The notes beneath the pieces were generated by a model that saw only the letters and a program-made list of their open reading frames with translations, did not search any database and was not told the origin of the DNA. The translations under genes and the position numbers were made by a program. Below, in pieces: positions 1 to 64,000 of a DNA stretch of 64,000 bases; positions within the stretch are counted from its first letter, which is position 1, and each line of letters starts with the position of its first letter. This DNA comes from an uncultured delta proteobacterium (GTDB taxonomy: Bacteria; Desulfobacterota; Binatia; Binatales; Binataceae): the NCBI GenBank assembly GCA_963724765.1, contig CAVRVY010000003.1, forward strand, positions 1,248,001-1,312,000. The letters run 5' to 3'.

Positions 1-89
1 ATTACGCCGAGGTGGGCTCCCACCACGCCGACCACTACCAGCAGCACGGCGAGTATCGCGTCCAAGATGGAAAGCCAGGCCGGGATCAT
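1..89 (-). CDS. N-terminal fragment of a membrane/secreted protein (runs off the left window edge)
   Basis: Minus-strand AGGAG RBS before ATG at 89; reads MIPAWLSILDAILAVLLVVVGVVGAHLGV..., a hydrophobic N-terminus; not in ORF track because truncated. Confidence 0.65.
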   Translation of the reverse strand, partial: MIPAWLSILDAILAVLLVVVGVVGAHLGV

Positions 90-262
90 CGTCGTTTCTC
101 CTCAGTTGGCCGCAAGTGCGATAAATTGCACCAGCTTATTGATCCGTTACAGCAGTTACTGCGTAAATACAAAACGCGCGCGCATCGCGCCGCTGAAATT
201 GCCCGTCACGTCTCGCTCGGATAGGCTGTAGTCGGAGAGCGCACGGGCCTCTTCTACCAAGC

Positions 263-3799
<3,537 letters not shown>

Positions 3800-3833
3800 T
3801 CCTGCTTTTCCTTAGGCTATTGGGGAGCGCCCG

Positions 3834-5870
3834 TCAGGCGCGACGGCGGCGAATTTCGCACGCACGTGGGAATGCGATCGTGAAGATCGAGCCCTCACCC
3901 TTGCGGCTGGCGGCGGAAATTTGCGCGCCGCCGAGTTCCACGCACTTGCGCGCGAAGGCCAATCCCAGTCCCGCGCCCTCGAAGCGCCGGCTATGGCTGG
4001 CCTGCTCCTGCGAGAAAGGCTCGAACAGCCGCGGCAGATAGTTGTCGTCGATGCCGATGCCGGTATCGCGGACTTCGAGTTTCAAGGTGCCGGTGCTGTC
4101 GCGATCGAGCCCGAGAACGATCTCGCCGCGGTCGGTGAATTTGATTGCGTTCTGGACCAGGTTGCTCAGCGCGCTTTGCAGGCAGTATTCGTCGAAGCGC
4201 ACGGTGGCGTCGGACTCCATGATTTCGAGCCGCAGCTTGAGCCCCTTCTCGTTGGCCAGCACGCTGAGGTCGTTGGCCTGGTCCTCGATGAACGGGGCGA
4301 GCGCGATCGCCGAGGGGTTGAGCGTCAGCGCTCCGGCTTCCATGCGCGAGTAGTCGAGAATCTGCTGGATGGTTTTCAGCAGGCGGCGCCCGGCGCGCCC
4401 GAGCGCCTCGAGGTAGGCGTCCTGGGTATGGTCGCCGATATCGGCCAGGTGCTCACCGACGAGGTCGGTGTATCCCAGGATTACATTGAGCGGCGTGCGA
4501 ATCTCGTGGCTGGTGTTGGCGAGGAAGGTGGATTTAAGGCGCATGGATTCGAGCGCGGAGTCGCGCGCGCTGGCCAGTTCGATATCGGCCGCGCGGCGCT
4601 CGCTGATGTCGCGCAGGACTGTCACCACGCGCGGCCCGACGCCCAGATCGACCATCACCGAGGATAGCAGCGTCGGCACGCTCCTGTCATCGCGAGCGCG
4701 CAGGTCAGCCTCGAAGTTGCTCACCGCCCCGCGCTCGAGCACCTCGCGTCCGAAGCGGCGATAGTCTTCCTGATTCACGAAGAGCGCGAGATCCCGCGGG
4801 TCTTTACCCAGCGCCTGGTCACGGCCGTGACCATAGATGCGGCTAAAGGCGCTGTTAACGTCGACGATTCGGCCGTCGTCCGGGGTCGCAATCACGATCG
4901 CGTCGCGGCTGCTATCGAAGATGCCGCGAAAGCGCCGCTCGCTCTCGCGCAGTTCATCCAGCATCCGCTCGCGCGCCGTTACGTCGCGCGAATTGGCCAC
5001 GATGCGTGGCGCGCCCTTGCCGTCGACGGTGAGGCGGAACTTGCGCTCCAGTACCCGCCAGGTGCCGTCCTTGTGGCGCAGCCGGATGTGGACGATGCGT
5101 TCTTCTGAGCCGCCCTCGGCTATCCGGCGAAGCTCGGCCGCAAGCATCTCACGATCATTCGGTTCGCAGAACTCAAGCACGCTTTTGCCAACGAGTTCTT
5201 CGGCCTTGTAGCCGGCGATTTTTTCGATCGAAGGACTCTCGAAGCGGATCGTGCCGTCGAAATCGAAGACCGTGATCAGATCCGAGGAATCCTCGATGAG
5301 TGAGCGAAAGTAGCGCTCGCTGGCGCGCACCTCGCGCTCGCTCTGGCTCTGTCCGATCGCCAGCCCCAGGATGTTGGCGATCGATTGCAGGAAATTCACC
5401 TCGTCATGGTTGTACTGGCGCGGCTGCCTATCGTGAGCCGCGAGCACGCCGAAGGGCCGGTCGCGGCCGTGAATCACCGCCGTCACGCCGCTACGCACCG
5501 AAGAGCGTTCGGCGACGGCACTGCTCAGGCGCCGCTCGCTGCTGAAGTCGGTCACGATCACGGGAGCGTTGACTAGCAGTGTATAGCCCGCTTGCGAGCG
5601 CGAGCCCCCCTCTGCGACGATGGTGCGCACCACGCCCGCTTCCCATCCGGCGCCGGCCGTGCAAAGCAGGGTCTCGCGATCCGGCTGCAACTCCGCCACG
5701 GTGGCGTAGTCAATCCGCAACGTCTGACGTACCAGCCGAGTAGCTTCGTCGAACAGTTGTGGCAGATCGCTACCAATCAGCGCGCGCTGGCTGAGCGAGG
5801 CTATGACCGACTGCTGAAGGGCGTAGTCGTCGCGCGCATTGCTGATTTCTTTTAATTCGTCGTCGACCAT
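3834..5870 (-). CDS. GAF-PAS-PAS sensor histidine kinase
   Basis: H-box ANTSHEIRTPLN, N-box NLVQNAIKFT, G1 DTGIGI, F-box LFEPF, G2 GAGLGL; two PAS/PAC repeats and N-terminal GAF; no receiver domain. Confidence 0.92.
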   Translation of the reverse strand: MVDDELKEISNARDDYALQQSVIASLSQRALIGSDLPQLFDEATRLVRQTLRIDYATVAELQPDRETLLCTAGAGWEAGVVRTIVAEGGSRSQAGYTLLVNAPVIVTDFSSERRLSSAVAERSSVRSGVTAVIHGRDRPFGVLAAHDRQPRQYNHDEVNFLQSIANILGLAIGQSQSEREVRASERYFRSLIEDSSDLITVFDFDGTIRFESPSIEKIAGYKAEELVGKSVLEFCEPNDREMLAAELRRIAEGGSEERIVHIRLRHKDGTWRVLERKFRLTVDGKGAPRIVANSRDVTARERMLDELRESERRFRGIFDSSRDAIVIATPDDGRIVDVNSAFSRIYGHGRDQALGKDPRDLALFVNQEDYRRFGREVLERGAVSNFEADLRARDDRSVPTLLSSVMVDLGVGPRVVTVLRDISERRAADIELASARDSALESMRLKSTFLANTSHEIRTPLNVILGYTDLVGEHLADIGDHTQDAYLEALGRAGRRLLKTIQQILDYSRMEAGALTLNPSAIALAPFIEDQANDLSVLANEKGLKLRLEIMESDATVRFDEYCLQSALSNLVQNAIKFTDRGEIVLGLDRDSTGTLKLEVRDTGIGIDDNYLPRLFEPFSQEQASHSRRFEGAGLGLAFARKCVELGGAQISAASRKGEGSIFTIAFPRACEIRRRRA

Positions 5871-6092
5871 CGCCGCCTACACCGCGCGCAATGATCAATG
5901 GCAAAGAGAGCAATCAGGACCGACGACGTGAGCCGCGTGGTCATCGCACGTTTTGTTGTTCCCTACGTTACTCTCTAATGGTTACTAAGCCAAGCGCTAT
6001 CTGTCCTGGCTTTGCCCTTCAGCAGGGACACGTATCACTCCGCGCCACCGAGTCCTGTTAGTGCGGCGAAGACGTCGCCTTTCGCCTCCGGC

Positions 6093-6130
6093 TTGACGGT
6101 CGCGCGAGCCGGATGATAATAATTATCATC
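6093..6130 (+). promoter_or_regulatory. Fur/PerR-family operator overlapping the rubrerythrin promoter
   Basis: Perfect 9-1-9 palindrome GATGATAAT-A-ATTATCATC at 6112-6130 containing the 7-1-7 Fur core TGATAATnATTATCA; TTGACG at 6093-6098 and GATAAT at 6115-6120. Confidence 0.8.
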
Positions 6131-6288
6131 TGGCAGGCAGGGCAAAATCGCTTCGCTGGAGGGCCGCCGGCAATCCGGGCGGCCGGAGGGCGGGCGCTCG
6201 AGCCGCCGTGCAAGCTTGTTGCGGCGCCGCGCCGCCGAGGTTGCGCTGCCGGTCATTAACCACAAATACGCTCAGGGAGAGGGCAACG

Positions 6289-6705
6289 ATGAAGAGTCTG
6301 AAGGGAACCAAGACACACGCCAACCTTAAGGATGCTTTTGCCGGCGAAAGCCAGGCCAACCGGCGCTACCTGTACTTCGCCAAGATCGCCGACGTTGAGG
6401 GCCAGCCCGAGATCGCGGGGCTTTTCCGCGACACCGCCGAGGGCGAGACCGGACACGCGCACGGCCATCTCGATTATCTCAAACAGGTTGGCGACCCGGC
6501 CACCGACCAGCCGATCGGCGACAGCATGCTCAATCTGAAGTCGGCCGTCCACGGCGAGACCTACGAGTACACGAACATGTACCCAGGGATGGCGAAGGTT
6601 GCCCGCGAAGAGGGCTTCGAGGAGATCGCCGACTGGTTCGAGACCCTGGCCAAGGCCGAGAAGTCGCACGCCGGGCGCTTTCAGAAAGCCAGCACGACGC
6701 TGTAG
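6289..6705 (+). CDS. rbr: Rubrerythrin (short, rubredoxin-less)
   Basis: [27 protein letters not shown]...ETGHAHGH...[10 protein letters not shown]...EKSH diiron motifs; GGGAGAGG RBS; true start 6289 within ORF 6208-6705. Confidence 0.95.
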
Positions 6706-6903
6706 CGGCGGGCTGCATCATGGGCGCCGTGCGCGCGCGGGTGCGCCGGCGCCCTTCGCGTCAATCAGGAACCCGGCCTGCCTGACACCATTAGGCGCCT
6801 GGTGGGCCGGCGTTCGTACTCGCATTGCCATCGCCGTCTGACGGTAATGTCTGGCCGTAGCCTCGATGGGCCGCCCGAGATTGGCCTAATGAGAGCCGCT
6901 TAA

Positions 6904-8250
6904 ATGGACCGCATCCAGTCGCGACCTACCGACGCTCTTTCGTACAACCCAAACGAGCCCAAGTACTGGGAGCGCGCGGCGCTCGACAAGGAACTCGAGC
7001 GCGTCTTCGACATCTGCGCGGGCTGCCGGCTGTGCTTCAACCTGTGCCCCTCGTTCCCGGAACTGTTCGGGGCGCTCGACAGCAGTGACGGCGACGTGCG
7101 CAGCCTGAGCGCGGCGCAAAACCAGCGCGTGATCGATCTGTGTTACGGCTGCAAGCTGTGCGAGGTGCGATGCCCGTACACACCGCATGACGGTCACGAG
7201 TTCCAGCTCGACTTCCCGCGCCTGATGCTGCGGGCGCGCGCGGTCGAGGCCCGCGAGCGTGGCCTCGGCATGCGCGAGAAGATGCTCGGCAATCCGGACC
7301 GTCTGGGTAAGCTCGGCAGCGCGGTTCCGAAGCTCGCCAACTGGGCCTGCCGCAGCCCCTTTCAGCGCGTCATGATGGAAAAGATGCTCGGCATTTCGCG
7401 CGCCAAGCAACTGCCCGAGTTCGCCGGCGAAACCTTCGAGGCGTGGCTCGCGCGCACGGGAATTCCGGCTGCGCCCGCCGAGCCGGCGGCCAAGGTCGCG
7501 ATCTTCCATACCTGCTTCGTCAACTACTACAACCCGGCGCCCGGACGCGCGCTGGTTTCAGTGCTCGCGCGTAATCGATGCGCGATCGCGTCGCCGGCGC
7601 AGAACTGCTGCGGAATGCCGGCGCTGGACGGCGGCGACGTCGCCTTTGCGCAAAAGCTCGCGCGCGCCAATCTGGCCTCGATGCTGCCGCTGGTACGCCA
7701 GGGCTACCGCGTCGCCGCCATCAATCCAACCTGCTCGCTGATGATGCGCAAGGAATACCCCGACCTGCTCGACACCGTCGAGGCTCGCGAGCTGGCCGCC
7801 GCCGTTGCCGACCCGCACGAGTTGCTCTATGCGCTCCGGCGCGAGGGCAAATTCGACCGCGAATTTCGCACCACTCCGGGCAAGGTCGCGTATCACGTCC
7901 CGTGCCATCTCAAGGCCCAGAACGTCGGGTTGCGTTCGCGCGATCTCATCCGATCGATCCCGGGCGCGGAGGTCGTGACGGTGGACGCTTGCACGGCGCA
8001 CGACGGCACCTGGGCGATGAAAAAAGAGTTCTTCGAGCTGTCGATGAAGTGGGGCGCAAAGGCGTTCGCGGGAATGAAGGACGCCGAGGCGCAGGTGTTG
8101 GCCACCGACTGTCCGCTGGCCGCGATCCAGATCGAGCAGGCCATCGGCGTGCGTCCGCTCAACCCGGTCGAAATTCTGGCGCGCGCTTACGAGGCCGACG
8201 GCTTCGCCGCTCCCGTGCCGTCGCCGGAGCCGCCCGGCGCCGAGGAGTGA
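6904..8250 (+). CDS. Rubrerythrin-associated Fe-S oxidoreductase (GlpC/HdrD-like, CCG domains)
   Basis: Two CxxCxxCxxxCP ferredoxin motifs, CCGMP and HVPCH cysteine-rich domains; position between rbr and DUF3501. Confidence 0.9.
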   Translation: MDRIQSRPTDALSYNPNEPKYWERAALDKELERVFDICAGCRLCFNLCPSFPELFGALDSSDGDVRSLSAAQNQRVIDLCYGCKLCEVRCPYTPHDGHEFQLDFPRLMLRARAVEARERGLGMREKMLGNPDRLGKLGSAVPKLANWACRSPFQRVMMEKMLGISRAKQLPEFAGETFEAWLARTGIPAAPAEPAAKVAIFHTCFVNYYNPAPGRALVSVLARNRCAIASPAQNCCGMPALDGGDVAFAQKLARANLASMLPLVRQGYRVAAINPTCSLMMRKEYPDLLDTVEARELAAAVADPHELLYALRREGKFDREFRTTPGKVAYHVPCHLKAQNVGLRSRDLIRSIPGAEVVTVDACTAHDGTWAMKKEFFELSMKWGAKAFAGMKDAEAQVLATDCPLAAIQIEQAIGVRPLNPVEILARAYEADGFAAPVPSPEPPGAEE

Positions 8251-8255
8251 AAGCC

Positions 8256-8840
8256 GTGAAACCTATAACTCCAACTGAAGTGCTGCCGCTGACGACCTAC
8301 GATCGCGTGCGCGCGTTGCTGCGCCCGCTGTGTATCGCCGAGAAGGCGCGCCGTCGCCTCGCCGTTGGCCCGCATCTCACACTGATGTTCGAGAACCGCC
8401 AGACCGTCTGGTATCAAATCCAGGAAATCCTACGCACCGAGCGTATTTTCGAGGACGCCGCGATCAACGCCGAGGTCGAGACCTACAACGAACTTCTCCC
8501 GCGCCCGGGCGAACTCTTCGCCACCCTGCTCGTGGAGTATGCAGACCCGGCCGAGCGCGATGTCGAACTTGCCCGCCTGGTAGGCCTAGAGCGCCATCTG
8601 TGGATGGTTCTTGATGGGCGGCGCGTCGGCGCGCGCTTCGATGAACGCCAGATGTCGCCCGACCAGATAAGCGCGGTCCAGTTCATCGCTTTTCCGCTGG
8701 GCGTGGACGCCGGCAGTTTTGGAGAACTGGCGGCCGCCGGCAAGGTCGCGGTCGAAGTCGACCACCCGCATCTCTCCCTGCGCACTCCCATCGAAGGCCT
8801 GCTCGCGGCGGCGCTGACCGATGATCTCCGTCCCGATTAG
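8256..8840 (+). CDS. DUF3501 family protein
   Basis: GTG at 8256 after GAGGAG; RRLAVGPHLTLMFENRQTVWYQIQE...YNELLP...SAVQF motifs; third gene of the known rbr-oxidoreductase-DUF3501 cluster. Confidence 0.88.
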   Translation: MKPITPTEVLPLTTYDRVRALLRPLCIAEKARRRLAVGPHLTLMFENRQTVWYQIQEILRTERIFEDAAINAEVETYNELLPRPGELFATLLVEYADPAERDVELARLVGLERHLWMVLDGRRVGARFDERQMSPDQISAVQFIAFPLGVDAGSFGELAAAGKVAVEVDHPHLSLRTPIEGLLAAALTDDLRPD

Positions 8841-9157
8841 GGCTCGGGTTGCTTCTCGCCCAGCAGCCGATCAAATCCAGTAGATTTGCAATCCAGTCAG
8901 GTTTGTCCCTAAGAAGGCGCCGTCTGGTGAAGGACCACGCTGCTGGTTGCTCAATTGCGTCAAATAATAGCTTAGGCTACACTGGAACGTCTTATGGATG
9001 TCTAAACCGTGTATCCGTGGGTCGAAGGCTACACGGGCTCTTGCTACACAGCGCGCAGTTATGCGGAGTATAAAGGCCCTGAGGAAAATGTCCTTATTCC
9101 GCAGAGTTGTCGTTCTTTTACCTGAACCGAGCATCGTTGGCGGTTGAATTAATCTTG

Positions 9158-11047
9158 ATGACCGCTATCACCGAGAAGCTTGCCATCTCCGCCGCAACGG
9201 CCTTCGGTCTGGTCGTCGCATTAACTCCTACGGCCAAAGCGCTCGCCCTGCGCTTGAGCATTGTCGCACCGCCTAGCGAGGAGTCGGGCCATCCAGAACC
9301 GACGCCAGTGCTCGGCGGCGTTGCGATTGTGGTCGCCGTAATCGCGGCGCTCGGCCTGGTGGGCGAGTTGCCATCATGGACGCTGGCCGGGATGCTGGCG
9401 TTGCTGGCGGTCGGCGTGCTGGACGACGCGGTCGCGTTGACGCCGATGCACAAGTTGCTCGCGCAGATCGCGGTGGTCGCGTTTTTCCTGTGGGCTGCGC
9501 CAGCCGCGCCCGAGGTCACGCGCTGGCCGCTGCTCAACCTGGGGTTGGCGGGCTTCTGGATGATCGCCGTGATCAACGCCTTCAACCTGGTTGATGGGCT
9601 CGACGGACTGGCGGCCGGGGTTGGAATTGCCGCGATGGGGGCGGTTGGCGTCGTCGCGTGGTGGTCGCGTGACGTGGCGCTGGCATGTGCGGCGTTGGCG
9701 ACCGGGGCGGCGCTGGGCGGCTTTTTGCTGTTCAACTTTTATCCGGCCTCGATTTTCATGGGCGACAGCGGCGCGCTGCCGATGGGCTTCCTGCTGGGGG
9801 CGTTGACGCTGCAAGGGGCCGCGTTGCAGCGGAATTCGCACCTTTCGAGTGCGGTCTTCCCGGTGTTGGTGATGCTGGTGCCGCTGCTCGACACCGCCAT
9901 CGTGACGGTGTCGCGGCTGGCCACGGGAAATCCGATTTCGCGCCGCGGCCTGGACCATTCGCACCATCGCCTGCTGATGCTGGGGCTGACCGTACCGCGC
10001 GCGGTGGCTGTTAGCTGGACTCTGGCGGCAACCGGCGCGCTGCTGGCGGCGGGTGCGAGCCTGCTGTCGCATGTTTATTTGCTCAGCGCGTTGCCCTTCA
10101 TGATCGGGGGAATCGGCGTGATCGGGCTGTTCATGGTCGATCTGACTTTCGAGGACCGCGCCCCGGGCATGGCCTACGGCTATTTGCAGGGCCTTGCGCG
10201 CTACATCCTGAGCCTCTGTTACAAGCGCCGGCTGGCGGAGGCGGTGCTCGACTTTGCGCTGATTCCGGCGGCCTACTTTGGCGCTTGCCTTCTGCGCCGC
10301 GATTTCAAACTCACCGACCCGCTGATCCTCTCGATGATGGGGAGCACGCCGGTATTTTTCGCTGCTACCTACGCAGCCTTCGCGCTGACCGGTGTCTATC
10401 GCGGCATCTGGCGTTATGCCGGCATCGCCGACATAATTCGCTTCGCCAACGGCTCGCTGCTGGCCGGCGTCCTGGTCGCGATCGCCTCACTGTTCATACG
10501 GCTTGAAGTCTCAGGATCGGTCGCCGTCCTGTACGTGGTACTGCTGTTCAACTTGCTGGTGTTCACGCGAATGTCGTTTCAAGTCCAGCGCCGCGCGCTC
10601 GCGCTGTTTGCGCTGCCAACCGAGCGCGTGCTGGTCGTGGGAGCGGGACGGATGGGCGAGGCAGCGGTGCGCTACATCTTCTCGGGCAACGACCGACGGG
10701 TGCGGCTCATCGGGTTCGTCGACGACGACGTGTTCAAGGAGGGCAAGCTGGTCCACGGCCATCAGGTGCTAGGATCGCTCGATGATCTGCAGCGGATCCA
10801 CACCGCGACCGGGTTCCACCGGATTCTTATCGCCGCCGACGCCATCAGCGAAGACCGCCTCGCGATGGTCAAGGCCTTCTCCGACGCCCATCATCTGCCA
10901 CTGCAGCGCTTCTCGATAGAAGTCAACGAATTCGTACCCGCCATCGCCAACGAAAATGGCAATGGCAAAGACGAAGGCAGAAACGAAGGCAAAAACGCGC
11001 TCGCGCAAGCTCCGTCGCCGGCTGCGGTACGACCGTCGGTCGCCTGA
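9158..11047 (+). CDS. WecA/MraY-like polyprenyl-phosphate sugar-1-phosphate transferase fused to a CapD-N-like membrane + Rossmann module
   Basis: GVLDD, NAFNLVDGLDGLA, IFMGDSG, DHSHHRL motifs; C-terminal GVYRGIWRY and VLVVGAG..G...GFVDDD. Confidence 0.85.
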   Translation: MTAITEKLAISAATAFGLVVALTPTAKALALRLSIVAPPSEESGHPEPTPVLGGVAIVVAVIAALGLVGELPSWTLAGMLALLAVGVLDDAVALTPMHKLLAQIAVVAFFLWAAPAAPEVTRWPLLNLGLAGFWMIAVINAFNLVDGLDGLAAGVGIAAMGAVGVVAWWSRDVALACAALATGAALGGFLLFNFYPASIFMGDSGALPMGFLLGALTLQGAALQRNSHLSSAVFPVLVMLVPLLDTAIVTVSRLATGNPISRRGLDHSHHRLLMLGLTVPRAVAVSWTLAATGALLAAGASLLSHVYLLSALPFMIGGIGVIGLFMVDLTFEDRAPGMAYGYLQGLARYILSLCYKRRLAEAVLDFALIPAAYFGACLLRRDFKLTDPLILSMMGSTPVFFAATYAAFALTGVYRGIWRYAGIADIIRFANGSLLAGVLVAIASLFIRLEVSGSVAVLYVVLLFNLLVFTRMSFQVQRRALALFALPTERVLVVGAGRMGEAAVRYIFSGNDRRVRLIGFVDDDVFKEGKLVHGHQVLGSLDDLQRIHTATGFHRILIAADAISEDRLAMVKAFSDAHHLPLQRFSIEVNEFVPAIANENGNGKDEGRNEGKNALAQAPSPAAVRPSVA

Positions 11048-11229
11048 GGAGCACTGGCTGGCGCTGGACGCATCCGGGCAGGCCGGTTGGAAGGCCTGCA
11101 AGTATAGAGATGCTAGTGTGTTTTGTCATCTTCTGGCATTGTAGTTGTGGCGAAGGTGCTGAGCATGGCGTCTAGGCGTTTGAGGGAGCGTCAAGACGGG
11201 CGGCTGAAGAGGGAGATGCGAAGAGGTCT

Positions 11230-11592
11230 ATGAGTCGCGCACGGAAGCCAGTCAAGATTGTGCCCAAAGGATGGGGGCGCGAAGTATGGATCGTCAATGG
11301 CGAGCTCTACTGCGGCAAGATCCTCGAAATTAACAAGGGCAAGCGCTGCTCCCTGCATTTTCACAAAATCAAGAACGAATCGTTTTACCTGCGCGCGGGC
11401 CGGCTTAAGGTCCGGGTCAAGGAATCACCCGATTCCGAGGTTATCGAGGAGTTCGAACTCGCTGCCGGCGAGTGCATGGACATTCCGCTGGGGCTGGTGC
11501 ACCAGATGGAAGCGCTGGAGGACGCCGAACTGTACGAGTTCTCCACCCAGCACTTCGACAGCGACTCGCATCGTCTCGTCCCCGGCGATTAA
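11230..11592 (+). CDS. Cupin, mannose-6-phosphate isomerase-like
   Basis: VPKGWGREVWI, CSLHFHKIKNESFY, HQMEA cupin motifs; GAGG RBS; upstream of gmd. Confidence 0.85.
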   Translation: MSRARKPVKIVPKGWGREVWIVNGELYCGKILEINKGKRCSLHFHKIKNESFYLRAGRLKVRVKESPDSEVIEEFELAAGECMDIPLGLVHQMEALEDAELYEFSTQHFDSDSHRLVPGD

Positions 11593-11613
11593 ACGGGCGG
11601 GACACGGAATAAT

Positions 11614-12630
11614 ATGGCCAAGGTTGCATTGATAACCGGGGTTACCGGGCAGGACGGCTCGTACCTCGCGGAATTTCTCATCAAACAGGGTTACGAGGTG
11701 CACGGCGTGGTGCGACGGACCTCGAGCTTCGCCACCGGGCGCATCGACCACATGCGCAAGGGCTTCGGTCCGGGTCCCTCGCCGCTGCAACTGCACTACG
11801 GTGACCTGGGCGATGGCACCGGAATGCGCGCGATTATCGAGCAGGTGCGCCCCGACGAGGTATACAATCTCGCCGCGCAGTCGCACGTGCGCATCTCCTT
11901 CGATCAGCCCGAATACACCGCGGACGTGGTCGGCCTGGGCGCGCTGCGCCTGTTGGAAGCGCTACGCGATCACAACAAGCGCCACGGCCGCGCAGCGCGC
12001 TACTACCAGGCGGGGTCGTCAGAGATGTTCGGGCGGGTCGCCGAAGTACCGCAGCGCGAGACCACGCCGTTCCATCCGCGCAGCCCCTACGCCTGCGCCA
12101 AGGTCTATGCCCACTGGCAAACGATCAATTACCGCGAGGCCTACGGGCTGTTCGCCGCCAACGGCATCCTGTTCAACCACGAATCGCCGCGCCGCGGCGA
12201 GAACTTCGTCACCCGCAAAATCACCCGCAGCGCCACCCGCATCAAGCTCGGCATGCAGGAAAAGCTTGCGTTGGGCAACCTCGACGCGCGCCGCGACTGG
12301 GGCTTTGCCGGCGACTACGTCGAAGCAATGTGGATGATGTTGCAGCAGGAGAAGCCGGACGACTATGTGATCGCCACCGGCGAAACCCATTCGGTGCAGG
12401 ATTTTCTCGAGCGCGTGTTCGAGTTGCTCAAGCTCGATTGGCACAAGTACGTCCAGTCCGATCCGCGCTACCTGCGGCCGGCCGAGGTCGACCTCCTACA
12501 GGGCGATAGCTCCAAGGCGCGGCGCCTCCTGGGATGGCAACCGCGGGTCACTTTCGAACAGCTGGTCGAGATGATGGTCGAGGCCGACCTCGAGTTGGCT
12601 GAGAGCGAGAAGCGCAGCCGCGGGCGCTGA
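11614..12630 (+). CDS. gmd: GDP-mannose 4,6-dehydratase
   Basis: [62 protein letters not shown]. Confidence 0.97.
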
Positions 12631-12863
12631 CGCGCGGCACCAGCAGACCTTCCGGATCTTCCCGGTCCTCCGCGAAGCGACCGATCCGGTCCCGCGTTCC
12701 GCCATTCCCGCTCCCTTGGGATTTGAGTTGCGCCAGCGTCCCTGGGCTTTTCTTTTCCAATCAGCGAGAATGCCGCGATTGCAAATCGATTGGCCTTGCC
12801 CTCGAAGGCCATTTCGCGAAAGATGAATCGAAACGTGACAGACATTTGAGCGGGACCTTCGAT

Positions 12864-13442
12864 ATGGATCAGCGGCGACGCAGATTTTCGGCTTTCATGG
12901 TGCGCGGCGGTATCGCGCGCCATTCGCTCAACGACGAGAGCGCGGCCTTTCCCGAGAGCTTCGCGCTCACCCGGCTGCATGACGCCGTGCAGTGGGCGCG
13001 CAAGTATTCCTTTTTCAGCTATCCGTTCGTCACCGCCTGCTGCGGGATGGAATATTTTTCGGTTGCCGGCCCGCGCTACGATATCGATCGCTTCGGCGCC
13101 GCGCTGCCGCGCTTCACTCCGCGCCAGGCTGACCTGCTGTTCGTGGTCGGCACCATCACCCAGCGCCAGGCGCCCATCCTGCGCCGCGTGTGGGAGCAGA
13201 TGGCGGAGCCGAAATGGGTGGTGTCGTTCGGCGCTTGCACCAGCTCAGGCGGTCCCTATGACAACTACGCGGTGCTCCAGGGCATCGACCGCATCATCCC
13301 AGTCGACATTTATATTCCCGGATGCCCGCCGCGTCCCGAGGCTGTGCTCGACGGACTGATCAAGCTGCAGTACCGCGTCCAGAACGAACGTCAGCCACAA
13401 TTGTGGGAAAGGCTCCATGGCAGCGGACGCAAGCTCGACTAA
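12864..13442 (+). CDS. nuoB: NADH-quinone oxidoreductase subunit B
   Basis: TACCGME, TPRQAD, FGACTSSGG, IPGCPPRPE (N2 cluster ligands); start approximate. Confidence 0.93.
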   Translation: MDQRRRRFSAFMVRGGIARHSLNDESAAFPESFALTRLHDAVQWARKYSFFSYPFVTACCGMEYFSVAGPRYDIDRFGAALPRFTPRQADLLFVVGTITQRQAPILRRVWEQMAEPKWVVSFGACTSSGGPYDNYAVLQGIDRIIPVDIYIPGCPPRPEAVLDGLIKLQYRVQNERQPQLWERLHGSGRKLD

Positions 13443-15093
13443 CGCACCGAAGGTCAATGCTCCTAGCGCTCCCAAGACCGTGAAGCTCACGGTCGACGGG
13501 CGTGGGATCGAGGCGCCCGAAGGCACTGCGCTTTTGCAAGCGATGCTCGACGCGGGCCTCGACCTTCCGCACTACTGCTACCATCCCAAGCTCAGCATCG
13601 ACGGCAGTTGCCGCCTTTGCCAGGTGAAGATCGAAGGGATGCCGAAGCTGCAGATCTCGTGCAATACGCAAGTGCGCGACGGGATGGTCGTGCATACTGC
13701 TGACCCGGACGTCGCAATGGCGCGCCGCGGCGTACTCGAGATGCTTCTGCTCAACCATCCCCTGGACTGTCCGATCTGCGACAAGGCCGGAGAGTGCTGG
13801 CTGCAGAACTACGCGATGCGTTTTGGCAGCCGCCATGCGCGCACGCTCGAGCCGCGGCGCAAGCATCAGAAGCGCGTGGACATCGGCGAGCGCATGCTGC
13901 TCGACCAGGAACGATGCATCCTGTGCCGGCGCTGCGTGCGCTTTTGCCGTGAAATCAGCAAGACCGGCGAGCTCGTGATTTTCAACCTGGGCGATCGCTC
14001 GGTGCTCGATGTCTACGACCGCCGCCTCGACAATGACTACTCCATCTGCACCGCCGACATCTGCCCGGTCGGCGCGCTCGAAAGCAAGGACTTCCATCAT
14101 CGGATCCGCGTGTGGTTTCTCCAGGAGACCGCGAGCGTTTGCCCCGGATGTTCCAACGGTTGCAACATCATGATCTCGGAGTATCGCAATAGCATCTGGC
14201 GGCTGATTCCGCGCCGTAACGACGCGGTCAACGACACCTGGATGTGCGACCAAGGGCGTTTGGACTACAAGTTCGTCGACGCTCCCGAGCGCCTGCGCGC
14301 GCCGATGGTCGCACAGAGCGGCGTCCTTACTCAGACGACATGGCAGGAGGCGCTCGCGCGCGCCACCGCGGCGATCGCCGCGCTCAAGGCGCGCCACGGC
14401 GACGGTGCGATGGGCGCGGTCGTCTCGCCTCATCTTACCAACGAGGAAAATTTCTGCTTCGGCGAGTTGATGCGCGCGGCCGGCGCGGGCAAGGCCGCGA
14501 TGGCGGTGCGACGCGGCGCCGCCGACGACTTTCTGATCAAGGCCGAGAAGGCGCCAAACGCGCGTGGCGTGCGCGAGCTAGGATTGGTGAGCGGCGACGA
14601 CGACGGGCTCGGCGAGCTGCTGCGCGCCGCGGAGGCGGGCGAGCTCAAGGGACTCTATCTTTGCGGTCATGATCCGACCGATCTGTTCGACCTGCTCGAC
14701 GCGCTTGTGCCCGGGCGTCTGGAAGCAATTCTGGGGCGGCTCGAACTGCTGATCGTACAGACGCTGAGGCTCGACCAACGTCTGGGCGCCGCGACCGTCG
14801 TGTTTCCCACCACGACCTTCGCCGAGAAGGATGGCTCGTTCATCAATCACGCCGGGCGCGTGCAGCGCATCTTCAAGGCGATCGAAACGGCGCCGGGCTG
14901 GCTCAGCGACGGCGAGGTCTTTACGCGCCTGCTCAACGCGATCGATGGCGGTGAGCGCCGTTTTGACCCCGAGGCGATGTGGGAGCCGCTGGGACGCGCG
15001 CATCCGCGCTTCGCCGGGATTTCGCTGGAGGCCCTCGGGGCCAGTGGCGCGATGCTCGACGGGGTGGACGCGCAAGGCGCGGACCGCCGTTGA
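13417..15093 (+). CDS. nuoG: NADH-quinone oxidoreductase subunit G (short form)
   Basis: CYHPKLSIDGSCRLC, HPLDCPICDKAGEC, RCILCRRCVRFC, DICPVGAL, CPGCSNGC; C-terminal FAEKDGSFINHAGRVQR. Confidence 0.92.
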   Translation: MAADASSTNAPKVNAPSAPKTVKLTVDGRGIEAPEGTALLQAMLDAGLDLPHYCYHPKLSIDGSCRLCQVKIEGMPKLQISCNTQVRDGMVVHTADPDVAMARRGVLEMLLLNHPLDCPICDKAGECWLQNYAMRFGSRHARTLEPRRKHQKRVDIGERMLLDQERCILCRRCVRFCREISKTGELVIFNLGDRSVLDVYDRRLDNDYSICTADICPVGALESKDFHHRIRVWFLQETASVCPGCSNGCNIMISEYRNSIWRLIPRRNDAVNDTWMCDQGRLDYKFVDAPERLRAPMVAQSGVLTQTTWQEALARATAAIAALKARHGDGAMGAVVSPHLTNEENFCFGELMRAAGAGKAAMAVRRGAADDFLIKAEKAPNARGVRELGLVSGDDDGLGELLRAAEAGELKGLYLCGHDPTDLFDLLDALVPGRLEAILGRLELLIVQTLRLDQRLGAATVVFPTTTFAEKDGSFINHAGRVQRIFKAIETAPGWLSDGEVFTRLLNAIDGGERRFDPEAMWEPLGRAHPRFAGISLEALGASGAMLDGVDAQGADRR

Positions 15094-15183
15094 ATCGCTT
15101 GCCGTTGAGCGATCAATTGAAGCACTCTGTGGTTGCGAACCGTCATCGCCCGCCGGCACAAAGCCGCAGGGGAGCAAAAAATT

Positions 15184-16581
15184 ATGGCGACCGCAGCGGT
15201 TTTGGAACCGGGTGGCCTCAAGGGCTACCTCGCGACTCATCGCACGCTGGAAACCTATCCGGTCGGCGCGCATCGCTGGGCGATGCTGATGCTCACCGTG
15301 CTCGCCACGATCGTTTCCTTTTACGAATTCCAGTTCGCGCCGCTGCTGCCGCTGTGGATTCCGACGCTGCACTTCAGCCTGGAAAACTTCACCCTGTTTC
15401 TGCTGTTCGCGGTGCTGCTCTCCGGCGGGTCGGCGATGATTGGCGGGCCGCTTGCCGATCGCCATGGCCGCATCATCGTCATCGACGTGTGTCTCGCGAT
15501 CATCATCGTATTGACCTTTGCCAATCTGCTGATGACCGGGTTCTGGTCGTTCGTGGTCATCCGCGGCGCGATGAATCTCACGGCGGGGCTGATGTGGGGC
15601 GCGCTCGGCGGACTCACCCGCGATATGTCGCCGCGCGTTAGCCGCGGCGCAGCCTTCGGTTTGCTCACGGTCGGAGCGGTCGGCTGCATTTTCCTGTGGA
15701 ACTTCATCAGCGGCGAGACCCTGCCCATTTTCGGCACCTGGCAATCGCAGATCTGGATAATGGGGTTGCTGTCGATCCTGATGTACATCCCGGTGCTGCT
15801 GTGGCTTAAAGATCTTCATCCGACCCTGCGCCTGACCATCGTCGAGAGCGAAACCACGGTGGCCGCCGCTCCCGCCGAGCACATGCGCGCGGCAGCGATG
15901 GAAGTTCCGGCGAGCAGCGGCGCGGCCTTCAAGGAGTTGCTCAGCCGCTGGGAGGTGTGGGTCCTGGTGATCGGATGCGTGGGCTTCCTGACTCTGCCGA
16001 TCACCAGCCAGACATTTTTCCCGGTGATGTTCAACCGGGCGTTCCATTACACTCCGGCCGAGGCGGCCAAGATGGCGTCGTACTTCTGGCTGCTCAACCT
16101 GTTCATGCTGGTGCCGGCCGGATTGCTCTCGGACAAGCTGCGGGTGCGTAAGCCCCTGGTGTTGATCGGCATCGTCGCCGCTTTGGCAGTGCTGATCTGG
16201 TGGATCGGAACGTTTTCCAATCCATTGCCGCCGTTCCGGCTGGGCGCGGTGATGTTCCTGCTCGGTGGGCTGGTTGCTTTTGCCTTCATCCCATGGTGCG
16301 CGCAATATTCGGAACTGCTCGAGGACATCTCGCCCGCGCTGCAGGCGAGCGGATGGTCGTTTTTCCAGTTAATCTATCGCGGCTGGATAGCGATCTCGGG
16401 TCCGCTGGTCGCTTATGTTTCGATCCATTACGGATGGGCCGCATGGATGTGGGTGGCCGTCGCGGGCATGGTGATGCTTATTCCCGCGATGCTCGCGGTG
16501 CGCGGCGGATGGGTGCCGGCCAAGGCTGGGCCGGGCGTGGGCGAGCATCCGGCGACCACGGCGCGGCCGTCGCCGGCCTAG
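15184..16581 (+). CDS. MFS transporter
   Basis: About 12 hydrophobic segments, motif A GPLADRHGR and GLLSDKLRVRK; GGGGAG RBS before ATG 15184. Confidence 0.9.
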   Translation: MATAAVLEPGGLKGYLATHRTLETYPVGAHRWAMLMLTVLATIVSFYEFQFAPLLPLWIPTLHFSLENFTLFLLFAVLLSGGSAMIGGPLADRHGRIIVIDVCLAIIIVLTFANLLMTGFWSFVVIRGAMNLTAGLMWGALGGLTRDMSPRVSRGAAFGLLTVGAVGCIFLWNFISGETLPIFGTWQSQIWIMGLLSILMYIPVLLWLKDLHPTLRLTIVESETTVAAAPAEHMRAAAMEVPASSGAAFKELLSRWEVWVLVIGCVGFLTLPITSQTFFPVMFNRAFHYTPAEAAKMASYFWLLNLFMLVPAGLLSDKLRVRKPLVLIGIVAALAVLIWWIGTFSNPLPPFRLGAVMFLLGGLVAFAFIPWCAQYSELLEDISPALQASGWSFFQLIYRGWIAISGPLVAYVSIHYGWAAWMWVAVAGMVMLIPAMLAVRGGWVPAKAGPGVGEHPATTARPSPA

Positions 16582-16590
16582 GCTGATACT

Positions 16591-16734
16591 GCAAGATTTG
16601 ATTTCGGTCAAGATTGATCCGGCGAAGCTGATCCTGCAAAGTTGGTCGTGCAAAGTTGGTCCCGCGAAGTTGGGCCTGCGAAGTTGGGTCCTGCGAAGCT
16701 CATAGTGCGGAATTCGTAGTGGAAGATTGGTACT
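16591..16734. repeat. Degenerate 14-bp tandem repeat array (about 10 units, consensus GCRAAGYTGRTCCT)
   Basis: Units such as gcgaagctgatcct, gcaaagttggtcgt, gcaaagttggtccc, gcgaagttgggcct, gcgaagttgggtcct, gcgaagctcatagt, gcggaattcgtagt, ggaagattggtact fill the MFS-nuoI gap. Confidence 0.85.
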
Positions 16735-16756
16735 GCGGACAGGTGAAGCGACCCAG

Positions 16757-17290
16757 ATGGCGGTTGGAGTAGTAAAGGTCGCCCGGCCGGCGCCAAGCCT
16801 GGTCGGGCCGCACTCGTTGCGGGCTGTGCTGGTGGGTCTGTGGGTCGCCAGCGCTCATCTGCTGCGCAATCTCTTTGGTTTCATGCGCGGACGGCAGGAT
16901 TTCACCGTTTATTTTCCAGAGCAACGCTTCGTACAACCGCCGGCGATGCGCGGGATGCCGGTGCTGGTGCAGATGGAAAGCGGCAAGGAAAAATGCGTCG
17001 CGTGCGGGCTATGCGAATGGGCCTGTCCCACCACCTGCATCACGATCTTTCCCGCCGAGACCGCCGACGAGGTCGAGCGCTATCCCGAGATTTTCGACAT
17101 CGACATGTCGCGATGCATGTTTTGCGGGCTGTGCGAGGAGGCCTGCCCCGAAGAGGCGATCGTGATGAGCCGCGAAGTCGAAATCGCGAGCTACTCGCGC
17201 CGCGGCTCGCTCTGGCACAAGGCCGATTTGCTGGTGCCGCAGGATCGCCTCAAGACTCGAATCGATTTTCTGCGCGGCCACTACGAATAG
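16757..17290 (+). CDS. nuoI: NADH-quinone oxidoreductase subunit I
   Basis: KCVACGLCEWACP and RCMFCGLCEEACPEEAI 2x[4Fe-4S]; AGGTG RBS. Confidence 0.93.
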   Translation: MAVGVVKVARPAPSLVGPHSLRAVLVGLWVASAHLLRNLFGFMRGRQDFTVYFPEQRFVQPPAMRGMPVLVQMESGKEKCVACGLCEWACPTTCITIFPAETADEVERYPEIFDIDMSRCMFCGLCEEACPEEAIVMSREVEIASYSRRGSLWHKADLLVPQDRLKTRIDFLRGHYE

Positions 17291-17305
17291 GGCGAGAATA
17301 GTCCG

Positions 17306-17962
17306 ATGAGCGCCACCGAGGAACCAAAAACGCCGCCACCGCCGCCAGAGCCTTCCGCGCTCCTGCAAAAGGTGATCGCGCGGCTCGGCCCGCTGGTCGC
17401 CGAGCATCAGAGCTTTCGTGGCGACGACTGCATCCATGTGGCGCGCGAGAATATTGTCGAAGTGGCGCGCGCGCTGCGCGACTCGTCCGAGCTTGGCTTC
17501 GATCTGCTGCTCGACGTGACCTGCGTCGATTACTTCGGCCAGCCCGACGGATTCCACAACGCGCCCGAGACCTGGGATCGCAATCATAACCTGGTGCGCA
17601 AGCGCGCCGAGTGGCGCCATCGCGTGAATTTGCCCGCGCGCGGCGACGCGCCACGCTTCGCCGTGGTCTATCATCTGGTTTCCACCCGCCTGTTCCATCG
17701 CCTGCGCGTGAAGTGCCGGGTGCCCGAGGACGACCCGGCGATCGCAAGCCTCAGCGCGTTATGGTCGGGCGCAAACTGGCTCGAACGCGAAACGTTCGAC
17801 CTCTATGGCATCCGCTTCGACGGCCATCCGGACCTCCGCCGCATCTACCTCTACGACGAATTCGTCGGCCATCCGCTGCGTAAGGACTACGCCAAGCACG
17901 ACGAACAACCGATTCAGCCCTATGCCGGACCGGGAGCCAACGAACCGCGCCGTCCCCGCTAA
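17306..17962 (+). CDS. nuoC: NADH-quinone oxidoreductase subunit C
   Basis: LLDVTCVDY, RFAVVYHL, ANWLERETFDLYGIRFDGHPDLRRI, GHPLRKDY. Confidence 0.94.
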   Translation: MSATEEPKTPPPPPEPSALLQKVIARLGPLVAEHQSFRGDDCIHVARENIVEVARALRDSSELGFDLLLDVTCVDYFGQPDGFHNAPETWDRNHNLVRKRAEWRHRVNLPARGDAPRFAVVYHLVSTRLFHRLRVKCRVPEDDPAIASLSALWSGANWLERETFDLYGIRFDGHPDLRRIYLYDEFVGHPLRKDYAKHDEQPIQPYAGPGANEPRRPR

Positions 17963-19160
17963 CGCGCCGCTCGTCGATACGGCGCGCGATCTGCAAACGC
18001 CTTTGATGCGGATGCAGATGGGCCCGTCGCATCCGGCGACCCACGGCACGGTCAAGATGGTGCTCGACCTCGACGGCGAGCGGGTGGTCAAGGCCGACAT
18101 CCAGGTCGGCTATCTCCATCGCGGCTTCGAGAAGGAGTGCGAGACCGGCTACTACTACCAAAACATCCCGTACACCGACCGCCTGAACTACAGCTCGCCG
18201 ATGCTCAACAACGTCGGCTACTGTCTGGCGGTCGAGAAGCTGATGGACTTGAGCACGCCGCCGCGCTGCGATTTCATCCGCGTGATCGCGGGCGAAATCT
18301 CGCGCATGAGCGACCACTACCTGTGCCTGGGTGCGATGGCGCTTGAGCTGGCGGCGATGACGCCGTTTCTTTACCTGCTCGAGGCGCGCGAGTTGATGTG
18401 CGACTTGCTCGACGCGCTCTGCGGCGCGCGCGTCACCACCAACTACATCCGTATCGGCGGCGTCTCGGCCGATCTGCCCGAGGGTTTCGATCGCTTCGCC
18501 GTCGATCGGCTGGACCGCTCGCTCGTCTTGCTCAGCGACGCCGACAAGCTGCTTACGCAAAATCCGGTTTTTCGCGATCGCGTCGAAGGCACCGGCCATC
18601 TGGCGCCCGCAGCGCTGATCGCGCACGGAGTGACCGGTCCGCTCCTGCGCGCCGGCGGCGTGGCCTACGACGTGCGCCGCGTGCAGCCATATCTGGTGTA
18701 CGGAGAGTTGGATTTCGACGTTCCGGTTGGCGAGCATAGCGACAACTTCGATCGCTACCTGGTGCGCCTGGAGGAATTGCGCCAGAGCCGCCGCATGATC
18801 GCGCAATGCTTCGAGAAAATTCCCGCCGGCCCCGTCAACTCCGACGACCTCCGCGTGCGCTGGCCGCGCAAGGGCAAGGTGTTCGGCCGGATGGAAGAAT
18901 TGATCGACCAGTTCAAGCTGGTCACCGAGGGCGGCCTCGTCCCGCCGGGCGAGGTCTACCACGCGGTCGAGGGCGCCAACGGCGAACTCGGTTTCTATAT
19001 CGTGAGTGACGGCACCGGCAAGCCCTACAAATGCCGATGCCGCGCGCCGAGCTTTTCCAACATGTCGGCGCTGGAGAAGATGATCACCGGCGGGATGCTG
19101 GCTGACGTGGTGCCGACGTTCGACTTGATCAACATGATCGGCGGCGAGTGCGACCGCTAG
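17922..19160 (+). CDS. nuoD: NADH-quinone oxidoreductase subunit D
   Basis: GPSHPATHG, GYLHRGFEK, YTDRLNY, EGANGELG, C-terminal GECDR; no NiFe CxxC pairs; start approximate (overlaps nuoC). Confidence 0.93.
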   Translation: MPDREPTNRAVPANAPLVDTARDLQTPLMRMQMGPSHPATHGTVKMVLDLDGERVVKADIQVGYLHRGFEKECETGYYYQNIPYTDRLNYSSPMLNNVGYCLAVEKLMDLSTPPRCDFIRVIAGEISRMSDHYLCLGAMALELAAMTPFLYLLEARELMCDLLDALCGARVTTNYIRIGGVSADLPEGFDRFAVDRLDRSLVLLSDADKLLTQNPVFRDRVEGTGHLAPAALIAHGVTGPLLRAGGVAYDVRRVQPYLVYGELDFDVPVGEHSDNFDRYLVRLEELRQSRRMIAQCFEKIPAGPVNSDDLRVRWPRKGKVFGRMEELIDQFKLVTEGGLVPPGEVYHAVEGANGELGFYIVSDGTGKPYKCRCRAPSFSNMSALEKMITGGMLADVVPTFDLINMIGGECDR

Positions 19161-19201
19161 GGCGCTCGGCTGCCGCGACAACGGCTTGAGTATGAAACAC
19201 G

Positions 19202-20992
19202 ATGGGCCTGTCGGCTGAAACGCAAGAAAAGATCCGCGCCGAGCAGGCGCGCTTTCCCAATCCGCGCGGCGCGCTGCTGGCGGCAATCTATCTCGCCCGC
19301 GACGACCTGGGCGCGCTCGGTCCCGAGGCTTTCGCCGAGCTGGCGCCGCTCTTCGGGATGCGCCCCAACGAGGTCGCCGAGGTCGCATCGTTCTATTCGC
19401 TTTTCAACCTGCCCCGCGCGCAGGTGGTGATCCAGGTCTGCACCAATTTGCCGTGCTGCCTGCGTGGCGCGCGCGGCGTGGTGCGCGAGCTCGAGCGCCG
19501 GCTCGGTATCAAGTCGGGCACCGCGACGCCCGACGGCCGTTTCGCGATCGCGGAAGTCGAATGCCTGGGCTCGTGCGCGACCGCGCCGGTTATACAGGTG
19601 AACCGTAATCCGTACCTGGAAAACGTAACCTCGGAGTTCGTCGCGAGCCTGCTTGAAGCGCCCGAGGCGGCGCGTGCGGCGCGTCGCCCCGCGCCGATCA
19701 TCTCGCGCGTTCCCGACGGGGTCGACGGCTACCTGCTGCCGCGCGGCGATGAGAAGTGGCTCACGCTCGAGGAATACCGCGGGCACGGTGGTTTCGCGGC
19801 GGTGCCCAAGGCGGGCGCGATGGCGCCCAAGGACCTCGCCGCGCTGGTGAAGGACGCCAACCTGCGCGGGCGCGGCGGCGCGGGCTTCGTCACCGGCCTT
19901 AAGTGGACGTTCATGCCGCCGCGCGACGCGCGCCCGCGCTACCTCGCGGTCAACGCCGACGAGAGCGAGCCCGGCACCTTCAAGGACCGTCAGATCATGT
20001 CGCGCAATCCGTTCCTGCCGCTGGAGGGGATCATGATTGCCGCGATGGCGATGGAGTCCACGGCAGCCTTCATCTACATCCGTGGCGAATACGTCGACGA
20101 ATTTGCGGCGATGAGCGCGGCGATTCGCTCGCTCTACGAGGCCAAGATCCTCGGGGAGAATGCGCTCGGCCTCAAGCGCCGCTTCGACATCACCATCCAG
20201 CAGGGCGCCGGCGCGTATATCTGCGGCGAAGAAAGCGGGATGCTGGAATCAATGGAAGGGCGCAAGGGTCAGCCGCGCAAGCGCCCGCCCTTTCCAGCGC
20301 AGGCGGGACTGTGGAGCCAGCCAACCACGGTCGACAACGTCGAGACGCTCTCGCACGTGCCGACGATCGTGACGCGCGGCGCGCAATGGTTCCTGGACGA
20401 AGGGGTCAAGAATGCCGCCGGCCACACGCTGTTCGGGGTAAGCGGCCACGTCAACAATCCCGGGATTTTCGAGCTTCGGCTCGGCGTGAAGCTGCGCGAC
20501 CTCATCTATAAGTACGCCGGTGGCGTTATCGGCGGGCGGCCGATCAAGGCGGTGATCCCGGGCGGCGTTTCGATGCCGGTGTTGCGCGGCGATCAGATCG
20601 ACGTCGCGATGGATCACGAGTCGCTGCGCGCCGCCGGCACGCTTATCGGCACGGGCGGCGTGATCGTGATGGACGATCGCACCTGTATGGTGCGCACGGC
20701 GCTGGTGGTGGCGCGTTTTTTCGAGCACGAATCGTGCGGCCAGTGCACGCAGTGCCGCGAGGGCACCGGATGGACCTACAAGACGCTGCGCCGGATCGAA
20801 AGCGGCGCGGGCGAGCCGCAGGACCTCCAGACCCTGGCCGACACCTTCGATTTCATGGACGGCAAATGCATCTGCGCGCTCGCCGATGGCGCGTCGTGGG
20901 CCGCGCGCGCGTTTCTCAAGCAGTTCCGCGCCGACTTCGAGGCTCACATCGCGGAGCATCGATGCCCCTTCCCGGAGAGCTTCGAGGTATGA
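19202..20992 (+). CDS. nuoF: Fused NADH-quinone oxidoreductase subunits E and F
   Basis: N-terminal NuoE (CTNLPC...ECLGSC) continuous with NuoF (LRGRGGAGF, NADESEPGTFKDR, GAGAYICGEE, ESCGQCTQCREG). Confidence 0.93.
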   Translation: MGLSAETQEKIRAEQARFPNPRGALLAAIYLARDDLGALGPEAFAELAPLFGMRPNEVAEVASFYSLFNLPRAQVVIQVCTNLPCCLRGARGVVRELERRLGIKSGTATPDGRFAIAEVECLGSCATAPVIQVNRNPYLENVTSEFVASLLEAPEAARAARRPAPIISRVPDGVDGYLLPRGDEKWLTLEEYRGHGGFAAVPKAGAMAPKDLAALVKDANLRGRGGAGFVTGLKWTFMPPRDARPRYLAVNADESEPGTFKDRQIMSRNPFLPLEGIMIAAMAMESTAAFIYIRGEYVDEFAAMSAAIRSLYEAKILGENALGLKRRFDITIQQGAGAYICGEESGMLESMEGRKGQPRKRPPFPAQAGLWSQPTTVDNVETLSHVPTIVTRGAQWFLDEGVKNAAGHTLFGVSGHVNNPGIFELRLGVKLRDLIYKYAGGVIGGRPIKAVIPGGVSMPVLRGDQIDVAMDHESLRAAGTLIGTGGVIVMDDRTCMVRTALVVARFFEHESCGQCTQCREGTGWTYKTLRRIESGAGEPQDLQTLADTFDFMDGKCICALADGASWAARAFLKQFRADFEAHIAEHRCPFPESFEV

Positions 20993-21393
20993 ACGATCAC
21001 CGGCCGGCCCGCAACGCGATCGTCGCCATTCTCGGGACGCCCGACCGTACCGAGGGCAGCCTCGACGATCCGCGCGAGCGCGAAGAAGACGGCGTGCGCT
21101 TCAACGAGAAATGGATCTACGCGCATCTGCGCCGCGACCCCGCAGGCGCCGCGATGCGCGCGGTCTACTGGATGCGCTACGACTTTCGCGGTACCGCTGT
21201 GCGCAATAGCGATGCCGAACCGTGGCGGTCCGACGCGACGCTGGTCGAGGCTGCGGCGAAACGCGACGGCCGTCTTCCGCCGCTCGATCCGTCGCGCAAC
21301 CCGCCGCTAGCGCCGAGCACCGAGTATCGTCCGGTCTCTAATTTTACGGGCGTGTCCGACCTCGGCGGCGAAACCCAGGAAAAGAAATCCTGA
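20989..21393 (+). CDS. Hypothetical protein coupled to nuoEF
   Basis: ATGA overlap with nuoEF stop, GAGG RBS; 134 aa MNDHRPARNAIVAILGTPDRTEG...NEKWIY. Confidence 0.7.
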   Translation: MNDHRPARNAIVAILGTPDRTEGSLDDPREREEDGVRFNEKWIYAHLRRDPAGAAMRAVYWMRYDFRGTAVRNSDAEPWRSDATLVEAAAKRDGRLPPLDPSRNPPLAPSTEYRPVSNFTGVSDLGGETQEKKS

Positions 21394-21420
21394 CCCAAAC
21401 CCGCCGCGCGCAAGTCTCGG

Positions 21421-22356
21421 TCAGATGCCGAAGGCTTCGTGCAGTACGGCGGCCGCCTCCATAATCGACTGGCGGCCCTGGTCCAGAATCATCGCCATCC
21501 CGGTGAATCCATGCGTCACGCCCTCATAGCGCGTGCATTTGACCGCGACGCCCGAACGCTTGAGACGCGCCGCGTATTCCTCGGCTTCATCGCGCAGCGG
21601 ATCGCACTCGGCGGTGACAATCAGCCCCGGCGGCAAGCCGCTCAAGTCCTTGGCCACGCTGGGGCAGCAGTAGGGATTCGCGCGATCGCGCTCAGAGGAC
21701 AGATAGTGGTTCCAGAACCACTCCATGTCGGCTCGCGAGAGGAAGTAGTAGGCGCCGGTGGGGTAGTCGCGATGCGACGGCGTATCCATCGCGGGGTCGA
21801 TTGGCGGGTACCATAATATCTGGCAGGCGAGCCGCGGGCCGCGCCGGTCGCGCGCCATCATCGCAACCACGGTCGCCAGCGTGCCGCCGGCGCTGGCGCC
21901 GGCAACCGCAAGGCGCGAGGAGTCAGCGCCGATCGCCGGGGCCTTGTTCGCGGTCCATACGGTTGCCGCGTAGCAATCATCGGGGCTCGCGGGAAACCGA
22001 TGCTCCGGCGCGAGCCGGTAGTCGACCGACACCACCACGCATCGCGCGGCATTGGTCAGCAGCCGGCATATAACGTCGTGCGTGTTGAGATCGCCGGCCA
22101 CCCATCCGCCGCCATGAAAGAAAACCACCGCGGGCAGCGGCGCGTCCGCCGCCGGGCGGTAGATGCGAACGGGAATCTCGCCGGCGGGACCGGAGATACG
22201 CCGATCCTCGACGTGCGCAACGGGCTCTCGCGCGCCCTTCGCCGAGCCGCCGCGGATGGCCTCGCGCACTTTCTCCACGCTCAGCTCGTGAAACGCAGCG
22301 CCGCCAGCGGCCGCCGCCTTGTCGAGTATCGCCTTCATTTGCGGGTCCAGTGGCAT
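21421..22356 (-). CDS. HSL-family alpha/beta hydrolase (esterase/lipase)
   Basis: HGGGW, VDYRLAPEH, GASAGG nucleophile elbow, DPLRDE, HGF; start MPLDPQMK after GAGGGG. Confidence 0.92.
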   Translation of the reverse strand: MPLDPQMKAILDKAAAAGGAAFHELSVEKVREAIRGGSAKGAREPVAHVEDRRISGPAGEIPVRIYRPAADAPLPAVVFFHGGGWVAGDLNTHDVICRLLTNAARCVVVSVDYRLAPEHRFPASPDDCYAATVWTANKAPAIGADSSRLAVAGASAGGTLATVVAMMARDRRGPRLACQILWYPPIDPAMDTPSHRDYPTGAYYFLSRADMEWFWNHYLSSERDRANPYCCPSVAKDLSGLPPGLIVTAECDPLRDEAEEYAARLKRSGVAVKCTRYEGVTHGFTGMAMILDQGRQSIMEAAAVLHEAFGI

Positions 22357-22491
22357 GCGCGACTTCCCCTCCCCGATGCGGGCGTCCAAGCCGCGCGCGG
22401 CGAGCGCGCGGCGCGAAAGCAGTGTGGGGCCGTTGGGCGGCGCGCGTAGCACCGCGCAACGGACCCCACTGCTGCCACTGCTGGCGCGGCG

Positions 22492-23430
22492 CTACTTCTT
22501 AAGCGCGGCCTTGAGCGCAGCGCCCATGTCCGCGATTGACTTGCGCGCCTCGTCCAGCACCGCCGCCATCAGCACGAAGCCGTGCGTCACGCCCTCGTAG
22601 CGGACGCACTCGGTCTTGACGCCGGCCTCCTGCAAGCGTGCCGCGTAGGTTTCACCCTCGTCGCGCAGCGGGTCGAGGCCCGCCGTCACCACCAGAGCCG
22701 GCGGCAATCCGCGCAGGCTGCCGGCCTCGGCCGGGCACGCGTACGGGTTGGTCTTGTCCTTGTCGCCGTTGAGGTAGTGGCCCCAGAACCAGACCATGTC
22801 CTTCTTGGAGAGGATGTAGCCGTCGTCCTGGAACTGCTGTTGCGAGGGCGTGTCGAGACCCGCGTCGGTCGCGGGATAAATCAGGAGCTGGAAGGCTATT
22901 TTCGGACCGCCGCGATCGCGCGCCATCAGCGCGACCACCGCGGCGAGATTTCCGCCCGCGCTGTCGCCGCCGACCGCCACACGCGCCGGGTCGCCGCCGA
23001 TCGACGCGGCATTCTTCGCAACCCAGTCGGTCGCGGCATAACAGTCTTCCGGACCGGCGGGAAATTTGTGCTCCGGCGCGAGCCGGTAATCGACCGAGAC
23101 CGTCACGCATCCCGAGGCGTTGCAGAGCGAACGGCAGAACGTGTCCCACGATTCGATCGTGCCGACCGTCCATCCGCCGCCGTGAAAGTAGACCAGGATG
23201 GGGAATGGTGCGCTGCCCTGGGGCGTATAGATTTGCACCGGGATTTGTCCGCCCGGCCCGGGGATGTTGCGTTTCTCGGACTTGGCCACTTTTTCGGGCG
23301 CGCTGTTGAAGGGTTCCAGCAGCGCCGCGATTCCCTGACGCGCCTCAGCCGGCGTCATCGAATGAAACGGCTTGGCGCCGGAGGCGGCGGCCTGGTCCAG
23401 AATCGCTTTCATTTGGGGATGTAGCTGCAT
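22492..23430 (-). CDS. HSL-family alpha/beta hydrolase (paralog of neighbour)
   Basis: HGGGW, VDYRLAPEHKFP, GDSAGG, DPLRDEG, HGF; AAGGAG RBS. Confidence 0.94.
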   Translation of the reverse strand: MQLHPQMKAILDQAAASGAKPFHSMTPAEARQGIAALLEPFNSAPEKVAKSEKRNIPGPGGQIPVQIYTPQGSAPFPILVYFHGGGWTVGTIESWDTFCRSLCNASGCVTVSVDYRLAPEHKFPAGPEDCYAATDWVAKNAASIGGDPARVAVGGDSAGGNLAAVVALMARDRGGPKIAFQLLIYPATDAGLDTPSQQQFQDDGYILSKKDMVWFWGHYLNGDKDKTNPYACPAEAGSLRGLPPALVVTAGLDPLRDEGETYAARLQEAGVKTECVRYEGVTHGFVLMAAVLDEARKSIADMGAALKAALKK

Positions 23431-23546
23431 AAGACCAGCTCCTTAATGTGAAGTCCCGCGCGTTTGGGAACTAGCGCGAACGCGAGGATAGCGCAACTCG
23501 TGCGCACGGCCCAAGCGACGCGCTCGCGGTTGCTGCGGCCGCGTCG

Positions 23547-25067
23547 CTAGCGCCGCCAGGCGAGCAGCCGCGTAAGCAGGCGCTTGCGCGACGCGGTCAG
23601 CCGCGTGCGATTGTAGGAGTCGGCGATCTTTTTGATCGCCTCGGCCTGCGTCGGATAGGGGTGAATTACGCTCGCGATTCGTCCGAGTCCGATTCCGGCG
23701 GCGATAGCGAGCGTCAACTCCGAAATGATCTCGCCGGCGTGGGCCGCGACGATCGTTGCGCCAACGATTTGGTCGCCGCCTTCGCGCACATGGATTTTGA
23801 CCACGCCCGCGGCCTCGCCGTCGAGCACCGCGCGATCCACCGCGCTCATCTGCTGCACGAACGTCCGTATCGCGACGCCGCGCGCGGCGGCCTCGGTTTC
23901 GCCGAGCCCGACATGGGCGATTTCCGGGTCGGTATAGATGCACCAGGGAATCGTGAGGCGGCTTGCGCGGTCGCGTCCGAAGAACAGCGCGTTGCGAATC
24001 ACGATACGGGCATACGCGTCGCTCAGATGCGTGAACTGGAGCGCCGAGCATACGTCGCCTGCCGCGAAGACGTGCGGGTTGCTGGTTTGCAGATAATCGT
24101 CGACCCGCACGCCGCTTTTGCGATCGTACTCCACGCCGGCGGCCTCCAGGCCGATTTCCTCCACGTTGGGCGCGCGCCCCGCGGTCACCAAAATTTCGTC
24201 GAATTCGATCTCACGATACGCGCCGCGATGTTCCAGGCGCACGATTCGGCCCGCCGCGCCCGGTCCGACGCTTGCGACCCTGCATCCGGTGAGCAGCTCG
24301 ACGCCGTCGCCCATGATTGCGCGTTCGACGATCGCCGCCGCGTCGCGATCTTCGCGCGGCAGGATCTGCGCCAACGCCTCCAGCAGCCACACTTCCGAGC
24401 CGAAGCGCCGGAACGCCTGCGCCAGCTCGCATCCGATCGGCCCCGCGCCAATTACCGCGAGCCGCCGCGGCAACCCGGTCAGCGAGAAGACCGTCTCGTT
24501 GGTGAGGAACCCCGTCTCGGCGAGCCCTGGAATCGGCGGCGCGGCCGGACGCGCGCCGGTTGCGATCAACGCGCGGCTGAAGTTCAGCCGCTGGCCATCC
24601 ACTTCGACCGCGTCGCGTCCCACGAAGCGCCCTTCGCCGAGAAAAACGTCGACGCCGAGGCCCTTGAAGCGCGCGGCCGAATCGTTCGCGCTCAATTCCG
24701 CGCGCAGCCGGCGCATCCGTTCCATCACTGCGCCGAATTCCACCTCCGCTGGCGCCTTCGACGCGATGCCATAGATCGCCGCACGATTGATCGCGGCGCA
24801 CACACGCGATGCGCGAATCAGCGCCTTCGACGGGACGCATCCGAAGTTCAGACAATCGCCGCCCATCAAGCGGCGCTCGACCAGCGCGACCCGCGCGCCC
24901 AGCCCCGCCGCGCCTGCCGCGGCCACCAGCCCTGCCGTGCCGGCGCCGATCACCACCAGGTTGTAGCGCGCCGCCGGTCGGGGATTGATCCAGCCCTCGG
25001 GATGGACGTTGGCGAGAAGCTGCGCGTCGTACTCGTCCGGTGCCGCGAGGCGCGATGCGTCCGCCAT
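23547..25067 (-). CDS. Pyridine nucleotide-disulfide oxidoreductase (MerA/LpdA-like)
   Basis: GAGTAG FAD motif, GGDCLNFGCVPSK redox disulfide, GAGPIG, HPYPTQAE; no C-terminal Cys-Cys. Confidence 0.9.
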   Translation of the reverse strand: MADASRLAAPDEYDAQLLANVHPEGWINPRPAARYNLVVIGAGTAGLVAAAGAAGLGARVALVERRLMGGDCLNFGCVPSKALIRASRVCAAINRAAIYGIASKAPAEVEFGAVMERMRRLRAELSANDSAARFKGLGVDVFLGEGRFVGRDAVEVDGQRLNFSRALIATGARPAAPPIPGLAETGFLTNETVFSLTGLPRRLAVIGAGPIGCELAQAFRRFGSEVWLLEALAQILPREDRDAAAIVERAIMGDGVELLTGCRVASVGPGAAGRIVRLEHRGAYREIEFDEILVTAGRAPNVEEIGLEAAGVEYDRKSGVRVDDYLQTSNPHVFAAGDVCSALQFTHLSDAYARIVIRNALFFGRDRASRLTIPWCIYTDPEIAHVGLGETEAAARGVAIRTFVQQMSAVDRAVLDGEAAGVVKIHVREGGDQIVGATIVAAHAGEIISELTLAIAAGIGLGRIASVIHPYPTQAEAIKKIADSYNRTRLTASRKRLLTRLLAWRR

Positions 25068-25073
25068 CGCGGC

Positions 25074-25412
25074 TCACTCCGAGCGTTTGAAACTATACTC
25101 GTGGATGGGCTTGCAGACGACGACTTCGTATTCGGTATAGAAGAGTTCGCGGCCGCGGGCCTGCGCCTTGCGATGCTCCGGATGCTCTCGCCACTGAGCC
25201 AGCGCCTCAACCGAAGCCCATTCGGTGACGCCGATAAACTCACCGTCGGGGTGTTTGTACTCGCGAAACGAAATGAATCCTGGCATCGCGGTCGCGATTT
25301 CCATCATGCGCGCGCCAGTGGTGGTGTATTCTTCCCACTGCGCCGGGCTGACCTGTTTCCTGCGGAAGCGAAAGATGCTGATGACGCGATCGGGGTTCTT
25401 TTGTTCCGCCAT
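25074..25412 (-). CDS. ABM (antibiotic biosynthesis monooxygenase) family protein
   Basis: MPGFISF...EWASVEALAQWREHPEHRKAQARGR signature; GAGGAG RBS. Confidence 0.85.
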   Translation of the reverse strand: MAEQKNPDRVISIFRFRRKQVSPAQWEEYTTTGARMMEIATAMPGFISFREYKHPDGEFIGVTEWASVEALAQWREHPEHRKAQARGRELFYTEYEVVVCKPIHEYSFKRSE

Positions 25413-25449
25413 CGCTATTTTCTCCTCATCATGGAGATCGCTGGTTTGG

Positions 25450-26607
25450 TTACTCGCGCGCATCGAGGCCCATTCGGCGCGCGATGATCACCTTCATGAT
25501 TTCATTGGTGCCGGCATAGATCGATTGCACTGCCGCGTCGGCGTAGTCGGTCGCCACCGGAAACTCCATCATGAAGCCGTAGCCGCCGTGCAGTTGCAGG
25601 CACTGGCTCGACACGCGCTTGAGCAGTTCGGTTACCCACCATTTCGCCATGCTGACCTCGGTTACGAGTTCGTCGCCGCGCACGTGCGCTGCGAGCACGC
25701 GGTCGACGAAGGCCTGGCCGACCTCGACCTCGGTCATCATCTCGGCGAGCTTGAACTGGGTGTTCTGAAACGAGGCGATGGGCTGGCCGAAGGCCTTGCG
25801 ATTGCGGGTGTACTCGATGGTGTCCTCGAGGCAACGCCGCGCGCTGGTAATCGCGCCGACCGCGGTGACCAGCCGCTCCTGCTGGAGCTTGTCCATCAGC
25901 ATCTTGAACCCCGCGCCCTCGCGGCCGAGCAGGTTGCTCACCGGTACGCGGCAATCCTCGAAGAACAGCTCGCTGGTGTCCTGGCCACGAAAGCCGAGCT
26001 TATCGAGCTTGCGGCCGCGCACGAAACCGGGCGCGTCAGCTTCGACCAGGATGAGGCTGACGCCGCGATGCGGCGGGTCGGCCTTGGGATCGGTCTTGAC
26101 CACCACGACAAAGAGATCGGCAATCTGGCCGTTGGAAATGAAGATCTTGGAGCCGTTGATGACATAGCTGTCGCCGTCGCGACGCGCGGTGGTCTGGACC
26201 GCGGCGAGGTCGGAGCCGGTGCCCGGCTCGGTCATCGCGATTCCCAGGATTACGTCGCCGCTGATCGCGCCCGGAACCCAGCGCCGCTTCTGCTCCTCGC
26301 TGCCGAAGCTCACCAGGTAGGGCAGGCAGATGTCCGAGTGCAGCCCCATCATCAGACCGTGCGCGCGCACGCGCGCCAGCTCTTCGATCACGATCGCGTC
26401 GTAGATGAAGTCGACGCCGGCGCCGCCGTACTCGGCCGGCGCATTGGGTGCGAGAAATCCGGCGGCGCCCAGCTTGCGCCAACTTTCGCGGTCGCTCATC
26501 CCAGCGCGGTTCCATCCGTCGATCTTCGGCACCAGTTCGGTCTCGACGAAGCGGCGCACTTGCGCCCGGAACATCTCGTGCTCTTCGGTGAAAATGTCGC
26601 GTCGCAT
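25450..26607 (-). CDS. Acyl-CoA dehydrogenase (long-chain type)
   Basis: IAMTEPGTGSDL, NGSKIFISNG, DTSELFF, CLQLHGGYGF, IYAGTNEIMK. Confidence 0.94.
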   Translation of the reverse strand: MRRDIFTEEHEMFRAQVRRFVETELVPKIDGWNRAGMSDRESWRKLGAAGFLAPNAPAEYGGAGVDFIYDAIVIEELARVRAHGLMMGLHSDICLPYLVSFGSEEQKRRWVPGAISGDVILGIAMTEPGTGSDLAAVQTTARRDGDSYVINGSKIFISNGQIADLFVVVVKTDPKADPPHRGVSLILVEADAPGFVRGRKLDKLGFRGQDTSELFFEDCRVPVSNLLGREGAGFKMLMDKLQQERLVTAVGAITSARRCLEDTIEYTRNRKAFGQPIASFQNTQFKLAEMMTEVEVGQAFVDRVLAAHVRGDELVTEVSMAKWWVTELLKRVSSQCLQLHGGYGFMMEFPVATDYADAAVQSIYAGTNEIMKVIIARRMGLDARE

Positions 26608-26779
26608 AGAGGATTGGCCTCGGGGCAAATCCTTACACGGACGCGCCAGTGTTCCAACCGGAGCGCCACCACGGTCCGGCAACCCGAAAGGCGCTAAATG
26701 AGGGTTTGTGCGCGAGGAAGCCGGCGCGCTACATAGGATCAAACAGATCAAACGGCTGCCGGCATATCGGAGGATACAG

Positions 26780-27385
26780 ATGCTCAAACTTTACGGCACA
26801 TCCAAGTCGCGTTCGGCCCGCTCTTTGTGGGCGCTTGAGGAGTTGGGACTCAAGTACGAGCACGTTCCGGTCGAAACGACCAAGACCAAGACGCCCGAGC
26901 ACTTGAGACTCAATCCCAACGGACACGTCCCGGTGCTCGAAGACGACGGGAAGATCTTCTGGGAATCGATGGCGATTAACTTGTACCTCGCGGCCAAGTA
27001 CGGCAAGGCGCCGCTGTGGCCGGAGTCGCACGAGGACCGCGGCCACGCGGCCCAGTGGAGTTTCTGGGGAATGACCGAGGCCGAGCCGCATCTGATAGCC
27101 ATCCTGCGCCACCGGATGCTGCTGCCGCCCGATCAGCGTAACGAGCAGGCGGCGGTGGCGGCAGTCGCGGCGATGCAAGGGCCGCTGACGGTGCTCGACG
27201 GAGCGCTTAAGGGGCGCGACTATCTGCTCGGCAAGGACTTTACGATCGCAGACCTCAACCTGTCGTCGATAATGAGCTTCGCGATGCTCGCCAAGATTGA
27301 TATGACGGCGACGCCGGCCGCGCAGACGTGGATGCAGAAATGCCTCGGACGCGAGGCGTTCAAGAAAGCTCGCAGTCTGCCATAG
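26780..27385 (+). CDS. Glutathione S-transferase family protein
   Basis: LNPNGHVPVL, WESMAINLYL, FTIADL; GGAGG RBS. Confidence 0.93.
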   Translation: MLKLYGTSKSRSARSLWALEELGLKYEHVPVETTKTKTPEHLRLNPNGHVPVLEDDGKIFWESMAINLYLAAKYGKAPLWPESHEDRGHAAQWSFWGMTEAEPHLIAILRHRMLLPPDQRNEQAAVAAVAAMQGPLTVLDGALKGRDYLLGKDFTIADLNLSSIMSFAMLAKIDMTATPAAQTWMQKCLGREAFKKARSLP

Positions 27386-27477
27386 GAATCGCAGTTTCCG
27401 CGGCGCCCGGCCGCCGGCGCTGACGCTTCAGCAACCGCGCCGTGCGATGCTGGAGGATTGAACAAGGGAGCTTGGTT

Positions 27478-27858
27478 ATGGAACGCGCTCATCTATTGGA
27501 TCTCACTCAACGCTTCGTCGATGCGTTCAACCGCAATGATCTGGACGGCGTGATGGCGTTTTTCGCCGAGGACGGGGTTTACGACGAGTTCAACGGCCAG
27601 CGCAACGTGGGCAAGGCGGCGATCCGTGCCGCCCTCGAGCCGCAATTCACCGGCGCCTTCGGTGAGATGAAGTTTCTCGACGAGGATATGTTTGTCGACC
27701 CCGACGCGGGTAAGGTGATGGCTAGTTGGCGCTGCACGCTGAGCATCAAGGGCGAGCCGACCTCGTGGCGCGGGCTCGACCTGATGCACTTCAAGAACGA
27801 CAAGCTGGTGCAGAAGCTCACTTACGCCAAGGCCAAGGTCCCGCTGTTCCAGAGCTGA
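27478..27858 (+). CDS. NTF2/SnoaL-like protein
   Basis: FVDAFNRNDLDGVMAFFAED...GKAAIRA...WRGLD pattern. Confidence 0.85.
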   Translation: MERAHLLDLTQRFVDAFNRNDLDGVMAFFAEDGVYDEFNGQRNVGKAAIRAALEPQFTGAFGEMKFLDEDMFVDPDAGKVMASWRCTLSIKGEPTSWRGLDLMHFKNDKLVQKLTYAKAKVPLFQS

Positions 27859-27920
27859 ATCGTGACGCGCACGTAGCGCGGGGCGCATTGGCGGTTCGCT
27901 TCTCAGCGTCTCTTCGCCGC

Positions 27921-28115
27921 TCACTCGGGCATGCGCTTATATAACCGGTGCTTTAATAACGCCAAAGAATCGAGTCCGTTAATAATGATGGCAGCCGTTT
28001 CCCCACTCGCACCGATGCCAATGCCAGTAGCCGGTTTCGTGAGCAGGAACATAGATAAGGACGATAGGAAGAACGATGCTACAAGCACCAACAGGAGACT
28101 CGAGATCTTTGCCAT
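27921..28115 (-). CDS. Small hydrophobic hypothetical protein (64 aa)
   Basis: GAGG RBS, MAKISSLLLVLVASFFLSSLSMFLL hydrophobic N-terminus, sigma54-type promoter just upstream; AT-richer than neighbours. Confidence 0.5.
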   Translation of the reverse strand: MAKISSLLLVLVASFFLSSLSMFLLTKPATGIGIGASGETAAIIINGLDSLALLKHRLYKRMPE

Positions 28116-28152
28116 AATCCTCACTCTCCGAAATTATTTTCCTAGCTGGATA

Positions 28153-28167
28153 GCTAATTTCGTGCCA
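28153..28167 (-). promoter_or_regulatory. Sigma54 (-24/-12) promoter
   Basis: Minus strand TGGCACGAAATTAGC: GG-N10-GC, one mismatch to TGGCACG-N4-TTGC; 37 nt upstream of ATG 28115. Confidence 0.65.
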
Positions 28168-28414
28168 CTGGCGTCTTTTTGTGATCCTTCATGTGCGAAG
28201 CATCTGAACAGGATGATCGGCTGCTCCTGGAGTGAGAAAGGACTGCTTCAAGCCTCTCGGGACGATCGTGCGCCACGCCAAGGCTTACCCTGAGTCCTGT
28301 AATTCTTTCCGCCGGCCAGGTGGCACCGCGTCCGCGAGCCTTTGACAGCCGCGAGCGATCCAGCTTGAGTACCAGTTGTCTTGAGCAGCAGTTAAGTCGC
28401 AGGAGGCGTTCGTC

Positions 28415-29593
28415 ATGGGAGTTTTGTCCGGCTATAAAATCGTCGAATTCGCGGGTATCGGCCCCGCACCGATGTGCGCGATGCTGCTCTCGGACATGGG
28501 AGCCGAGGTCCTGCGTTTGGACCGCGCCGAGGATGCGAACCTCGGAATCAGCACCGAGTCGAAGTACAATCTGCTTGGCCGCGGCCGCCGCTCGGTGGCG
28601 ATCGATCTCAAGCGCCGCGAGGGCACCGAACTCGCGCTCAAGCTGATCGAACGGGCCGACGCGTTACTCGAGGGATTCCGGCCCGGCGTGATGGAGCGTC
28701 TGGGACTCGGTCCCGACGTGTGCCAGGCGCGCAATCCGAAGCTGGTCTATGGGCGGATGACAGGCTGGGGACAGGACGGACCGCTAGCGCTCGCCGCCGG
28801 CCACGACATCAACTACATCGCGCTCACCGGCGCGCTGCATTCGATCGGACGGCGTGGCGAGGCGCCGGTGCCGCCGCTCAACCTGGTCGGCGATTTCGGC
28901 GGCGGCGGGGTGTATCTCGCGCTCGGAGTGGTGGCGGGATTGCTCGAAGCGCAGAAATCGGGCAAGGGCCAGGTGATCGACGTCGCGATGATCGACGGTG
29001 CGTCGTCGTTGATGGCCGGAATTTATGGCTTGCGCGGCGCTGGCGTGTGGAACGACAACCGCGGCGAGAACATCCTCGATACCGGCGCGCACTACTACAA
29101 CGTCTACGAGACCAGCGACGGCAAGTACGTCTCGATCGGTTCGATCGAGGGCAAGTTCTACGCCGAACTGCTGCGGCTCACCGGACTGGAGGGCGAGAAG
29201 CTGCCGCGCCAGAATGATCGCACGCAATGGCCCGCGTTCCAGGAACGGCTCGCGGCGGTGTTCAAGACCAAGACCCGCGACCAGTGGTGCGCGATCATGG
29301 AGGGCAGTGAAGTTTGCTTCGCGCCCGTGCTGACCATGATTGAGGCGCCGCAGCATTCGCACAACCGTCATCGCGGGACCTTCGTCGAGGTCGACGGGGT
29401 GGTGCAGCCGGCGCCGGCGCCGCGCTTCAGCCGCACGCCGAGCAAGATCCAGCGCCCGCCGGCACGCCCGGGCGAGCATACCGAAGAAGGGTTGCGAGAG
29501 TGGGGTTTCAGCGTCTCCGAGCTGGAGCAATTGCGCTCAAGCGGTGCGATCGGCGTCCGCAGCGCGGAGGCCAAGGCGGCGGCGGGACGTTAG
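28415..29593 (+). CDS. CaiB/BaiF family III CoA-transferase (alpha-methylacyl-CoA racemase-like)
   Basis: GIGPAPMC, EGFRPGVMERLGLGP, GHDINYIA, NLVGDFGGG, QPAPAPRFSRTP. Confidence 0.94.
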   Translation: MGVLSGYKIVEFAGIGPAPMCAMLLSDMGAEVLRLDRAEDANLGISTESKYNLLGRGRRSVAIDLKRREGTELALKLIERADALLEGFRPGVMERLGLGPDVCQARNPKLVYGRMTGWGQDGPLALAAGHDINYIALTGALHSIGRRGEAPVPPLNLVGDFGGGGVYLALGVVAGLLEAQKSGKGQVIDVAMIDGASSLMAGIYGLRGAGVWNDNRGENILDTGAHYYNVYETSDGKYVSIGSIEGKFYAELLRLTGLEGEKLPRQNDRTQWPAFQERLAAVFKTKTRDQWCAIMEGSEVCFAPVLTMIEAPQHSHNRHRGTFVEVDGVVQPAPAPRFSRTPSKIQRPPARPGEHTEEGLREWGFSVSELEQLRSSGAIGVRSAEAKAAAGR

Positions 29594-29654
29594 CGGCGGT
29601 CGCCCGATGCGGCGCCGTCGCAAGTAAGCTTGCCGGCCGTCCGGGGCGCTACCT

Positions 29655-30341
29655 TCATCGGGTTCGAAGCAACGCGGGCAAGTCGTAGCCGGCGAGGTCG
29701 CCGATCCGTTCGATGGTGATGTCGGGCGTCGGATAGCTCGCTACGTCGTCGGCGTGCGCATAGTGCCCCTGGCGCGGGAAGACCGTGGTCACGCGCTCGC
29801 CCAAGGCTTTTTTCACCGCCGCCAGGATTCGAACCTTGTCGTCGACCAGCACGTAGTGCGTCGCCGGGTAGCGGCGCTCGACGTCCTCGAGCTCCTGCTC
29901 CTTGTGGATGTAAATCAGCGCGCGCCCGTCGACCGCCTCGAACAGTCCCGAACGCCTGACCTTGCGCGGCTGGAACACCACGTCGCCGTCGGACAGGATG
30001 ACGGTCGGTCCAAAGGCGGCGAGATGCTCGATCACGTCGAGCGAGCCGGGATAGAGCCGGTTGGCGAACGGATAGTCGATCAGGTACGAGGAGACCTCGA
30101 ACAGATGGGTATCGTGGGGATGCTCGACGCGATAGCGCTGCAGGGCGCCCAGGTAGTCGGCGTATCCGAGTTCCTTTCGCAACTCTTCGAAGATCGCCCA
30201 ATAGCGCTCCTGCGGATCGGCGCCGACCTCGCGCGTCAGATGGCGCCTCAAGTCATCTGACACGCGGTCGTTGTCGAGCAGCGTGTTGTCGACGTCGAGC
30301 AGGAACACTACCGGGCTTGGGGACTTCGATGGCGGTGGCAT
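29655..30341 (-). CDS. HAD-superfamily hydrolase
   Basis: LDVDNTLLDND motif I, ILSDGD, LVDDK; GAGGAG RBS before MPPPSKSP. Confidence 0.88.
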   Translation of the reverse strand: MPPPSKSPSPVVFLLDVDNTLLDNDRVSDDLRRHLTREVGADPQERYWAIFEELRKELGYADYLGALQRYRVEHPHDTHLFEVSSYLIDYPFANRLYPGSLDVIEHLAAFGPTVILSDGDVVFQPRKVRRSGLFEAVDGRALIYIHKEQELEDVERRYPATHYVLVDDKVRILAAVKKALGERVTTVFPRQGHYAHADDVASYPTPDITIERIGDLAGYDLPALLRTR

Positions 30342-30541
30342 AACTCGACTCCTCGCTTGGGGGGGGGGCGGAATCGCGCCCGCTAATAAGATCGCAGGCG
30401 GCGGCGGCATCAACAAGCGTCCCGGCCCGTCCGCGGACGCTTCTCGCGCGCGCAAATTTGCGCTATCTGGCGTCATGGCCGTGGCCCGCAGGCGAGCGGC
30501 CCGCTCCAGCAGCAATTGAGAGCGTGCAACGGAGGTTCCGG

Positions 30542-32119
30542 ATGAAACGCGAGACATCCGAGACGGAAAGTGAGCGCCGATCCGCCCGGCCGTTCACCGG
30601 CAAGCAATTCCTGGAAAGCATCCGCGATTCGCGCGAGGTCTGGATTTATGGCGAGCGCGTCAAGGACGTGACCACGCATCCGGCGTTTCGCAACTCGGCG
30701 CGGATGCTGGCGCGGATGTACGACGCCCTGCATGATCCGCAAAAGAGCCCGGTGCTCACCGCGCCCACCGATACCGGCAACGGTGGTTTCACGCACAAGT
30801 TCTACAAGGTCCCGCGCACTGCGGAGGACCTGGTGGGCGCGCGCGACGCGATCGCCGAGTGGGCGAGAATCTCATACGGCTGGCTCGGACGGTCGCCCGA
30901 CTACAAGGCAAGCCTCACCGGTACGCTGGGAGCCAACGCGGAATTTTATGCGCCCTACCAGCAGAACGCGCTCCGCTGGTATCGCGAGGCGCAGGAAAAA
31001 TGCCTGTTCCTCAACCACGCTTTGGTTAATCCGCCGACCGACCGCAGCAAATCGCCCGACGAAGTGACCGACGTCTTCGCGCACGTCGAGAACGAAACCG
31101 ACGCCGGCGTGATCGTCAGCGGCGCCAAGGTCGTGGCGACCGGCTCGGCGCTCACCCATTACAATTTCATCGGCTTCTACGGCCCGACACCGCTCGGCAA
31201 GCCGGAGCTCGCGATTTTCGCGATGATTCCGATGGACACGCGCGGAGTCAAGCTCATCTGCCGTCCGTCGTACGAATTGATGGCGGCGACGATAGGCAGT
31301 CCGTTCGACTACCCGCTCTCCTCGCGCCTGGACGAGAACGACGCCGTCCTCATCCTCGACAAGGCGCTGGTGCCGTGGGAGAACCTCTTCGTTTACCGCG
31401 ACGTCGAAAAGGCCAACACCTTCTTTCCCCGCTCGGGCTTCATTCCCCGCTTCACGCTGCATGGATGCACCCGGCTTGCGGTGAAGCTCGATTTTCTGGC
31501 CGGCCTGATTCTCAAGGCGATCGACGCGATCGGCTCAAAAGAGCTGCGCTCGGCCCAGGTGCAGGCGGGCGAGGTACTGGCATGGCGCAACGTGTTCTGG
31601 GGGCTGACTGACGCGATGGCCAGGACGCCCGACCCGTGGGTGAACGGCACGGTCCTGCCCAAGGCCGAGTATGGGATGGCGTATCGCTTTCTTGCGACCA
31701 CCGCCTATCCGCGGATCAAGGAAATCGCCGAGCAGACCATCTCGAGCGGTCTCATCTATCTCAACTCTCACGCCGCCGATTTCAAGAATCCGGAATTGCG
31801 CCCGTATCTCGACAAATATCTGCGCGGCTCGAACGGTTACGACGCGCTCGAGCGGGTCAAGCTGCTCAAGGTCTTGTGGGACGCGATCGGAACCGAGTTC
31901 GGCGGACGCCACGAACTTTACGAGCGCAACTACGCCGGCAACTACGAGAACATCAGGCTCGAGAATCTGCCGATGGCGCTCGCCACCGGCCGTGCGGAGG
32001 AGCTGACCCGCTTCGTCGATCAATGCATGGCCGAGTACGATCTGGACGGATGGAAAGTGCCGGACCTGATCAATCCCACTGACGTGAACGTGATCATGAA
32101 GAAGCCGAAGCATGGATGA
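30542..32119 (+). CDS. hpaB: 4-hydroxyphenylacetate 3-monooxygenase-family oxygenase component (HpaB/PvcC-like)
   Basis: [49 protein letters not shown]; GGAGG RBS; substrate uncertain. Confidence 0.88.
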
Positions 32120-32148
32120 AGCCGGCAGGTCGTGGCGGCAGCGCGGCG

Positions 32149-33047
32149 ATGAAATATCACGACGGAGAAATCGCTGTACAGACGAAGGCCGGGGTGCGCC
32201 ATCAGGCCGAGAAGCTGGCCGCGCTAATCGGCGGCTCGCTCTCACCTGACCGGCAAGGGTTTGTCGCCGCTCAGCGCTTCGCCGTGCTGGGAACAGCGGA
32301 TTGGCGCGGCCGCGTATGGGCCTCGGTCGTTACGGGAGAAGCGGGATTCCTGCAGGCGCTCGACGAGCAGACGATTCGGATCGCGGCCGTTCCGGCCGCC
32401 GGCGATCCGCTGCTTGAAAATCTCGCGCGACCGGCACACGCCGCGTTGATTATTCCCGATCTCGCCGCGCGGCGCAGGCTCCGGCTGAATGGGCGCGGTC
32501 AAATTACGGACGGCGCAATCGAGATTCGCGCGGAGAGGTCTACGGCAACTGCTCGCACTACATTCAGGCTCGCGCGCCGATCGGCGAGCACGAATGGCGG
32601 CCGGGCGCCGATGCGGCTGCCGCGCGAGCAACCGAGCTTTCAGCAGAACATCAACGGCTGATCGCGCGCGCCGACACGTTTTTCATCGCGACCGACCATC
32701 CTGAATCCGGCGCCGACATATCGCATCGCGGCGGCAATCCCGGTTTCGTGCGGATCGCCGACAGCCGCCGCCTCGCGATTCCCGATTACTCGGGCAACAA
32801 CATGTTCAACACGCTCGGCAATATCGTCGCCAACTCGCGCGTCGGGATGCTTTTTATCGGCTTCGAGAGCGGACGAACGCTCCAGCTCACTGGACGCGCG
32901 ACGATCGATTGGGACTCCGCGCGCGCGGCGACGCTGGCCGGTGCCGAACGGATCCTTGATTTCGAACTCGACGAGGCAATCGACAATCCGCATGGATTCC
33001 CACTGCGCTACGAGTTCCACGGGTATTCGCACTTCAATCCGTTGTAG
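32149..33047 (+). pseudogene. Pyridoxamine 5'-phosphate oxidase-family FMN-binding protein with 1-nt frameshift
   Basis: MKYHDGEIAVQ...RRRLRLNG in one frame; after gcg gag AG gtc (32536-32537, one base short) it resumes VYGNCSHYIQAR...DISHRGGNPGF...PDYSGNNMFNTLGN in the frame of ORF 32748-33047. Confidence 0.85.
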
Positions 33048-33076
33048 CGCGATGCCGCTCGGCGGGGCCGACTAAG

Positions 33077-33105
33077 AAAAGCGGCGGGACGAGCGTCCCG
33101 CCGCT
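33077..33105 (-). terminator. GC-rich hairpin between convergent genes, probable intrinsic terminator
   Basis: agcggcgggacg-ag-cgtcccgccgct inverted repeat followed by T-run on the minus strand. Confidence 0.65.
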
Positions 33106-33133
33106 GCCAATTCCATTCCAGGCCGCGCTGCGT

Positions 33134-33985
33134 CTACGGCTCGAAGCGAAACGCTCCGCCGCGGCGCACTATATGGCCCGAGGTCGGGCCGGAGAAATGC
33201 GTGCCGATAACGTGCACCGGCTGGTCGCAATAGCGCTCGACGAATTTCCTGCGCGTGTCGGAGGCCATCGCCGGGTCGGTGTCGAATTCGCAGACCCACT
33301 CCGGATGGGCGACCTGGATCGGATGGTGGATCATGTCGCCGGTTATCACTGCGTTCTCGCCGCGCGAGGAGATTCGCACGCTGGTATGGCCGGGAGTATG
33401 GCCCGGGGTGGGCTCGAGCCAGACTTCGCCGGTCAGTTTGCGCGCCGGCTCGACCAGCTCGGCGAGTCCCGCCTCGATCACCGGACGCACCGAGTCCTCG
33501 ATCGGCTTCTGGAAGTCGGGGCTGCCGTCGTATTTCGACCAGTGATCCCATTCGCGCGAGCACATCATGTACTTCGCCTTGGGAAAGGTCGGCACCCAGC
33601 GCCCGTTGACCAGCATCGTGTTCCATCCGACGTGATCGAGATGGAGGTGCGTGCAGATGACGGTGTCCACCGATTCGCGCGAGACCCCCGCCTTCTCCAT
33701 GTCGGCCAGGAAGGGCGTGTGCAGGTTGTTGAAATCCGCAAAGCCCGGACGCGGCTTGTCGTTGCCGACGCAGGTGTCGACCAAGATGCGGCGGCCCTCG
33801 GACTCCACGAGCAGGGCATGAATGCTGAGGAGAATTTTGCCGCTCTCGTCGATAAAGGGGTTAAGCCATTCGCGTTCATGCTGAAGCGCATCGACCGTCG
33901 CATTGGCCGTGATCATCGTGCCGGGCCAGTGCGGCTCCTGTTCGCGAAGCAGCGTGACTTTGACGTCGCCAATTTGCCAATGCAT
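33134..33985 (-). CDS. Metallo-beta-lactamase-fold hydrolase
   Basis: THLHLDHVGWN, PTPGHTPGH, GDMIHH, GTHF; GGAGG RBS before MHWQIGD. Confidence 0.92.
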   Translation of the reverse strand: MHWQIGDVKVTLLREQEPHWPGTMITANATVDALQHEREWLNPFIDESGKILLSIHALLVESEGRRILVDTCVGNDKPRPGFADFNNLHTPFLADMEKAGVSRESVDTVICTHLHLDHVGWNTMLVNGRWVPTFPKAKYMMCSREWDHWSKYDGSPDFQKPIEDSVRPVIEAGLAELVEPARKLTGEVWLEPTPGHTPGHTSVRISSRGENAVITGDMIHHPIQVAHPEWVCEFDTDPAMASDTRRKFVERYCDQPVHVIGTHFSGPTSGHIVRRGGAFRFEP

Positions 33986-33993
33986 AGGGGTAA

Positions 33994-34064
33994 CCTCCAC
34001 GGTTGTTAGGGCGCTACCTTAACCCGAGCGGCACGACGGCGGCAATCGAAATGCGCCAGCCTCC
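33994..34064. repeat. 71-bp perfect direct repeat, copy 1
   Basis: cctccacggttgttagggcgctaccttaacccgagcggcacgacggcggcaatcgaaatgcgccagcctcc identical at 37999-38069. Confidence 0.95.
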
Positions 34065-34647
34065 CGCGTCGCCCGAAGCTGGACCAAAGTCCGATTGTCT
34101 CGGTTACGTCTCACAGGCATCATTTGCGGGATCTGATTGCGCGAAGGCGCCGAGGTTGTGCCTTAATAGCCGATTCCGAAGGATTCCGCAGTGATAGAGA
34201 GCCGCAGAGCATCAGGGCTGCGTGTCGGCGCGCGAGTTGTCGCGCTCGTGTTCGTGTTCGTCGCGCTTGGCTTGTCGCGAGCAACGGCGCAGCCAGCACC
34301 CGCACCGCTCAGCGCGGATGAAGCTACGGCGATCGGGACCGACGCATATATCTTCGGCTATCCGCTCGTCACGATGGAGTACTCGCGGCGCGTTCTGACC
34401 AACGTCGCAGAGCCTGCCGCGACCAAAGCGCCGATGGGCGATCTCGCGAGGGTGCGGTCTTACCCGAACGCCTCTTTCCGCGATGTCACAGCTCCTAATG
34501 CCGGGAATAATATACTTGACTAATCCCGTGTGCTAGGCTGAACGGGACGTGACAGGCTGGCCGACAAACCGCGTTCGTGTCCACTCATTTACGTATTACA
34601 TGGTGATCTAAGTGATCTTTAATGATCTTTTAGAATGTCTTAAGTAG

Positions 34648-34676
34648 TTGACTCAAGCGTGGCAAGCCGTTACGCT
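34648..34676 (+). promoter_or_regulatory. Sigma70-type promoter for the long-leader transcript of the small Cys-rich gene
   Basis: TTGACT-17 nt-TACGCT preceded by an AT-rich tract with three TGATCT repeats. Confidence 0.6.
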
Positions 34677-34764
34677 AAGAGCGGTGGCAGGGTGGGCAAG
34701 GTCTTAATCGGGCGCGCAGGGAGGATGAGTGGGGCCGCATTTCACAATCCAATAAGAGAATAAG

Positions 34765-34832
34765 AAAAAAGCCCCTGTCATTTTGCCGATGGCAGGGGCT
34801 TGGGTGCCTGACTGGCAGGCCGGATCCGATTC
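34765..34832 (-). ncRNA. Predicted ~68-nt antisense sRNA in IS cargo
   Basis: Own promoter TTGCAG-17-TAAGCT upstream; small hairpin GCCUG-CCAGU-CAGGC then AAGCCCCUGCCAU/AUGACAGGGGCUU stem ending in U6; no credible ORF. Confidence 0.6.
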
Positions 34833-34839
34833 AGAATTT

Positions 34840-34868
34840 AGCTTACCACCATAAAGGCAACCCTGCAA
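34840..34868 (-). promoter_or_regulatory. Sigma70-type promoter of predicted sRNA
   Basis: Minus strand TTGCAG (34863-34868), 17-nt spacer, extended -10 TGG-TAAGCT (34840-34845). Confidence 0.6.
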
Positions 34869-34933
34869 CGGGCTCGTGTGGTCAGGCCGCGAGCCAACGG
34901 GAAAGGTGTGCCTTATGGCCTACGATACATCAT

Positions 34934-34962
34934 AAAAAGACCGACGCCCCCGAAAGGGGGCG
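34934..34962 (-). terminator. Hairpin/terminator closing the minus-strand cargo transcript
   Basis: cgccccc-gaaa-gggggcg stem (34945-34962) with a T5 run 6 nt downstream on the minus strand. Confidence 0.5.
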
Positions 34963-35018
34963 GATTGCTCACAGGCAACTCGCAAAATTTAACAGCATCA
35001 AATAGGAAGCAAAAACAA

Positions 35019-35192
35019 ATGCCTAAACCAGGCGAAGTTAATCAAGTGTCCGGAATTTACCGTTCTGACTGCTGCGGAGTGGAGCGGGCTGTTCCGGAGT
35101 ATCATAAATTTCCACCCTGCGATAAACGCGGATTTTCCTGTAAGGGTGCGAATGCGACGTGGACTCTTGTCCGTCGCACTCAGACGAAATGA
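35019..35192 (+). CDS. Small Cys-rich YjzC-like / zinc-ribbon protein (57 aa), IS passenger
   Basis: MPKPGEVNQVSGIYRSDCCGVERAVPEYHKFPPCDKRGFSCKGANATWTLV fits the KPG...SGxY...FPP...WxLV pattern; AGGA RBS and A-rich spacer. Confidence 0.75.
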   Translation: MPKPGEVNQVSGIYRSDCCGVERAVPEYHKFPPCDKRGFSCKGANATWTLVRRTQTK

Positions 35193-35553
35193 ATCGATGA
35201 ATAGAGTCTGAGCTATAACCGAACAGAAGCCCCCGTATCCAGTGAGCGTGTGTGCCATGGATTGCGGGGGCTTCACCAAAAAGATGAAGCAGGCCAGCAA
35301 TGGCCCACTCGTACCGGTAAAACCCGAATCGCCACCAATCGCCATCGCGCAGAACGAATCCATAGACTTCCGATTCTCCCGCGATATCGATGCAACGATT
35401 CAAATCGTCTGAAAGACTTTCAATTTTTTCGGCGCTTAAAACGCGCCCGCCAATTTCGATGATAGGTTTGCCACCGCGCGCAACCCATTCAATTGCGGTA
35501 ACGGCGTGGCCAGTCTCATACTCTGTCAGGATCAGAAGGTCATGTAACGCCAC
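35038..35553 (-). CDS. Hypothetical protein (171 aa), IS passenger
   Basis: Start overlaps the upstream 57-aa ORF; globular-looking core ending HWIRGLLFGYSSDSIHRF; tail is antisense to the YjzC-like gene. Confidence 0.65.
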   Translation of the reverse strand: MALHDLLILTEYETGHAVTAIEWVARGGKPIIEIGGRVLSAEKIESLSDDLNRCIDIAGESEVYGFVLRDGDWWRFGFYRYEWAIAGLLHLFGEAPAIHGTHAHWIRGLLFGYSSDSIHRFISSECDGQESTSHSHPYRKIRVYRRVEIYDTPEQPAPLRSSQNGKFRTLD

Positions 35554-35713
35554 GTTTCTTTCTCTTGGATTTCGTCAGCTGTTCCGCAAGTTCATGTTTG
35601 GGTACAGCAACCAACGCGCGCATGGCTTTCGCGAACCGCTGAAATGCTGATTCTGGTGGTTGTTCGTCAGGCCGTGCTTCGTGCGTGACGTGCGTGACGG
35701 CTGAATCCTTCAT
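35540..35713 (-). CDS. Small basic hypothetical protein (57 aa) downstream of transposase
   Basis: MKDSAVTHVTHEARPDEQPPESAFQRFAKAMRALVAVPKHELAEQLTKSKRKKRGVT; TGA-TAGACT extended -10 six nt before ATG; below ORF-track cutoff. Confidence 0.6.
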   Translation of the reverse strand: MKDSAVTHVTHEARPDEQPPESAFQRFAKAMRALVAVPKHELAEQLTKSKRKKRGVT

Positions 35714-35752
35714 AACTTCAGTCTATCACGTTTTGGTCGCGTCAGTCTGCCT

Positions 35753-36721
35753 CTACTCTGCCGGAGTCGATGAGGGCTCAAACGCTGGCGCGCCGCCGCC
35801 GATAAGCTCTTTGTACGTCAAGCGCCGTCCTGTCACGTTGCCGAGCGCCTGAACAAAGCGCGCCGCATCCGTGCCCTTGCGCTCGTTGAATCGGAACGCC
35901 TGCTCATCGAGATAGCGGAACAGATGGAACGGCTCGACGCTGATGTAGGTTCCTTTGAGGCCGCGTTTTAGGCAGGACCAAAAGTTTTCGATTCGATTCG
36001 TGTGAACGTTGCCCTTAACGTAGGCTTCCGTGTGATTGATAACCTGATGAACATACTCACGGTCTAGGCCGTTGTACGCGACCCATTCATCGGTGAACAC
36101 TTCCGAACCGGCTTCAACGTGCTGGCGGATTTCATCCTGTAGCGTCCGGCGCTGAGTATTCGGAACATGCTTGATGCGGACTTTGCCGCTGTTGCGGTCG
36201 AGGATGCCCATCACAATCGCTTTACCGGCCCCGCCCGTGCCCCCGATTTTTCTTGCGCGATCTGCCTTGTGCATGAATCGGGCGAGGCCACCGATAAAAG
36301 TTTCGTCGGCTTCCACCTGACCGCTGACTTTCTCAAATGTTCCGGTCTGCATTGCCTTGCGAATCCGATGAAGCATAAACCATGCGGTCTTTTGTGTCAC
36401 GTCGAGATCGCGTGCAACTTCATAGCTGCTAATCCCGTTCTTGCAATTGACCAACAGCCAGACAGCCGGAAGCCACTTGTCGAGACCGATGGGCGAATCC
36501 TCAAAGATGGTTCCAACCTTAACGGAGAACTGACGCTTCGGATGCTTTGAACTGCATTGCCAGCGGCTTTGATTGGCAAGGAAGCCAACCTTATCACTTC
36601 CGCATGTCGGACACTTGATGCCGTCCGGCCAGCGGATAGTCGCCATAAACTCGCGGCAGTTATCGGCGTTCTTAAAGAACCGAACCGCGTCGATCAACGT
36701 TCTCGGTATTCCTGCGTCCAT
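35753..36721 (-). CDS. IS1595-family (ISXO2-like) DDE transposase
   Basis: RWPDGIKCPTCG Zn-ribbon, FSVKVGTIFEDS, VTQKTAWFMLHRIR HTH, VEADETFIGG, FTDEW, INH, HTNRIENFWS, YLDEQAFRFN. Confidence 0.96.
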   Translation of the reverse strand: MDAGIPRTLIDAVRFFKNADNCREFMATIRWPDGIKCPTCGSDKVGFLANQSRWQCSSKHPKRQFSVKVGTIFEDSPIGLDKWLPAVWLLVNCKNGISSYEVARDLDVTQKTAWFMLHRIRKAMQTGTFEKVSGQVEADETFIGGLARFMHKADRARKIGGTGGAGKAIVMGILDRNSGKVRIKHVPNTQRRTLQDEIRQHVEAGSEVFTDEWVAYNGLDREYVHQVINHTEAYVKGNVHTNRIENFWSCLKRGLKGTYISVEPFHLFRYLDEQAFRFNERKGTDAARFVQALGNVTGRRLTYKELIGGGAPAFEPSSTPAE

Positions 36722-36727
36722 GTCAGA

Positions 36728-36756
36728 ATCATAGCGAACGAGCGAGGATTAGTCAA
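36728..36756 (-). promoter_or_regulatory. Transposase promoter (leaderless), -35 inside TIR
   Basis: TTGACT-17 nt-TATGAT, 6 nt, then ATG; no RBS. Confidence 0.75.
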
Positions 36757-37998
36757 GTATATTATTCCCCTAATGCCGACACTCTCTACACCTTCGCGTG
36801 GCTCGATCTCAGCAAGGAGCCATACGTGCTCAGCATTCCGGATGCGCATGGACGTTATTACCTGTTTCCGATGCTCGACGCGTGGACGACCGTGTTCCAG
36901 GTCCCCGGCAAGCGCACGACAGGCACTGGTCCGCAGACCTATGCGATCACCGGTCCCGGATGGTCGGGCACGCTTCCCGCTGGCGTGACCGAGTACAAGT
37001 CGCCGACCAACCTCGTCTGGATTCTTGGACGCATCTACTGCACCGGCACGCCGAAAGATTATAAGGCAGTGCATGCGTTGCAGGACAAAATCACGCTCGT
37101 CCCGCTCAGCTCGTACGGCAAGCCGTACACGCCGGCGGCTGGAACGGTCGATCCGAACATCGACGTGAAAACTGCGGTGCGAGCCCAGGTGAATGCGCTC
37201 GACATCGCGGCGTACTTCAACCTGATGGCGCAGTTGATGAAAGATAACCCGCCCACCGCGGAGGATGCGCCGATGATGGCGCGGATGGCGAAGATCGGAA
37301 TCGTGCCGGGGAAGGCGTTCGATATGACAAAGCTCTCACCCGATGCGCAACAGGCGCTAAAGGCTGTTCCCAAGGCCGCCGTCGCCAGGGTTATGGGCTA
37401 CTTCAAGGACGCTGGTAAGCGCGAAAATAGCTGGACGTTCCTTACCAAGACAGGAATCTATGGAACCGACTATCTCAATCGCGCTTTTGTCACCGCGATT
37501 GGTCTTGGCGCGAACCGTCCGCAGGACGCGGTCTATCCAACCTCTGAGATGGATGCCGGGGGAAAACCCTACTCGGGCGCCAACAAGTACGTCACGCGTT
37601 TCGACAAGGGAAAGTTGCCTCCCGCGGAGGGCTTCTGGTCGATGACGATGTACGACGCGAATTATTTCTTCGTGAATAATCCGCTCAATCGCTATACCAT
37701 CAGCGCGCGCAACAAGCTGAAGCAAAATGCCGACGGGTCTATCGACCTGTACATGCAGCACGAAAATCCCGGCAAGGACAAGGAATCCAACTGGCTGCCC
37801 GCTCCCGCAGGCAAGTTCGTTCTGATGCTGCGGATGTACTGGCCCAAGGAGACTCCGCCCTCGCTGCTGGACGGGACGTGGACGATACCGGGGGTGAAGC
37901 AGGCGTCGTAGTCAGCTCGGCGGGTTTCGAACAAGCTGGGAGGAAGGTCTCAACGGCCGCCGGCGCTACGCGGCGGCACCGCCGCTCACCAGGAGTAG

Positions 37999-38069
37999 CC
38001 TCCACGGTTGTTAGGGCGCTACCTTAACCCGAGCGGCACGACGGCGGCAATCGAAATGCGCCAGCCTCC
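37999..38069. repeat. 71-bp perfect direct repeat, copy 2
   Basis: Identical to 33994-34064. Confidence 0.95.
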
Positions 38070-38219
38070 GCACCGGACCGGGAAGCGCCCTACCAGGATC
38101 TCAGAGCCTGCTGATCGCGTCGAAGCGGTCTCAATAGGCCGCTCTAAGAGCGGACGGTCCTGGTCAGCTCCGCCGAAAACGTAGTAGGTCAGAACTACTC
38201 TACAAATGCCGGGGGAAAT

Positions 38220-39692
38220 ATGTGGTCCGACAAACTGCTTGGCGCGATCTTAGAGCAGCGTTATTCGAATACATGGCCGGAAAAGTTCAAAGCAGGCTTC
38301 GAGGCTCTTTTCGGTAGCGACGGTGGCCGTTATCCAGATAGCGCGAAACGCCAAGTGACGCTGCGCGCGCCCGCGCCTTCGGAAGATAGCGAGGGAATCA
38401 TACCATTTGCCGCGCTCATTCATCCGAGCAATCCCAGTTCGGGACCCTACGGTGGAACCTCGCTTGCTGTTTTCCCGGGCGATGACACGCCTTGTCTGAT
38501 CTCGCTTGTGGTCGGGACCAACGGACTTGCGCCGGACGAAGGGATTTTGGGGCGCCCCGGACACGCGCGCAAGGCAGAGGCAATTTGTGCATGGCTGAAC
38601 AGCGGGAGACGAAAACGCGTCGCGTGGTCGAAGCACGATCCGACTCGCTTGGATCAACGTATTCCGGCCGAGGTGGCCGAGGAGTTTGGGAAATACTCGG
38701 GGGCGATAGGAAAGTACGGTCACGTTCTCTATGCCATCTACGCACCAGAGGCCGACAAGAGCCAGACGTTGGAAGCGCTAACCGCATTTCTGGACTTCAT
38801 GTTTGATGAGCGGGGCGTTCATCCGCTCTCGCGCTTTGAAGCAGATGCCCGTGAGATTCGGACGCGCTGGTTTCACCACCTGATGCCTCACGTTTCAAAC
38901 GACCAAGTCGCTGAACTTCTGAACGAACGGCATTACGTGATTTTGCAGGGTCCCCCTGGAACGGGTAAGACCCACATGGCACGCGAGTTGATCACGACGG
39001 ATTACCAAAACCGCGGCAGGACCATTCAATTTCACGCGAACACGACTTACGAGAACTTCGTCGGCGGGTTGGCCCCAATAACCTCGTCCGACAGTCTCGG
39101 ATTTCAATTTGCCCCGCAGAAGGGTTTCCTGACCCTAGCCGCTGAACAAGCGCGCGCTTCGAGCGGAAAGTATCTGCTGCATGTCGATGAGATAAATCGA
39201 GCTGATTTGTCGAAGGTCCTCGGCGAGGCAATCTATTTGCTTGAGCCCGACGCGTTGGACGGGCGCGTCATCAACTTGCCTTACAAATTCGAACCACCGA
39301 CCGGAGATCGCCTCTCGCTGCCAGACAACTTGCACATACTTGGCACTATGAATACTTCGGATCGCAGTCTCGCGATCGTGGACATCGCGATTCGGCGACG
39401 GTTTGCGTTCGCAAAGCTCTGGCCGCAGATATCGGTGGTTGAGCGCGAGGGCTGCGACCTCATGAAGCAGGCGTTTCAAGCACTGCTCACCATTTTTGTC
39501 GACCACGCCACCGAAGACGCGATGGACCTGGTCCCAGGTCATTCGTATTTCTTGGAGTCGAACGAACCAAAGGCGCGAAGGCGACTAAAGACCACGCTGA
39601 AACCACTGCTGGAGGACTATCTCACACAGGGGTACGTCTCATCGTTCGCGGAAGCCGTGCGCGCGTACCTGCAATGGATCGATTCGCTGTGA
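38220..39692 (+). CDS. mcrB: McrB-family AAA+ GTPase with atypical N-terminal domain
   Basis: Walker A QGPPGTGKT, QFHANTTYENFVGG, Walker B VDEINRA, GTMNTSDRS McrB signature, AIRRRF, PGHSYF. Confidence 0.9.
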   Translation: MWSDKLLGAILEQRYSNTWPEKFKAGFEALFGSDGGRYPDSAKRQVTLRAPAPSEDSEGIIPFAALIHPSNPSSGPYGGTSLAVFPGDDTPCLISLVVGTNGLAPDEGILGRPGHARKAEAICAWLNSGRRKRVAWSKHDPTRLDQRIPAEVAEEFGKYSGAIGKYGHVLYAIYAPEADKSQTLEALTAFLDFMFDERGVHPLSRFEADAREIRTRWFHHLMPHVSNDQVAELLNERHYVILQGPPGTGKTHMARELITTDYQNRGRTIQFHANTTYENFVGGLAPITSSDSLGFQFAPQKGFLTLAAEQARASSGKYLLHVDEINRADLSKVLGEAIYLLEPDALDGRVINLPYKFEPPTGDRLSLPDNLHILGTMNTSDRSLAIVDIAIRRRFAFAKLWPQISVVEREGCDLMKQAFQALLTIFVDHATEDAMDLVPGHSYFLESNEPKARRRLKTTLKPLLEDYLTQGYVSSFAEAVRAYLQWIDSL

Positions 39693-41176
39693 GCGCCGTC
39701 GCCAAGAAGGGGCGCCGTTGGCGGCGCCGCGAAGCCTATTCGCCGGCGGAGCCAACAACGCAGGTGGAGCAGCGATGCCTGGAGGCGAACGACTCTACGG
39801 TGACCCGGCTTCCAGCGCGGTTTCTCCTCCGTGGTCAACCGTCTCGCGACCCCTCGTCGCAGATCGCGCGGCTCGCCGATCAGCTGGTAGACCTGAATCA
39901 GGATGCGCTCCGCCAACTCGATCTAATCGTGGAACCGCACTATCGGAACTCGACCATTGAACTGGACATTCACGCCGGGACGCGCATCGGAGCGATTCCG
40001 CTGATTTCTCCAACTAGCGGACGTCACGATTATGGATTGGTGGTTCGCCCTCGCTTCGACTGGCCCGGTATCGGCCCGATCCTCGGAGCAACAGGCTGGC
40101 GAGTGATTCCCGCGCCGCTGTCGATGCCGTTGTTACCGCGCTCCGAGCGCCGCGTGCCCCCGTGGGTGCTATCGACGATTGTGGTGTTTCGTCTGAAGAG
40201 ACTCCTCGATCAATTGGATCGGCGCTTCGAGATCACTAAAGAGGAGCGCTCATCCCCGCGGGGCACAATTGACTGGGGCCGGTATCTTCATCACCAAATC
40301 AGCCGCGCCCGGTTCCTCAAGGTCCCGTGCAGTTTTCCGGCACTGCAGAAGGATCGAGATTTGCGCGCCGCAATTCGTTTCGCTCTGGAGAAGCAATTGC
40401 GCTCGCTTGAGTCGCAGCGGCTCGCGGGCTTTTTTGTCCGCGAGCTAATCGAAATGTGTCGAGGTCTGATCGATCAAGTTCGAGACGTCAGTGCACGTGA
40501 ACCGCTGCCGACGACTTTTCAAGTCTGGCAACGAGGCACTCTGCGCACCGATGTATTTCATCGCGGCGTCGAGGCGATTGAATGGACCGCTGAAGAACGA
40601 GGGCTTGCGGGGACGAGCGACCTCCAAGGGTTACCTTGGGCGATGTCCATGGAGCAATTCTTCGAGGCTTGGGTGGAGACACTCATGTCGCATGTTGCCC
40701 GTCGAATCGGTGGTATAGTACGAAGCGGTCGTGAGCGTCAGACGGTGGTACCGCTCAATTGGGATCCTCCTTACCTGGGCTCTCAGAAGTCTCTGGTTCC
40801 GGATGTTGTGATCGAACGCGACGACGTCACGGTAATCGTCGACGCGAAATATAAAGAACACTGGGAGGAAATGCAGAGGCGGCGGTGGACCGATCTAGAA
40901 GAAGAGCTGCGCGAACGTCACCGTGCAGATCTTCTGCAGGTGCTCGCCTATTCGACAGTTGCGCAGAAGCCTAAAGTTCTGGTGTGTCTGGCTTATCCGT
41001 GTAGCGAAGAGCGCTGGCTATCGCTTCAGACTCGCAATCTCCTGCTCCATAGAGCGTCGCTGCCTCTGACACAGAGACGCGTTGACTTGGTTCTGGTCGC
41101 TTTTCCACTTTCGACGCGGCTCATAAGCCAAGCTGTTACGTTGATGGCGGAAGAGATCCGTCGTGTGACAGCCTAG
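39689..41176 (+). CDS. mcrC: McrC-family PD-(D/E)XK nuclease subunit
   Basis: GTGA overlap with mcrB; MEQFFEAWV, LVPDVVI, IVDAKYK, DLLQVLAY. Confidence 0.88.
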   Translation: MSAVAKKGRRWRRREAYSPAEPTTQVEQRCLEANDSTVTRLPARFLLRGQPSRDPSSQIARLADQLVDLNQDALRQLDLIVEPHYRNSTIELDIHAGTRIGAIPLISPTSGRHDYGLVVRPRFDWPGIGPILGATGWRVIPAPLSMPLLPRSERRVPPWVLSTIVVFRLKRLLDQLDRRFEITKEERSSPRGTIDWGRYLHHQISRARFLKVPCSFPALQKDRDLRAAIRFALEKQLRSLESQRLAGFFVRELIEMCRGLIDQVRDVSAREPLPTTFQVWQRGTLRTDVFHRGVEAIEWTAEERGLAGTSDLQGLPWAMSMEQFFEAWVETLMSHVARRIGGIVRSGRERQTVVPLNWDPPYLGSQKSLVPDVVIERDDVTVIVDAKYKEHWEEMQRRRWTDLEEELRERHRADLLQVLAYSTVAQKPKVLVCLAYPCSEERWLSLQTRNLLLHRASLPLTQRRVDLVLVAFPLSTRLISQAVTLMAEEIRRVTA

Positions 41177-41259
41177 GGACTGCATTTATTTGTTCGGCGG
41201 GCTACGCATACCGTGATTGATGTTAGCCGCACTATCGCGTCGTCACCGCTCCAGATATG

Positions 41260-41463
41260 TCATTTGCTGCGATCGACACCTTTGAGTGCGGCTTTGATAC
41301 CGTCAGGGCCGATCTTCTCTATAACGGCCTCGATATGGTTAATCCACTCGGCGTCCTGGCCAGGTTCATCTTCTGGCCCGTACTTGCCCTGCCTCAAGGC
41401 CAGAGACTTCGTTTCCAGCGCGTAGTAGATCTCGGACCAATCTTCTCGTGTCAGACTGATCAT
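41260..41463 (-). CDS. Small hypothetical protein
   Basis: MISLTREDWSEIYYALETK...; purine-rich AGGAG/GGAAGG upstream; alternative start 41475. Confidence 0.55.
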   Translation of the reverse strand: MISLTREDWSEIYYALETKSLALRQGKYGPEDEPGQDAEWINHIEAVIEKIGPDGIKAALKGVDRSK

Positions 41464-41659
41464 GCGGCCTTCCATTCTCCTGTCTTATCGGACTGAGTCA
41501 TCGTCCGATTCGCAGCGCGCACAGTAGGCAGATAGAGCACTCACCTGCTTGCACGTCGGCGGAATCCTAACAGACTGGGTAACTTACGTATATTCTTCCG
41601 CCGGTTAGAGCCCCACCCCGCGCCGGGTGAGGTCGGTGCCAGCGCCGCGGCGCTCTCGT

Positions 41660-44600
41660 TCACCAGGAATCGACGTGCGGGCGCTTTTTGCCCGTCCGCG
41701 GCGAGGGCGGGGGCGCCGAGCGCAGCCCCGTCAAAATCCAGCGGCGCGATTCGACTGGATCGATCACGTCGTCGAGCTCGAAATGCGAGGCGCTGTTGAG
41801 CGCCTTGCCCTGCTGGTACATCCGCGCCACCATCTCTTCGAACAGCTTCTTGCGCGCGGCCGGGTCGTTGACCGCCTCCAGCTCCTTGCGATAGCCGAGC
41901 TTGGCCGCGCCCTCTAATCCCATCCCGCCGAACTCGCCGGTCGGCCATGAGACCGTGAACATCGGGATCTTGAAGCTCCCCCCGGCCATCGCTTGCGCGC
42001 CGAGGCCGTAGCCCTTGCGCAGGACGATGGTGAAGAACGGCACACTGATGTTGGCGCCCACGATGAACATCCGGGCGGCATGGCGCACCAGTGCGGTCTT
42101 CTCGATCTCCGGCCCCACCATGATGCCGGGTGTGTCGCACAGGAAGAGCAGTGGCAGGTCGAACGCGTCGCACAGTTGCATGAAGCGAGCGGCCTTGTCG
42201 GCGCCGTCGCTGTCGATCGCGCCCGCCAGATGCGTCGGGTTGTTGGCGATCACGCCGAGCGGGCGCCCCTCGATCCTGATAAGCGCCGTCACCATCCCCA
42301 AGCCGAAGTGGCGGCGCAATTCGAGCACCGAGCCGGTGTCGGCGAGCGTCTCGATCACCGCGCGGACGTCGTAGATGCGCAGGCGATTCTCCGGGATGAT
42401 TCCGCGCAGCAGGCGCTGGTCGGCACATTCCCATCGGCCGACCGGGCCCTGGAAATACGAGAGATATTTTTTCGCGACGCGTACCGCTTCGGCCTCGTCG
42501 GCGACCGGAAGGTCGACCACGCCGTTGGCTACCTGCACGCTCATCGGCCCGATGTCCTCGGGGCGGAAGATGCCCAGGCCGCCGCCCTCGACCATCGCCG
42601 GACCGCCCATGCCGATGTTCGAGTTGGCGGTGGCGATGACCACGTCGCAGCATCCGAGCAGCGCCGCGTTGCCCGCGAAGCATCGGCCCGAGTTGATCCC
42701 GACCATCGGCACCAAGCCGCTCAGCTTGCCCCAGTAATGGAACGCCGGAACGTCGAGACCGGAGAGCCACAGCCCGTCGGTGTCGCCGGGGCGTCCGCCG
42801 CCGCCCTCGGTGAAGAACACCACGGGCAGGCGCAGCTGCGCGGCGATCTCGAACATGCGGTCCTTCTTACGATGGTTCTGCTGGCCCTGGGTGCCGGCGA
42901 GCACGGTGTAGTCGTAGGACATCGCGATGCACTGGGCGCGCGAGTCGTCGAACAGATCGCCGTTGACCCGGCCGATTCCGGCGACCAGTCCGTCGGCCGG
43001 CGTGTTTTTCATCAGGTCGTCAAGCGCGCGCCGCCGCCGCTGCGCCGCAAGCACCAGCGCGCCGTACTCGACGAAGGTTCCCGGGTCGCAAAGGTCCTCG
43101 ACGTTCTCGCGCGCGGTGCGCTGATGGGTTTTGCGCCGGCGCGCGACGGCCTCGGGCCGCGCGGCGTCGAGTCCGCTCGCGTGGCGCTCATACACCTCCG
43201 CGAGGTCGGGGCGGATGCGGTCGAGGTCGACCTTTTCGGCCTCGGCGGCCTCGACCGTTTCGACTTCGGCCTCTTCGATGAAAGCGAGCGGATGGCCCTC
43301 GAAGATCGCGTCGCGCTCGGCGACCGCGATTTGCCGCACGATGCCGCTCGTATGCGCGCGGATGACGTGCTCCATCTTCATCGCTTCCATCACGAATAGC
43401 TGCTGGCCCTCGCGCACCAGTTCGCCCTCGCGCACGTCGATCGAGACGATCGTTCCCTGCATCGGCGCGGCGACCGCGACCGTGTTTTCCGGGCCGGTGA
43501 TTTCGTGATGCGCAGCAGTATCGGTCTCGGTCGTCGCCGGCGTCGACGCCGGGGTCGAATTGACCGCGCTCTTGCCGTGGCTCAGCACCGCCAGCGGATC
43601 GATCGAATCGATTTTGGCCCCGGCTAATTGCCTCGTGCCGGGCGTGCGCTTGTTCTCGGCACGACGCGACGGCTTGGCCGCGCCGCCCGCCTCGGCGAAA
43701 AAGAGCTGGCGATGAGTGGAATTCGCGCCGGCGACCAACTCGGCGATATGCTCTTCGACGAAACGGGTGTAGAGCCGGTTCGCGGCGAAATCGGGATGCT
43801 GCAGCAGGCTCTGCAGAAATCCGATGTTGGTGGCGACGCCCTCGATCCGGAACTCGCTGAGCGCGCGATAGGCCCGCGTCACGGCCGCAGCGAAGTCCGC
43901 CGACGGCGAGTACGCGATGAGTTTGGCCAGCAACGAATCGAAGTTCGGATTGGTCGTGTAGCCGGCATAGGCGAACGAATCCACGCGCACGCCGGGCCCC
44001 GACGGCGCCTCGAATGCGGTCAGAGTCCCGCCCGAGGGCTTGGCAGTGCCTTCCGCGCCCATCGACTCCATGTTGATGCGCATCTGGATCGCGAAGCCGC
44101 GCGGCTTGGGGATATCGGCCTGGCGCACGCCAAGCTCGGTGAGCGTGCTTGCGCCCGCCAACTGCAATTGCAGTTTGACCAGGTCGATGCCGGTCACTTC
44201 CTCGGTCACAGTGTGCTCGACCTGAAGGCGGGGGTTGGCCTCGATGAAGGCGAACTCGGCGTCGTCGTGCCGCGCATCGGCGTCGAGCAGGAACTCGAAC
44301 GTGCCGAGGCTGTCGTAGCGGACCGCTTCGGCCATCTGCACGGCCGCCGCAGTGAGGCGGATGCGCAGGCGCTCGGGCAGGCCGGGGCTGGGCGCGATCT
44401 CGACGAGCTTCTGATTGCGCCGCTGGATGGTGCATTCGCGCTCCCAAAGTTGGCAGACGCTGCCGGAGCCATCGCCAGCGATTTGCACCTCCAGATGGCG
44501 CGCACGCGGCATCAGCCGTTCGACGTAAACGTCGGCGTTGCCGAAGGCCGTCCGCGCTTCGGACTGGCATCGCCGGTACGCCTCGTCCAGTTCGTCGACA

Positions 44601-45121
44601 CGATACACCGCGCGCATCCCGCGGCCGCCGCCGCCGGCGACCGCCTTGACCATCATCGCGCCGCCCTCGCCCAGCGACGCCAGAAATTCCCTGGCCTCGC
44701 TAAGACTGGTCGCACTCGCGGTGCCGAGCAGCAATGGCACTCCGACGCGCTCCGCCAACGCCCTGGCGCGCACCTTGTCGCCGAACAACTCCAGCACCTC
44801 CGGCCGCGGGCCAACGAACTTGATCCCTTCCTCGGCCGCGCGGCGGGCGAAGCCGGCGTTTTCGCTGAGGAAGCCGTAGCCGGGATGGATAGCGTCGCAT
44901 CCGGCCCCTTTCGCGATCGCCACGATTTGTTCGACGTCGAGATAGGCGGCGGCGCCGGCGCCGGCGAGCGCACGGGCCTCGTCGGCCTTGCGGGTATGGA
45001 GTGAGCGGGCGTCGTCCTCGGAAAAGACGGCCACCGTGCGGATACCAAGCTCGGCGGCGGCGCGCATGATGCGGATGGCGATCTCGCCTCGGTTGGCGAT
45101 CAGAAGACTGCGGGAAAGCAT
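41660..45121 (-). CDS. Single-chain acyl-CoA carboxylase (biotin carboxylase-BCCP-carboxyltransferase)
   Basis: LIANRGEIA, IHPGYGFLSEN, RLQVEHTVTE, EAMKM biotinyl site, DYTVLAGTQG, EGGGGRPGD, DTPG. Confidence 0.94.
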   Translation of the reverse strand: MLSRSLLIANRGEIAIRIMRAAAELGIRTVAVFSEDDARSLHTRKADEARALAGAGAAAYLDVEQIVAIAKGAGCDAIHPGYGFLSENAGFARRAAEEGIKFVGPRPEVLELFGDKVRARALAERVGVPLLLGTASATSLSEAREFLASLGEGGAMMVKAVAGGGGRGMRAVYRVDELDEAYRRCQSEARTAFGNADVYVERLMPRARHLEVQIAGDGSGSVCQLWERECTIQRRNQKLVEIAPSPGLPERLRIRLTAAAVQMAEAVRYDSLGTFEFLLDADARHDDAEFAFIEANPRLQVEHTVTEEVTGIDLVKLQLQLAGASTLTELGVRQADIPKPRGFAIQMRINMESMGAEGTAKPSGGTLTAFEAPSGPGVRVDSFAYAGYTTNPNFDSLLAKLIAYSPSADFAAAVTRAYRALSEFRIEGVATNIGFLQSLLQHPDFAANRLYTRFVEEHIAELVAGANSTHRQLFFAEAGGAAKPSRRAENKRTPGTRQLAGAKIDSIDPLAVLSHGKSAVNSTPASTPATTETDTAAHHEITGPENTVAVAAPMQGTIVSIDVREGELVREGQQLFVMEAMKMEHVIRAHTSGIVRQIAVAERDAIFEGHPLAFIEEAEVETVEAAEAEKVDLDRIRPDLAEVYERHASGLDAARPEAVARRRKTHQRTARENVEDLCDPGTFVEYGALVLAAQRRRRALDDLMKNTPADGLVAGIGRVNGDLFDDSRAQCIAMSYDYTVLAGTQGQQNHRKKDRMFEIAAQLRLPVVFFTEGGGGRPGDTDGLWLSGLDVPAFHYWGKLSGLVPMVGINSGRCFAGNAALLGCCDVVIATANSNIGMGGPAMVEGGGLGIFRPEDIGPMSVQVANGVVDLPVADEAEAVRVAKKYLSYFQGPVGRWECADQRLLRGIIPENRLRIYDVRAVIETLADTGSVLELRRHFGLGMVTALIRIEGRPLGVIANNPTHLAGAIDSDGADKAARFMQLCDAFDLPLLFLCDTPGIMVGPEIEKTALVRHAARMFIVGANISVPFFTIVLRKGYGLGAQAMAGGSFKIPMFTVSWPTGEFGGMGLEGAAKLGYRKELEAVNDPAARKKLFEEMVARMYQQGKALNSASHFELDDVIDPVESRRWILTGLRSAPPPSPRTGKKRPHVDSW

Positions 45122-45275
45122 GAGATCCGATGCGACTCCTCTTGCGCGCAATCTCTCGGTTAAATCATCGAATCCTCGCGTGATCCAGCACGCAAAACGA
45201 GCGGCCAACCGGGAAAACGCCCGAGAGCCGATCCTTCGTCCGATGTGGTAGCCTGCTCCGCGGGAGGAAAGTCCA

Positions 45276-45791
45276 ATGGATGCGCGATCACCCCTTCAAT
45301 ATCTCGGCGGCAGCCTGCAGCAGGTCGCGTTTGTGGTCAAGGACCTGACAGCGGGGATGGAGTTTTTCAAGCGCACGATGGGAGTTCCGCGTTTCTATGT
45401 GATCGAGGACTTCGGCCTGCACGCTCGCGACAAGACCTTCCGCGGCCGCCCGGCGGAGCAAAATTTCAAGCTCGCGCTCGCCTATTCCGGCGACACTCAA
45501 ATCGAGCTCATTCAGCACCTCTCCGGCGACACCTGCTACAAGGAACATCTGGAACGCAGGGGCGAGGGCCTCCACCATCTCGGATTTTTCCTTTACGACC
45601 CCCAGGCATATCAGCGCGCGCTGGACTCGCTCAACACCGCCGGCTATTCGCCTCTGATGAGCGGGCGGTTCGGCACCACACGCTACACCTATTTCGATAC
45701 CGAGGCGGCGATCGGTTCGATAATGGAGATCGTCTACCTCGATTCGGGCGGCAGGGATTTCATGGCAAAAATAAAAAGCGGTGATTTCTAG
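45276..45791 (+). CDS. VOC family protein (methylmalonyl-CoA epimerase-like)
   Basis: QVAFVVKD, QIELIQ, GEGLHHLGF, YFDT...IMEI; GGAGG RBS. Confidence 0.88.
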   Translation: MDARSPLQYLGGSLQQVAFVVKDLTAGMEFFKRTMGVPRFYVIEDFGLHARDKTFRGRPAEQNFKLALAYSGDTQIELIQHLSGDTCYKEHLERRGEGLHHLGFFLYDPQAYQRALDSLNTAGYSPLMSGRFGTTRYTYFDTEAAIGSIMEIVYLDSGGRDFMAKIKSGDF

Positions 45792-46044
45792 CGCCTATCC
45801 GAAGGCGAGGAGCGAGGTAGTATCTCAATAGGACACCATCTGGAGCGCAAAAGCATGGACTTCGCTTCCTGAGCCGTGTACCCTGAGAATCACCGGTCAG
45901 AACGCCTTTCAGTTAACCTTCTTCGCCCGTGTGGTTTCTTGTTCGCGCGCTCTCCGGCCAACTGCCAAGGGAGAGCAGCGCCATGTTCACTGTACGCGAA
46001 TTGTCCACTATGGCGATTTCCGCCGCACCTTCCGGGCCAATTAG

Positions 46045-46962
46045 TTGAATAGCACAGGGGCCCTCCAGGGTCCGGTGGACCGGCCGTGGGAGTGGCCGTG
46101 GTGGCGCGCGCGCAACGAAGACTCGCTCGTGCTGCCGTGGTTCGTCTTGATTCACGTCACCGCGCTGGCCGGCTTGATCCTGTTTCCACTGCCCGGCTGG
46201 CGAGTTCTCTTGGGTTCGTTTTGCCTGGTATGGCTGGGCGGGATGGCCACCACGGTCTGCTATCATCGCGCGCTCGCGCATCGCGCCCTGCGGCTCAATC
46301 CGTGGCTGACATCGATATTGATTTTCTTCGCGGTATTTAATGGCTCCGGGACACCATTGAGCTGGGCGGCCGGCCATCGGCGCCATCACGCTTTCGCCGA
46401 TACCGAGAACGATATTTCGAGCCCCGTTAACGGCTTCTGGTGGGCGCACATGCGATGGCTGTGGCAGTGCGGCGAGCCGTCGGTCGGGCGCTTCTGTCCC
46501 GAGCTTGACCGCCCAATGTACCGATTCTGGTGGTACGTGCAGGGACCGATCCTGGCGGTGTCATATTTCTCTGGTTTGTATTTCGGCGCCTGCGCCTTTT
46601 TCTGGATGGGAGCGATTCGGCTGGTTTTCGCGCTCCACGCGCAATGTTTCGTCAACAGCGTCTGCCATACTGAACCCGGCATTTCGCCTGGTGAAGATTC
46701 CAGCCGCAACGTTACTTGGCTTGCGCTGATGCAGTTTTGCCAAGGCGAGAACTGGCATCGCAACCATCACGCGCGGCCAGGTATCGCGCGGCTGGGATGG
46801 AGCTGGCGGCAGCCCGACGTAGGCTACCTGGCGATTTGCCTGCTGGAGAAGATCGGCCTCGCAACCGACGTCCGGCACATACGCCAGGATAGTACCCGGG
46901 ATAATCCGCAAAGTATTCCGCAACATAGTCCGCAAAGTAGTCCGATAGCCGAATCCGCCTGA
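46045..46962 (+). CDS. Membrane fatty-acid desaturase (delta-9-like)
   Basis: His boxes HRALAH, HRRHH, GENWHRNHH, plus NSVCH; start uncertain. Confidence 0.9.
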   Translation: MNSTGALQGPVDRPWEWPWWRARNEDSLVLPWFVLIHVTALAGLILFPLPGWRVLLGSFCLVWLGGMATTVCYHRALAHRALRLNPWLTSILIFFAVFNGSGTPLSWAAGHRRHHAFADTENDISSPVNGFWWAHMRWLWQCGEPSVGRFCPELDRPMYRFWWYVQGPILAVSYFSGLYFGACAFFWMGAIRLVFALHAQCFVNSVCHTEPGISPGEDSSRNVTWLALMQFCQGENWHRNHHARPGIARLGWSWRQPDVGYLAICLLEKIGLATDVRHIRQDSTRDNPQSIPQHSPQSSPIAESA

Positions 46963-47050
46963 CGCGATTTTTGTCAAGCCGCCTGCGAATACTTCACTAT
47001 GCCGGCCACGCGCGTAATCGAAGCGGCACAGGCGCTAGCGCAAGGGACGG

Positions 47051-49057
47051 TCACCAGCGCATGGTTGGTTGAGGAGGGCCGGGGGGACCGATGAGCACGG
47101 CGGGTCTCCAGGTCTTCGGATCTTCCATCGTCTTCGCCGGCGGAGCGCCGCCAAGCGACATCCAGCGCGAACGATAAAATGCGGTAGCCGCCAGTTCGAC
47201 TCGCAGATGTCTATCGACCGGCGGCCCTGACACGCCGAGAGCTTCCCATGGAAGCGTGACCTGGGCGGTGACCCGTGGCCGATCGCTGATCTGATACACC
47301 GCGGTCGCCGATGGGACGGCGGTGCAAGTGTCATGATCCATGCGGCAGACTTCGATTTGCATCGTCACGCCGCTCTTTCTTCGAAACACTTTCGGCGGGA
47401 TGACAAAAAAAGCAAAGCGCCGCGCTCCCGCCCCCGCATCCACGCCGAAGTCGATCCGAAACGCTTCGCTGCGCGGAAATCCACCGTCATACGCAAGCAG
47501 ATGCGCATCGTAGTGATCCATGCTGATGGTGGCGACGTGCAGCCCCTGCCGGCTCCACGCCAGAAACAGATCTCCGAAAACAACTTCCGGCGAAGGCGCG
47601 GAAAGGCCCCTCACTAGCGCCTGATCCTTCGGCCAGCGCGCCAGCGAGATGGAGCCGGTATCGAGGTCAGCCTGGGGAATCTGAATCCGGGCATCTTCCT
47701 TTGCTGGCGTCGGTGGAGCCGCGCTTTGGTGGATGCCGACAAGGCTGCGGTTTGCCGCGGTCAAGGCGGCAACCAGTTCTTCATATGGCCGCCCGCTGGT
47801 GTCGACCAGGCCGAAGTCGTAGTTCTCGTGGTCTCCCGTGCGGCCGCCCTTGGGCTCATCGTAGTACTGGAACCAGTGAAGTCCGATGACCCCGGGCTCG
47901 AGCGCGAAGTTCCGCGCCGCATTGGCCGCGCCACGGGCGCGGTCCGCCTGCGTCGGCACGGTCATCAGGTAGCCATTGTTCAGATTCCCGGAACGGTTTT
48001 CCTGGGCGGCGAAATACCATTCGGAAACCAGCACGGGCTTGTTACCGGTCAACTGGCGCAGGCCCTCGAAATAGTAATGCGCAATCCATCCGTCCGGGCT
48101 GTCCACGTTGTAGTTAGTGGCGACAGCGTCGACGAAAGGTGTCATTGCCCGAACGGCATCCGGGTCGTAGTAGCTGGGAAGACGGTCGCCGAAAATGAGC
48201 GCCGTGGGATCCGCCGCGCGCAGTGCGCGATGGACGAGTTCGTAGTAACGGCGCGTCACGGCGGCGGTCCACTCTCGAACCATCTTGATCCCGTTTCCTC
48301 CCGGACGCAGCTGGGCGTGTGCGTCTGCGCTTTGGAGGAGTTCCTGAAAAGAGGAAACCCCGGCTGACACGGCAAAGTCGTCGGTGAACCGATGCCAATC
48401 GCCGCCGTAATGACGGCGGATGAGATCAACCAGGACTTGCTTCGTGTGGTTCGTTCCGCTCCGTTTGAGATAGTAACTGAACAGCGCACCGTTCCACCAT
48501 CCGACTTCGTTGTCGGAGAAATATCCTATACGGTAGGCATTCGCCTTGTAGGGAATGACCGCCTCTTTGGTCTGGGTCATCATCCGTTCTTCGACAGCCG
48601 GATCAAAAGGATCGGCCCAAAGAAACCGCGCTCTCCAACCGAGATCGAGGTCGGGAACGCTGGGGAGCGGCAGGTTCGGGGAGCTGAAGGAACTGGCGGT
48701 ATTGAATCCCCAGGCACTGATTTGCGCGGCCGTGCGGCGCGCCCACGCATCCGGGGCCTGGTATGGCGGGAGCCAGGCGTTTTTCTCACGGCTCCAGCTT
48801 AGCGGCGGAGTTAACTTGTCGGTAAGGCTGTTGACGCCGATGGAAAAAAATCGCTCGCCGCACGGATTCAGCAGCCAGGATACGCCATCGTGTGACTGAA
48901 GTTTCCATTGGCTCACGGAAGCTGAGCGCGGGGCGCAAGCCGCGCCGGCCAAGCGCGGCAGTATCGACAGAAAAACCATGACGGCGATCGCTATCGGGCG
49001 GCTGCGTCGAGAGCGTATCGTCGCCGCGCGATCGGCGAGAGGACTTGCATTAGACAT
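47051..49057 (-). CDS. Secreted glycoside hydrolase, beta-agarase/GH50-like clan A barrel with C-terminal accessory domain
   Basis: Signal peptide; FFSIGVN, WGFNT, GYFSDNE (acid/base), PVLVSEW (nucleophile), GLHWFQYYDEP, ENYDFGLVD. Confidence 0.75.
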   Translation of the reverse strand: MSNASPLADRAATIRSRRSRPIAIAVMVFLSILPRLAGAACAPRSASVSQWKLQSHDGVSWLLNPCGERFFSIGVNSLTDKLTPPLSWSREKNAWLPPYQAPDAWARRTAAQISAWGFNTASSFSSPNLPLPSVPDLDLGWRARFLWADPFDPAVEERMMTQTKEAVIPYKANAYRIGYFSDNEVGWWNGALFSYYLKRSGTNHTKQVLVDLIRRHYGGDWHRFTDDFAVSAGVSSFQELLQSADAHAQLRPGGNGIKMVREWTAAVTRRYYELVHRALRAADPTALIFGDRLPSYYDPDAVRAMTPFVDAVATNYNVDSPDGWIAHYYFEGLRQLTGNKPVLVSEWYFAAQENRSGNLNNGYLMTVPTQADRARGAANAARNFALEPGVIGLHWFQYYDEPKGGRTGDHENYDFGLVDTSGRPYEELVAALTAANRSLVGIHQSAAPPTPAKEDARIQIPQADLDTGSISLARWPKDQALVRGLSAPSPEVVFGDLFLAWSRQGLHVATISMDHYDAHLLAYDGGFPRSEAFRIDFGVDAGAGARRFAFFVIPPKVFRRKSGVTMQIEVCRMDHDTCTAVPSATAVYQISDRPRVTAQVTLPWEALGVSGPPVDRHLRVELAATAFYRSRWMSLGGAPPAKTMEDPKTWRPAVLIGPPGPPQPTMRW

Positions 49058-49095
49058 ATCGCAATTCCAGAAAAGCGCGGGCTGAACCGCGGGTG

Positions 49096-50964
49096 CTATG
49101 ACTGGCTCGGGTACGGGTAGCCGTTCGCCAGTGCTTTATCCAGCTCGAAATCTTGTCTGTAGATATCCCTGAAGAACCGCACTTCGCCGTCCGGCTCGAC
49201 CACGACCGTAGTATAGATGATGAGTACCGGAATGGGCTTGTTGAGATTTACCTGCAACGTCTGATCGCCATTCATCGCGGCGTTTATTCTGTCCAAGGTC
49301 CATTCCGGCATGTCGCGTAGAACCCACGCTGCCAACCCGGCGGGGTTCTGCACGCGGATGCATCCGTGGCTGAAGTCGCGTCGTGCCTTCAGGAACAGCT
49401 CGGGCGCCGGTGTACTATGCAGGTATACGTTGTAGTGGTTCGGAAAGATGAACTTGACCAGCCCCAGCGCGTTCTTGGCTCCGGGTTTCTGCCGGATAGT
49501 CAGTGAGCCGGAGCGAAGCTTGCTGAGTACATCGTCGCTCACGGTGCCATCGGTCACAACCGTGCCGCTTGTGGTCGTTACTTCAAATCCATGATCCGCG
49601 AGATAATCGCGATCGCGCCGGATTTTAGGAACCAGCTCGGCGAACTGGATCGACATCGGGACTTGCCAATATGGGCGGAAAATGAGGTAGCGCATGTAAT
49701 CCGCGAACACGGGCGTCTGGTGTCCATAGGCCTTTCCGATGATCACTCGCATCGACAAAAACGGCGCGGGCTGCCGGCGCATCGTGCGCAGCCTGAACTC
49801 GGGGAGATTGACGAGGATCGGCGGCTGCGGAAAGCCGGGCGGGATCCATCGATAGCGCTCCAGCGCGTACTGAAGTTGTGCGACCCGCTGACCGAGCGGC
49901 ACATTGAGCTGCGCGAGCGTCTCCTTGCCGAGCACGCCGTCGGGCTGCAGGCCGTGGCGCTTCTGAAAGTGCTTCACGCCGTCGACCATGGCGCCCCGAT
50001 AGACAGTCGCGTCGGCGGGCGCGATGGGGTCGGCGGGCGCGATGGGGTCGGCAGGCCCAGCAGGGTTGGACGGAAGATCGCCAAGCTCCCGCAAACGCGC
50101 GGTCAGCGGCGCGATTCCTGAATAGGTATCGCCGGGATGCACGGATTTGGCCGGCAACGGTAACTGCGCGCCGTCCCCCTGACCGGCCAGCTTCACGTAC
50201 GCCGCAAGCGCGGTCTCCGCCCGCCCATAGCCTTCGTAGTCCGGTTCGACGTGCGCGACCAGGGCCGCAACGTTCGGGGCCTGGATCACCTGGTCGCGCA
50301 GGAACTCGGCCAGATCGTATTTGTTGAATCCCACGTCGATGCTGAAACTGGAATGCTGCGGGTTGACCCTACCGTCACGCAGGGCGGAGAGATAGCGCGC
50401 CGCGCAAACGGTAAGCGCCAGATCGAAGTGCACCAGGTCGGTGTCGGCCGGATGCGGCTTCGCCGGAGCGAGTGCGGCCAGGCGGCTGTCCCATCGCGAG
50501 GCATCGTAGTCGTCCGGGTTGAGGCCCTTTAGCGAAGCCTGTTTGATGAGCTGGATCATCGCCTGCGCCTGCGCGGTCGGCTGACCGTCGCGACTCCACG
50601 CCAGCGTGTTTCCGCCCGAGGCGTAGAATTTTGCCACGTCGGACTGCGTGTCGCTGAAGTTCGGCCAGCGCAGGTCGGGCAGTTGTCCCGCGGCGATCAG
50701 CGCGCCCAGTTCGCCCTTCGCTTGGGGCGCCAGGCCTGTCGAGGCCTGGGGTGCAGGACCTGCCGAGGGCGGGCGCGCAGGAGTTGCCGACGCTTGCGGC
50801 GCAGCAGTTGCCGAGGCCTGCGCGGCAGCGGTAGGTGATCCGTCAGCGGCCAGGGCGGCGCTCGAGGCGAGGCCACCGAAAAGTGCGAAGAGGAGCGGCG
50901 TCAGCAGGAGGAGCGACAGACGAATCGGTTCGCGGGTGGTCTTGTGATTACACGTCTCCGCCAT
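49096..50964 (-). CDS. L,D-transpeptidase, YcbB/LdtD type
   Basis: Signal peptide, PG-binding FQKRHGLQPDG, VNLPEF, NALGLVKFIFPN, YLHSTP, FSHGCIRV. Confidence 0.93.
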   Translation of the reverse strand: MAETCNHKTTREPIRLSLLLLTPLLFALFGGLASSAALAADGSPTAAAQASATAAPQASATPARPPSAGPAPQASTGLAPQAKGELGALIAAGQLPDLRWPNFSDTQSDVAKFYASGGNTLAWSRDGQPTAQAQAMIQLIKQASLKGLNPDDYDASRWDSRLAALAPAKPHPADTDLVHFDLALTVCAARYLSALRDGRVNPQHSSFSIDVGFNKYDLAEFLRDQVIQAPNVAALVAHVEPDYEGYGRAETALAAYVKLAGQGDGAQLPLPAKSVHPGDTYSGIAPLTARLRELGDLPSNPAGPADPIAPADPIAPADATVYRGAMVDGVKHFQKRHGLQPDGVLGKETLAQLNVPLGQRVAQLQYALERYRWIPPGFPQPPILVNLPEFRLRTMRRQPAPFLSMRVIIGKAYGHQTPVFADYMRYLIFRPYWQVPMSIQFAELVPKIRRDRDYLADHGFEVTTTSGTVVTDGTVSDDVLSKLRSGSLTIRQKPGAKNALGLVKFIFPNHYNVYLHSTPAPELFLKARRDFSHGCIRVQNPAGLAAWVLRDMPEWTLDRINAAMNGDQTLQVNLNKPIPVLIIYTTVVVEPDGEVRFFRDIYRQDFELDKALANGYPYPSQS

Positions 50965-51050
50965 TAGCTACTAAGAATATCCTTTATGTACGTATTCTTG
51001 ACGATAAGCAGTTGAATATGCTGATTGACTGACCGCAGACTTGCAAAACA

Positions 51051-52163
51051 CTAGCGCCATACACGACGCGCCAGCTCGGCAACCAGGCGCAGCTTGTCGC
51101 GCTCGATCGCCTCGGATATCGGATTGCCTTCCCATACCGTTCCGAAGCCGCACTGGGTCGACAATCCGAGCCGCTCGCGTGGAAAGTAACGGCTCGCTTC
51201 TTCGATCCGCCGCACAATTGCCTCGGCCGGCTCAAGCTCGGCGCGCTTGGTCGAGATGAGCCCAAGCACGACGCCCTTGTCGGGCGGGATGTCGCGCAGC
51301 GGCTCGAACGCTCCCGAACGCCAGTCGTCGTACTCCAGGAGCCATAGCGAGAAATTGCGGGCGCGCCTGAAGGCCTGCCTGGCGATTGCCTCGTAGCCGC
51401 CCTCGCCGACGTAGTAACCCTTGTTGTTGCCGCGGCATAGATGGAGGCCGAAGCTGACGCCGGGCACGTCGGCCACGGAGTTTAAAATGTCGATACCATC
51501 GGTCAGCAGGCGCTCGGGATCCATCCCGCGCTCGGCGAAGTCCTGGCGCCGGCGCTCCGGGTCGCACAGCATTCCGAGTTCGGGCGCGTCGATCTGGATG
51601 TATTGGCATCCGAGCGTCGCCAGTTCCTGCGCCTCCTGGCGCACGATCCCGGCCGCGTCAGCAAACAGAGCGAATGGATCCGGATAAGCGTCGCGCGAGT
51701 ATTCAGGCGACCATCGCAGCGTCATCATCAGCGGGCTCGGTAGCGTGACTTTCAGCGGCTTGCTGGCGCGTCCGCGCGCGTAGGTGAATTCCTCGTTGGT
51801 GAGCGAGCGCTTGCGTCGAATCTTCTCGACCACTGCGTATTGGACCTGGATCTCAGTCTCCTCGGCCGCCGCGCCCTGTGCGTGCGGCCGCCGCCAGATG
51901 CGTTTGAAGGCCGGAATTTCCTTTACCCCGGAGATGACGTCGGTCAGCGGCGCGATGAAGTGAGTGCGCCGCATCTCGCCGTCCGTTACCACGTCGACCC
52001 CGGCGTCTTCCTGCAGCGCGATAGCCTCATCCACCGCGCGATCCTCGACGCGTTTGAATTCCGGCGTCGAGAGCGTGCCCGCCTGCCACTGCTTGCGAGC
52101 CTCTTTGAGGAAGGCGGGCCGCAGGAGCGATCCGATCACTTCAGCACGATAGAGAATAGACAC
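51051..52163 (-). CDS. Cobalamin-independent methionine synthase-like protein (single catalytic barrel)
   Basis: IGSLLRP, TDGEMRR, YIQIDAP, HLCRGN, LLEYD, STQCGF Zn ligands; lacks MetE N-terminal half. Confidence 0.9.
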   Translation of the reverse strand: MSILYRAEVIGSLLRPAFLKEARKQWQAGTLSTPEFKRVEDRAVDEAIALQEDAGVDVVTDGEMRRTHFIAPLTDVISGVKEIPAFKRIWRRPHAQGAAAEETEIQVQYAVVEKIRRKRSLTNEEFTYARGRASKPLKVTLPSPLMMTLRWSPEYSRDAYPDPFALFADAAGIVRQEAQELATLGCQYIQIDAPELGMLCDPERRRQDFAERGMDPERLLTDGIDILNSVADVPGVSFGLHLCRGNNKGYYVGEGGYEAIARQAFRRARNFSLWLLEYDDWRSGAFEPLRDIPPDKGVVLGLISTKRAELEPAEAIVRRIEEASRYFPRERLGLSTQCGFGTVWEGNPISEAIERDKLRLVAELARRVWR

Positions 52164-52258
52164 GACGCTCCCCCTTTAGCAGGACGGCTGCGACGCCGGC
52201 GCCCGCTTGCAGCCGAAATCTACAAGCCAACGATTGTGAGCGGCGGCAGTCCCGAATG

Positions 52259-53446
52259 CTAGCCCTTGGGCAGGCCGAGCACTCGCTCACCGATGATGTT
52301 GTGCTGAATCTCGTTGGTGCCGGCCGCGATAGTGCCGCGCCGCGCCGCGAGCATCCGATGCGACCATTTGCCATGGTCGATTGCTCCGGCGGCCTGGTAT
52401 TCGAATTGGCTGTAGACGCCGAGCAGTTCCATCGCGAACTTCTGGATGCGCAGGTTCAGGTCCGTGGTACCCAGTTTCATGATCGAGCCTTCCGGGCCGG
52501 GCGGCAATCCTTTGAGCTGGCGGGTGAGCTGGCGATAGCTGGTGTATTTGAGCGCCTCCGCCTCGCAGGCGAAGCGGGCGATTCGCTGCCGCACGTAGTT
52601 GTCGTGCCAGGCGCGATGGCCGTTGCGCTGGACCTTCTTGGCCAGCTCGCCGAGTTGTCTCACTTCGACCATCATATCGGTACGGCCGCCATGGATCGTT
52701 CGCTCGAACATCATATTGGTCATCGCGACCATCCATCCCTGGTTCTTCTGGCCCACCAGGTTCGCCTTCGGCACCATGACGTCTTCGAAAAAGACCTGGT
52801 TAAAGCCGCTCTCGCCGGTCATCTGCACGAGCGGGCGCACCGTCACGCCCGGGCTTTTCATGTCGACCAGCAGGTAGCTCAGACCCTTGTGCTTGGGCAG
52901 CGTGGGGTCGGTGCGGCACAGCAGGGTGGTGAGGTCGGCGTGATGGGCGTTGGAGGTCCAGACCTTGGAGCCGTTGACGATGAAGTGATCGCCCTCGTCG
53001 ATCGCGCGCGTCTGGACCGCCGCCAGATCGGAGCCGTGATTGGGCTCCGACAATCCCTGGCACCAGATTTCCTCGGCGGAGGGAATCCGGGGGATGTAGC
53101 GCTGTTTCTGTTCCGGCGTTCCCCATTGCATCAAGGTCGGGCCGACGCGCGCGATTCCCTGGAAGTTGATGGTGGGCGGCGCCTTGGCGCGGTCGAGTTC
53201 CTGCGAATAGATGATCTGCTGCAACAGGCTCGCGCCGCGCCCGCCGTATTCGCTGGGCCAGTGCATACACATCCAGCCGCCGTCGTAGAGCTTGCGATGC
53301 CATCGGCGGCGGCGCTCGAACTCTTCCTTGGTGTCGGGATCGTGCAGTTCGCCCTCGTCGTGCCAGTCGCGCGGGAGATTTTTCTCCAGCCAGGATCTGA
53401 AGTCGCGCCGGAACGCTTCGTCCTCTTCGCTGAATTTGAAATCCAT
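52259..53446 (-). CDS. Acyl-CoA dehydrogenase (FadE29/FadE26-like)
   Basis: WCQGLSEPNHGSDLA, NGSKVWTS, FNQVFFEDV, MMFER, TIAAGTNEIQHNIIGERVLGLP. Confidence 0.93.
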   Translation of the reverse strand: MDFKFSEEDEAFRRDFRSWLEKNLPRDWHDEGELHDPDTKEEFERRRRWHRKLYDGGWMCMHWPSEYGGRGASLLQQIIYSQELDRAKAPPTINFQGIARVGPTLMQWGTPEQKQRYIPRIPSAEEIWCQGLSEPNHGSDLAAVQTRAIDEGDHFIVNGSKVWTSNAHHADLTTLLCRTDPTLPKHKGLSYLLVDMKSPGVTVRPLVQMTGESGFNQVFFEDVMVPKANLVGQKNQGWMVAMTNMMFERTIHGGRTDMMVEVRQLGELAKKVQRNGHRAWHDNYVRQRIARFACEAEALKYTSYRQLTRQLKGLPPGPEGSIMKLGTTDLNLRIQKFAMELLGVYSQFEYQAAGAIDHGKWSHRMLAARRGTIAAGTNEIQHNIIGERVLGLPKG

Positions 53447-53599
53447 TGATGCGCCCTTCGCCGCTATCGTTACGGCGGCCACTGTAGCACAGGGCGGCGC
53501 CGTGCGTAACGCGGCGCCCGCCGGCGCTTGTCCAATCGCTTCGCGGTTGGCTAGTGTCAGAGCCCGAAAATAGATCATCCGGCATGAGGGTTCATCCCG

Positions 53600-54418
53600 A
53601 TGGAACAGGAATTGGCAGGCAAGGTCGTGATCATCACCGGCGCCGGGCGGATGCGCAGCATCGGCCGTCCGATCGCCAAACGGCTGGCGCAGGCGGGCGC
53701 CGCGATTGTAATCACCGGCACCGGACGTCCGCCCGAGCGCTATCCCGATGACGAGAAGGCGGCCGGATGGCGCGACATCGAGAGCGTCGCGGACGAGATC
53801 CGGCAGGCCGGCGGCCGCTGTCTGGCGCTGGTCTCCGACGTCGCCGATCCGCGCGCCGTTGAAGCGCTGGTCGATCGCACCATCGCCGAGTTCGGCCGTA
53901 TCGACATCCTCATCAACAACGCCAGTGCCGCGCGCGGCCCTGACCGCGTAGAGGCCGTCGAGCTTTCGTACGAAATCTGGAAGAAAGTGATGGTGACTAA
54001 CGTCGATGGGACCTTTCTGTTGTCGTGCGCGGCCGCGCGCAAAATGATCGCGCAGGGCCAGGGCGGTAGCATCGTCAACATCTCGTCGATCGCCAGCAAA
54101 ATCGCCCAGGCCAAGGCCGCGGCGTACTCCGCCTCCAAGGCCGCGGTCAACGCCCTTAGCCGCTCGATGGCGCTCGACCTCGCGCCCAGCGGCATCCGCG
54201 TCAACGCGATCTGCCCCGGCATCATCGACACGTTCCGCCTCGACGACCTTGGCCGCGGCGAAAGCTGGGAGAAGTTCGTCAAGAGTTTTATTCCGCTGGG
54301 CTACGCGGGCGACGGCAGTGAGTGCGCCGAGCTGGTCCTCTTCCTGGTCACCGATCGCGGCAAGTGGATAACCGGCCAGGCGATCAACATCGACGGCGGC
54401 ACGGTGTGGGGAAACTGA
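53600..54418 (+). CDS. Short-chain dehydrogenase/reductase
   Basis: TGAGRMRSIG, INNA, NISS, YSASK, NAICPG, ITGQAINIDGG. Confidence 0.93.
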   Translation: MEQELAGKVVIITGAGRMRSIGRPIAKRLAQAGAAIVITGTGRPPERYPDDEKAAGWRDIESVADEIRQAGGRCLALVSDVADPRAVEALVDRTIAEFGRIDILINNASAARGPDRVEAVELSYEIWKKVMVTNVDGTFLLSCAAARKMIAQGQGGSIVNISSIASKIAQAKAAAYSASKAAVNALSRSMALDLAPSGIRVNAICPGIIDTFRLDDLGRGESWEKFVKSFIPLGYAGDGSECAELVLFLVTDRGKWITGQAINIDGGTVWGN

Positions 54419-55170
54419 TGAGCTCCGATATTGTCCTCTACGATTCCAGGGACACGATAGCGACGATCACGCTCAATCGTCCGGACAAGCTCAACGCGCT
54501 CTCCAACGCGCTGGTCGCCGAGTTGCGCGACGCACTTATCCATTTTCAGGCGAGCGAGGATCGCGTCGCCGTCCTGACCGGCGCGGGCCAGCGCGCGTTC
54601 AGCGCCGGCGCCGACCTTCGCGATCCGCCTCGGGACCCGGAGCTATGGGAATGCATGCCGGGCGTCGGGGTGCCGCTTACCAAACCGACTATCGCGGCAG
54701 TGGCGGGACATTGTATCGGCGGCGGCTGCTGCCTGGTCGAGTTTTGCACGCTGGCGGTGGCTGCCGACAATGCGGACTTTTCCTATCCCGAGGCGCAACT
54801 GGGATTCTGCGGCGGTCTCATCGCCGGCCTGGCGGTGCGAATTCCGTATAAAGTGGCGATGGAGCTTATGCTGACCGGCATGCACATGAAGGCCGAGCGC
54901 GCCTACGAGGTCGGGATGGTCAACGCCGTCGTCCCATTGCAGCGGCGGATGGAGGCCGCATACGAGTACGCCCGCAAGCTGGCCGAAAGCGCGCCTCTGG
55001 TGCTGGGCCTGCTCGAAACTTTCACCCGCGACACGCTGCTGCCGCGCGGCCCCTCTGAGCTGTCGGCGCTCGCGCGCCGTCATCTGCTGCGTGTGGCGCG
55101 ATCCGAGGACGCGAAGGAAGGCGGGCGGTCTTTCAGCGAAAAGCGCAAGCCGCGCTTCAAGGGCCGCTAG
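54418..55170 (+). CDS. Enoyl-CoA hydratase/isomerase (crotonase family)
   Basis: TGATG coupling to SDR; LNRPDKLNAL, AFSAGADL, KPTIAAVAG, PEAQLG, EKRKPRFKG. Confidence 0.92.
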   Translation: MSSDIVLYDSRDTIATITLNRPDKLNALSNALVAELRDALIHFQASEDRVAVLTGAGQRAFSAGADLRDPPRDPELWECMPGVGVPLTKPTIAAVAGHCIGGGCCLVEFCTLAVAADNADFSYPEAQLGFCGGLIAGLAVRIPYKVAMELMLTGMHMKAERAYEVGMVNAVVPLQRRMEAAYEYARKLAESAPLVLGLLETFTRDTLLPRGPSELSALARRHLLRVARSEDAKEGGRSFSEKRKPRFKGR

Positions 55171-55307
55171 TCAAAACCGGCACGTTGCACCAAGACGATC
55201 GGTATGTCTATCGTTTGTCTTGTGTTTGGCTTGCAGGACTCCTGAACCCCCGTCAATCCACCTCCAAAGTCCTTTGAGAATGTACGAAGTGATGCAGGAG
55301 CGATCCG

Positions 55308-55502
55308 ATGAGAGTCGTTGTGGATCACAATCTTTGCGAAGGGAACGGCCGCTGTGCGGAAGTTGCGCCCCAGATGTTCGAACTTCGCGACGACGACCGC
55401 AGCTATGTACTGATTCAGAGTCCACCCCAGAATCTGCGCGCGAAGATCCAGCTCGCGGCGACGCTCTGTCCGCGCCAGGCCATCCGCCTGGTCGAGGACT
55501 AG
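55308..55502 (+). CDS. P450-associated ferredoxin ([3Fe-4S] type)
   Basis: CEGNGRC...APQMF...CPRQAI; CAGGAG RBS; directly upstream of P450. Confidence 0.92.
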   Translation: MRVVVDHNLCEGNGRCAEVAPQMFELRDDDRSYVLIQSPPQNLRAKIQLAATLCPRQAIRLVED

Positions 55503-55510
55503 CCAAGGCC

Positions 55511-56752
55511 ATGGCCACGCTCACACTCGAAACACTCGATATCATCAATCCCGACCTTTACGTCCAGCGCGGCTATCCGCACGAGGAATGGGCGCTGCTC
55601 AGAAAGGAGGCGCCGGTCTTCCGCTATGAGCGGCCGGGTGTCGAGCCGTTCTGGGCCATCACCAAGCACGCTGACATCGTGAACGTCTCGCGCCAGCCCG
55701 ATCTGTTCAGAAGCAGCCAGTTCCTTTTCATCACCCAGGACGAGCCGGGCTCGCCCCTTCCTGACGAGGCGGTGCTGCGCCAGCTACTCAACATGAACCC
55801 GCCCGAGCACGGCGAATTTCGCCGGGTGGTGAATCAGCGCTTCACGCCGCGCTCGGTGCGGCAGTTGAAAGACCAGATCGAACACATTACGAGCGACGTG
55901 CTCGACGACCTGATGGGGCGCGAGCAATGCGACTTCGTGACCGAGGTCTCGGCCAAGCTTCCACTGGCGGTGATCGCCGAGATGTTCGGCATTCCGCGCG
56001 CCGACTGGGCGATGATGTTCCGGCTGAGCAATGCGATGATCGGTCCGGCGGACCCGGAATACGGCGGCAGCGCAACGATCAAGGAGAACCTCGAACGCGC
56101 GCGGATGGAATTCTTCCAGTACTTCAACCAGCTCTGCGAAGACCGGCGCAAGCACCCGCGCGACGACCTCGCGAGCGCGCTTGCCAACGGCACGGTCTAT
56201 GGTGGGCCGCTCCCGCCGTTCGAGCTCCTGTCATACTTCGCGTTGCTCATCATCGCCGGCAACGAAACCACGCGCAACGCCACCACCGGCGGCCTGCATT
56301 CCCTCATCAGCCATCCGGATCAATGGGAGCGCCTAAGGCACGATCCGTCGCTGGCGCCTAAGGCGGCTGAGGAAATTGTTCGATGGACGTCGCCGGTGAT
56401 CCAGTTCACGCGCATTGCCACCGCCGACACCGTGCTTGGGGGCCAGCAGCTCCGCGAGGGCGACATTGTGGCGCTTTTCTATCCCTCGGCCGCCCGCGAC
56501 GAGGACGTCTTCGAGCAGCCCTCCGCGTTCGACATCGGACGCTATCCGAATCCGCACATCTCCTTCGGCATCGGCGAGCATTTCTGCCTCGGGGCGAATC
56601 TCGCGCGGCTCGAATTGCAGGTGATGTTTCGTCAACTGGCGGAGCGGATGGAATTCGTGGAGCTGGCCGGGCCCACGCAGCGGATGCGTTCGAGTTTCGT
56701 CGGCGGGATTAAGCACATGCCGATTCGCTACCGGATCCGCGCGCGCGCGTGA
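55511..56752 (+). CDS. Cytochrome P450 (CYP125/CYP124-like)
   Basis: AGNETT I-helix, EEIVRW ExxR, FGIGEHFCLG heme ligand. Confidence 0.95.
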   Translation: MATLTLETLDIINPDLYVQRGYPHEEWALLRKEAPVFRYERPGVEPFWAITKHADIVNVSRQPDLFRSSQFLFITQDEPGSPLPDEAVLRQLLNMNPPEHGEFRRVVNQRFTPRSVRQLKDQIEHITSDVLDDLMGREQCDFVTEVSAKLPLAVIAEMFGIPRADWAMMFRLSNAMIGPADPEYGGSATIKENLERARMEFFQYFNQLCEDRRKHPRDDLASALANGTVYGGPLPPFELLSYFALLIIAGNETTRNATTGGLHSLISHPDQWERLRHDPSLAPKAAEEIVRWTSPVIQFTRIATADTVLGGQQLREGDIVALFYPSAARDEDVFEQPSAFDIGRYPNPHISFGIGEHFCLGANLARLELQVMFRQLAERMEFVELAGPTQRMRSSFVGGIKHMPIRYRIRARA

Positions 56753-56836
56753 TTCGCACGGCGCGCCCCCGCCGCGGGATGAAATTTTGGGCCCCTCCCC
56801 CGAAACTGCGGGGAATGATTTGTAATGGGGCTGCGC

Positions 56837-57337
56837 TCAGGAGCGCGCCGCGGGCAACGACGCGAGGCTTTGCGAGAGCAACTCCAGCGCGGCGGCTGCG
56901 AAGGCGCGCATGTTGGCGACGCGGTCGCTGCTGCCGGTCTCGACCGTGACCGCGCGATCGACGGGCCCCGCGATGGCGATACAACTGTGTCCCGCTGGGT
57001 TGCCATAGCTATTGCCTGTAGGGCCGGCAGCGCCGACCTCGGCCAGGCTCCAGCTGCTCGAAAAGCGCTTGAGCGTCCCACGCGCGAGCACCTGCGCGAG
57101 CGCTTCGGTCACTCCACGGATGCCCTTGAAGGCCGAGTCCGGGATGTCGAGCAGCGTGCGGCGCGATTCGCGGGTATAGACGATCGCGCCGCCGAGGAAG
57201 TAGACGGACGCGCCCGGCACCGCGAGCAGCGCGGCCGCGATGAGGCCGCCGGCCGAGGACTCGGCGATGGCGATCGTTTCATGGCGATCCTTGAGAAGGG
57301 CGCCCAGCTTCCCGGCAATCGGCAGCAGGTCCTGCAT
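56837..57337 (-). CDS. CinA C-terminal / PncC-like NMN deamidase family protein
   Basis: IAESSAGGLI, VPGASVYFLGG, GAAGPTG. Confidence 0.85.
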   Translation of the reverse strand: MQDLLPIAGKLGALLKDRHETIAIAESSAGGLIAAALLAVPGASVYFLGGAIVYTRESRRTLLDIPDSAFKGIRGVTEALAQVLARGTLKRFSSSWSLAEVGAAGPTGNSYGNPAGHSCIAIAGPVDRAVTVETGSSDRVANMRAFAAAALELLSQSLASLPAARS

Positions 57338-57429
57338 TGAGGGTTCACTCCTTAGCGCTCAACGATATTGCCGCAGCATAATGGGTGGATGCGGCAAAAG
57401 GCCAATCGAAAGCGCGCGCCGCTATTTTA

Positions 57430-57717
57430 TTATTTCATCTCGATCTCGATGAAGCTGAATTCGAACGGGTTCTGATTTATCACGTCGTGCGCGACGCCCG
57501 CGTCGCGAGCGTAGGGAGCGCCGGTGACCAGCTCGGCGTCGCTCGGCGCGCCGTCGGGGGCGACGATGCGCAGCTTCCCGGTGGTCAGCGGCACCACCAC
57601 GTAATCGTGCGCGTGAACATGAGGCCCCGTCGACTCGCCCGGAGCAAAGGTCCATCGCGTTACGATCACGCGGTGATTTTCGATCAGCCGTTCTGATTTC
57701 GCCCGAACCTCGTTCAT
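57430..57717 (-). CDS. Cupin domain protein
   Basis: ENHRVIV, PGESTGPHVHAHDY, GVAHDVIN, IEIEMK; GGAG RBS before MNEV. Confidence 0.85.
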   Translation of the reverse strand: MNEVRAKSERLIENHRVIVTRWTFAPGESTGPHVHAHDYVVVPLTTGKLRIVAPDGAPSDAELVTGAPYARDAGVAHDVINQNPFEFSFIEIEMK

Positions 57718-57948
57718 GACGGACTCCATTGCATCCGATGGCTTGACAGCTCTGGAGCCTATCTTGTAGCGGCTTTCGGACGGAATCAAAGCCCGGCAAA
57801 ATGATAGCCAGCCCATGGTGGAGAGGATGACACGAGTCTTGGAAATCATGGCGCAAACACGATAAAGGAGACCACGCGCCGCACCCTGTCGGGAGCGGCC
57901 AGAGCGTTGCATGCAAGGTCAACGAACTTCCGCAGCGTCCTGAAGTAT

Positions 57949-59409
57949 ATGGCCGTGAAATATTTGGCGCTGATTCTCGCGATCGCGGCGCTCAGCCTGT
58001 TCGCAGGTTGGGCGGCGACCAGCGCGGGCAGCGACGACGCGCACACCCAGGCCAAGGTTCACCCCCCAGCCGCGGGCAAGAGCGCGGCCTACGTTCAGGG
58101 CGCCAGCCGCGACTACGCCACGGCGGCAGCCAGCTACGACGGGCTCGAGCGCTATTCGACCTGGGAAAATTCGGACGGTAAATCGGCGACTTACGAGCCC
58201 GAAGGGCCTTTTACCGCCGAGAACCCATTCTTCGAGCCGATGGGAACCAACGGACGCTCGTGTGTCACCTGTCACAATCCGAGTGCCGGATGGACGATCA
58301 CGCCGGTGCAGATTCGCGCGCGCTTCGAGGCCAGCCACGGCACCGATCCGCTGTTCCGGCCAATCGACGGCGCCACCTGTCCCGATGCCGACGTATCGAC
58401 CCCGGCGGCGATGAAGAAGACGTACAGCCTGCTGCTCAACAAGGGGCTCATCCGAATCGGTATCCCGATACCGCCGAGTGCCGAGTTCTCGGTGGTCAAG
58501 GTGGACGACCCATACCACTGCACCAGGCTGAGCAGTCCGCGCAGCGGGGTGCTTTCGGTCTACCGCCGCCCGCTACAGGCGACCAATCTGCGTTTCGAGG
58601 ACTCGCTCATGTGGGACGGGCGCATGGGCGACCTCGAGCATCAGGCCAATGACGCCGTGCGCAATCACGAACAGGCTATCGATGGGCCGATGCCTGACCA
58701 GCTTGCACGGATGATCGAATTCGAGACCGGTACTTACGACGCACAGACCTGGGTGCCCAAGGCGGGCTCGCTGCAGGACGGCGGCGTGGGCGGCGGGCCG
58801 GTCGCACTCTCGCGCGAACCGTTCTTTATCGGGATTAACGATCCCTTTGGCAACAATCCCACCGGCGAGCAGACCTCGCTGCACGTGTTCAACCTCTACG
58901 ACCTGTGGCGCGGCGATTCCAATCCCGCGCGGGCGCGGATTGCGCGCGGTCAGGCGATCTTCAACGCGACCCCGATGATTATCGGGGGAGTCCCCGGCCT
59001 CGACGACGCCGAGGACCATCCGACTCACGAGGGCTTCTGCACCACCTGCCACGACACGCCGAACGTAGGTAACCGCTCGATCAACATACTGATGAATATC
59101 GGTACGGCGGATGTCACGCGCCGCACGCCCGACATGCCGCTGTTCACGCTGCGATGCGACGCCGGCGCGCTCAAGGGTCAGACGTTCCAGGTGATCGACC
59201 CGGGTCAGGCGCTGATTACCGGCAAGTGCACCGATATCGGACGGTTCAAAACCTCCAGCCTGCGCGGGCTTGCCTCGCGACCGCCGTACTTTCATGACGG
59301 GCAATCGGCCACGCTGATGGACGTGGTGAACTTCTACAACGACCGCTTTCAGGTCGGGCTCACGACCGAAGAGAAGGAAGACCTGGTCGCGTTCCTCAAG
59401 ACGCTGTAG
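57949..59409 (+). CDS. Periplasmic di-heme cytochrome c, bCCP/MauG superfamily
   Basis: Signal peptide; CVTCH and CTTCH; LMWDGR; FKTSSLRGL...PYFHDG...VVNFY; EKEDLVAFLKTL. Confidence 0.88.
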   Translation: MAVKYLALILAIAALSLFAGWAATSAGSDDAHTQAKVHPPAAGKSAAYVQGASRDYATAAASYDGLERYSTWENSDGKSATYEPEGPFTAENPFFEPMGTNGRSCVTCHNPSAGWTITPVQIRARFEASHGTDPLFRPIDGATCPDADVSTPAAMKKTYSLLLNKGLIRIGIPIPPSAEFSVVKVDDPYHCTRLSSPRSGVLSVYRRPLQATNLRFEDSLMWDGRMGDLEHQANDAVRNHEQAIDGPMPDQLARMIEFETGTYDAQTWVPKAGSLQDGGVGGGPVALSREPFFIGINDPFGNNPTGEQTSLHVFNLYDLWRGDSNPARARIARGQAIFNATPMIIGGVPGLDDAEDHPTHEGFCTTCHDTPNVGNRSINILMNIGTADVTRRTPDMPLFTLRCDAGALKGQTFQVIDPGQALITGKCTDIGRFKTSSLRGLASRPPYFHDGQSATLMDVVNFYNDRFQVGLTTEEKEDLVAFLKTL

Positions 59410-59451
59410 CGCTTGCGCGCTTCGCTGTATCGTGCACGCGGTTTCCCAACT

Positions 59452-59844
59452 CTAGTCCTTGAGCATCGCGACGCACTTGATCTCGACCATCAAACCCGGC
59501 ATCGCCAGCGCCGTGACGCCGACTCCGGTCCAGGCCGGATACTCACCGGTGTAGTAACGATCCTTGACGGTGATGAAAAGCTGAAGGTCGCGCATGTCGG
59601 TATGGTAGGTGACCATCTCGACCACGTCGTCAAACGTGGCGCCAGCAGCGGTCAGCACCTTTTTCAGATTTTCGAAGGCCTGGACGAATTGCGCCTCTTT
59701 GCCCTCGACCACGTTGAGGTTTGCGTCGCGTCCCACCTGTCCGGCGATGAAGAGCAGGTTGCCCGCTTTTACACCGGGATTGTAATGGAAGCGCTGCTTG
59801 ATCACTTCCATCTCTTTGGGGACGACGTTTGTGCGCCTGGTCAT
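59452..59844 (-). CDS. RidA/YjgF family protein
   Basis: LFIAGQVG, AFENL, YPAWTGVGV, VEIK; GAGGAG RBS. Confidence 0.9.
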   Translation of the reverse strand: MTRRTNVVPKEMEVIKQRFHYNPGVKAGNLLFIAGQVGRDANLNVVEGKEAQFVQAFENLKKVLTAAGATFDDVVEMVTYHTDMRDLQLFITVKDRYYTGEYPAWTGVGVTALAMPGLMVEIKCVAMLKD

Positions 59845-59901
59845 GGTTGGTCTCCTCGGCTAGCTCGTATCAACACCGTCACTCGGAGGGCCACTTGAAT
59901 T

Positions 59902-60756
59902 TCACTTGTCATATTCCTCATACATCTGAAGCACCGCTTCCGTCTCGGCATCGGCCGGATAGAAGACTTCAACATGCAATTCCTGTAGCGTGACGTCGTG
60001 CGGCGTCGCGACGGTTGTGACCGTGCTGAACATCCGCGCGATCTTGCCGTTCAGCTTCAGTTCCATAGGCAGGATCAATTCGTGCGGCGCCTCGAGTTCG
60101 GGTTCGCGCCAGCGGGCTGGAACGCCCGGGTAACTCAATATTTCCGCGATCAGCTCTTTCAGCCTATCGTCGCGAGCCCACGCCAGCCGCCGATAGGCCT
60201 CATTTAGCAATGATCTGGCGATCGCCTCCCAATTCACGATGATCTTGCGCACGCCGTTGGGGTCGAAAAGCAGGCGCAGCACGTTCAACCGTGGCGGCGT
60301 CGATACGCCGAGCGGTAGCAGGCCCGCCGGCGCTTTGCCCAAAGTGACGGTCAGGAATCGGACAAAAGCGCCGTTGGCCATCACCACGTTCCAGTGACGA
60401 TCGTGAGCGATTGCGCTGCGCGGCTCGTTGGACCTGAGAATTACTTCGACCGCGGCGCGCACCTGGGTCATTCGCGGATCGTCCAAACTGGTCTCGCCGT
60501 AAACCGGCGCGTAGCCTGCCGCCAGCAGCAGAAAGTTTCGTTCTCGCAGAGGCACATCGAGCACGTTCGATAGTGTCAGGAGCATCTCCCTGCTTGGCTC
60601 CGCTCTGCCGGTTTCGAGAAAGCTGATGTGACGGGCGGAAACCTGCGCTTCCAACGCCAACTCGAGCTGGCTCAAATGACGCGATTCGCGCCAACGGCGC
60701 AGGAGCGGTCCGACCCCGCCTGGTTCTACGGCCATTCCATTGCGCTGAACATCCAT
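59902..60756 (-). CDS. XRE-family HTH regulator with MmyB-like ligand-binding domain
   Basis: LSQLELALEAQVSARHISFLETGRAEPSR, LLAAGYAP, DVTLQELHVEVFYPAD. Confidence 0.92.
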   Translation of the reverse strand: MDVQRNGMAVEPGGVGPLLRRWRESRHLSQLELALEAQVSARHISFLETGRAEPSREMLLTLSNVLDVPLRERNFLLLAAGYAPVYGETSLDDPRMTQVRAAVEVILRSNEPRSAIAHDRHWNVVMANGAFVRFLTVTLGKAPAGLLPLGVSTPPRLNVLRLLFDPNGVRKIIVNWEAIARSLLNEAYRRLAWARDDRLKELIAEILSYPGVPARWREPELEAPHELILPMELKLNGKIARMFSTVTTVATPHDVTLQELHVEVFYPADAETEAVLQMYEEYDK

Positions 60757-60791
60757 AGCAAGTAGCCCTAGCAACGGGCGGTCAGCAGCGT

Positions 60792-60812
60792 CGATTACCT
60801 CGGAGGTAATCG
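60792..60812. promoter_or_regulatory. Palindromic operator upstream of XRE regulator
   Basis: Perfect 10-1-10 CGATTACCTC-G-GAGGTAATCG. Confidence 0.75.
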
Positions 60813-60957
60813 CCTGAGCACGGTTATCGCACCATACGCGGCCGTAAGGCGAGCGATTGTGCGGGCGCAGCGATCTGACGGACCGGCGCTCCGCCCGGTC
60901 ATCGCCCGAAGGCGCGCGAAAGCAGAGCGTCGGTCCGTCCCTGTTTCGGCGAGCCGT

Positions 60958-61344
60958 CTAACTGCTCTTCACGTAGCCCATCGCCTCGATAATCTGGGCG
61001 CCGCGGACTCGCATCAGATTCACGCCGCGCACGGAATTGTTCTCGCCCGCGCCCCAGAAATAGCGCCATCTAATTATCGCGCGGTCGCCGGCCACCAACA
61101 CCTCCTCCGGTTCGAAGTGCGTTCCGGACTCTCCCGCGAGCCGTTGCCATACGTCTAGACACGCCTGGCGTCCGACGTGGCGAGAACCGTTGGGCGCGGG
61201 CCGCGTGCTTTCGATTATGCAGTCCTCCGCAACCAGTTCCGTGAGAGCATCCGGGTCATGACGCTGAAAAGCCTGGTTGAAGCGCCGCATCACCTCGGAC
61301 GTATGACTGACGGTTTGAGCATTTTCTCCATTCATCTCGTTCAT
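60958..61344 (-). CDS. NTF2/SnoaL-like protein
   Basis: FNQAFQRHD...VRGVNLMRVR...GYVK pattern. Confidence 0.85.
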   Translation of the reverse strand: MNEMNGENAQTVSHTSEVMRRFNQAFQRHDPDALTELVAEDCIIESTRPAPNGSRHVGRQACLDVWQRLAGESGTHFEPEEVLVAGDRAIIRWRYFWGAGENNSVRGVNLMRVRGAQIIEAMGYVKSS

Positions 61345-61364
61345 TAAGATCGCTCCGTTGTTGG

Positions 61365-61394
61365 ACAGGCGGCCGCGTGAAGGCGGCCGCCTGT
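61365..61394. other. Intercistronic 12-bp GC hairpin
   Basis: acaggcggccgc-gtgaag-gcggccgcctgt between two co-oriented NTF2 genes. Confidence 0.55.
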
Positions 61395-61431
61395 TCGCGT
61401 TCGCGTTTCGCCGCTCCCGATCGTAGAAACC

Positions 61432-61833
61432 TCACTCCTTCGGCAGGGCAGAGAAGTGCGCACTTACGATCTTCCAGTCCCTGCCTTTCTTGACGTAAAC
61501 CCAGGTCGAGCGGCCGCACTGCACTCGCGCGAGACCTCCGCCCTTGGGGACCGTGGTGAGACGGTCGTAAGCATTGACCACCACCGTGGTATCGCTGACC
61601 GCCCGATATGAGGACTGATGGAACGTGAAGGTGGTTGACTCCGCGCCGGCTACGGCGCTCTGCAGATACTCGAGAAACCGGCCCTTACCCTCGAACAGGT
61701 ATGCGACATGATCGAAGACCTCCACGTCGTCGTCGAGGGCATTCACGAAAGGCGCGAAATCTCCCTTGGCGGCCGCGGCAAGAACCTGTTCATTTACCTG
61801 CTGGGCTTCTTCTTTCGGCGACATTTGAATCAT
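61432..61833 (-). CDS. NTF2-like (DUF4440/SnoaL_3) protein
   Basis: RSTWVYVKKGRDWKIVSAHFS C-terminus; AAGGAG RBS. Confidence 0.85.
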   Translation of the reverse strand: MIQMSPKEEAQQVNEQVLAAAAKGDFAPFVNALDDDVEVFDHVAYLFEGKGRFLEYLQSAVAGAESTTFTFHQSSYRAVSDTTVVVNAYDRLTTVPKGGGLARVQCGRSTWVYVKKGRDWKIVSAHFSALPKE

Positions 61834-61937
61834 CTCCTTGTGTGCGAAGCTTTTGGCTGCGTCGCTGTTTTTTTTGACGACGCGGCGGCGGTGTTCGCAT
61901 CACGAGTCGAATGTCGCCATTTCGTTCGCGCCGGACA

Positions 61938-61954
61938 ATTACTTCGGAGGTAAT
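61938..61954. promoter_or_regulatory. Second copy of XRE operator in divergent promoter region
   Basis: ATTACTTC-G-GAGGTAAT, one mismatch to the core of 60792-60812. Confidence 0.7.
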
Positions 61955-62086
61955 CAGGAATGTCGGACACGGGGCGAGGAGTTAACTGTCAGGCGCCGAC
62001 CCGTGAATTCAGGCGGTCGTATCGCCCGAGGGTGCAAATTTACCGTCGATGAAGTAGTCTCTGGCGCAAACTCAAGGAGAAAAGCT

Positions 62087-62380
62087 ATGAGCGTGATTGT
62101 TTTGGTCCAGGGCATTCCGCGTCCCGATCGCAAGGACGCGCTGGCGCAATACCAGCAGGCCGCTCGCGCGGTGATCGCCAAACATGGTGGCCAAGTGGTC
62201 GCGCGCGGCAGTGGCCTTGGCAGCTTTCATGGCGCGGGCAACTACCAGGTCGGAATCGTGCTTCGGTTCGCGGACAAGGCCGCGGCTGACGACTGGTACA
62301 ACGATCCCGACTATCGCAAAGTGCTGCCGCTGCGCGACGAAGCGTACGCGGCGCTGGAGATCAATATCTTTCAGGAATGA
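62087..62380 (+). CDS. DUF1330 family protein
   Basis: IAKHGG..VARG, VLRF.....A..WYNDPDY....PLR; AAGGAG RBS. Confidence 0.88.
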   Translation: MSVIVLVQGIPRPDRKDALAQYQQAARAVIAKHGGQVVARGSGLGSFHGAGNYQVGIVLRFADKAAADDWYNDPDYRKVLPLRDEAYAALEINIFQE

Positions 62381-62463
62381 AGCAATCGTATTCCGGGAAT
62401 GAAGTAGCGCCGCTCTAAATAGCGGCGGGCGGGCCTGGCCCGCCCTCGCGGAGCGTCACGGAC

Positions 62464-63978
62464 TTACATTTTTTTCCAGTCGTCCGATTGTTCGAAAGCC
62501 TCCGCGGCTCGATAGATGGTCGGTTCGTCGAAGTGCCTGCCGATCAGCATCAGTCCGGCCGGAAGCCCGTCGATCATGCCGCACGGGATTGACATCGCCG
62601 GATGATGGGTCAGGTCGAACGGCGCGGTATTCCCGATCATCTCCAGCGCCCGCGTGACGTATTCCTCCCGGCTGGCGTTCGGCTTGGGTAACGGCGTGGC
62701 CTTCATCGGAGTGGTCGGCATGAGCAGCAGATCGTACTTCGCCAGGACCTCGTCATAGGCCGCGCGGAGCCGGCGCACGATATTGATCGCCTTGCCGTAG
62801 TAACGCGATCCGTAATTCTCCCGCACATAGGTGCCCCACATCAGGAACAGCTTGGTCGTTTCTGAAAGCTCATTGGCGCGTTGGCGCCATCCGCGATGGA
62901 AGTCCATCAGCGAGGTCGAATAGAGATCGTCGCGGCTCACTCCGAAACCGTCGCCGTACATCATGGTTTGGGTGAGGCCTTCGATGCCGATAGGCGTCCA
63001 GATCGCGGCGCCCGCAAGATGCATCGGAATTGAAACTTCCTCGACGCTCGCGCCCACTGCGGCCAGGCGCTTTGCGCCCGCGCGTACTTTCTCATCGACG
63101 ACGCGTTCGGAATTGGGATGGCCGAAGCCTTCCTTGACGATTGCGATCTTGAGGCCCTTCGCGCCGCGCCCCAGCGCCTGCGAGTAGGGATGCACCTGCG
63201 GCGCCCTGATTCGAGAATCGTAGCCGTCGTCGCCCGCGATGACCTCCAGCAGCAGGGCGTTATCGGCGACATTGCCCGTCATCGGCCCGGTATGGTCGAC
63301 GAAAATCTCGATCGGCATGATTCCGGTGTAAGGGACCAGTCCCCACGTCGGTTTCATCCCGTATATGCCGCAGAACGACGACGGCATGCGGATGGAGCCG
63401 CCCTGGTCGCCGCCGATCGCCATATCGACTTCGCCGGCCGCTACCAGTGCGGCGCTGCCCGAAGAAGAGCCGCCCGCCGAGTACCCCATCTTGCGCGGAT
63501 TGTGCACGGCACCGGTGGCGTTGGTATGGCTTCCGCCGGAGAGGCAGAAAGACTCGCAATGGGCTTTGCCTACGATCTCTGCGCCCGCTTCCAGGATGCG
63601 CGTGACGATAGTGGCGTCGAAGTCGGGTACATAGCCCTCCATGGTCGCCGCGCCATTCATCATCGGCACGCCCGCGAGCATGATATTGTCCTTGAGGACG
63701 ACCGTCCTGCCCTTCAGCTTTCCCTCGGGCGCGCCTTTTATGGACGACTTGTAGTACCAGGCATTGTATTTGTTCTCCTCGGGGCCGGGCCGATAGCCCG
63801 GCGTGCGCGGATACTTGACCCGCGGCACTTCGTCGGGCATCGCGCCGACGGTGTTGTACGCCTCCACGTAGGTCGTGAACAGCGCGCGAAACGAATCCAC
63901 GCTGGCGTCATCCAGCGATAGTCCGCACCGTTGCGCCACCAAGCGCAGTTGTTCCCGGGTCGGCATCTGAACGGACAT
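62464..63978 (-). CDS. Amidase (amidase-signature family, aliphatic/nitrile-associated type)
   Basis: LKDN, GGSSSGS, GGDQGGSIRMPSSFCG, DHTGPM; AGAGAGGGG RBS. Confidence 0.95.
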   Translation of the reverse strand: MSVQMPTREQLRLVAQRCGLSLDDASVDSFRALFTTYVEAYNTVGAMPDEVPRVKYPRTPGYRPGPEENKYNAWYYKSSIKGAPEGKLKGRTVVLKDNIMLAGVPMMNGAATMEGYVPDFDATIVTRILEAGAEIVGKAHCESFCLSGGSHTNATGAVHNPRKMGYSAGGSSSGSAALVAAGEVDMAIGGDQGGSIRMPSSFCGIYGMKPTWGLVPYTGIMPIEIFVDHTGPMTGNVADNALLLEVIAGDDGYDSRIRAPQVHPYSQALGRGAKGLKIAIVKEGFGHPNSERVVDEKVRAGAKRLAAVGASVEEVSIPMHLAGAAIWTPIGIEGLTQTMMYGDGFGVSRDDLYSTSLMDFHRGWRQRANELSETTKLFLMWGTYVRENYGSRYYGKAINIVRRLRAAYDEVLAKYDLLLMPTTPMKATPLPKPNASREEYVTRALEMIGNTAPFDLTHHPAMSIPCGMIDGLPAGLMLIGRHFDEPTIYRAAEAFEQSDDWKKM

Positions 63979-64000
63979 GCGATTTACCCCCTCTCTGGTT

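Follow-up and report, generated by a model that had tools for sequence, protein, structure and literature searches.

An IS1595-family transposon carrying a two-gene module with antisense-overlapping reading frames

Introduction

Which part of an IS1595-family element in an uncultured delta proteobacterium is cargo, and what might govern its expression? Insertion sequences of this family include members with passenger genes (ISfinder subgroups ISNwi1 and ISNha5), and the family's target-site duplication is 8 bp long. The element considered here lies in a 64,000-nucleotide stretch of DNA (GCA_963724765.1 CAVRVY010000003.1:1248001-1312000), hereafter the window. An earlier note on this DNA had proposed a type I toxin-antitoxin-like cargo in which a 57-aa protein has a ~335-nt structured leader and a ~68-nt cis-antisense sRNA, with orf57 and orf171 forming a separate leaderless unit.

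Anatomy and mobility of the element

The element spans 34503-36769 (2,267 bp) and is bounded by perfect 24-nt inverted repeats (Table 1), the 17-nt core of which occurs within the window only at the two element ends (0.03 expected by chance). A second copy on another contig of the genome differs solely by a 1-nt indel and is flanked by TAATTTTG and CAATTTTG, which agree at 7 of their 8 bases. The corresponding empty site is seen in metagenome run X1, where one contig joins 34493 to 36769; the copy-2 junction is likewise present in this run. At least half of the words sampled from the element turned up in 8 of the 20 runs listed, with several soil, peat and sediment studies among them. Taken together, the inverted repeats, the target duplication, the transposase domains, the second copy and the empty site establish that the element is mobile as a unit and has been recently active, in agreement with its earlier description as a cargo-bearing IS1595 element. 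That more than half of it is non-transposase DNA also holds, since the transposase gene occupies 969 of the 2,267 bp. A link to the McrB-like gene nearby (McrBC in the earlier note) is unsupported: copy 2 of the element sits elsewhere.

Table 1. Features of the element and its immediate flanks (window coordinates).
Feature	Position	Strand	Basis or remarks
Left target-site duplication copy	34495..34502	.	8 bp, CTAATGCC; direct-repeat search and copy comparison
IRL, left terminal inverted repeat, 24 nt	34503..34526	+	100% complementary to IRR
~420 bp without assigned function (formerly "leader" and "sRNA" region)	34527..34944	.	no matches in loci, genomes, Rfam or L026
Terminator-like hairpin followed by T-run	34769..34801	-	inverted-repeat search; seen in RNA folds
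Intrinsic-terminator-like hairpin and T-run, tail TCGGTCTTTT	34945..34962	-	7 G-C pairs; 76 nt past orf171 stop
Shine-Dalgarno-like AGGAAG	35004..35009	+	9 nt ahead of zn57 ATG
zn57, 57-aa basic Cys-rich zinc-ribbon-like protein	35019..35192	+	relatives, codon-position entropy, structure model, composition
orf171	35038..35553	-	17 other clusters; structure model
155-nt stretch read on both strands (orf171 tail vs zn57)	35038..35192	.	constant frame relation; stop depletion
G+C-rich hairpin, candidate 3' end of zn57 transcript	35226..35274	+	34 nt past zn57 stop, in variable linker of orf171
orf57, small basic protein, motif SAFQRFAKxMRALVAVPKxE	35540..35713	-	relatives and IS1595 neighbourhood
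IS1595-family transposase, 322 aa	35753..36721	-	PF12762, PF12760, NF033547
Transposase promoter-like site, TTGACT-17-TATGAT	36728..36756	-	10/12 consensus matches; -35 element inside IRR
IRR, right terminal inverted repeat	36746..36769	-	100% complementary to IRL
Right target-site duplication copy	36770..36777	.	same 8 bp CTAATGCC as left flank

The transposon backbone

The transposase is a DDE enzyme of the ISXO2/IS1595 type with an N-terminal zinc ribbon, matching PF12762 (E 1.2e-40) and PF12760 (E 4.4e-10) in Pfam and NF033547 in NCBIfam (E 1.2e-57; 195 bits, cut-off 75), and it is accompanied by the terminal inverted repeats and 8-bp duplication of the family. In these respects, and in having extra genes inside, the element resembles the known passenger-bearing IS1595 elements; it differs in that no transposase among 72,556 plasmid records exceeds 42% identity to its own, and in that its orf171/zn57 pair is found in no described family.

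Although orf57 had been counted as cargo, it is a small conserved gene of the insertion sequence backbone. Its relatives form 14 clusters (56-88% identity), and it adjoins IS1595 transposases in 13 of the 18 loci examined; in the window it shares 14 nt with the start of orf171. In sister IS1595 elements the slot occupied here by the cargo is filled instead by DUF3800 with HNH, by VRR-NUC with HNH or by a SocA/Panacea pair.

The two-gene cargo

The true cargo is a module of two genes, orf171 and zn57, neither of which has a match in Pfam, NCBIfam or PADLOC; in PADLOC-DB 2.0 no family is hit at E <= 1 by the transposase, orf171, orf57 or zn57. All three small ORFs are real conserved genes, as had been claimed, with orf171 relatives in 17 other clusters (42-58% identity) and zn57 relatives in 15 (61-82%). 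The orf171 protein comprises an acidic alpha/beta core (residues ~1-125, 35179-35553; pI 5.3) and a basic tail (35038-35178; pI 9.0) encoded antisense to zn57, the tail being predicted mostly at low confidence. The best structural match of the core is PDB 2guk, a Porphyromonas gingivalis protein that is conserved but of unknown function (Z 7.6, 109 of 112 residues aligned, rmsd 3.8; Foldseek probability 0.99, E 0.024), a weak match with 7-13% identity and a Z within the range that the tool calls common.

The zn57 protein is basic and hydrophilic (pI 9.3, GRAVY -0.76), and these values, with a highest 19-aa hydropathy window of 0.07, rule out a membrane peptide. Its structure model has three strands (pLDDT 82.5) and no helix-turn-helix, and its best fold matches are weak and not significant (Foldseek E 0.44, Z 3.6). 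Both CxxC knuckles are present only in the homologue L013, and the second as CxxC in L034, L049, L051 and L052; in most members SxCC and Cx6C replace the two CxxC knuckles. The canonical CxxC...CxxC homologue L013 resembles the zinc-ribbon domain DUF1451 (PF07295; 25.8 bits, E 1.4e-5), though its score falls just under the curated cut-off of 26.1, while the window's zn57 and its relatives L012 and L014 have no Pfam match.

The MAGs that supply the loci are labelled "delta proteobacterium", Burkholderiales and, in three cases including Candidatus Acidoferrum and Terriglobia, Acidobacteriota. In 13 of 28 assessable clusters the zn57 start has a transposase, IS1595 or IS1-like, no more than 500 nt away, and in four more the distance is at most 3.1 kb; the remaining 11 have none in the flanking DNA examined. 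Inverted repeats enclose module and transposase together in the window, L013 and L044. An antisense pair of protein genes is an unusual arrangement, and here it recurs beside transposases in many soil bacteria.

Antisense overlap and dual coding

The last ~50 codons of orf171 lie antisense to zn57. This placement of zn57 over the orf171 3' end is found in 43 of the 48 fetched loci, which at 95% nucleotide identity form 31 clusters apart from the window. All 44 modules share one frame relation, and in 27 of these the stop codon of orf171 falls 19 nt within zn57. Within the overlap, the codon-position entropies of the zn57 frame (0.65, 0.55 and 1.31) indicate that it is the frame under purifying selection.

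It might then be supposed that zn57 is the sole functional reading in these 155 nt, the tail a tolerated read-through and the arrangement without regulatory meaning, so that the module would be a plain passenger. The amino acids of the tail, with its low-confidence predicted structure, indeed show no independent constraint, the second codon position being the most variable in that frame (1.22), and the usual position of the orf171 stop follows from conserved Ile/Val-Asn codons of zn57. We nonetheless think this explanation improbable, for tail-frame antisense stops are depleted about five-fold (5 observed against 23.8 +/- 4.4 expected in 28 distinct sequences, statistics that overstate independence because the sequences are related). 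The expectation was taken from synonymous recoding, and none of 1000 simulations gave 5 stops or fewer. The depletion is specific to this frame and to the overlap region: the other two antisense frames hold 59 stops against 55.4 expected and 11 against 18.5, and for the orf171 core, outside the overlap, an identical test gives 129 against 125.7. Moreover, the geometry is kept in modules with orf171 40-56% identical to that of the window, and convergent transcription across the start region of a partner would interfere physically, whatever the proteins. Core-only relatives of orf171 do exist that have neither tail nor zn57 (L053 and L055), and 5 of the 28 sequences have an earlier stop in the tail frame, so the tail appears dispensable in part of the family.

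Divergence at four-fold sites is 0.58 for zn57 and 0.71 for the orf171 core. Both frames stay open across divergent relatives, at least one of them under purifying selection. The element anatomy given above and the dual coding of the overlap are very probably correct, translation of the tail itself being a prediction.

Convergent transcripts as a possible switch

Judged from its flanking signals, zn57 seems to be transcribed and translated as a separate unit. A purine-rich, Shine-Dalgarno-like motif (GGAG, GAGG or AGGA) stands 5-12 nt before the ATG in 29 of 29 distinct zn57 genes and a TATAAT ~30 nt upstream of it in several relatives (both read by eye), which point to short leaders. The 110 nt 3' of zn57 fold more stably than mononucleotide shuffles (z <= -2 in 19 of 28 loci, mean z -2.6), and several of these hairpins, again read by eye, are followed by a T-run. 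In an RNA-library run, a 156-nt contig matches 35010-35165 with one mismatch, its strand not being shown and DNA carry-over being possible. As to the opposite strand, the orf171 transcript likely ends at the hairpin at 34945-34962 and would then cover the zn57 start region.

The best explanation of the locus, tentative and in our estimation slightly less likely than not, is a recently active cargo-bearing IS1595 transposon whose orf171/zn57 passenger would be expressed from mutually antisense mRNAs and would perhaps be toxin-antidote-like. Its backbone consists of the transposase and the small conserved basic orf57, and its passenger of orf171, with an acidic ~125-residue alpha/beta core and a frame continuing for ~50 codons opposite zn57, together with zn57 itself, which is strongly conserved and has a ribosome-binding site to itself. 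The two genes would be transcribed convergently, the orf171 transcript crossing the zn57 start region to its terminator and the zn57 transcript stopping at the hairpin inside orf171 (35226-35274), so that each mRNA would be a perfect antisense of the other. Transcribing one gene should then occlude or silence its partner and yield an either/or switch. Such mutual antisense control we hold to be as probable as its absence; the antisense RNA-level control of the original proposal remains plausible, with the difference that the only antisense partner of zn57 for which the comparisons argue would be the protein-coding orf171 mRNA itself. The proteins too may interact, the acidic core of orf171 neutralising zn57, which is basic, much as in toxin-antidote or immunity pairs, to the advantage of the mobile element; a toxin-antidote or conflict role, suggested by context, is on balance unlikely.

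A still broader possibility, to which we give little credence, is a mobile-element switch in which two coding mRNAs act as mutual, complete cis-antisense regulators of an effector-antidote pair, an acidic alpha/beta protein and a basic zinc-ribbon-like peptide, captured repeatedly by IS1595 and IS1-like transposons. Were this the case, selection would be keeping the frame of the larger gene open across the smaller one over 155 nt, and the state of the cell would be set by ribosomes moving along one strand and by transcription of the opposite one. The repeated capture might then reflect a module that makes transposons hard to lose, or one that couples their activity to that state.

Alternative roles for the module

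A rather different role, and one we also regard as unlikely, is that of a transposition accessory (a regulator or a target-choice factor, for instance) in place of a passenger, with zn57 as a small zinc-binding, DNA-binding protein and orf171 as its modulator. The precedent is InsA of IS1, a small zinc-finger regulator encoded by an insertion sequence, which zn57 resembles as a small, Cys-rich, basic protein beside an IS1-like or IS1595 DDE transposase. The module adjoins transposases of at least five lineages, namely three IS1595 types (33-38% identical to one another or to the window transposase) and two IS1-like ones, and in many cases it follows the transposase gene closely, reading in the same direction. 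Its orientation and position with respect to that gene nonetheless vary (compare the window, L013 and L033/L044), zn57 has no detectable similarity to the IS1-like transposase and, as noted, no helix-turn-helix. Sister elements of this subgroup transpose although their cargo slot holds quite different genes, and the 11 clusters with no transposase nearby likewise argue against an accessory function.

Defence against phages (abortive infection), or a cargo that counters such defence, might also be considered in place of an addiction module. The neighbours of the module elsewhere include Gp49-like and Fic proteins, MmeI, GmrSD, DNA methylases, a small terminase subunit and prophage packaging genes, but this evidence from context is anecdotal. 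zn57 matches phrog_15514, a phage protein family of unknown function (E 2.3e-8), and two viral contigs carry a module or what remains of one, yet tblastn against 50,697 phage and 72,556 plasmid records finds nothing. With no PADLOC match either, we rate a defence role as quite improbable.

The proposed leader and sRNA

The proposed leader and sRNA fall within 34527-35018, a region for which a nucleotide comparison with the 48 module loci finds no counterpart and which fails to align with even the closest module relative, L026; its 34527-34944 portion has no match in 60 related genomes, and Rfam gives none at E <= 1. The fold of 34685-35040(+) is more stable than those of shuffles (z -4.0), an excess owed largely to two terminator hairpins of the opposite strand, while the minus-strand stretch with the proposed sRNA folds like shuffles (z -1.3), although its hairpin and T-run at 34769-34801 could terminate a small RNA. 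Four promoters had been proposed, and a consensus scan returns four promoter-like sites against 1.3 +/- 1.3 in shuffles; only one coincides with a proposed promoter, that of the transposase (36756-36728, 10/12), though weak hexamers are visible by eye at the proposed sites. Given also that zn57 in relatives starts 70-220 nt from an adjacent transposase gene, and that this hydrophilic protein is not the small hydrophobic membrane peptide of a type I toxin, the proposed arrangement, a small ORF behind a long leader with a short sRNA in cis-antisense, is very improbable.

Relation to known systems

Parallels are offered by the type I loci in which the antitoxin RNA lies over the 3' end of the toxin mRNA, as in bsrG/SR4, txpA/RatA and par of pAD1. 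The orf171/zn57 module would share with these its predicted convergent transcription, transcripts that are perfectly complementary over a long stretch at their 3' ends, and a place on a mobile element; here, however, both RNAs encode conserved proteins, neither of them a small hydrophobic peptide, and a non-coding sRNA is unsupported (Rfam, 48 loci, L026). Unlike the co-transcribed pairs of type II systems, the two genes are convergent and overlapping and form no operon. Dual-function RNAs such as SR1/SR1P and SgrS/SgrT, which are regulatory and also encode a small protein, offer another likeness, in that the zn57 transcript, probably a few hundred nt at most, would both base-pair with an mRNA and encode a small conserved protein. 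Pairing in the present case would be in cis and complete, with the coding frame of the target traversing the small gene.

A further observation concerns the relative conservation of the two proteins. Of the pair, zn57 is the more conserved, the reverse of what would be expected if orf171 were simply the effector.

A mobile element with an antisense gene pair

The window carries a mobile IS1595 element and, within it, a conserved dual-coding pair of genes, orf171 and zn57 (hereafter the module). Perfect 24-nt inverted repeats bound the element, the 8-bp direct repeat CTAATGCC stands on either side of it, and its insertion splits a DUF1254/DUF1214 gene into two halves; together with the transposase domains (see the table), the repeats and the duplication bear out the IS1595 element proposed in the earlier note. 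A second copy, on another contig of the same genome, differs solely by a 1-nt indel adjoining the left repeat. At least half of the element's sampled words are present in 8 of 20 listed public sequencing runs, these eight being metagenomes of soil, peat and sediment from several studies. An empty site is seen in run X1, where a single contig joins position 34493 to 36769, and the junction of the second copy lies on another contig of that run. Taken together, the repeats, the duplication, the transposase, the second copy and the empty site show that the 2.27-kb unit transposes as one piece and that it is polymorphic in nature. The family is a known one, of which the IS is an ordinary new member.

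Features of the element and its surroundings (window coordinates)
Feature	Coordinates	Strand	Remarks
DUF1254/DUF1214 gene, one half	34191-34523		
IS1595-type element	34503-36769		
Terminator-like hairpin and T-run	34945-34962	opposite zn57	76 nt beyond orf171 stop
zn57	35019-35192	+	57-aa Cys-rich protein; 15 clusters, 61-82% identity
orf171	35038-35553	-	17 other clusters, 42-58% identity; most full-length (67-100% of query)
Hairpin downstream of zn57	35226-35274		
orf57	35540-35713	-	14 other clusters, 56-88% identity
Transposase	35753-36721	-	322 aa; IS1595 family: PF12762 E 1.2e-40, PF12760 E 4.4e-10, NF033547 195 bits
DUF1254/DUF1214 gene, other half	36826-37911		
AAA_5 (McrB-like) ATPase	38220-39692		490 aa; 1.45 kb from IS right end

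Occurrence and geometry of the orf171/zn57 pair

All three small ORFs predicted in the earlier note have relatives, in the numbers of clusters tabulated, and comparison of the loci points to the interlocked antisense pair orf171/zn57 as the real cargo. Among 1.84 billion representatives, an exhaustive profile search with orf171 finds 131 clusters at E ≤ 0.001. The module family is rare: an orf171 profile has no match in 400 other genomes of the phylum, and a scan of the species-genome collection, which looks for two peptide patterns only, yields 5 loci. The cargo DNA, compared with 60 relatives, gives just one 38-nt chance-level match, and orf171 has no tblastn match in plasmid or phage records.

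The 48 loci retrieved by way of orf171 comprise 5 from species genomes and 43 from metagenomes. In 43 of the 48, the 3' end of the orf171 homologue is overlapped on the opposite strand by a homologue of zn57. The exceptions are two complete proteins, of 129 aa (L053) and 137 aa (L055), that consist of the core alone, with neither the tail (the last ~50 codons of orf171, antisense to zn57) nor zn57 itself, one gene truncated by a contig edge (L054) and two N-terminal fragments (L057 and L058). Thus the co-conservation proposed for the cargo parts holds for orf171 with zn57 but not for orf57, a relative of which is absent from all 48 loci, nor for the presumed leader and sRNA region (34527-35018), which has no nucleotide match in any of them. 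The frame relation is identical in 44 of 44 modules, the window's included, and in 27 of these the orf171 stop falls 19 nt within the zn57 coding region; the MAGs that retain this geometry bear the labels Acidobacteriota, Burkholderiales and 'delta proteobacterium'. Identity to the window's zn57 runs from 37 to 88% across loci and is mostly 59-84%, orf171 being the less conserved of the two (40-56%).

Two loci show unusual forms of the module. In L015 (4417-6213) it is split by an inserted 545-aa ORF, a putative transposase by size and position, which severs the tail of orf171 and the 3' end of zn57. Just upstream of the core-only gene of L055, on the same strand, lies a 60-aa ORF (498-680) with a CxxC...C motif, which might be a non-overlapping counterpart of zn57.

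Selection on the two overlapping frames

Opposite-strand overlaps of conserved protein-coding genes are rare in bacteria, and reported cases have often been doubted. The orf171/zn57 overlap has a clear evolutionary signature. Read in the zn57 frame, the overlap has codon-position entropies of 0.65, 0.55 and 1.31, the normal signature of purifying selection and the same pattern as in the orf171 core, residues ~1-125 (0.81, 0.66 and 1.59). In the frame of the orf171 tail the values are 0.65, 1.22 and 0.68, so that the second position varies most. By this pattern, selection in the overlap acts on the zn57 protein.

Even so, the tail frame stays open. Conserved Ile/Val-Asn codons of zn57 set the position of the usual stop. 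Past it, 28 distinct zn57 sequences hold 5 antisense stops in this frame (an earlier tail-frame stop is found in 5 of the 28), as against 23.8 +/- 4.4 expected when zn57 is recoded synonymously at the codon frequencies of the orf171 core; a count of 5 or fewer was reached in 0 of 1000 simulations. The remaining two antisense frames hold 59 stops against 55.4 expected and 11 against 18.5, and the internal negative control, the same test on the non-overlapping orf171 core, gives 129 observed against 125.7. Four-fold sites diverge by 0.58 in zn57 and by 0.71 in the core. Since the sequences share ancestry, all these figures overstate their independence. The zn57 frame is under strong purifying selection and the orf171 frame is kept open, with stops depleted about five-fold.

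The IS backbone and its exchangeable cargo slot

The small gene orf57 keeps different company. Among 300 other genomes of the class, 31 have a match to its profile, a count that includes one unpublished genome (G628) whose locus, L063, was excluded from the 18 examined. An IS1595 transposase, 37-71% identical to the window's, is present in 13 of these 18 loci, with the small gene at its 3' end. The encoded protein carries the motif F-x-R-F...VPK and always sits at that end in either orientation (L064-L078 and L003), its gene being co-directional with the transposase in the window and in L077. In L073, L075 and L078 the two are convergent.

Four sister elements have both repeats visible and measure 2.4-2.7 kb. 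The transposase and the F-x-R-F...VPK protein are common to the sister elements, and the remainder differs: DUF3800 with HNH in L066, VRR-NUC with HNH in L064, a SocA/Panacea antitoxin domain with a 91-aa partner in L073, a proteasome-like protein in L078 and proteins without a family in L075 and L077. This IS1595 subgroup thus has a fixed backbone, the transposase and the small 'VAVPK' protein, together with a slot for exchangeable cargo in which nuclease or toxin-antitoxin genes are often found; orf57 belongs to the backbone and lies outside the cargo.

One of the four, L003 (51-2468), is a third IS1595 element of the window's own genome, on contig C4 around 1734872. Its transposase region is 70% identical to the window's in DNA and 69% as protein, and a DUF3800 protein, the only recognised domain of its variable part, and a 106-aa ORF stand in place of the orf171/zn57 module.

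Transposases and other neighbours of the module

At 95% nucleotide identity the modules form 37 clusters, 31 of them outside the window and with zn57; 3 of the 31 have too little flanking DNA to judge, which leaves 28. A transposase lies within 500 nt of the zn57 start in 13 of the 28, and is either of IS1595 type or of an IS1-like type called by NF033558 at E 5e-14 to 7e-21, under its cut-off. In 4 more clusters a transposase lies 0.9-3.1 kb away, and in 11 none is seen. The arrangement varies: in L013 and the IS1-like cases the transposase is followed by zn57 on the same strand, in L033, L036 and L044 the two are divergent, and in the window the module occupies the element's far end. Inverted repeats surround transposase and module in the window, in L013 (26 nt) and in L044 (24 nt); around the IS1-like transposase and module, none that convince were found in L028/L030, L041, L045, L049 or L050. 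Nor does zn57 have any similarity to the IS1-like transposase.

Other neighbours include a DnaB-like helicase, Gp49-like, P63C, Fic, MmeI and GmrSD proteins, Dam- and Dcm-type methylases and a small terminase subunit, and the module or a remnant of it occurs on two viral contigs.

The interval between zn57 and the transposase in L044 (655-700) contains a palindrome resembling two abutted IS ends, one IRL-like and one IRR-like, so that the module may belong to a non-autonomous unit attached to the IS.

Families and folds of the encoded proteins

Neither orf171, orf57 nor zn57 has a meaningful match in Pfam, NCBIfam or PADLOC, the last being a check that the earlier note had called for. Against PHROGs, orf171 and orf57 have no match and zn57 matches phrog_15514 (function unknown) at E 2.3e-8. 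The ESM Atlas offers just unnamed clusters (best score 0.91), a PDB sequence search with the orf171 and zn57 profiles gives nothing below E 0.18, and Pfam gives nothing useful for 20 of the 131 distant orf171 relatives, picked for extra length or divergence.

The orf171 model (mean pLDDT 75.4, ~90 over residues 11-90) has an alpha/beta core to about residue 125 and a tail of mostly low confidence, a short hairpin at 139-151 excepted. All fold matches to it fall in the Z range that the comparison tool calls common: the top match to the core is 2guk, a protein of unknown function (Z 7.6 over 109 aligned residues, rmsd 3.8; Foldseek E 0.024), followed by R3H/KhpB/IF3-C-like folds over residues 1-83 (Z 5-6) and, for the core, NleE (Z 5.1). 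NleE methylates zinc-finger cysteines; the modelled likeness is a possible lead on which we do not rely.

The zn57 model (pLDDT 82.5) has three strands, and its fold search gives no significant match, none exceeding Z 3.6. Residues G12, Y14, C19, F31, P32, C34, W48 and L50 are invariant. Both canonical CxxC knuckles are present only in the L013 homologue, which reaches 25.8 bits for DUF1451, just under the cut-off of 26.1; most other members have S-x-C-C and C-x6-C. The protein is hydrophilic and basic (GRAVY -0.76, pI 9.3), and orf171 combines an acidic core (pI 5.3) with a basic tail (pI 9.0). Three uncontrolled predictions of an orf171-zn57-Zn complex scored 0.63, 0.00 and 0.00 and speak neither for nor against binding.

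Transcription signals and the presumed leader

Read by eye, a GGAG, GAGG or AGGA motif stands 5-12 nt upstream of the start in 29 of 29 distinct zn57 genes, with TATAAT ~30 nt upstream in several. The 110 nt past the zn57 stop, which fall within the variable orf171 linker, form G+C-rich hairpins (z ≤ -2 in 19 of 28 loci, mean z -2.6 against mononucleotide shuffles), some followed by T-runs. From the position of the terminator-like hairpin beyond orf171, the orf171 transcript would cross the zn57 start region. A second strong hairpin with a T-run, at 34769-34801(-), lies ~140 nt past this likely terminator, in a non-conserved part of the element.

A 156-nt contig of the RNA-library run X20 matches 35010-35165 with one mismatch, although such contigs are uninformative on strand, ends and level, and DNA is possible in such a library. 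Synonymous sites differ greatly between modules, so the contig comes from the element or a very close copy. Over the remaining element, likeness of at least 90% in this run is confined to short pieces resembling relatives' transposases, and missing contig cover proves nothing.

The earlier note had envisaged four promoters and a ~335-nt structured leader opposed by a ~68-nt antisense sRNA, in the manner of a type I toxin-antitoxin locus. A consensus scan recovers the transposase promoter, in the right repeat, but not the other three. The plus-strand fold is indeed stable (z -4.0), but largely owing to two minus-strand terminator hairpins; the minus-strand stretch folds unremarkably (z -1.3). 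The region 34527-35018 does not align with L026, the closest module relative, and in 60 related genomes it matches only the element's own two copies; Rfam has 0 matches at E ≤ 1 in 34000-37300. RNAs specific to the element could still arise from this region.

A possible either/or switch

The convergent orf171 and zn57 transcripts would be complete antisense partners. Expression of one would then suppress the other, by promoter occlusion, polymerase collision or duplex cleavage, and such mutual suppression would make the pair an either/or switch. At the protein level, the acidic core of orf171 may act on the basic zn57 by binding and neutralising it. We suggest that the module is an addiction or conflict device serving the mobile element, a role in keeping with the nuclease and toxin-antitoxin genes that sister elements carry in this slot. 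The main alternatives are that the module has a role in transposition itself, or that the overlap has no regulatory meaning.

A search of literature listings, which supports no claim of absence from print, returned no description of the module, of its conserved antisense embedding or of its recurrent association with two transposase families. The module adds an unrecognised family travelling with IS1595 and IS1-like elements, and the pair would be a tractable model for the origin and regulation of antisense genes. Since the module is carried on active transposons, cloning of a 1.2-kb piece allows a direct test.

Surroundings of the insertion

The McrBC system noted earlier beside the element is represented by the McrB-like ATPase of the table; its proximity stands, but no link to the element was found. 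A 79-nt direct repeat (97% identical; 33986-34064 and 37991-38069), with just these two copies genome-wide, flanks the disrupted DUF1254/DUF1214 gene. Without the IS its copies would lie ~1.7 kb apart, and they could mark a small gene cassette or the boundary of a duplication.

Follow-up and report, generated by a model that had tools for sequence, protein, structure and literature searches.

Does the minus strand of the window (the whole 64,000-nucleotide stretch of DNA that was analysed, to which all positions refer) carry a small RNA gene of its own between 34868 and 34765, or does a longer transcript simply end there? The original prediction had opted for the former: a self-contained cis-antisense sRNA that would serve a small gene downstream as antitoxin or attenuator. 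Judged from the letters of the DNA, the candidate comprises a real terminator and a plausible sRNA, whose promoter is doubtful. The reading that we favor, with a probability of roughly 0.45, is that 34800-34765 is a strong terminator that sets the 3' end of cargo transcripts made from the transposase strand, and that no independent promoter serves it.

The candidate does lie inside an insertion sequence (IS), as had been proposed. This element (34503-36769; 2267 bp) ends in perfect 24-nt inverted repeats (34503-34526 and 36746-36769), is flanked by an 8-bp target duplication, CTAATGCC (34495-34502 and 36770-36777), and interrupts a DUF1254/DUF1214 gene. The product of its transposase gene (35753-36721, minus strand) matches DDE_Tnp_IS1595 (1.2e-40), the N-terminal zinc ribbon Zn_ribbon_IS1595 (4.4e-10), and NF033547 (1.2e-57); together with the inverted repeats, the 8-bp duplication and the presence of more than one copy, these features place the element in the IS1595 family. 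The genome holds two copies. The second, on another contig, is the same as the window copy except for the deletion of one C at the inner edge of the left repeat; one C of this CCC run (34525-34527) is also absent from contigs of the sequencing runs X2 and X8. A 79-nt direct repeat, 97% identical and present in the genome only at 33986-34064 and 37991-38069, stands on either side of the DUF1254/DUF1214 gene that the IS interrupts.

IS1595-family elements with passenger genes have previously been described by ISfinder. In the portions of the literature returned by a search aimed at IS1595 and passenger genes, no sRNA in an IS1595 element was met. For comparison, the 80 closest of 587 confirmed transposase loci were kept (55-70% identity), most of which come from soil and peat MAGs. 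Both ends of the related element were found at 62 of these 80 loci, and the elements so defined are 1.2-4.0 kb long and carry unrelated cargo. The motif GTGACAGG, at 34549-34556 in the window, is found 40-53 nt inside the transposase-distal inverted repeat both here and in 10 of the 62 relatives (L015, L020, L038, L041, L057, L069, L078, L079, L087 and L091). It is expected by chance about 0.003 times per 150 nt, and the proximal repeat never has it on its inner side; several relatives show it 8-10 nt after an inward TTGAC-17-TAnnnT motif.

On the minus strand, the terminator (34800-34765) consists of a 12-bp stem, in which 9 + 3 pairs surround one C.A mismatch, a 7-nt loop, and a U6 run (34770-34765) that directly adjoins the stem (34800-34770). 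Ahead of it lies a 5-bp hairpin, GCCUG/CAGGC with the loop CCAGU (34820-34806). For 34832-34765, RNAfold predicts these two hairpins and no others (-24.9 kcal/mol). This part of the original prediction, both hairpins and the U6 run on the minus strand, stands. A hairpin of -14 kcal/mol or lower directly followed by T6 appeared on neither strand in any of 300 dinucleotide shuffles of 34527-35018, the 492-nt non-coding stretch of the IS; with a looser definition (-10 kcal/mol and 5 T of 6), such a structure appeared in 17 of 300. At a stringency similar to the former, the whole window contains 18 terminator sites in 128 kb, mostly loose hairpins in G+C-rich coding DNA. By its anatomy, a G+C-rich stem-loop with a U run directly after it, and by its absence from the shuffles, the structure at 34800-34765 is an intrinsic terminator, beyond what chance would be expected to supply.

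What might this terminator stop? It shares its strand with three co-oriented ORFs of the IS and lies downstream of them: the transposase gene, a 57-aa ORF just past it (35713-35540), and a 171-aa cargo gene (35553-35038). It lies 237 nt past the stop codon of the 171-aa gene, beyond one other hairpin, and 262 nt before the left end of the IS. The intervening hairpin, CGCCCCC-UUUC-GGGGGCG (34962-34935, minus strand), passes a loose terminator scan but fails a stricter one that demands an adjacent U run, and is probably a leaky terminator. Since its U run is set 6 nt off the stem, leakage is expected here, making 34800-34765 the first canonical stop. Under the favored reading, the cargo transcript would span the transposase gene, the 57-aa ORF and the 171-aa gene, leak past the hairpin at 34962-34935, and read through to 34765. 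The 5-bp hairpin would then be a mere part of a 3' UTR of about 270 nt, and the promoter-like motif upstream of it would be either a chance match or a very weak promoter. Such a terminator would keep IS-internal transcription from leaving the element, and would also limit how far minus-strand RNA can be antisense to inward plus-strand transcripts. Two steps of this reading are ones that we infer: that transcription passes the first hairpin, and that no start of its own precedes the terminator. Some features argue against it. A second terminator stands 135 nt after the first hairpin, with a TG-extended motif 33 nt ahead of its first hairpin, and such a layout of motif and terminator is the classic signature from which sRNA genes are predicted. 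In addition, 492 nt of non-coding DNA is much for an IS, which is a hint of function.

The motif in question, TTGCAG-17-(TGg)TAAGCT, occupies 34868-34840 of the minus strand, with the -35 sequence TTGCAG at 34868-34863 and the TGg plus -10 sequence TAAGCT at 34848-34840; transcription from it is predicted to start at about 34832-34833. The original prediction had described its letters and its 17-nt spacer correctly. As a promoter, however, it is weak, since it matches the consensus at 6 of 12 positions (3/6 and 3/6) and adds only the extended -10 TG. A scan for consensus promoters with a threshold of 9/12 missed it, and also missed an 8/12 plus-strand site, TTGACT-17-TACGCT, at 34648-34676. 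The pattern TTG...TGnTAnnnT occurs once in 128 kb, that is, on both strands of the window, which speaks against a chance match, although the criteria were chosen post hoc. With a looser -35 sequence there are 10 TG-extended sites in the same 128 kb, and the IS (2.3 kb) by itself has three distinct ones on its minus strand, a count that favors the cargo terminator. Another TG-extended promoter-like site, TTTGCT-16-(TGt)TAAATT (35013-34988, minus strand), faces the hairpin at 34962-34935, and could give rise to a roughly 47-nt RNA opposite the start region of the small gene.

The main alternative is an independent 68-nt sRNA gene, in which transcription would start near 34832 from the TG-extended promoter and stop at the U6 run. 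We regard this as a possibility to be taken seriously, but would not wager on it. In its favor, the extended -10 motif is placed at the right distance from a real terminator. The 6/12 match of the promoter, below the scan threshold, counts against it. The whole-RNA fold of 34832-34765 is unexceptional (z = -1.71; 11 of 200 shuffles were at least as stable), which favors the cargo terminator. The Rfam check that the original prediction had named came back empty, with no match inside 34503-36769 at E values up to 10, and a search of the genome, which is 97% complete, found no Hfq gene. Finally, against the four translation start regions in the IS, the 68-nt RNA paired no better than shuffles did (lowest z, -0.05).

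Homologs, whose covariation the original prediction had proposed as a further check, are confined to the two IS copies, which are identical over 34533-35018. For this region, no homolog was found in the rest of the genome beyond these copies, in 164 other genomes of the family, in the 80 transposase loci, or in 43 loci that carry the 171-aa cargo gene. Among 400 genomes of the phylum there were only two matches (31-34 nt, 88%); these cover just the terminator hairpin and were taken as chance. There is, then, neither covariation nor a homolog from which to argue selection on an RNA, a result that weighs against the sRNA gene and in favor of the cargo terminator.

A stretch with no relative anywhere searched could also be a relic or a hitch-hiker: the 492 nt would have come with the cargo or with an earlier neighbor, and its hairpins would have no current role in the IS. 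This explanation is also suggested by the cargo regions of the 62 two-ended relatives, all of which differ, and by the positions of their terminators. Of the 60 of these elements that are at least 1900 bp long and were scanned for this purpose, 42 carry one or more transposase-strand terminators within their cargo, at no fixed place. Still, a perfect U6 run after an intact 12-bp stem is unlikely to last by chance. Furthermore, both genomic copies are identical here, although identity carries little weight in a young IS, and the DNA contigs from runs X2, X8 and X9 that span 34520-35289, wholly or in part, show 0-1 deviating letters. We consider a relic unlikely.

The "downstream small gene" of the original prediction is real. 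It lies at 35019-35192 on the plus strand and encodes a basic, four-cysteine protein of 57 aa; it is convergent with the 171-aa gene, with which it shares about 155 nt. Databases contain 18 relatives of the 171-aa protein (42-99% identity), and its gene was found at 43 metagenome loci. In 38 of these 43, tblastn detected a relative of the small gene; five loci gave no match. An ATG or GTG is present at the aligned start in 32 of the 38, and the N-terminal part is different in the other six. In the alignment of the small proteins, 15 columns do not vary, among them two cysteines and FPPC; at two other columns, cysteine is kept in at least 90% of the rows. Inside the overlap, the entropy at the codon positions of the small gene is 0.47, 0.44 and 1.11 bits (23 sequences of exactly 57 codons, 18 of them unique, with other lengths dropped). 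Thus, purifying selection acts on the small gene but not on the tail of the 171-aa frame. In 20 of 27 sequences the 171-aa frame has no stop as far as nt 22 of the small gene, but another antisense frame, which holds no known gene, is open in 18 of the same 27, so openness alone is little proof. In the structural model of the 171-aa protein, residues 1-125 are confident; residues 126-135, 155-162 and 168-171 have pLDDT values below 50, and residues 139-151 form a predicted beta-hairpin, whose 10-residue block has a mean of about 80.

None of the three cargo proteins (the 171-aa protein, the small protein, and the product of the 57-aa ORF) had a match in Pfam, NCBIfam or PADLOC, and the ESM Atlas returned unnamed clusters only. 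Foldseek found no clear fold match for the 171-aa model (the best hit, 2guk, E = 0.024, is a protein of unknown function) and nothing below E = 1 for the small protein. A profile search with the small protein yielded 163 relatives, all "hypothetical", three of which bear a PF07295 label and one a PF14168 label. ORFs like that at 35540-35713 adjoin the transposase gene, on either strand, in 12 of the 80 transposase loci at E < 0.1 and in six at E <= 0.001. The small protein itself is hydrophilic and basic (GRAVY -0.76; pI 9.3), with a highest 15-residue hydropathy of 0.23. It is cysteine-rich, has no hydrophobic segment, and does not resemble a membrane-type, type I toxin, which would typically be small, hydrophobic and membrane-active; its hydrophilic character also counts against the sRNA gene. 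No support was found for the label "antitoxin or attenuator".

Regulation of the small gene by the 68-nt RNA makes a further demand, since it additionally needs a long plus-strand leader. The RNA would pair with this leader in cis, 187-254 nt ahead of the ATG; an independent sRNA might instead have another target. The RNA, which had been called "fully complementary" to the leader, would be so only if the plus-strand RNA starts at about 34683. The TTGACT-17-TACGCT site at 34648-34676 could in principle give the long leader. It stands behind three direct repeats, (G/A)TGATCT, at 34603-34628; these are spaced 9-10 nt apart, just upstream of the plus-strand site, and resemble an operator or a set of iterons. 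Transcription of the interrupted host gene, likewise on the plus strand, would enter the IS. Moreover, the small gene is both real and under purifying selection, and in IstR-1/tisB the pairing takes place far upstream in the leader. Close to the small gene, the window offers no good promoter (the best is 7/12). In six related loci (L096, L102, L110, L113, L120 and L124), a TATAAT-like box, read from the sequences, is present 23-37 nt before the ATG of the small gene, suggesting short leaders there, in which the complementary region would be missing. On balance, we think it improbable that the 68-nt RNA controls the small gene.

The single RNA run among the 20 matched sequencing runs, X20 (share 0.10), provided one 156-nt contig, on 35010-35165, with one other letter and a depth of 32. 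Contigs carry no strand or ends, and this one shows only that 35010-35165 is present in the RNA library. Over 34765-34868 the run has no cover, which counts neither for nor against the candidate.

The related loci bear on both of the leading explanations. Downstream of the 171-aa homolog in L095 (3078-3228) and L101 (3073-3226), on the plus strand of these loci, lies a strongly predicted small unit with a TTGACA-16-CATAAT or TTGACA-16-TATAAT promoter (11/12 and 12/12, respectively), three hairpins, and a terminator, for a length of about 115 nt. It is on the strand of the 171-aa gene, starts 34-39 nt from the ATG of the small gene, and recurs in looser form in L105 and L107. Its 33 pairs include two compensatory changes, four one-sided changes and no broken pair, a comparison of two sequences only. 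Searches by blastn and covariance model confine the unit to these loci, and the covariance model scores E >= 1 on the IS of the window; the unit is therefore analogous, not homologous, to the candidate. With its near-consensus promoter and its terminator, it nevertheless provides a precedent for a dedicated small RNA beside the gene pair, which strengthens the sRNA gene and weakens the cargo terminator. With IS1595 transposase promoters set aside, promoter-like sites of at least 9/12 on that strand were present in eight loci (L095, L096, L101, L105, L112, L114, L128 and L129) among 29 upstream regions, and only L095, L101 and L105 have a site of at least 10/12 that is 34-39 nt from the ATG; the window has none at 9/12, which tells against an sRNA gene. 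Terminators on the strand of the 171-aa gene are found 40-190 nt beyond the start of the small gene in L094, L101, L106, L116 and L128. Transcripts of the 171-aa gene would thus commonly cross this region, as the cargo-terminator reading supposes.

The convergent pair itself (35019-35553 in the window) recurs in loci L093-L129 and L133. In this genome it is present solely in the two IS copies, and it was found in none of 164 other genomes of the family. In a scan of its neighbors (49 ORFs, hand-picked from 91 of at least 170 aa in 32 loci), IS1595 transposases (L110, L113 and L121) and IS1-type transposases (L122 and L125) were identified, as were MmeI-type, D12 and C5 methyltransferases, GmrSD, and Fic. 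In soil and peat metagenomes, the gene pair accompanies IS1595 and IS1 transposases and has restriction-modification and other defence genes as neighbors. A bolder proposal is that the 68-nt RNA belongs, with the 57-aa and 171-aa genes, to a mobile module of three parts that is carried on IS of at least two families (IS1595 and IS1) and in which antisense RNA holds the small protein in check, making up a new addiction or defence-linked cassette. In such a module the antisense RNA would arise from the 3' end of the 171-aa gene and, in some versions, from a dedicated sRNA. We rate this proposal as very unlikely.

Should the RNA prove real, the IS would carry a regulatory RNA whose target is a cargo gene and not the transposase, an unusual arrangement among insertion sequences. 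A well-formed terminator behind a doubtful promoter is, on the other hand, the commonest kind of sRNA prediction. The conserved, uncharacterised convergent pair, composed of the 57-aa four-cysteine gene and the 171-aa gene, is the more useful outcome, and presents a better experimental target than the RNA alone.

How does the candidate compare with systems that are known? Two insertion sequences are reported to encode small RNAs that are cis-antisense to the 5' UTR of the transposase mRNA and repress its translation: art200 of IS200 (PMC4513863) and RNA-OUT of IS10 (PMC5006887). The candidate would share with them a short, structured RNA, here a predicted one, inside an IS and opposite another transcript of that IS. 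Unlike art200 and RNA-OUT, it does not overlap the 5' UTR or the start of the transposase gene. Instead, it lies at the far end of the IS, 1.9 kb from the transposase start, on the strand of the transposase gene and opposite, at most, the leader of a cargo gene, and it has no sequence or Rfam match to either.

The long leader required for control of the small gene recalls the type I toxin-antitoxin system IstR-1/tisB, in which IstR-1 binds the tisB leader at a far upstream place. Both would involve a short RNA, in the candidate a predicted one, that has a promoter and a terminator of its own and is complementary to a leader well upstream of a small ORF. The differences lie in the protein, which here is hydrophilic, basic and four-cysteine, and in the RNA, which is not conserved with the gene. 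Another parallel may be the class of sRNAs that arise from the 3' UTRs of mRNAs by way of an internal promoter. As in that class, the candidate would have its terminator in common with the read-through transcript of the upstream gene, and the units of L095 and L101 look like members of it; the internal promoter of the candidate, by contrast, is weak.

Finally, the features at 34800-34765 are those of Rho-independent terminators: a G+C-rich stem of 12 bp, a 7-nt loop, an adjacent U6 run, and a place downstream of an operon on its coding strand. It differs in its position, 237 nt past the stop codon and beyond another hairpin. In having a first hairpin that is probably leaky and then a strong second one, the candidate may be likened to tandem arrangements in which a leaky terminator is backed by a strong one.
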